This document shows, piece after piece, positions 1 to 22,358 of a DNA stretch of 22,358 nt (positions are counted from its first letter, which is position 1; each line of letters opens with the position of its first letter). A model generated the notes under the pieces. That model worked only from the letters and a program-made list of their open reading frames with translations, had not been told where the DNA came from and did no database searches. Location of the stretch: NCBI GenBank assembly GCA_049969615.1, contig JBMFOM010000021.1, forward strand, positions 1 to 22,358, in the 5' to 3' direction. Source of the DNA: a candidate division WOR-3 bacterium (lineage in GTDB: Bacteria > Hydrothermota > Hydrothermia > JBDRYB01). Both the position numbers and the translations under genes were made by a program.

Positions 1-28
1 ATCTTTACTCTTAACAAAGCTCATGAAA

Positions 29-80
29 GGGCACCACATAGAAATACTTCAGGTGCCCACTCAGGGGGAATGGTACCCCC
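29..80 (-). terminator. Two tandem hairpins downstream of the leftward sigma operon; putative intrinsic terminator
   Basis: GGGCACC(29-35)/GGTGCCC(52-58) stem is followed by TTTC on the minus strand. A second stem GGGGG(64-68)/CCCCC(76-80) lies right after the stop at 81. Confidence 0.45.
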
Positions 81-329
81 TCAGGCCCTGAGCAATTCCA
101 CTAGCCACTCCAACAACCTGTCCGCGCCCCGTTCAAGCTCCCTTATCTTTAGGGCTATGTCTGAGCGCTGGGCCATCAGCCGGGAATAGAGGGCGCCGGC
201 CCTGGTGTCGCCCTGAAGTGCTTGCTCCTCAATCCTGGTTAGAACAGCGTCAATCCTGGTGAGGGTGTCCCTCAGAACCCCCACTGGGTCCAGAGGTTCT
301 CCTCCACGAACTCCGCGAGCTCTCTGCAT
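81..329 (-). CDS. Small helical hypothetical protein, third ORF of the sigma operon; real start may be nearer 284-293
   Basis: Amphipathic helical ORF overlapping the end of 272..484, with a GGAGG site at about 300-304 on the minus strand. EQALQGDTRAGALY loosely resembles the 'A..GD..AA.L' segment of some phage small-terminase-like proteins (weak). Confidence 0.55.
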   Translation of the reverse strand: MQRARGVRGGEPLDPVGVLRDTLTRIDAVLTRIEEQALQGDTRAGALYSRLMAQRSDIALKIRELERGADRLLEWLVELLRA

Positions 330-484
330 CGTTCCTCGCCAAAACGCTTTCTAACCCAAAGGAGGCTCTTTCTCTCGTATATGATTGCCTCGGCTATTTC
401 AAGGAGATCCGGCCTCATGGCCTCAAGTCTGTCCAGGAGCAAGTTTCCCTTTCCAACCAAAACAAAGCCATTATCCCGCGACAT
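272..484 (-). CDS. Sigma-70 region-4-like small protein (C-terminal half of a split sigma factor)
   Basis: LLDRLEAMRPDLLEIAEAIIYERKSLLWVRKRFG follows the region-4 pattern L..L..LP....I.....YEG.S..EIA..LG. It has its own GGAG RBS 7 nt before the ATG. The recognition helix is poorly conserved. Confidence 0.55.
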   Translation of the reverse strand: MSRDNGFVLVGKGNLLLDRLEAMRPDLLEIAEAIIYERKSLLWVRKRFGEERCRELAEFVEENLWTQWGF

Positions 485-821
485 GTTCTCTCTCCAATTC
501 GTCTATGGACACGAAAATCATCCGTGTGGCCTTCTTTTTGAGCTTCCAGAGGTGCTTTTTCATCGCGCCTATGTAGTATTGTCTGAACTCCCTCCCTTTC
601 CCGGGTTTCCAAGAGGAGAGCACCTTGAACAGGAGGAGTCTCAGCTCCTGAGCCACATCCTCCTGGTGTCTGCCGTCCATGAAGTTGGCCGAGACCCTGA
701 GGATGTAGCGCTCCAGATATGAGTGCAGACGGACGAAGGCATCGGGATCGCCCATGCTCGCGGCCATCGCGGCCCTGTCTATCTCCGCCGCGTCGGGATT
801 CATGTTATATAGTGAATTCAT
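471..821 (-). CDS. Sigma-70 family (SigH/ECF/phage-type) factor, region-2 half
   Basis: Contains GDPDAFVRL, EDVAQELRLLLFKVLSSWKPGKG-EF..Y and VSIDEL, typical of sigma region 2 plus linker. Strong GGAGG RBS 8 nt before the ATG. Confidence 0.75.
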   Translation of the reverse strand: MNSLYNMNPDAAEIDRAAMAASMGDPDAFVRLHSYLERYILRVSANFMDGRHQEDVAQELRLLLFKVLSSWKPGKGREFRQYYIGAMKKHLWKLKKKATRMIFVSIDELEREHVAG

Positions 822-833
822 TTTTTATTCCTC

Positions 834-874
834 CATGGTTAATAGTGCTGAGTTTGACTCAGACCTTCGCCTTG
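834..874 (-). promoter_or_regulatory. Putative alternative-sigma promoter motif shared with the capsid operon
   Basis: Minus strand reads CAAGGC-gaaggtc-TGAGTCA-aactca-GCACTATTA-accatg, matching 11386-11424. Confidence 0.5.
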
Positions 875-900
875 CTTTATGCTCTGAAACTTCACCATGA

Positions 901-919
901 TCCGTTATATTATAACGGA
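901..919. promoter_or_regulatory. Perfect palindrome, putative repressor operator overlapping a -10 box
   Basis: TCCGTTATA-T-TATAACGGA (9-bp arms) sits between the divergent repressor and sigma genes and contains TATAAT on the minus strand. Confidence 0.65.
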
Positions 920-924
920 AAAGC

Positions 925-1590
925 GTGATGAAGATCAAGAGTATAACTAATATGCGTGAGGAAGGAGACACCATCGGTTCCCGCATAAAGAGGGCTAGGG
1001 AAATAAGGGGAATGTCTCAGCTCGGCCTGGCAAGGAAAATAGGGGTTCCGTTCCAGCGGATCTCTGAGTGGGAGAGGGGCATTGTCTCCCCTTCGGCCCG
1101 CTACCTGAGGGCCATAGCTGACGCGCTCTCGGTTTCTCTGGACTGGCTCCTTTCGGGTTATGGTCCGGCCGAAACCCCGCGGGAAGGGGAATCGCGGTTT
1201 GGCGTCTCGCTGGCTCCTGTATACGGCACAGTACCTGCGGGTCCGCCTTACGATCCTGGTGATCCCGGGGTCATTGAAGTGATGGGCATTCCGGCCGAAT
1301 ACTCGGGAAGGGATGTCTTTGGCCTCATCGTGAAGGGTGACTCCATGGCCCCCACCCTCATTGACGGAGACAGGATTCTGGTGGCCAGGGATGTGAAACC
1401 ACGGGACGGCCTGGTGGTCGTGGTTAGGCTGAACGGCGGAGAATACACAGTCAAGCGCATGAGAAGCCAGGGAAATCTTCTCATACTCTCTCCGGATAAC
1501 CCGAACTTTCAACCTGTGGTCGTATCTCCAGAGGATTCCTGCGACATAGTCGGTGTGGTGGTTGAGGTCATCAGGAGGTTAAACGCATGA
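925..1590 (+). CDS. XRE-family HTH repressor with S24 (LexA/CI-type) autopeptidase domain; likely start ATG 952
   Basis: HTH IKRAREIRGMSQLGLARKIGV..QRISEWERG, cleavage site VPAG, catalytic Ser in GDSMAP and Lys in TVKR. Confidence 0.92.
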   Translation: MMKIKSITNMREEGDTIGSRIKRAREIRGMSQLGLARKIGVPFQRISEWERGIVSPSARYLRAIADALSVSLDWLLSGYGPAETPREGESRFGVSLAPVYGTVPAGPPYDPGDPGVIEVMGIPAEYSGRDVFGLIVKGDSMAPTLIDGDRILVARDVKPRDGLVVVVRLNGGEYTVKRMRSQGNLLILSPDNPNFQPVVVSPEDSCDIVGVVVEVIRRLNA

Positions 1591-2669
1591 TCAGGGCTGA
1601 GCTTACATCCTGGCCGTGGAACAAAACACCCGCCTTCCTAATGATAGATGACCTCGGGAACATCAGGGTGGGTGAGACTCGTGAGGGGGACTGGGGGTTT
1701 TCCGGGCCGGGCCTGGATTCAACCTGGGAGTTCTTCGCGGAGACCTACATGCGCGCGGTGCCAAACCTCAAAGTGGCCCTCTTTGCCTGTCCTGGCAGGT
1801 TTCTGAACGCGCCTTCCTCGTCCGGGCTTGTGGTTCGGAGAAACGGCAAGTTCGCGGAGCTTCTGAGGATGGTCGCGAGAGAACGCTGGGCCGAAATCGG
1901 ATTTCACGGTATAGACCACACCACAGCCAACGGAAGGCCGGAATGCGAGACAGTTCCGAATATCCGGGACTGGTTGACACGCGGCCGGGCACTACTTGAG
2001 GAAATAACAGGGACAAAGATCATGGGCGGAAAATGCCCTGGGTATCAGGGATACAGCCGTGTGGCCGAGGGCCTGGAGCCCGCTGGGTTCCGTTGGTGGG
2101 TTGACGCGTGGGAACCCGTTCGTGGAAGGAGAAGGGGCCTACACGGAGGCCGGGGGATAATCTTGTCCGGGTCAGGGATCAGGCTCTTTCCCGCCAACAT
2201 TGGTGCATACACAGGCTTGTATGCCAGGCCCATCCCGATAGCCGAAAGACTCACCATGCCGATGAAAAGATCGAGGCTCCTGGCAAGGGCCAGGTTTCTC
2301 CTGGAGAAGGGCATTCCCGTGACCATTCAGACCCATTACGCGGCAGTCCGCGCCGACGGAAAAAGGCAGGTATATAACCTCTACGACGACAGGCCACTCC
2401 TCCTGCCCTTGTTGACCGGATTAAACGGCATGGTCTGGTGGGCCTTGCCGTGGGAGATATGCGATTACCTGGACACCGCGGAAAACCTGAGGTTTACGGT
2501 TGATGGTTTCAAGATAATCATTGATTGCGAAAGGCCCCTCTGGGAGGTCTCGCTCAGGGTTCACCCTTGCCCCACTTTCCTGAAGGCCCCTGAGGGCTAC
2601 AGGGTCTATCCCAAGGAAGGCCTCTTCACCTTCCTACCCCGGTCCGGGGAATACGAGGCAGTTTTCTAA
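1587..2669 (+). CDS. Polysaccharide deacetylase-like (NodB/CE4-type barrel) protein
   Basis: LMIDDL, EIGFHGIDH and KCPGY correspond to CE4 motifs 1-3. ATGA overlap with the repressor stop codon. Confidence 0.7.
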   Translation: MIRAELTSWPWNKTPAFLMIDDLGNIRVGETREGDWGFSGPGLDSTWEFFAETYMRAVPNLKVALFACPGRFLNAPSSSGLVVRRNGKFAELLRMVARERWAEIGFHGIDHTTANGRPECETVPNIRDWLTRGRALLEEITGTKIMGGKCPGYQGYSRVAEGLEPAGFRWWVDAWEPVRGRRRGLHGGRGIILSGSGIRLFPANIGAYTGLYARPIPIAERLTMPMKRSRLLARARFLLEKGIPVTIQTHYAAVRADGKRQVYNLYDDRPLLLPLLTGLNGMVWWALPWEICDYLDTAENLRFTVDGFKIIIDCERPLWEVSLRVHPCPTFLKAPEGYRVYPKEGLFTFLPRSGEYEAVF

Positions 2670-2730
2670 GTGAGCTTCTGGTTGTATTGGACGGAGTGTT
2701 TGCTTTACACTATTTCACACGGAGGATCCT

Positions 2731-3376
2731 ATGGGCCAGAGAGAAAAGCTTAAAATCATGATCTTGGCGCTTTTGCGCTTACTTGAAAAAGAGGGTGAGG
2801 CACCTTCCAAGACAAATTGAAAAAGAGGGTGAGGCACCTTCCAAGACAAAGATCGCCAAGCTTCTACTTCTTGCTGACCTCGCTTATTACAAAGAGCGAG
2901 GAAAATCTCTTTTGGAATCCACCTACACCAGGATGGCTTTTGGACCATGCCCTATGTCATTAGAGGAGATTTTGGACGAAGGGATAGAGGAAGGTCTCTG
3001 GAAGACCGAAGCTCGTCCTTTCCTTCATGATTCCGAAAGAGAGGTTTATGTTGTTTATATCCCCATAAACCCTATGCCAGAGCTGGAAGAAGACGCGGTT
3101 ACATTGCTGAAAAACACGATCAAGGAACATGGGTATAAGAAAGCTATAGATCTTTCAAAACTGAGCCATGATATACCTGCCTGGAAACAAGCGCGGGATG
3201 GTGATATATTGCTCCTGGAAGAGCTGGCGATCACAGACCCTGATGAATATGAGCTTACCCTGAAGATTGTAGATGAAATGGCGGATCCCACATCTGAAAA
3301 GACAAGACGGGCTCTAGATGATCTTCTAGAGGGCCGTGCTGATCTCAGAGTAAAAGGAGGGGATGGGAGTGCCTAA
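2731..3376 (+). pseudogene. Panacea (DUF4065/SocA-like) antitoxin frameshifted by a 34-bp tandem duplication; possibly still translated from TTG 2783
   Basis: GGAGG RBS + ATG 2731 reads MGQREKLKIMILALLRLLEKEGEAPSKTN*. Removing one repeat copy restores a 203-aa ORF with KTKIAKLLLLADLAYY..G, YTRMAFGP and LSKLSH..PAW, characteristic of DUF4065. Confidence 0.78.
2783..2850 (+). repeat. Exact 34-bp tandem duplication
   Basis: TTGAAAAAGAGGGTGAGGCACCTTCCAAGACAAA at 2783-2816 and 2817-2850. Confidence 0.97.
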
Positions 3377-3743
3377 TGCAGAAATGTCTCGTTTCACCGA
3401 AGCTCTTGAAGAGGTAGAGACAGGTCTCAGGGCTGCGGCGCGCCGAAAAATAGAAGAAATTGAAAGCGCACCTAAAAGGGCGGGTAGACTGCTTACGGGT
3501 GAACTCAGTGGCCCCAGAAAGGCTTATGTCAGAGAGAAGTATAGAATTGTGTATCTAATAATATCCGAGCTCTGTTCTATCATGGGGCTCAACGAGAATG
3601 AATTCATCCGAGATCGTCTTGGAGGGAAGCTAGCTGGGGATAGCATTATTTTCCTGACTTTTGAACCTAGAAGCGAGGAATACAAACAAGCACATAGCAT
3701 AGCCAGGAAGCTTAAGGGAACACCCAAGAGATCAATGAAATAA
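3363..3743 (+). CDS. RelE/ParE-superfamily toxin
   Basis: GRLLTGELSGPRKAYVREKYRIVY matches the RelE core. GGAGG RBS; overlaps the antitoxin end. Confidence 0.7.
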   Translation: MGVPNAEMSRFTEALEEVETGLRAAARRKIEEIESAPKRAGRLLTGELSGPRKAYVREKYRIVYLIISELCSIMGLNENEFIRDRLGGKLAGDSIIFLTFEPRSEEYKQAHSIARKLKGTPKRSMK

Positions 3744-3753
3744 AATGGTTTTC

Positions 3754-4824
3754 CTATTCGCGGCCCGATCTCCTCGCCCACGCCCCTGCCACCCGCATTC
3801 TGAAGCTCGGCAAGGGAAGAACCAGGGCCCTATTCATCGTGTGCCCCGTTGACCATATCCTCTTGTAATCCTCGTCCCCGCGCATGAAGTTGAACTCCCT
3901 GAAACCTTTATCCACACAGTATTTAAGGATGTGGGTCAAGTGAACCTTGCCGGGTGAGAGCTTAAAAAGGGCCGGGTCGTATGAGGTGTTCCAGTCCCAG
4001 AAAACCCCGTCCCTCAGGAATCCCAGCCTGTATGAGATTAGCGCGCTGTCTGCCCTCATCGTAAATATAAGGAGCCTGCCCGCGGCCTCGCACTCCCGGA
4101 TCATCCGCCGGGTAAAACCCGCGCTCTTGCCCAGGAACGGGCTTCTCCTCTCGCCGCGCTTTTGGTTCAGGGAGATGATCTCCGAAACAATGGCCTCATC
4201 GGCCTCTCCAAGGGCATCGTATTTTATCTGAAATCTCTCAAGCAGTTTTCGCACCTTCTTGTGGATGTCCCTCCTGGCGTTTCGCCCCGCGCCGCGCCAG
4301 AGGGCTTCGTATCCGATGGTGAGATCAGCGGAATAGACCCTAACCCAGTCCCGGAGGCTCGTTTCCAAAGCCCCCGACAAAGGCCGCGAGACCGCGGAGG
4401 ATTCCGGAAACTGCTCAAGTCTCAGCTCGTCCACTTTTGGGATGTTTCTCAGTGCTTCAGCGAAAACCGACGCAACCTCATCCGGTTTCACGCCGGGGGC
4501 CATCAAGAGGTCTGAGAAATCCGCCGGCCCCTGGGAGAGAAAGACTAGGACGCGCTTCTTGAGAATCCCTCGCATGGCCAGTGACGCCCTTCTCCTCTCA
4601 AAGAAACCACAGGCAGTCAGAGCGTTCCCATCCCTCATGGCAATCGCAATGGGTCTCCGGCTGAGGGTTTCCAGCCAAGGCATGAGCCACCACGGTTCCA
4701 TCTGGATTCCCCACGGATGAGCCAGGGCCCATGGCTCAGCCAACCGGATGAGCTCGGCTATCTCGCGTGGGTTTTCAATTCTCTCCGCCCTCAATCTTTC
4801 TCCTGATGCAAAAGGTGATTCCAA
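3754..4824 (-). CDS. GNAT-family acetyltransferase, CelD/BcsL type (start may be TTG 4794)
   Basis: PWWLMPW, ADFSDLL, YDPALFKLSPGKVHL and EFNFMRGDEDYKRIW motifs. Confidence 0.85.
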   Translation of the reverse strand: MESPFASGERLRAERIENPREIAELIRLAEPWALAHPWGIQMEPWWLMPWLETLSRRPIAIAMRDGNALTACGFFERRRASLAMRGILKKRVLVFLSQGPADFSDLLMAPGVKPDEVASVFAEALRNIPKVDELRLEQFPESSAVSRPLSGALETSLRDWVRVYSADLTIGYEALWRGAGRNARRDIHKKVRKLLERFQIKYDALGEADEAIVSEIISLNQKRGERRSPFLGKSAGFTRRMIRECEAAGRLLIFTMRADSALISYRLGFLRDGVFWDWNTSYDPALFKLSPGKVHLTHILKYCVDKGFREFNFMRGDEDYKRIWSTGHTMNRALVLPLPSFRMRVAGAWARRSGRE

Positions 4825-6679
4825 ACACCTTTACTCCGGCAACCCTCGCTATGGGCCTGAACCCAGCGTTCCTGAACGCCTTCATAGAGGGTTCGTTGCC
4901 ATCCAGGACAATGGCCTCGGCAACCGTAAGCCCAGCGTCTCTAGCGTCCCGCGAGGCCTGCTCCAGAACGCCGGTATATATGCCATGGCCTCTGAAGTCT
5001 GGCAGGGTCATGGAATCAAAAACATATGCAACGCCCGACCTCGCCTTGTAGCCGGTCCTCGGTTCGCGCTCGCCCCGCGTGGCCACCCAAGTTATGTGGG
5101 CTGGCTCACCGTGCCAGAAACCAATGTAGCAGAGTATTCCCCTCTCCAGCCTCTCCCGGTATATGGTCTCCATACCTTTCCTGAAGACAGGGAGCAAATC
5201 AGGATCAGAGACCCTCTCAATGGCAAGGCCATCGGGGATGCCGAAATCCTCCTCCCTATCAAGGGGCCTTCTGAGTAGGAACCCCCTGGTAATGCCGAAA
5301 AGGGCCCGCCGGTAAAACCACAGGCCCGGCAGGACAAAGAGCACTGAAAGAACTACTCTCCACCAGACGCGTCCGGACACAAACGAACCAATAGCAATCA
5401 GGGTTGCCCAGAGCAGTATCGCGATTAGCCTTCTCCACTCGTATGCCACGGGAAAACTCCTCTGGGAAGCGGCAAAAGTAAAGGCTGATATGAAAACAAA
5501 AGATATGAGGGTCGCCCATGCCGCGCCCATCATTCCAAAGTGCGGTATGAGAGTGAAATTGAGGAAAATATTCAATAGCGCGCCGGTGATGAAGGCTACT
5601 GATACCATGACGGGCTTTTTGAGTATGTGCAATCCTGCGCCCGTAATCCAGGTTGTTCCGAGAATAACATAGGAAAGAGCGATAAGCCCTATCACATCCA
5701 GCGCACCCCAATATCCCTTTGTGGCCATGGCCTTGAGTATTGCCGGCGCTAGGAGAAAAAGCCCCAGGGAGGCCCAGAGGCCGAAAAAGGCATAAAGGGT
5801 TGCTATCCGTGATATTGACTTCCTTGCCCTCTTGTGATCCCCTGCCTCCGCATATATCAGGGGTGGCCAAGCGAGCCTGAAGGGCTTGACCATGCCTATC
5901 TCAGTGAGCTGACCTATCTTGTATCCGACAGAATAAAGGCCAACCTGAGTCATGTCAGAAAACGACTGCAGAAAATACCTGTCGGACATGTTCAGGACCC
6001 ATGCCGCGAGGTTGCCCGGTTCAAGCGCTATTCCGAATCTGGTTATCTCACCGAGCTTCTTCCATGAAAAGGCTGGCCTTGTGCCCCAGAGTCCAACCGG
6101 CGCCAACAGCGCGAGGATTACCAGGTTGGAGACTAGGCCCGCCTCAAGTATGCCAGCAACGCCCCTCGTGAGACCCACGACGAAAAGAATGTTCAGGCCA
6201 AGCCGGAGCGCGAACCCGCCGAGGTTAGCCACCGTGTAAAGCGCGGGTCTTTTCTGCGCTCTCATCAGGTTCTGGAAAACCACAGTCCAAGCGCCAGTGG
6301 CAAAGCCAGCGGCCATGAGGACGATCAGGTATGGCCCCTGCGGACCAGAAACCAGGATGCGGGATACCGGGCCAGCCAGGCCTGATATGATCAGGGCGCC
6401 GAAGGTTGTCAGCGCAAAAACCGCGCCCATTGATGAATAGACGACCTGATCCCTCACCCGTTTATCCTGGTCAAAATAGAACCGTAGCATTCCAGAGGGT
6501 ATTCCCAGGGATAGGACTATGGTCAAGACGCCGGTCGTGACCGAAAGGATAGAAAGCACGCCATAATCAGCAGGGGTGAGGAACCTGGTGTATAGGGGCA
6601 AAAGGACAAAACCCACCAGCGGCGAGAGCATAGTGCCCAGGCCATAAATGAGGGTATCCACGAGAAGGCGGCGGATCAC
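4775..6679 (-). CDS. Wzx-like oligosaccharide flippase fused to a C-terminal GNAT domain
   Basis: TLIYGLG..LSPLVGFVLLPLYTRFLTPADYG, DRYFL, VGLYSVGYK and LIPHFGMMGAAWAT with many TM segments. The last ~170 aa are soluble and contain TLPDFRGHGIY and NEPSMKAFRNAGF. Confidence 0.85.
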   Translation of the reverse strand: MIRRLLVDTLIYGLGTMLSPLVGFVLLPLYTRFLTPADYGVLSILSVTTGVLTIVLSLGIPSGMLRFYFDQDKRVRDQVVYSSMGAVFALTTFGALIISGLAGPVSRILVSGPQGPYLIVLMAAGFATGAWTVVFQNLMRAQKRPALYTVANLGGFALRLGLNILFVVGLTRGVAGILEAGLVSNLVILALLAPVGLWGTRPAFSWKKLGEITRFGIALEPGNLAAWVLNMSDRYFLQSFSDMTQVGLYSVGYKIGQLTEIGMVKPFRLAWPPLIYAEAGDHKRARKSISRIATLYAFFGLWASLGLFLLAPAILKAMATKGYWGALDVIGLIALSYVILGTTWITGAGLHILKKPVMVSVAFITGALLNIFLNFTLIPHFGMMGAAWATLISFVFISAFTFAASQRSFPVAYEWRRLIAILLWATLIAIGSFVSGRVWWRVVLSVLFVLPGLWFYRRALFGITRGFLLRRPLDREEDFGIPDGLAIERVSDPDLLPVFRKGMETIYRERLERGILCYIGFWHGEPAHITWVATRGEREPRTGYKARSGVAYVFDSMTLPDFRGHGIYTGVLEQASRDARDAGLTVAEAIVLDGNEPSMKAFRNAGFRPIARVAGVKVFGITFCIRRKIEGGEN

Positions 6680-6807
6680 GAAGTCCCATAATTTTAACGC
6701 CCAGAAGGATCCGGGCGCAGGTTGGCCCGTCGCACGCGAGGGCCACGGATTGAGGAAATGCCCTCTTGGCTGGATTTTTAGGGGGTCCCTCTGAAACCCC
6801 CGTGGCC

Positions 6808-7236
6808 TCAGAATCTGACGGTGTGTACCCGGAGATAATAAAACCCGGCCTCTTTAGCTGGAACAGCCCCCACTATTCGCCAATGGGGGCCTTCCTCCCC
6901 TCGCTCAAGGGTCATACCTGGCCTGCCTTCAAATGGCCCGAATTCCTTTCCGTCTATGATGACATAAAGCTCGTCTTGCTTTTTGGCCCAAAACCCCCAG
7001 GTTGAGCCGTCGGAGGAGATTTCGGGCCCATATACGTCATCATAAGGCCCGTATTCTTTTGGCTCCCACTTCTTTCCGCCGATCCAGACAACCTCTCCGC
7101 CTTTCTTTTGTGCCCTGAAACCAATCAGGTTTTCCGAGGGTGAGAAGACCTCCACTATCTTCTTATACGGCCCATATGGGCCGAGGGCTAAAGTCTCTCT
7201 TAGATCCCTTTTCTCGTTTGCTTCTTTTGAGCTCAT
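6808..7236 (-). CDS. Hypothetical protein with about 2.5 internal beta-repeat units
   Basis: AGGAGG RBS. Repeats YGPY..I....SP....GFRA.K / YGPY..V....SSDG..WGFWAKK / DGKEFGPF. Confidence 0.7.
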   Translation of the reverse strand: MSSKEANEKRDLRETLALGPYGPYKKIVEVFSPSENLIGFRAQKKGGEVVWIGGKKWEPKEYGPYDDVYGPEISSDGSTWGFWAKKQDELYVIIDGKEFGPFEGRPGMTLERGEEGPHWRIVGAVPAKEAGFYYLRVHTVRF

Positions 7237-7354
7237 GTCTATCCTCCTTTTTCTCCTTCACGGGCATAGCTTAAAGCTCCCCATCAAGCTGTTTCAGCCC
7301 TCAGCCTCCGATCCACAAGCTTGCGGCCAGGCCAGGGTTTGAGCTATAAGAAAC

Positions 7355-7391
7355 CCCTGAAAAACCCGGTTTGTCAGCCTCATCATAGCTA
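7355..7391. repeat. Dispersed intergenic repeat, copy 1
   Basis: CCCTGAAAAACCCGGTTTGTCAGCCTCATCATAGCTA, identical to 19049-19086 except for a 1-nt indel. Confidence 0.9.
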
Positions 7392-7438
7392 AAGGCTTTC
7401 GTTGCCCACGGCAAGAGCGGGTAGTCAGAAGAACAGGC

Positions 7439-7843
7439 CTAGTCCTGATTGGGCGAGAAGGGGTCGCGCTTCATCCCCTCAAACGCCATGACCAAGAAGC
7501 CGAGGCCTCTGAGGAGCTCGTCTACAGGCATGCAAAGCATCCTCTGCCTGAGCTGCTCTATCCTCCTGGTCGCCCTCCGGTAGTCCCTGAATCTCCTGTC
7601 CGTGGAAACATCAAGGATGGCCAGGATGTGAATGAGCCGGTCAACTGAGGGTTCATCACCAAGGAGCGGAGCAAAGGCCTCTTCAACCGAGCCAAAGACT
7701 GCCTGGAGCCAGACCAATGTAAGGGCATTCGCGAGCCGAACCCTCACAGGGCCAAGACGGCCAAGCTCACCCCTGAGAAAACCCGTAGCTATGGCCTTTC
7801 TCCTCTCAAGATCCGCAATTGCCCTTTCGGTGAGCTTGTTCAC
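7439..7843 (-). CDS. Putative tail assembly chaperone-like protein
   Basis: Small helical ORF coupled by GTGA overlap directly after the tail tube gene; assignment from synteny only. Confidence 0.5.
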   Translation of the reverse strand: MNKLTERAIADLERRKAIATGFLRGELGRLGPVRVRLANALTLVWLQAVFGSVEEAFAPLLGDEPSVDRLIHILAILDVSTDRRFRDYRRATRRIEQLRQRMLCMPVDELLRGLGFLVMAFEGMKRDPFSPNQD

Positions 7844-8553
7844 GATCCATCCTCCAGGATTCTTTCCCTGACTATGAACCCGTCCTCGTCAGCCAGAAGA
7901 ATGAGGTTCAGGTTCGCTATGGTCTCCTTGCCCGAGCTGAACTCCTCGGACCACGAGGAGACCACCGCCCTTCTCGCCTCTATTACCCTGAAGGCCGGAT
8001 CCGCGGAGGGGTTCCTGCCAAGGGCTGGGAATACCAGGATTAGTCCCACCTCACAGGAATGCCAGGATTCACTGATACTTTCGCCATAGGCATAGGAAAC
8101 AAGGATCTCTTGGCCCGCGTCTTCCTCTGAAAAATACAGGGCCTTTTCCTCTGGTCTGAGGGAGAATTTCCCGGCAGACGGGATGCCCGCGAGACCGAAA
8201 GCGTCGCCGGCGGGGGTTTCAACCACAAGGCTCTCGGGCAATGGCTCTTCCGGCAGAATTATCCTGAACGGTTGTGTGGCCGGAACAACAAAGCTCGCGG
8301 CCCTCCTGAATGCCCTTGCCGCTCCGGGCCCCACAAAGGGGTTTCCCTCCACGAATACCCTGGCAACGCAAGAGATGGTCCCGGTTCCAGGGCCAGCCAC
8401 AACTGCAATGGGAAAATCGTCCCTGTCCGAACCGAGCGGTCTCATGGCATAATCAATGAGGAGGCTCGCCCTCTCAAGATCAGCTATCTTGAAAGGCTCA
8501 TCCCCCATAACGAACATCTCCCCGACGCCCCCGGAATAGTATGTTCTCTTCAT
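7840..8553 (-). CDS. Putative phage major tail (tube) protein
   Basis: AAGGAG RBS + ATG 8553. FPIAVVAGPGTGTISC and PSAGKFSL....LYFSEEDAGQEILVSYAY resemble siphophage tail tube proteins with an inserted beta-domain. Position follows the neck genes. Confidence 0.65.
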   Translation of the reverse strand: MKRTYYSGGVGEMFVMGDEPFKIADLERASLLIDYAMRPLGSDRDDFPIAVVAGPGTGTISCVARVFVEGNPFVGPGAARAFRRAASFVVPATQPFRIILPEEPLPESLVVETPAGDAFGLAGIPSAGKFSLRPEEKALYFSEEDAGQEILVSYAYGESISESWHSCEVGLILVFPALGRNPSADPAFRVIEARRAVVSSWSEEFSSGKETIANLNLILLADEDGFIVRERILEDGS

Positions 8554-8564
8554 TTTCTTCTCCT

Positions 8565-8909
8565 TCAAAAGAAACATCTGAGGGTAAGCCTTACAACTGC
8601 CCTCTCGCCCTCCTGCAGGGATGTAGCCGAACATTCGGCGACGCGCAACCCCAACCCAGAGTAAAGCGCGTGCCTCGCCTCCTCAGCAAGCGCGAGCGCG
8701 TCCGAAAGACAGGACTCCACCGCCAGGACATCCAACCTGAGAAGACCATGCTCGTGGTCAGGAGAACAGAGAAAGACCTTCTCCCAGCGAGCGGCATAAT
8801 AGAGACCCGGTTCGGCGGGTTCGCCCAACCTGGAATCCAAAGGTATCGCTGGGTGGCCCGCTTCCTCAAGGATAACGAGGATGTGCTGAAGGTAATCCGC
8901 GAGATTCAT
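8565..8909 (-). CDS. Putative tail terminator / tail completion protein
   Basis: 114 aa with LRLDVLA....DALALAEEARHAL pattern; canonical position before the tail tube. Confidence 0.55.
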   Translation of the reverse strand: MNLADYLQHILVILEEAGHPAIPLDSRLGEPAEPGLYYAARWEKVFLCSPDHEHGLLRLDVLAVESCLSDALALAEEARHALYSGLGLRVAECSATSLQEGERAVVRLTLRCFF

Positions 8910-9241
8910 TTTATCTCAAACCTCCCCGCGTATTCCTCAAGGACAAGCTCCCAGTGATCCGTGCCGAAACCCGAAAACCGCTTTATATCCTTGACCCGAT
9001 AAACCTTACCCGCGTGTTCAACCCAATACGGTTCCCGGTCAAGCGGAGGGATTATGGCGAGAAAAATATCCCTGGCATCAGTGCCGAATTGATTGGATTC
9101 CGCCGCAGTTGAGATATTTCCCCAGCCGCATTGGACCCGGGTATCCCTTACGAAAACCGCCCTTTCCGCGCCCAAAGAATCCCTGTCTCCGCCGGAGCAA
9201 AGGACATACAGGCTATCCTTCATTAGAAATCCCATTGCCAT
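8906..9241 (-). CDS. Putative head closure / head-tail adaptor protein
   Basis: AGGAGG RBS and TGATG coupling. RDSLGAE and VEHAGKVYRVKDI.......HWEL patterns of SPP1 gp16-like proteins. Confidence 0.6.
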   Translation of the reverse strand: MAMGFLMKDSLYVLCSGGDRDSLGAERAVFVRDTRVQCGWGNISTAAESNQFGTDARDIFLAIIPPLDREPYWVEHAGKVYRVKDIKRFSGFGTDHWELVLEEYAGRFEIK

Positions 9242-9762
9242 CAGAGAAACCTCCTCCTGTGGGTATATTTGATGAGGACCCACCGCACATCCTGCGTAAA
9301 GAGGGGGTTATCATGAAAACTCAGACCTGTCTCGCCAGCGCTAAAGCCAGAGACATCTGGCCTTGGTCCAACGAGTATCCTCGCGGCAACCCGGGCAGTT
9401 GTCCTCATAACATCAGGAGGAACAGGGGATTTCGGGTCATTGTAGTGATATTCAACATCAACGGCCCCGGCAGTCTCAACCCTCATCTCGCCTATACGCT
9501 GATTCAACCACTCCCAGTCCACATCCTCGCCACGGGCGTTTTTCACGGATACAACGCTGTGCACGGGCCAGTGGTAGAGCAGAATTGAGCGGTTCAGGGG
9601 GAAGTGTCGTTCCCTGGCGGTCTCGGCCCTGAAGTGTCTCCCCGTGAACGAATCAACCAGGTCAGAGGCCTGGGATATGGCAAGGGTGATCTCTTCATCA
9701 GGCCTAGTGGGTTCACCCAGGAGGGCGAGCTCGGCCTTTACATCATTCACATTGCAATACAT
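9241..9762 (-). CDS. Phage head-tail connector (HK97 gp6 / SPP1 gp15-like)
   Basis: MYCNVNDVKAEL, AISQASDLVDSFTGRHF, PVHSVVSV and VPPDV motifs; GGAG RBS. Confidence 0.8.
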   Translation of the reverse strand: MYCNVNDVKAELALLGEPTRPDEEITLAISQASDLVDSFTGRHFRAETARERHFPLNRSILLYHWPVHSVVSVKNARGEDVDWEWLNQRIGEMRVETAGAVDVEYHYNDPKSPVPPDVMRTTARVAARILVGPRPDVSGFSAGETGLSFHDNPLFTQDVRWVLIKYTHRRRFL

Positions 9763-9772
9763 CTCGCACTCC

Positions 9773-9796
9773 AGAAAGGGGGCCTTTCGGCCCCCT
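9773..9796 (-). terminator. GC hairpin after the capsid gene (partial terminator or mRNA stabiliser)
   Basis: Minus strand AGGGGGCC-GAAA-GGCCCCCT then TTCT, just after the capsid stop. Confidence 0.7.
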
Positions 9797-9803
9797 CGGT
9801 TTC

Positions 9804-10829
9804 TCACTGGCCGAGGTTTTCGGCCTTGACGAATGGCGTTATTCCCCCGTCCGTATCCCAGGCCAGCTTGCCGTCTGTTCGCTCGGTCACCGTTATCAGG
9901 ACCTCGTCCTTGAGGGCAAGGTCCTCGTCCTCTGTTATGACCCTTATCTCCATGCTCCTGCGGTCAAAGATGTGATAGAAGCTCATGTCACCTAGATAAA
10001 TGTCCCCATCTGCCAGGACAGTCGCCTCGCGCACAGGCCTGCCGTATATGGTCCACGGGAAGGCCTCCGAGAGGCTTGGGGTGAGCAATGGGCGTCCGGC
10101 TGTATCTGCAAGGCCGAGCAGGAGGGCCTTTGTAGCGCTATTGGTATACCAGGTGGCGCGCTCCCGAAACTCAACCGGCAGTTTGAGGTATATCTCGTTG
10201 AGAACCTCAAGGATTTCCCGGCCGGTTGCGTCAATCACCCAGCTGGAGGGTATCGCGGGGTCTATGCCTGATGGCTTTCCAGACCCATCGCCCAGCCAGA
10301 AGGCGGTTTCCTCGGTATGCCTTATAGCCCTTCCCAGGGAATCTGTTATCTCCGCGCCAATATCCGCCGAGTTGTCCTCAAGGGCCTCAAGGGTCACCCT
10401 GGTGAATGCCTTGAGCTTGTTCGCGTTCCATGCAAGATAAGTGAAAGCGGGTTGGGACTCGTCCGGTGGTTCCGTACCCTCTGAGACCCAGTATGCGGTC
10501 AGCGATGGCCTGGCAACCGGAATCCTGCCGGTTGATTCAGAGACCCTGTGAACTGTCGCACCTGGCCTTACAGAAGCCCCGCGCTCGGCGGCCTTTATGA
10601 CCTCATCAGAAACCCCAGCCGGAAGGAAGGGGGTATCCCCTGATGTGAGGGTCTTCAACATGGCCTCGTTCCTGAAGGCCATTGCCTTTACTATATCAAC
10701 GAGGCGCTTTTTGGGGTCACCAGGCTCTCCAGCCGGTCCATAGGCCTTTCTGAGCCTATCGTCCATTGCCTCCCTAACAGCGTTTCTCAGGAGCACCGAG
10801 AGCTCCTTTCTCGTCAGTTCCATGTTCAT
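9804..10829 (-). CDS. HK97-fold phage major capsid protein
   Basis: FLPAGVSDEVI, AYWVSEG, KLKAFTRVTLEALEDN, AFWLGDGSGKPSGI, LADTAGRPLL, TIYGRPV, GDMSFY and ERTDGK are hallmark HK97-family motifs. Confidence 0.95.
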   Translation of the reverse strand: MNMELTRKELSVLLRNAVREAMDDRLRKAYGPAGEPGDPKKRLVDIVKAMAFRNEAMLKTLTSGDTPFLPAGVSDEVIKAAERGASVRPGATVHRVSESTGRIPVARPSLTAYWVSEGTEPPDESQPAFTYLAWNANKLKAFTRVTLEALEDNSADIGAEITDSLGRAIRHTEETAFWLGDGSGKPSGIDPAIPSSWVIDATGREILEVLNEIYLKLPVEFRERATWYTNSATKALLLGLADTAGRPLLTPSLSEAFPWTIYGRPVREATVLADGDIYLGDMSFYHIFDRRSMEIRVITEDEDLALKDEVLITVTERTDGKLAWDTDGGITPFVKAENLGQ

Positions 10830-11368
10830 TCCTCCCTTATGCTTATGTTCTCCTCGGAATCGTCTGTTCCAAAGAGAAGATTTATCCTCTCAATCTCCTT
10901 TTCCACCCTGCCCATGCCATCCCTATACAGGGTGTTAAGGGCCTCAGGGTTTGCTGGGACAGAAACAGCTGAATACTCAAGGAGTTCCTGTCTCCTGTAT
11001 CTCCGGCCTCCCGAGGGAAGCGGTTCCCAATCCAGGGCAATGAAAGACACGCTCCACGCGGAGAGAACGCCCTCCCTGTATAACTGCCATATCTCGTCAG
11101 CCAAAGGGGTTCTGGCGAAACGGGTTTTCGCCACAATGGCATCCCCTTCCCGCCTGATCTCAAGGCAACGCCCTACCGGCGCGTCGTATCTGTGCATCCA
11201 GAGGACAACTGGATTCTTGAGGAAGTTTTCCATCTCCCAGCCTGAGACCTCAACTATGTCCCCATCCCTGTCCTGAGCGGGCGTTGATATTACCGCGTCC
11301 ACGACCCTCTCGGCCTCGTGAACCCCGCGGGTGAAACCGGTTTTCACTATCAGCATCTCTTCCTCCAT
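10826..11368 (-). CDS. HK97-family prohead (maturation) protease; likely start ATG 11356
   Basis: ISTPAQDRDGDIV, FLKNPVVLWMH (His), AWSVSF (Ser) and ELLEYSAVSVPANPEA. Confidence 0.95.
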   Translation of the reverse strand: MEEEMLIVKTGFTRGVHEAERVVDAVISTPAQDRDGDIVEVSGWEMENFLKNPVVLWMHRYDAPVGRCLEIRREGDAIVAKTRFARTPLADEIWQLYREGVLSAWSVSFIALDWEPLPSGGRRYRRQELLEYSAVSVPANPEALNTLYRDGMGRVEKEIERINLLFGTDDSEENISIREE

Positions 11369-11389
11369 TTACGCATTCACGCATTCACG
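11366..11389 (-). repeat. 3 x 8-bp tandem repeat in the capsid operon leader
   Basis: Minus strand CGTGAATG CGTGAATG CGTAAATG. Confidence 0.7.
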
Positions 11390-11424
11390 GGTAATAGTGC
11401 GCGAATGTCTCACCACAGGCCTTG
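11386..11424 (-). promoter_or_regulatory. Putative late promoter of the head-tail operon
   Basis: Minus strand CAAGGC-ctgtgg-TGAGACA-ttcgc-GCACTATTA-cccgtg, matching 834-874. Confidence 0.5.
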
Positions 11425-11503
11425 TCCCCAAAAACGCGAACCGAAGAGGCGGGCCGCAAAATCTGGGTTGAATCCCAGTGCCTCTGTGGGTTAAAATTTC
11501 TTC

Positions 11504-11851
11504 GTGAATGAGGAGCAGATTCCGGGCGCGCGCAAAAAGCTCCTGGTAATCGCACCCCCTGAATACCTTCCCGGCTTTCAGATTGCAGGCGCGGAAACAA
11601 TGCCATCTGACCCGGAGGGGATTGAGGGTCATCTATCCGAGGCCTTGTCGGCCGGAGAGTGGGGCCTGGTCATAGTTGAGGAATCCCTCTCGGCAGGCCT
11701 CTCGCCCAGGCTTTCCGCAGAGGCCTTTGAGTCGGTTTCACCCATAGTGGTCTTCATTCCCCTGAGGAAGGCCTCTGCTGGTTCGGCCGAGGAATACATC
11801 TCCTCGGTGATAAAGGGTGCGCTGGGTTATTCAATAAAGGTCCGTGAATGA
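11504..11851 (+). CDS. atpF: V/A-type ATP synthase subunit F
   Basis: LLVIAPPEYLPGFQIAGA, GLVIVEE, PIVVFIP and IKGALGYSI. TAAAAT lies 6 nt before the GTG (leaderless-like). Confidence 0.85.
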   Translation: MNEEQIPGARKKLLVIAPPEYLPGFQIAGAETMPSDPEGIEGHLSEALSAGEWGLVIVEESLSAGLSPRLSAEAFESVSPIVVFIPLRKASAGSAEEYISSVIKGALGYSIKVRE

Positions 11852-13148
11852 ATTGGTCTTTCTCGCCACCGAAATAATCGCCAAAAAACGGGATGGGCTT
11901 CCCCTCAGCCGGGAGGAGATAGCGTGGTTTGTTTCTGGGTTCACAAGCGGCGAAATCCCGGATTACCAGGCCGCGGCCCTTCTCATGGCCGCGTTCATCA
12001 GGGGGATGACACCAGAGGAAACCATTCACCTGACAGAGGCTATGACCAGCTCCGGCAGGGTCCTGAGATGGCCGGACGGGATTTACATGGACAAGCACTC
12101 AACCGGCGGTGTCGGAGACAAGGTAAGCCTCATCCTCGCGCCCCTCGTTGCTTCCTGCGGGATCCGCGTTCCCATGCTTTCCGGGCGCTCCCTTGGCCAC
12201 ACCGGCGGAACCCTTGACAAGCTTGAGTCCATACCCGGGTACAACACGAGGCTTTCGGTTGAGGGGTTCAGGAACATAGTCCTATCGGTTGGGTGTTCAA
12301 TCATTGGCCAGACCGAGGACATTGCCCCAGCAGATAAGAGGCTGTATGCGCTACGGGACGCTACGGGAACCGTAGAGAGCATTCCCCTCATTACCGCGTC
12401 AATAGCCTCAAAGAAGCTCGCTGAGGGGATAGACGGTCTGGTGCTTGATGTGAAATGCGGCAGTGGGGCTTTCATGAAGACCATCGGTGATGCCGCGGCC
12501 CTGGCCAGCTCAATAGGCAATGTCTTGGTCGCAAAGGGCAAGGCTTTCAAGGCGCTGATAACCAACATGGATCAGCCCCTCGGCCAGGCCATCGGCAACG
12601 CGCTGGAGGTCTCTGAGGCCCTGGATGTCCTCTCTGGCAAGGGTCCCCATGATGTCCGGGAGCTATCGGTTGAGCTATCCGCGCGCATGCTTGAGATGGC
12701 CGGAGTCGCAGGGCTTGACGATGCGAGAAAGGTATTGAATTCTAAGCTTGACGATGGCTCGGCTCGCGAGAAATTCAGGGAAATGGTTGAGGCTCATGGC
12801 GGAGATTTCGCGGCCATAACACGCGAGGAATTCACCGAGACAGCGATAGAATACGACCTGAAGGCCCCATCATCCGGGTTCGTATCCAAACTTGACGCTT
12901 ACGGGCTTGGGGTCGCCGCGACCCTCCTGGGCGCGGGCAGGCTCAGAGCAGAGGACGAGGTCAATCACAAGGTTGGCATCCTGGTTCGCAGAAAACCTGG
13001 GGATGAGATCAGGGCAGGGGATGTAATTCTCACGGTAAAGGCAACTGATCCCGCGAGGCTTGAGATGGCACTCCAGAGGCTTGAGCGCGCTGTTGAGGTT
13101 TCACCGGAGAGGACAGGGAGAGGGCCGCTCATCATCGGGGCAATCTGA
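11844..13148 (+). CDS. pdp: Pyrimidine-nucleoside / thymidine phosphorylase
   Basis: IIAKKRDG, DKHSTGGVGDKVS, SGRSLGHTGGTLDKLESIPG, LRDATGTVESIPLITASIASKK and DVKCGSGAFMK. Confidence 0.97.
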   Translation: MNELVFLATEIIAKKRDGLPLSREEIAWFVSGFTSGEIPDYQAAALLMAAFIRGMTPEETIHLTEAMTSSGRVLRWPDGIYMDKHSTGGVGDKVSLILAPLVASCGIRVPMLSGRSLGHTGGTLDKLESIPGYNTRLSVEGFRNIVLSVGCSIIGQTEDIAPADKRLYALRDATGTVESIPLITASIASKKLAEGIDGLVLDVKCGSGAFMKTIGDAAALASSIGNVLVAKGKAFKALITNMDQPLGQAIGNALEVSEALDVLSGKGPHDVRELSVELSARMLEMAGVAGLDDARKVLNSKLDDGSAREKFREMVEAHGGDFAAITREEFTETAIEYDLKAPSSGFVSKLDAYGLGVAATLLGAGRLRAEDEVNHKVGILVRRKPGDEIRAGDVILTVKATDPARLEMALQRLERAVEVSPERTGRGPLIIGAI

Positions 13149-13158
13149 GCCTTACCCC

Positions 13159-13189
13159 TGATCCTGCGTAGAAAGTTGGGTTATAATTT
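13159..13189 (+). promoter_or_regulatory. Promoter-like repeat with palindromic spacer, copy A
   Basis: TGATCCTGCGTAGAAAGTTGGGTTATAATTT; related copies at 14146-14174 (-) and 19010-19039 (-). Confidence 0.65.
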
Positions 13190-13202
13190 CGGCGCGGAGG
13201 TG

Positions 13203-14126
13203 ATGATGATACTCCTTCTATTAAGCCAGTTCATCATTGAGGACAGTCTCCATATATCCGGAGGCTACATAAATGGGGCCGCATGGGACGGAAGTTATCT
13301 CTGGGTCACCAACAACGACGAGGCTCCTGGAACGAAGATACACAAGATAAACCCTACGACCGGGAACATGTATGTTATCCTGACCTACAACTACAGCTAC
13401 ACAGGCGGAGGCTATACCGGAATGACCTATGCCAACGGGTTCCTCTGGCCTGTCTATTGGCCGGATGATGCCATCTGGAAGATCGATCCTGCCGACGGTT
13501 CCCACGACAACACATATGCCGCGCCTTCAACCCCTTATCCCTATGGCATGGCCTGGGACGGGAGGTGGTTCTGGTACACTGACCAGAACGAGAATCGGCT
13601 CTACAGGATTGATCCCTCCAACATGATCTCCAACGGAAACTGGCCACTGAGTTTCTCCCCAAAGGACTGCGAGTTTGACGGCCAGTATCTTTACATAATG
13701 AGCGGAACAAACACCCTCTACGGTATAGACACAGGAACCAAGGCGGTTGTCTCCTCTCAGCCCTTCCCGAGAAGCTACTGCGCCGGGCTCGCTTTTGGCG
13801 GCGGATACATGTGGGTGGGCACCAACGCCGCAACCGGAAAGATATACAAGGTAAGGTGGGCCCCTGTATGGGTGGCTGAAGAGCCCTCGGCTCAGAAGGA
13901 TGAGGTCTCCCTTTATCCGAATCCAGCCAGGCAGAGCGCGACCCTGCGTGTTCCCTCAGGGGCCGGCGTGACGGTGTATGACGCGACGGGAAGGGAGGTT
14001 CTGAGAAGGGATTGGGCAACCGAGCTCGCCATCAGGTCAGTCCAAATAGGTGGGCCAGGGGTCTATTTCGTGGTGGTCAACGAAAAGGGCGCGGCCAGGA
14101 GATTGACCCTGGAGATGGTGAAGTAA
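13203..14126 (+). CDS. Secreted beta-propeller protein (glutaminyl-cyclase/Vgb-like repeats) with T9SS-like C-terminal sorting domain
   Basis: GGAGG RBS. Repeats G.AWDG..LW....IHKINP.TG; C-terminal VAEE..YPNP..VYDATGR..GVYFV. Confidence 0.8.
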   Translation: MMILLLLSQFIIEDSLHISGGYINGAAWDGSYLWVTNNDEAPGTKIHKINPTTGNMYVILTYNYSYTGGGYTGMTYANGFLWPVYWPDDAIWKIDPADGSHDNTYAAPSTPYPYGMAWDGRWFWYTDQNENRLYRIDPSNMISNGNWPLSFSPKDCEFDGQYLYIMSGTNTLYGIDTGTKAVVSSQPFPRSYCAGLAFGGGYMWVGTNAATGKIYKVRWAPVWVAEEPSAQKDEVSLYPNPARQSATLRVPSGAGVTVYDATGREVLRRDWATELAIRSVQIGGPGVYFVVVNEKGAARRLTLEMVK

Positions 14127-14145
14127 GGATACGGTCCGGCTGTCC

Positions 14146-14174
14146 AGTTGTAACCCACTTCCTGCGTAGGATCA
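14146..14174 (-). promoter_or_regulatory. Promoter-like repeat, copy B (antisense to the 13203-14126 gene)
   Basis: Minus strand TGATCCTACGCAGGAAGTGGGTTACAACT. Confidence 0.5.
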
Positions 14175-14249
14175 AATTTTTGTAGTTGGGGGACCGGACA
14201 GATCTGATGCAATGGTTCTAACTCAACTCTGACGCCTCATTTTTCGTAA

Positions 14250-14272
14250 CTAGCCGCAGGCTAAAGCTTGCG
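14250..14272. repeat. REP/IS200-IS605-like hairpin between convergent genes
   Basis: CTAGC-CGCAGGC-TAAA-GCTTGCG imperfect palindrome. Confidence 0.35.
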
Positions 14273-14317
14273 CTGGGAAAACTTAGAATGGGTCGGGGGA
14301 GTTTATTATGGGTCTCG

Positions 14318-14761
14318 TTAGTTTTTTATTTCAATTATCACCGTCACTGGCCCGTCATTCACCAGCTCAACCTCCATGTGCGCGCCAAAGAGGCCCCTGG
14401 CGGTTTTCACGCCAAGGCCTGCAACGGCCTTTGCGAGGAGATCAAAAAGCTCGCTTGCGCCCTCCGGCTCCATGACGTTGTCAAACGATGGCCTATGGCC
14501 CTTGTGGGTTGAACCGGCAACGGTAAAGTTCGGCACAAGGAGAATCTCCCTGCCCGTATCAAGCGCGGAGAGGTTCATCTTGCCGCCGGAGTCCTCAAAG
14601 ACCCTGAGGCGAACCAGCTTTTCGGCTGTCCTTTTGGCAACGGCCTCGTCATCCCCTTTTTCAAAGGCGACGAGGGCGAGGAGGCCCTCGTTTATCTTTC
14701 CGACCGTGTTCCCGTTAACGCTTACTTTGGCACGAGAAACCCTCTGAATAACTGCTTTCAT
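14318..14761 (-). CDS. dtd: D-aminoacyl-tRNA deacylase
   Basis: MKAVIQRVSRA, LRVFEDSGGKMNLS, PNFT, GHRPSF and FGAHMEVELVNDGPVT. True start ATG 14761 overlaps the MTase stop. Confidence 0.95.
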   Translation of the reverse strand: MKAVIQRVSRAKVSVNGNTVGKINEGLLALVAFEKGDDEAVAKRTAEKLVRLRVFEDSGGKMNLSALDTGREILLVPNFTVAGSTHKGHRPSFDNVMEPEGASELFDLLAKAVAGLGVKTARGLFGAHMEVELVNDGPVTVIIEIKN

Positions 14762-16029
14762 GTTCTCAGGCTTAATATGCTCTCCCGCAGGGCAACGCGG
14801 TGCCTCTGTGGGTTGTTCTTCCACTTTTCGCCCCTGGCTCTCAGGACCTCTATGCGGTAATCCCTGAAACCAAGGCCTACCGACAGCTTCCCGATAATCT
14901 CGTCCGTTGGTATGTGAACCCCGTAGGGCGCGGAGTCCCCCACGACAAGGACGAAATCCCGGCCGGGCATCAGGCATCTCCTGACCTCCTTCAGGACCCT
15001 CACCATGTCGTTGAAATAGCCCGCTACTATGAGATCATAGCTCTTCCTGCCGGCCTTCTGATGCCGAAGATTCCCCAGCCTCGCTATGGCTTCCGAGAGG
15101 TATTCGCATATCTCAGGGGATGCCTCGCGCACCTCGTCCGAAAGGGGTTGCTCGGGGTCAAAATCGGTTCGCCTCACCTGGGTCGTCGCCGCAATCATCA
15201 GCCTGTTCCGGACGCGGTCGGTTATCTCGCCCCATGTCCTGGCCCAGCCCATGAAATACATTTCAAGCCGCGTCCTGTCAGCATAATCATAGTTGTTCAG
15301 GTATGGAGGGGAGGTTATGGCGAGACAGACGCTACCGGATTCAACCCCGACCATGTCCCTGGCGTCTCCCCGGATGATCCTTGGCCTCGCGCGGGCGTGT
15401 TCCGGGTAATTTGACCTGACCAGCTCCAAATCGGCTATCATGCCGGAGAGGGTCTTTCTGAACTCTGCCAAAGCATCGCGTTCCACGGTCTTGCCATGGT
15501 ATCTCGTGGGAGCGATGTATGGCCAACCCGTCCCCGCGGAGGATGCGGTTCTCAGGGTGTCCACGAGCGCGAGCCTGAGGAAATCCTTTATTTCATTTTC
15601 ACAACCCATGGCCTCAATGGCCTCCCTTATGGAAACGAGCTTTCTGAGATTGTCCGCGGAATAACACTTCCTGACCAGGGCCGGCAGGCCATCCGGAGAG
15701 GGTTTGAGATTCACGGCGCCGAGCCTTGCCAGGAGTTCATCTCCCCTGGCCTTCAATTCCTCAGGATCAATATCCCAGCTAGTCTTTATCCTCGCTACCC
15801 ACGCGACCAAGGGGTGCATCTCAACCCCGACCGACGGAATCCCGGCCTTCATGGCCTCAATGCAGGTTGTTCCAGAACCAACGAACGGGTCCAGAACGAG
15901 GTCACGCCTGCCGAGGCTGTATTCCCTGATCTTTTCCTGGATGAACCTGTAGGAGTATCCCGCGGGATATTTGAACCAACGGTGCACGGGCGCGCGGGCG
16001 CAATCCTTGAATGTCCCGTAGTGCCTCAT
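14758..16029 (-). CDS. Solitary amino-DNA methyltransferase (likely N4-cytosine)
   Basis: HRWFKYPAGYS, motif I VLDPFVGSGTT, and motif IV ITSPPYLNNYDY (FxGxG before SPPY). Confidence 0.88.
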   Translation of the reverse strand: MRHYGTFKDCARAPVHRWFKYPAGYSYRFIQEKIREYSLGRRDLVLDPFVGSGTTCIEAMKAGIPSVGVEMHPLVAWVARIKTSWDIDPEELKARGDELLARLGAVNLKPSPDGLPALVRKCYSADNLRKLVSIREAIEAMGCENEIKDFLRLALVDTLRTASSAGTGWPYIAPTRYHGKTVERDALAEFRKTLSGMIADLELVRSNYPEHARARPRIIRGDARDMVGVESGSVCLAITSPPYLNNYDYADRTRLEMYFMGWARTWGEITDRVRNRLMIAATTQVRRTDFDPEQPLSDEVREASPEICEYLSEAIARLGNLRHQKAGRKSYDLIVAGYFNDMVRVLKEVRRCLMPGRDFVLVVGDSAPYGVHIPTDEIIGKLSVGLGFRDYRIEVLRARGEKWKNNPQRHRVALRESILSLRT

Positions 16030-16032
16030 CTC

Positions 16033-17439
16033 TCACCTGTTCAAATAGACCTTTGCCAGGCCTCGGTCCGTAGCCAGATAAGCAGAATCTCCCAGAATAA
16101 GGACATCCCAGCAGAAATCCGAGGGAAGGCCGTGGAAGGTCGTTATCCTATCCCACCTCCCTTTCTTTCTCTCAAGGAAATACGCGCCGTTTTCCGTCGC
16201 GATCGCTATGTATTTGCCGTTGCCGCATGACCCGTGAGGCCTCTGTGATACGGGCGAGAAGGGCAAGCTCATGTAGTCCCAGTCCACGCCGTTCCAGATA
16301 GCGAAACCGCCGTTGCCTATGATAAAAGCCGTGTCTCCCAGGAGGAATCCGGTGTATGCTTCGCCGGAGAGGAAGGCGCGTGGGTCCTCCAGTCTATAAA
16401 CCGTGAGGCTCTCTGAAACCAGATATGTCCCCGCGTCAGTTAGCGCGATGGTTCCCCATGAACCCGCGAGAACCTCGTTGACCCGCAGGGTAGAAGAGCC
16501 TTCCATCTCGCTGAGTTCATTGGTTCCGATCGTCCCGATCAACAACCCGCCGTCGGTTCCGACCCACAGCCTTTCCCCATCCAAGGCTATTGACCGGACA
16601 GGCCTGGTTGTCCTGGTTAGAATGAAGTTCTCGCCCTTTTTTCGCATCAGGCCGCAGGTCATGCCCAGGAAAACCAGGGTTTCCCTCACGGCTACCGCCA
16701 TGCCATCCCCACACCAGAAAAACCTCCCCCTTTGGTTGTATGTGAGCCAGAAGCCCCCGGAGAGCCGGGCCGCACCAGAATCCCCCACTGCCCAGAGCAC
16801 GGATGTGTCTCCGGCTAAGGCATAGACCCTTCTTAGGGGCGGCGAGACGCAGAGGGATTCCTGAAGTATCCATGTCTCCATCCGGTATCTGTATATGCCG
16901 CGACCAGCAGTACCAACCCAGAGGTCGCGCATGTCCGGATAAAAAACCCTCATTTCCACATTCCCCATCTCAAAGCTGGGCAGGTAATACGGGGTCAGAA
17001 AAAGGGTTGTGCTGTCGCCCCTCCGGGCGTTGACGCGCTCGCCAGCCCAGACAACGCCGTCCGTGGCCGGGTCACCCGTTGTAGAGGAACCGCCCTTTGA
17101 ATACGCGCCGCCATCCATGTATAGAAGCCTGGAACCAATCCCAAGGGACCTCGCGCTGGCCTGCGCGAGCATGAATGGCTGAGGGGAGCCCGGATACCAA
17201 CGCCAAAGCCATCCGCCTGAGATGAAATATACATCCCCGTTAGTTGGGTCTGGCGCGGCTATTGAGACCGGTTTCTCGGTGGATATCGCGTGTTCAAGTC
17301 TCGGCGGATAGCCCAGGAAAACCACCCCGACGCCGCCGTCTCCCGCGACATAGAGCCTGTTTCCCCACCTGCAGACCGAATTAACGCGCGCTAGGTCGGG
17401 CATTGGAAGGACCTCAAGCGATAGAAGCAGAACCAGCAT
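16033..17439 (-). CDS. Hypothetical exported beta-propeller protein
   Basis: Short hydrophobic N-terminus; repeated LWVGT.G.G, LWVGTDGGL, IATENG, GLPSD and YLATDRGL blades. Confidence 0.75.
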   Translation of the reverse strand: MLVLLLSLEVLPMPDLARVNSVCRWGNRLYVAGDGGVGVVFLGYPPRLEHAISTEKPVSIAAPDPTNGDVYFISGGWLWRWYPGSPQPFMLAQASARSLGIGSRLLYMDGGAYSKGGSSTTGDPATDGVVWAGERVNARRGDSTTLFLTPYYLPSFEMGNVEMRVFYPDMRDLWVGTAGRGIYRYRMETWILQESLCVSPPLRRVYALAGDTSVLWAVGDSGAARLSGGFWLTYNQRGRFFWCGDGMAVAVRETLVFLGMTCGLMRKKGENFILTRTTRPVRSIALDGERLWVGTDGGLLIGTIGTNELSEMEGSSTLRVNEVLAGSWGTIALTDAGTYLVSESLTVYRLEDPRAFLSGEAYTGFLLGDTAFIIGNGGFAIWNGVDWDYMSLPFSPVSQRPHGSCGNGKYIAIATENGAYFLERKKGRWDRITTFHGLPSDFCWDVLILGDSAYLATDRGLAKVYLNR

Positions 17440-17442
17440 CTC

Positions 17443-19005
17443 TCACCCTTCAGGAGGGGACCCCTCCGGCTCGCCGAAAACCTCAGCTATGGCCCCAGGG
17501 ATGAATTCCGCTATGTCAGAGGGGATAAGGGATGCCTCGCCCAGGCGTTCCGCGGCGAGATCTCCGGCCAGGCCGTGCAGATAGACTCCAGCTACGGCCG
17601 AATTCTCAGCGGAGATGCCCTGCGCGAGGAGAGAACCTATCACGCCGGCAAGCACATCCCCGGAGCCTCCAACGGCCATTCCGGGGTTGCCGGTGGGGTT
17701 TATGTATGTGGTATCCCTGGTGGCTATGATTGTTGGGCCTCCCTTCAGCACGAGGACCAGATTATCCCTTTCCGCGACAAAATCCTCCGCTACCCTGAGC
17801 CTGCCCAAGTCAATCTCGGCTGGTTGGACGTTCACGAAAAGGGCCATTTCGCCAGGATGTGGGGTCAGGACGATAGGGGATTTCCTCTTTTTCAGTAAGG
17901 AATCAATCTCACCGGCAATTGCCCAAAGGCCGTCCGCGTCCACTATGGCCGGAGCATCAATCCCTGAGAGGATTTCATTCGCGGCCTTTTTGGCGCCGGG
18001 GGTCCTGCCGAGGCCCGGCCCGATGACCAGGGCATCCAGCCTGAGCTCTTTTAGTGTCTTCAGGCCACCGGGCGCGACCGATCCGTCCTTCTCCGGCAAT
18101 CCAATCAGGATTGCCTCGGTCAGCTTGCCTACCAGGTGTGGCTTAAGGCTCTCTGGCACCGCGAGATAGACTATGCCCGCGCCCGTTCTCAGCGCGCCGC
18201 GGCCTGCCAGCAGTGCCGCGCCGGAGTATTGCCATGAACCGGCAACTATGACCAGCCTGCCAAAGGAGGATTTGTTCTCCGGCCCCACCCTTATTGGGAT
18301 TATCCCCGCGATATCCTTGTGCTCCGGAATCCACCTCCGGGCAACGGCCTCCAGGACGGGAGGTATCCCTATGTCCACGAGGAAGAGCTCGCCTGCCAGG
18401 AACTTTCCCGGATATATCAGATGGCCTATCTTGGGGTAGGCCATCGTCCCGGTTGCGTCCGCGGCCACCGCGGGCCCCAAGACCCTGCCTGTCGCGCCAT
18501 CTACCCCGGAGGGAATGTCCACTGAGAACACGAAGCCATCCGAGGCGTTTATGGCCTCTATTACCCATGCATAAATGCCCTCTGCCTTTCCGGAAAATCC
18601 GGTCCCAAAAACCGCGTCAATCACAACATCCGCGGCCGCGATCGCGTCCGCTATTCGTTTGTTCCGGCCAGTAATCTCGGTTATCTCAATGCCCAGCTTC
18701 TCAAGGATGCCTGCATATATTTTTGGGCTACCATTCAGCTCTGATTTTTTTCCCAGGAGAAAGACCTTGACCCTCGCGCCAGCGAATGAAGCGTACCTCG
18801 CTATGACAAAGCCGTCTCCGCCGTTGTTTCCCTTTCCGGCCACAACGACAACCGAGGCTCCGGCCATGTCCCCATATATCTCAGTTAGTCCGGCAAAACA
18901 ACCGCGACCGGCTGATTCCATGAGAACAGCGTCCGGAACCCCGAGCTTTTTTATGGTGAACTCATCCATCCCCCGCATCTCCTCAGGTGAAAGAACAGCG
19001 CGCAT
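17443..19005 (-). CDS. nnr: Bifunctional NAD(P)H-hydrate epimerase/dehydratase
   Basis: LMESAG, GKGNNGGDG, DAVFGTG, VDIPSG, IGPGLG, DADGL, LTPHPGEM and GGSGDVLAG. Confidence 0.96.
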   Translation of the reverse strand: MRAVLSPEEMRGMDEFTIKKLGVPDAVLMESAGRGCFAGLTEIYGDMAGASVVVVAGKGNNGGDGFVIARYASFAGARVKVFLLGKKSELNGSPKIYAGILEKLGIEITEITGRNKRIADAIAAADVVIDAVFGTGFSGKAEGIYAWVIEAINASDGFVFSVDIPSGVDGATGRVLGPAVAADATGTMAYPKIGHLIYPGKFLAGELFLVDIGIPPVLEAVARRWIPEHKDIAGIIPIRVGPENKSSFGRLVIVAGSWQYSGAALLAGRGALRTGAGIVYLAVPESLKPHLVGKLTEAILIGLPEKDGSVAPGGLKTLKELRLDALVIGPGLGRTPGAKKAANEILSGIDAPAIVDADGLWAIAGEIDSLLKKRKSPIVLTPHPGEMALFVNVQPAEIDLGRLRVAEDFVAERDNLVLVLKGGPTIIATRDTTYINPTGNPGMAVGGSGDVLAGVIGSLLAQGISAENSAVAGVYLHGLAGDLAAERLGEASLIPSDIAEFIPGAIAEVFGEPEGSPPEG

Positions 19006-19009
19006 GAAT

Positions 19010-19039
19010 AAATTATAACCCACTTCCCGCGCAGGATCA
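19010..19039 (-). promoter_or_regulatory. Promoter-like repeat, copy C; leaderless promoter of nnr
   Basis: Minus strand TGATCCTGCGCGGGAAGTGGGTTATAATTT; TATAAT is 6 nt before ATG 19005 and there is no RBS. Confidence 0.65.
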
Positions 19040-19048
19040 TGTATCTGG

Positions 19049-19086
19049 CCCTGAAAAATCCCGGTTTGTCAGCCTCATCATAGCTA
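19049..19086. repeat. Dispersed intergenic repeat, copy 2
   Basis: CCCTGAAAAATCCCGGTTTGTCAGCCTCATCATAGCTA, matching 7355-7391. Confidence 0.9.
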
Positions 19087-19120
19087 GAATGGTTTTAGGG
19101 TTAGGGGCGCCCTTGCGCGT

Positions 19121-19693
19121 TCAGGGCCAAACAAGAAAAAACCGGATCGCCAGCAAGATGTAAAACCCGATGATGACTAGCAATGTGCTCCTCTCGGATC
19201 TGAGCGCGGCTCGCCACACAGCACCCCTCCACGAGGTTTTCTGAGGAATTATCATGAACCTGTAGGTTCTCCGGCAGTAATCGGTGAATTCCTGGCCGAA
19301 TGCCTTGCTCAGATAGTCTTCCTCGGCCAGGATGATCAGCGCGTATTCGGCCCAGAATAGAACCGCGAAAGCCACGGCCAACCAGGGAAACAACGCGCCG
19401 GCCGAGACGGTCATTCCCAGGCCAACCAGAAAGTTTCCCCAGTATATTGGGTTGCGCGTCCACGCGTACGGCCCGTGTGTCATCAACCTCGGCGCCTCAA
19501 TCCTGGACGAGCGGGTCGTTGGCCCTGAGAATGAGACAGAGGCCCAGCGAGCCATCTCGCCGAGGATGACCAGGGCGACTCCTGCCAATAGCAGGATGAG
19601 CGATGGCCTCGCAAAGACCAGAGCAACAAGAAAGAATGGCACTCCGAGCCAGCCCCGGTTTCTGAAAAGCCACCTGCCGATTCTCAGCCTCAA
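19121..19693 (-). CDS. Isoprenylcysteine carboxyl methyltransferase (ICMT/Ste14/PEMT) family membrane protein
   Basis: LMTHGPYAWTRNPIYWG and EEDYLSKAFGQEFTDYC motifs with several TM helices. Confidence 0.88.
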   Translation of the reverse strand: MRLRIGRWLFRNRGWLGVPFFLVALVFARPSLILLLAGVALVILGEMARWASVSFSGPTTRSSRIEAPRLMTHGPYAWTRNPIYWGNFLVGLGMTVSAGALFPWLAVAFAVLFWAEYALIILAEEDYLSKAFGQEFTDYCRRTYRFMIIPQKTSWRGAVWRAALRSERSTLLVIIGFYILLAIRFFLVWP

Positions 19694-19785
19694 GAGAGAA
19701 AGTTTGGGGCCTTGTCCGGGCCGGGATCAAGTTTCGGGTCCGCGTGAGGAGGTGGGAATATGTGAGGGATCAGCCGGTCCGGCCC

Positions 19786-19814
19786 TTGACAGTCCAGGCT
19801 TTTTCGGTTATAAT
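19786..19814 (+). promoter_or_regulatory. Consensus sigma-70 promoter
   Basis: TTGACA-17 bp-TATAAT followed by a GGAGG RBS. Confidence 0.85.
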
Positions 19815-19836
19815 ATCACCACTTGGAGGTGATGAA

Positions 19837-20514
19837 ATGTTGCTTTTGAGCATAGCGCTTCTCGGCGATGAAACCATAAGCGACTGCTGTGAGCCAACTG
19901 GATATTACCAGTATATCTTCGGCTGGCAGGGCCCGATTGAGTCTAACGGATGCACGGGCGCTGGGCCGAACCTGCGCGGCTACATGTATTGGCCCATACC
20001 CGGCGATGTCGCGGACCTGAACATAAGCGCGGTCTATCTCAGGATGGTCACCAATACCAGCGCTTCTGTCAGCATGAACATCAACAAGGTCGGCAACTAT
20101 CCGCCAACCCCCCAGGATTGCGCTGACGAACCATACACGACCGGATATGTGCCCCCTGTTCCCGCTAATGTTGAGTTCCAGGTTCTCCTGGGAGGGAACA
20201 TAGTCGCGGATGTGAAGGCAAAGGCAGGCTCACAGTTCGGCCTCGGTATATCCGGAACCGGATCGGACAAGTTCTTCTACTCCCACTGGGCCCTGTATCC
20301 TGACGACGCGTGGCTGATCCTGATCACCTCGGTTGAGACCGAAGAAACCCCCGGCCCTGGCGCCCTGGTTCGCGCTGTCCTATATGATGCCTCGGGGAGG
20401 CCGGTCATGGACTACGGCTATGTCCGGGAGGATTTCGTTCCAGAGATGCGGGGCCTCAAGGGCGGGGTGTATATCCTGAAGAGAGGACAGGATGCCCTGA
20501 AGCTGTTTCGCTGA
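19837..20514 (+). CDS. Secreted hypothetical protein with degenerate T9SS-like C-terminal domain
   Basis: GGAGG RBS and MLLLSIALLG N-terminus; C-terminal SVETEE..LYDASGR..GGVYIL. Confidence 0.75.
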   Translation: MLLLSIALLGDETISDCCEPTGYYQYIFGWQGPIESNGCTGAGPNLRGYMYWPIPGDVADLNISAVYLRMVTNTSASVSMNINKVGNYPPTPQDCADEPYTTGYVPPVPANVEFQVLLGGNIVADVKAKAGSQFGLGISGTGSDKFFYSHWALYPDDAWLILITSVETEETPGPGALVRAVLYDASGRPVMDYGYVREDFVPEMRGLKGGVYILKRGQDALKLFR

Positions 20515-20518
20515 AGGC

Positions 20519-21868
20519 TCACAAGCATATTAACTTAGCGATGGCAAAGTAAATGCTGAGGCCTACCACATCCGCTACCGTGGTAATGAGTGGCGCTGAT
20601 ATTACCGCTGGGTCAAGCCTGAGGGCATATTTGCCAACGAACGGAAGGATGAAACCAACTATGTCTGCCGAGATGACGGTCGCCGAAAGGGCTATTCCCA
20701 GGGTAAGGGGAACCCGAATGTTGTGGACCCTGAGGAAGGCGATGAGGAACGCTGTGGCGCCGAGGATGAGGGCTATCCCCAGAGCGACGAAGAACTCGGC
20801 AACCAGTAGTTTTATGAAATCCCTGGCCCTGGCCTCGCCTGTCGCGAGGGCCCTCACTATGAGGGTCGCTGACTGGGACCCCATGTTCCCGCCGGTATCG
20901 GTGAGCATGGGAATGAAATAGCTGAGCGCGAGAACCGACCCCAGGACGAGTTCAAACCCCTGAATGACAAACCCGGAAAGTATCTCTGCGGCAAGGAGCG
21001 CCACGAGCCAGGGTATCCTCCTCCACATCTTCCCCCAGAGGCTAAGGTTGAAATATCTTTCCTCCGGGGACGCTATTGCCACGAGCCGGTGGAAATCCTC
21101 TGTGGCCTCAGCGGTTTGTATGTCTATGACATCGTCAGCCGTTATGACCCCGAGGAGCTCCCCATTGTTGTTGACAACCGGCAATGCCAGGAGGTTGTAT
21201 TTTCCGAGTAGCCTCGCGGCCTCTTCGGCTGGTTCATCCGCCCTTATGGTTGGCACAGGGCTTTCCATTATCTCGGAGAGCGCGGTATCTGGTTGCGCCC
21301 TCAGGAGGTCAACGGCCGACACCGTGCCTAGGAGAACATCGTGGTCATCGGTTATCATTATCTGATAAAGCGCCTCCTCCTTAGGTTGGGTTCGCCTTAT
21401 CTTATCTATAAGCTCGCCAACCGTGACCGAGGCGCACTCCTCCATGAAATCCGTTGACATTACACGGCCAGCCGAATCCTCAGGATAACCGAGTATCATC
21501 ATGACCTCCTGCCTGTCCTCCTTGGAAATCAAAGCCATTATGCGCTTGACCACCTGAGGAGGCAGTTCCGAGAACAGCGCGGCCCGGTCATCCGGATCCA
21601 GATCCTCAATTATGGCGCGGGTCTCCTCGCCAGTAAAGTGCTCAAGCAGTTCCTCGGCCAGGTCCGGGTCAAGCTCGGAGAAAACCTCACCTGCTGTTTC
21701 CTTGTCCAGCAATCGGAAAATGACAACCCGTTCCTTTGGTGGAAGAACAGAGAGGAGCTCAACTATGTCCTGGGGCCAGAGATAAGAGAGAACTTCCTTT
21801 ACTTCAGCATAATGCCCCTCGGAGAGGGCCTCCGCGATATCAGGCAATATGAACCCGGCCAGGTCCAT
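20519..21868 (-). CDS. mgtE: Magnesium transporter MgtE
   Basis: MgtE N-domain, YPEDSAGRVM, CBS pair, RIPWL, DTGGNMGSQ and DPAVISAPLITTVADVVG. Confidence 0.97.
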   Translation of the reverse strand: MDLAGFILPDIAEALSEGHYAEVKEVLSYLWPQDIVELLSVLPPKERVVIFRLLDKETAGEVFSELDPDLAEELLEHFTGEETRAIIEDLDPDDRAALFSELPPQVVKRIMALISKEDRQEVMMILGYPEDSAGRVMSTDFMEECASVTVGELIDKIRRTQPKEEALYQIMITDDHDVLLGTVSAVDLLRAQPDTALSEIMESPVPTIRADEPAEEAARLLGKYNLLALPVVNNNGELLGVITADDVIDIQTAEATEDFHRLVAIASPEERYFNLSLWGKMWRRIPWLVALLAAEILSGFVIQGFELVLGSVLALSYFIPMLTDTGGNMGSQSATLIVRALATGEARARDFIKLLVAEFFVALGIALILGATAFLIAFLRVHNIRVPLTLGIALSATVISADIVGFILPFVGKYALRLDPAVISAPLITTVADVVGLSIYFAIAKLICL

Positions 21869-21903
21869 TTGATTTCTCTCCGGCTACTTCGGGGCACGGA
21901 GAA

Positions 21904-21933
21904 ATTATAATGCCGGCGATGGGCACGGATCAA
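21904..21933 (-). promoter_or_regulatory. Putative sigma-70 promoter of mgtE
   Basis: Minus strand TTGATC-18 bp-TATAAT. Confidence 0.55.
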
Positions 21934-22156
21934 GCACGCCGGGCCATCCGGGTCCCCGCCAGGATGTCGCTCAGGAACAAGTAATTTATACAGATCTAGA
22001 TCTTCTAGAAACATGTTCCGGGGACGACAGGGTGAGGTTATTTTCCTCCGGTCGCTTTATGACCCGGATTTTTCGGCAGGTTTTGAGATCAGTATTGTCA
22101 GCATGTCTGCGGAGTTTTGTCCTTGGCTCGGTGAAATCATATTCGGGGAATTTGAT

Positions 22157-22358
22157 CCGGGGAGGCCCGTAAGCCGGATTCTGTTTTATGCGGCCATTTA
22201 TCTTGGCGCGCGGAGACCGCGCGCTCGTGCGGCCTACCCGGGGGTTCGTGGGGCCGGGCCAGCCCCGTTTCCCCCCTTATTTGGCCTTGCTCCGGGCGGG
22301 GGTTGCCAGCGCAGGAGTTGCCCCTCTGCCTGGTGGGCTCTTACCCCACCGTTTCACC
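22157..22358 (-). ncRNA. rnpB: RNase P RNA (bacterial type A), 3' portion; 5' end lies outside the window
   Basis: Minus strand GGTGAAACGGTGGGGTAAGAGCCCACC...GGAGCAAGGCCAAATA...CCGGGTAGGC...AGATAAATG...ACAGAATCCGGCTTA, the conserved RNase P regions. Confidence 0.95.

Follow-up and report, generated by a model that had tools for sequence, protein, structure and literature searches.

The window, that is, the whole stretch of 22,358 nucleotides from a candidate division WOR-3 bacterium that was analysed here, carries at its low-numbered end a minus-strand operon of three overlapping genes (ORF1, ORF2 and ORF3) and a repressor gene that diverges from it (Table 1). ORF3 overlaps the end of ORF2 by 58 nt if it begins at its ATG and by 13 nt if it begins at a GTG. 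None of the three proteins matched a family in PHROGs, and the ESM Atlas feature search gave no usable match for ORF3.

Table 1. Features of the sigma operon, its control region and a putative target operon (positions in the window).
Feature	Position	Strand	Remarks
ORF1	471..821	-	116 aa; ECF-type sigma region 2 (sigma2) protein
ORF2	272..484	-	70 aa; four helices, region-4-like predicted fold; own ATG start
ORF3	81..329	-	82 aa; conserved helical protein; weak DUF5681 match
ORF1/ORF2 overlap	471..484	-	14 nt; ATGTCGCGGGATAA; 3' end of ORF1 and 5' end of ORF2
ORF2 Shine-Dalgarno GGAG and (GA)4	487..495	-	GGAG running into the (GA)4 tract
CACTATT, sigma operon leader	841..847	-	6 nt before GGAGG; candidate second, self-activated promoter -10
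Inverted repeat	892..928	.	-10 box at its centre (core CCGTTATA-A-TATAACGG); candidate operator for the repressor encoded next to it
Housekeeping-type promoter of the sigma operon	909..938	-	TTGATC, 18 nt, TATAAT; conserved
cI/LexA-type repressor	925..1590	+	XRE helix-turn-helix and S24 peptidase; divergent from the sigma operon
Putative target operon	6808..11368	-	prohead protease, HK97-type major capsid, head-tail adaptor, five small ORFs
CACTATT, upstream of the protease-capsid operon	11393..11399	-	

The minus-strand sequence at the junction of the first two genes is GAA TTG GAG AGA GAA CAT GTC GCG GGA TAA, and the ATG of ORF2 (484-482) stands in the +1 frame relative to ORF1 (821-484 = 337 = 3x112+1), with the GGAG 7 nt upstream of it. 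The (GA)4 tract is TCTCTCTC on the plus strand. The original prediction had described a 116-aa ORF overlapping a 70-aa ORF by 14 nt, the codons from TTG to GTC with (TC)4 at 487-494, and a GGAG for the second ORF supplied by the same tract; the ORF list and the sequence bear out this anatomy, including the overlap of GGAG (495-492) with (GA)4 (494-487). Its frame arithmetic is also correct, given that either one more GA unit (a 2-nt insertion) or a +1 shift (a 1-nt skip) at the junction would produce a single reading of ~183 aa.

What this split represents can be judged from its distribution among relatives. Ten loci were compared (the window, two genomes of the same genus and seven metagenome contigs), in which ORF1 identity ranges from 49 to 84% and amino-acid divergence reaches ~50%. 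ORF1, ORF2, ORF3 and the same +1 relation are kept in all ten, as are the position of the ORF1 stop and the start codon of ORF2, and this two-ORF arrangement is far above chance expectation. The ORF2 ATG lies 11–17 nt before the ORF1 stop; eight loci have a 14-nt overlap, the exceptions being L011 (11 nt) and L022 (17 nt). Ahead of ORF2, nine loci have GGAGG-N6-ATG, and the window has GGAGA. The question of whether orthologues are fused or split, raised by the original prediction, receives a uniform answer: every locus has the two separate ORFs. No fused form is found among 14 ORF1 homologues, counting that of the window; nine of them have 116 aa, and those of 125 and 155 aa owe their extra length to the N terminus only. 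The other seven ORF2 homologues all have 70 aa, and none of the eight is fused. A targeted search for longer forms of ORF1 returned none, and the ORF2 profile, run against 1.84 billion representatives, retrieved only three small proteins (63–69 aa) and three long repetitive ones, with no fusion among them.

Both reading frames show purifying selection, with dN/dS of 0.08–0.17 for ORF1 and 0.09–0.40 for codons 6–50 of ORF2 (dS 0.4–1.7; the near-identical pair L017/L019 was left out of these ranges). The variable parts of the alignments are the C terminus of ORF1 and the N terminus of ORF2, as would be expected of true chain ends, and among the loci examined the ORF2 family is always accompanied by ORF1. 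The best explanation is that ORF1 and ORF2 are real genes, separately translated and translationally coupled. Judging from the sequences compared, the split is ancestral to a small WOR-3 clade and is maintained by selection.

The (GA)4 tract had suggested other views of the junction. One of them was a slippage ON/OFF switch, in which slipped-strand changes in the number of GA copies would toggle the gene between a split (OFF) and a fused (ON) form, and it is true that one extra unit would join the frames. However, the tract has only four units and occurs at the junction in a single locus of the ten, that of the window, where it is no commoner than chance gives, with 88 maximal (GA)n/(TC)n tracts of at least four units counted across the genome (78 with n=4 and 10 with n=5). 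Moreover, no ON form exists among the homologues, and in relatives without the tract the same split is preserved by selection. The heterogeneity check proposed with this idea gave a partial answer: two Logan contigs (X1, 431-606; X2, 426-585), from two runs of two studies, have 0 differences from the window and the same (TC)4, although contigs are blind to minority variants such as (TC)5; X3 and X4 yielded no contig there. A switch of this kind is, in our judgment, highly improbable, and the tract is best explained as a chance by-product of the ribosome-binding site of ORF2, with no switching role.

An inactivating mutation or a sequencing error had also been suggested. At this site the window, a contig from a metagenome-assembled genome, is thinly covered (word depths of 3.8 and 2), and one might suspect a mistake in sequencing or assembly, or a single-chain sigma gene recently inactivated by a frameshift. 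Against this, nine other independently assembled loci are split alike, the ORF2 frame itself shows purifying selection, and the same sequence appears in two runs; an explanation by error or decay is scarcely credible.

A programmed +1 ribosomal frameshift within the overlap, which would yield some fused 183-aa sigma beside the separate products, is a different matter, as the +1 relation and the short overlap are conserved and a Shine-Dalgarno-like GGAGG lies upstream, as at the prfB site. The frameshift site of prfB has an upstream Shine-Dalgarno-like element. Nevertheless, the ten loci share no conserved slippery sequence: throughout the 11–17-nt overlap and the ~18 nt before it, invariant sequence is limited to TGGAG (TGGAGG in nine loci) and the ATG, and the last sense codon of ORF1 may be GGA, GGG, ATC, CTG or GAT. 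The GGAGG stands 6 nt before the ATG, an ordinary geometry for initiation, and ~24 nt before the stop, and in eight of the ten loci a stop in the ORF2 frame is found 18 nt before the ATG. We regard frameshifting as very unlikely. With the split kept in every relative examined, the pair is probably a natural two-piece factor.

The assignment of ORF1 rests on profiles and predicted structure that agree with each other. Its match to the Pfam model Sigma70_r2 (17.9 bits) falls below the 24-bit cut-off, and three of the four matches of its PDB profile search are sigma factors with E values of 0.6–1.4. However, hhalign gives 97.4% (E 1.3e-11) against relatives that do pass the Sigma70_r2 cut-off, and 70.7%, over residues 18–113, against the ECF sigmas of this same genome. 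The AF2 model (pLDDT 74.8) retrieved sigma factors, aligned on region 2, in all of the first 30 rows listed by Foldseek; the best match among the rows listed was 9isn_F (probability 1.00, TM 0.61, E 0.062). A weak match to HTH_16 (PF12645) was also noted, at 17 bits for ORF1 and 22.2 bits for the L022 homologue against a cut-off of 22 bits; we take this family to cover the Orf7-like proteins of Tn916.

The nearest detectable relatives of ORF1 are single-chain, phage-type, ECF-like sigmas on marine metagenome contigs (loci L025-L040), with 31–40% identity over residues ~37–110. These proteins (167–191 aa) match phage sigma PHROGs and, together with a 91-aa ORF of the phage contig L023, score 38.9–51.7 bits against the 24-bit cut-off of Sigma70_r2 in 7 of 7 cases tested. 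Their region 2 closes at the same ...VSID/SLD... point, and ORF1 ends ~8 residues past VSIDELE, the motif with which region 2 closes in these relatives. Unlike ORF1, they continue for ~100 residues more and include a region-4 helix-turn-helix (GLTMEEIT..LGES.YKVRQ), to which ORF2 is dissimilar in sequence. ORF1 comprises a full sigma region 2 of ECF type, and the label given to it in the original prediction holds.

The nature of ORF2 is less straightforward. Its model (pLDDT 69.6) has helices at residues 15–23, 25–35, 41–48 and 50–63. With VIA-align, the top 10 of 48,161 chains are all sigma region 4, with Z of 5.0–5.9, values that are modest and lie below the level that the tool ascribes to a common helical arrangement. 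Among ESM Atlas structural rows, which start from an independent Atlas model, 7 of 10 belong to sigma clusters (TM 0.54–0.69). The best E value with Foldseek is 3.2, and the fold matches also include other helix-turn-helix proteins, such as KorA, ArdK, FocB and antiterminator Q. Searches by sequence gave a different picture: none of 14 members of the ORF2 family matches anything in Pfam, the PDB profile search returned no relevant match, the ESM Atlas feature search gave no usable match, and hhalign yields 1.3% against the C-terminal half of the single-chain relatives and 0.06% against the ECF sigmas of this genome. Thus, of the earlier description of ORF2 as region-4-like, the predicted fold supports the structural part, and no sequence relationship to region 4 accompanies it. 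A predicted complex of ORF1 and ORF2 scored 0.00 in two runs made without controls, and it is given no weight either way.

ORF2 is acidic (pI 4.7–5.4). An argument against DNA binding drawn from this acidity was dropped because the C-terminal 70 residues are equally acidic in 11 of 12 single-chain relatives.

These observations leave room for an interpretation in which ORF1 is a region-2-only sigma-like factor, working alone or with a host protein, and ORF2 is an unrelated small helical protein (for instance an anti-sigma, a regulator of Cro or excisionase type, or an adaptor with nothing but the operon in common). The missing sequence link to region 4, the modest Z and the other helix-turn-helix folds that match ORF2 are in its favour, and so is contig L023, where the region-2-only ORF has the same end point and the ORF that follows is not region-4-like by eye. 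On the other hand, it would have to accommodate a fold search headed exclusively by sigma region 4, the majority of sigma clusters in the Atlas rows, an ORF2 family never found without ORF1 among the loci examined, and the place of the gene: ORF2 lies exactly where region 4 would come next in a single-chain ECF sigma, and its start is coupled to the ORF1 stop in ten of ten loci. We consider this interpretation unlikely, and take ORF2, by its predicted fold, to be the putative equivalent of region 4.

Taken together, the computational results favour the first of the readings offered originally, a genuine two-part sigma, on account of a split, frame, stop and start preserved in ten of ten loci and of selection on both frames. 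ORF1 and ORF2 are probably a natural two-polypeptide sigma factor, which would be a new example of the two-subunit sigmas. The two proteins would sit side by side on RNA polymerase, and such a factor would have no linker passing through the RNA exit channel.

The control region suggests when this factor would be made. The housekeeping-type promoter has 10 of 12 matches (4 promoter-like sites were counted, against 0.5 in shuffles), and the operon would be read from it. Its -10 box lies inside the inverted repeat, a palindrome with 18-nt arms that are 78% complementary and a core that is conserved, L022 included. The divergent gene, which adjoins the sigma operon in all nine loci whose sequence extends far enough upstream, encodes a protein with matches to Peptidase_S24 (5.2e-22) and HTH_3 (3.7e-16) in Pfam and to phrog_4 (9.7e-46) in PHROGs. 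Its sequence has GDSM and, later, a Lys and an Ala-Gly, which we take for the signature of S24 self-cleavage. This self-cleaving repressor presumably has its operator in the palindrome, in which case DNA damage would induce the operon.

A second element, CACTATT, is found before the operon and also before genes of phage type elsewhere. It precedes the sigma operon in 8 of 9 loci, and the exact heptamer is kept amid diverged flanks before the portal gene, the C124 module and the C8 gene (3/3 species each), as well as before the protease in the two cases examined. The protease-capsid operon is syntenic in G052 and has no portal or terminase beside it. Among the scattered phage-type genes, CACTATT also precedes holin-like gene(s). 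In the case of the large terminase, which was located by Pfam only after CACTATT had been defined, the element lies 6 nt before the GTG start in 3 of 3 species; the Terminase_6N model detected this gene, and searches of the genome with TerL_ATPase, TerL_nuclease and Terminase_3 came back empty. The terminase, portal and capsid genes occupy three separate loci, which in G052 are ~45–50 kb apart on one contig.

CACTATT shows no genome-wide enrichment near gene starts, with 14 start-proximal sites among 113 occurrences; of 209 letter permutations, 117 give at least as many such sites and 19 as high a fraction. What speaks for the element is its cross-species conservation, together with the identity of the genes that carry it. 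No -35 box shared by the CACTATT sites was seen, and two winged-helix paralogues with no phage link are also preceded by the motif. A common -35 box and a recurring GTCATTCG word were both considered and rejected, their spacing being inconsistent.

According to the hypothesis that these sites suggest, the sigma would read CACTATT as -10-like promoters with no shared -35; the copy before its own operon would provide positive feedback, and the copies before the large terminase, portal, protease-capsid and holin-like genes would switch on a phage-derived particle. The evidence suggests, and does not show, that a damage-induced two-piece sigma drives a dispersed phage-particle regulon: the link from the sigma to CACTATT is one of association, and another regulator could read the motif. 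The complete account, comprising a coupled two-gene sigma, control by the repressor, a CACTATT regulon and an incidental (GA)4 tract, is the explanation that we favour, with somewhat better than even confidence.

A bolder proposal can be formulated, which we put forward as speculation and think doubtful. In it, the damage-released two-polypeptide sigma would act as master switch for a domesticated particle system, resembling a gene transfer agent, of this hot-spring WOR-3 genus, whose large terminase, portal, protease-capsid and lysis-like genes, spread over ~100 kb, would be tied together only by -10-only CACTATT promoters with leaderless or near-leaderless mRNAs, in the manner of T4 late genes but fixed in a bacterial genome. 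A literature search returned no paper joining WOR-3 with a gene transfer agent.

What might pass for a frameshift in a metagenome-assembled genome turns out to be a gene arrangement under selection, and neither an error nor a repeat switch. In addition, the case brings in a non-Firmicute bacterial lineage in which two coupled genes, divided at the linker between the domains, apparently make up an ECF-type sigma; such split forms are named as unexplored in a passage of the ECF reclassification paper (PMC7826278). If the CACTATT link holds, it offers a testable handle on the co-regulation of scattered phage-derived packaging and head genes in an uncultured thermophile.

Split sigmas are described in the same source as those that [quoted passage not shown] (PMC7826278). 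The example named in the original prediction, SigO-RsoA (YvrI-YvrHa) of B. subtilis, is presented as a two-subunit sigma (bioRxiv 10.64898/2026.10.01.756105) and is linked in a table to “response to acid stress” (PMC10141391); this table and the text of PMC7826278 differ in the domains that they assign to the SigO and RsoA subunits. Likened by description, it fits as an analogy, with region 2 and region 4 functions on two polypeptides encoded by neighbouring genes. In the WOR-3 operon, however, the larger protein (116 versus 70 aa), that of region 2, is encoded first, the genes overlap by 14 nt, control would be exerted by an S24 repressor, and the targets are likely phage-derived genes and not an acid or envelope stress regulon.

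Other comparable systems are associated with mobile elements. Tn916 is described as having a two-gene sigma, Sig7-Sig8, that activates the main promoter of the element in a positive feedback, with Orf7 as the region-4-like and Orf8 as the RsoA-like protein (bioRxiv 10.64898/2026.10.01.756105). Compared by description, both would be two-gene sigmas that belong to mobile or phage-like elements, and they differ in host phylum, repressor control and targets. In the defective prophage PBSX, whose sigma-like positive control factor Xpf is tabulated as a group IV factor with sigma2 and sigma4, tied to PBSX and DNA damage (PMC10141391), the order is likewise that of a damage-responsive repressor (Xre), a small group-4 sigma and then particle genes; in contrast, Xpf is a single polypeptide and the PBSX genes form one cluster, whereas the genes considered here lie at three separate loci.

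Finally, in phage T4 a small region-2-type protein and a second small protein, gp55 and gp33, replace sigma at the late genes, as do gp33 and gp34 in SPO1 (bioRxiv 10.64898/2026.10.01.756105). The resemblance lies in the use of two small proteins for particle-building genes, and the CACTATT sites likewise have no shared -35. Late promoters of T4 have only an extended -10 box. The differences are that there is no sign of sliding clamp dependence in the WOR-3 system, that ORF2 looks like a plain region-4 fold, and that its genes reside in a bacterial chromosome beside scattered phage-derived genes.

The reading favoured here is that ORF1 (the sigma region-2 protein) and ORF2 (the region-4-like protein) together form a two-part sigma factor. 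The window is the entire contig C21 of a 2.06-Mb genome in 203 contigs, and when its sequence was re-checked the ORF, overlap and frame arithmetic of the original prediction was correct throughout: ORF1 and ORF2 overlap by 14 nt, the minus-strand junction reads GAA TTG GAG AGA GAA CAT GTC GCG GGA TAA, and the ATG of ORF2 (484-482) lies one base ahead of the ORF1 frame.

Positions of the features discussed, in the window unless a contig (C) of the same genome (G000) or a compared locus (L) is named
Feature	Position	Strand	Remarks
ORF1	471-821	minus	116 aa
ORF2	272-484	minus	70 aa
ORF3	81-329	minus	82 aa; overlaps ORF2 end
(GA)4 tract	494-487	minus	sequence inspection
GGAG before ORF2 ATG	495-492	minus	ribosome-binding distance
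ORF2/ORF3 shared stretch	272-329		58 nt
Repeat at contig start	1-89		
Leader hairpin TGAGT-CAA-ACTCA	849-861	minus	directly before CACTATT
CACTATT, sigma operon	847-841		
CACTATT, protease gene	11399-11393		
cI/LexA-type repressor	925-1590	divergent from sigma operon	HTH_3 + Peptidase_S24 (Pfam)
SocA/Panacea antitoxin-domain protein	2783-3376		Pfam 1.8e-11; overlapping 126-aa ORF without family next, to 3743
Protease, HK97-capsid and head-tail adaptor cluster	6808-11368		ordinary cell genes on flanks; neither portal nor terminase adjacent
Portal	G000:C45, L048 2811-3926		alone among ordinary cell genes
Large terminase, complete	G000:C69, L061 2848-4158		alone among ordinary cell genes
Three-gene module (226, 124, 70 aa)	G000:C124, L049 3151-4418		behind CACTATT site
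Winged-helix paralogue	G000:C1, L059 2314-2982	minus	HTH_36/MarR_2, weak RP-C
Winged-helix paralogue	G000:C99, L060 31-660	minus	HTH_36/MarR_2, weak RP-C
Phage contig with region-2-only ORF	L023 3616-4260		

A protein search with ORF1 over lengths of 63-203 aa returned, with that of the window included, 14 proteins at E<=0.001, nine of them of 116 aa and the others of 112, 113, 115, 125 and 155 aa; the two longest carry their extra length at the N-terminus only and end at the same point. Given this range, a 183-aa fusion would have shown up, and a search among proteins of 204-2000 aa gave no longer forms. The corresponding search with ORF2 gave eight proteins, the seven besides the window's own all being 70 aa long. 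Whether orthologues are fused or split, a check proposed with the original prediction, is thereby answered: there is no fusion among the 14 ORF1 proteins, and the genes are split in all ten loci compared (the window, two congeneric species and seven metagenome contigs), across which ORF1 identity to the window runs from 84% down to 49%. Every one of these loci has ORF1, ORF2 and ORF3 in that order, with ORF2 in the +1 frame, its ATG 11-17 nt before the ORF1 stop (14 nt in eight) and, as predicted for the window, a GGAG at ribosome-binding distance ahead of that ATG, in the form GGAGG-N6-ATG in nine.

With the near-identical pair L017/L019 left out, pairwise dN/dS at dS 0.4-1.7 is 0.08-0.17 for ORF1 and 0.09-0.40 for the neighbour-free part of ORF2, and therefore both frames have been kept coding over a long divergence. 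Variability lies in the final ~10 residues of ORF1 and the initial ~12 of ORF2, where true termini would be expected to show it. The junction is identical in contigs from two public runs of two studies, a comparison at contig level, where rare read variants are invisible. The conserved split, the selection on both frames and these matching contigs rule out a sequencing error as well as a recent, inactivating mutation, which had been one of the three readings first put forward.

Another of those readings, a slippage ON/OFF switch in which a (GA)n repeat alternates between split and fused forms, is left with almost no room and has been abandoned. AGAGA follows the GGAG in the window alone, the other loci reading GGAGGCTGAAT, GGAGGAAGACT, GGAGGCGGAAT and so on, which argues that (GA)4 is a local accident within a conserved ribosome-binding site; the split is kept without the tract in nine of the ten loci, the genome holds 88 (GA)n tracts with n>=4, and no fused homologue was found. 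A programmed +1 frameshift in the overlap is unlikely, since only the Shine-Dalgarno sequence and the ATG are conserved there and the codon preceding the ORF1 stop varies among loci.

At the other end of ORF2, one stretch encodes in two frames both its invariant C-terminus (ENLWTQWGF) and the invariant N-terminal part of ORF3 (GEPLDPVGVLRDTL), and double coding may be the source of this invariance; one public record places the ORF3 start at a later GTG. The opening ~77 bases of the window recur at 91-97% identity on seven other contigs of the genome, several copies lying at or near contig ends; this repeat would account for the assembly break directly behind ORF3.

ORF1 itself falls below the Pfam cut-offs for Sigma70_r2 (17.9 vs 24 bits) and HTH_16 (17 vs 22 bits); all seven of the distant relatives tested exceed the former (38.9-51.7 bits) and also match phage sigma PHROGs. 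Its profile matches a single-chain family of 167-191 aa from marine contigs (hhalign, 97.4% probability, E 1.3e-11), and residues 18-113 align with the genome's own ECF sigmas (profile alignment, 70.7%). The AlphaFold model (pLDDT 74.8) has four helices and finds sigma region 2 in all of the first 30 Foldseek rows listed, the best being ShbA (9isn_F, prob 1.00, TM 0.61), with no row at E<=0.001. ORF1 ends ~8 residues past a VSIDELE motif, the point at which region 2 gives way to the linker in the single-chain relatives. A phage contig (L023) with a 770-aa large terminase followed by a portal carries a region-2-only ORF of 91-94 aa (Sigma70_r2, 44 bits) that stops at the same point (...SLDELE); a 115-aa ORF without family starts 12 nt after it, and the two may be another cut sigma.

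By sequence, ORF2 matches nothing that has a name: Pfam gave no match on 14 family members, a PDB profile search yielded nothing relevant, and hhalign matched it neither to the genome's own ECF sigmas nor to the region-4 half of the single-chain proteins related to ORF1. Searched with a profile, 1.84 billion representatives yielded, besides three long repetitive proteins, just three relatives, which are small and stand alone (63-69 aa); judged by its sequences, this is a small family without fused members. In the predicted structure (pLDDT 69.6) four helices follow one another as they would in region 4, and when 48,161 chains were searched exhaustively by structure, sigma region-4 domains took all ten top places, among them SigF, SigR, SigA domain 4, SigG1, sigma-H, sigma-E region 4, CnrH and sigma-28 (Z 5.0-5.9 over 55-67 aligned residues; values under 8 may stem from a common arrangement). 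Foldseek was weak (best E 3.2, a SigL region 4 complex), and with a separate ESM Atlas model seven of ten structural rows were sigma clusters (TM 0.54-0.69). On these models ORF2 is rather probably region-4-like. The original proposal of a two-part sigma is thus favoured, upheld as to separate coding genes and a region 2 in ORF1, and at the level of fold only as to region 4 in ORF2.

In all nine loci with upstream DNA included, the repressor gene lies next to the sigma operon and is read away from it. Between them is a conserved promoter of the sigma operon, TTGATC-18-TATAAT, whose -10 box falls at the centre of an inverted repeat; the core of this repeat (CCGTTATA-A-TATAACGG) is kept even in the most distant locus. 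The repressor has GDSM, then a Lys further on, and Ala-Gly, which we take to be the marks of self-cleaving S24 repressors. In the simplest reading, DNA damage would lead to repressor cleavage and ORF1-ORF2-ORF3 would be expressed. The hairpin of the operon leader occurs in six of nine loci and is altered in L011 and L021.

Genes for phage head and packaging functions lie dispersed in the genome. Capsid cluster, portal and terminase have 75-87% identity in two sister species; a second species (genome G052) shows the same capsid-cluster layout, with the three on a single contig at distances of about 45-50 kb. These genes look domesticated, in the manner of a gene transfer agent, rather than parts of a decaying prophage. 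The last protein of the three-gene module, right after which contig C124 ends, has a weak holin match (phrog_689, E 4.5e-4) and a DUF7201 coiled-coil match. The SocA/Panacea protein and the ORF that follows it are a possible toxin-antitoxin pair, with relatives found in L017 and L019 only; the matching G052 interval spans just a few nt.

Comparison of leaders revealed CACTATT just upstream of the sigma operon, the protease gene and the portal, and a genome scan added the C124 module and a 115-aa gene on contig C8. In the two sister species the unaltered motif stands within diverged flanks at each of these places (portal, C124 and C8, 3/3 each; protease gene, 2/2 examined; sigma operon, 8/9 loci). 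The terminase, tested after the motif had been defined, has it 6 nt before the GTG start in 3/3 species with otherwise unrelated upstream DNA, a spacing that would fit a -10 element yielding a leaderless mRNA. Genome-wide, CACTATT is not enriched near starts relative to its 209 letter permutations, no common -35 box is visible at its sites, and two winged-helix paralogues without phage link, each alone among cell genes, carry it 6-8 nt before the start codon. The sole tie to the split sigma is that the motif also precedes the sigma operon; that these sites form its regulon is a tentative idea, somewhat on the doubtful side, and stands as the more novel, unproven hypothesis beside the two-part sigma.

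Literature searches on split, bipartite and two-subunit sigmas, and on WOR-3 with gene transfer agents, returned nothing on this lineage. Established two-subunit sigmas are SigO-RsoA of B. subtilis (PMC7826278; PMC10141391) and gp55/gp33 of T4 and gp33/gp34 of SPO1, to which a 2026 preprint adds Sig7-Sig8 of Tn916 (all three in bioRxiv 10.64898/2026.10.01.756105). The ORF1-ORF2 pair resembles these on paper, by their descriptions, and its region-2 gene comes first. The nearest control logic is that of Xre/Xpf in PBSX, whose sigma is made in one piece (PMC10141391).
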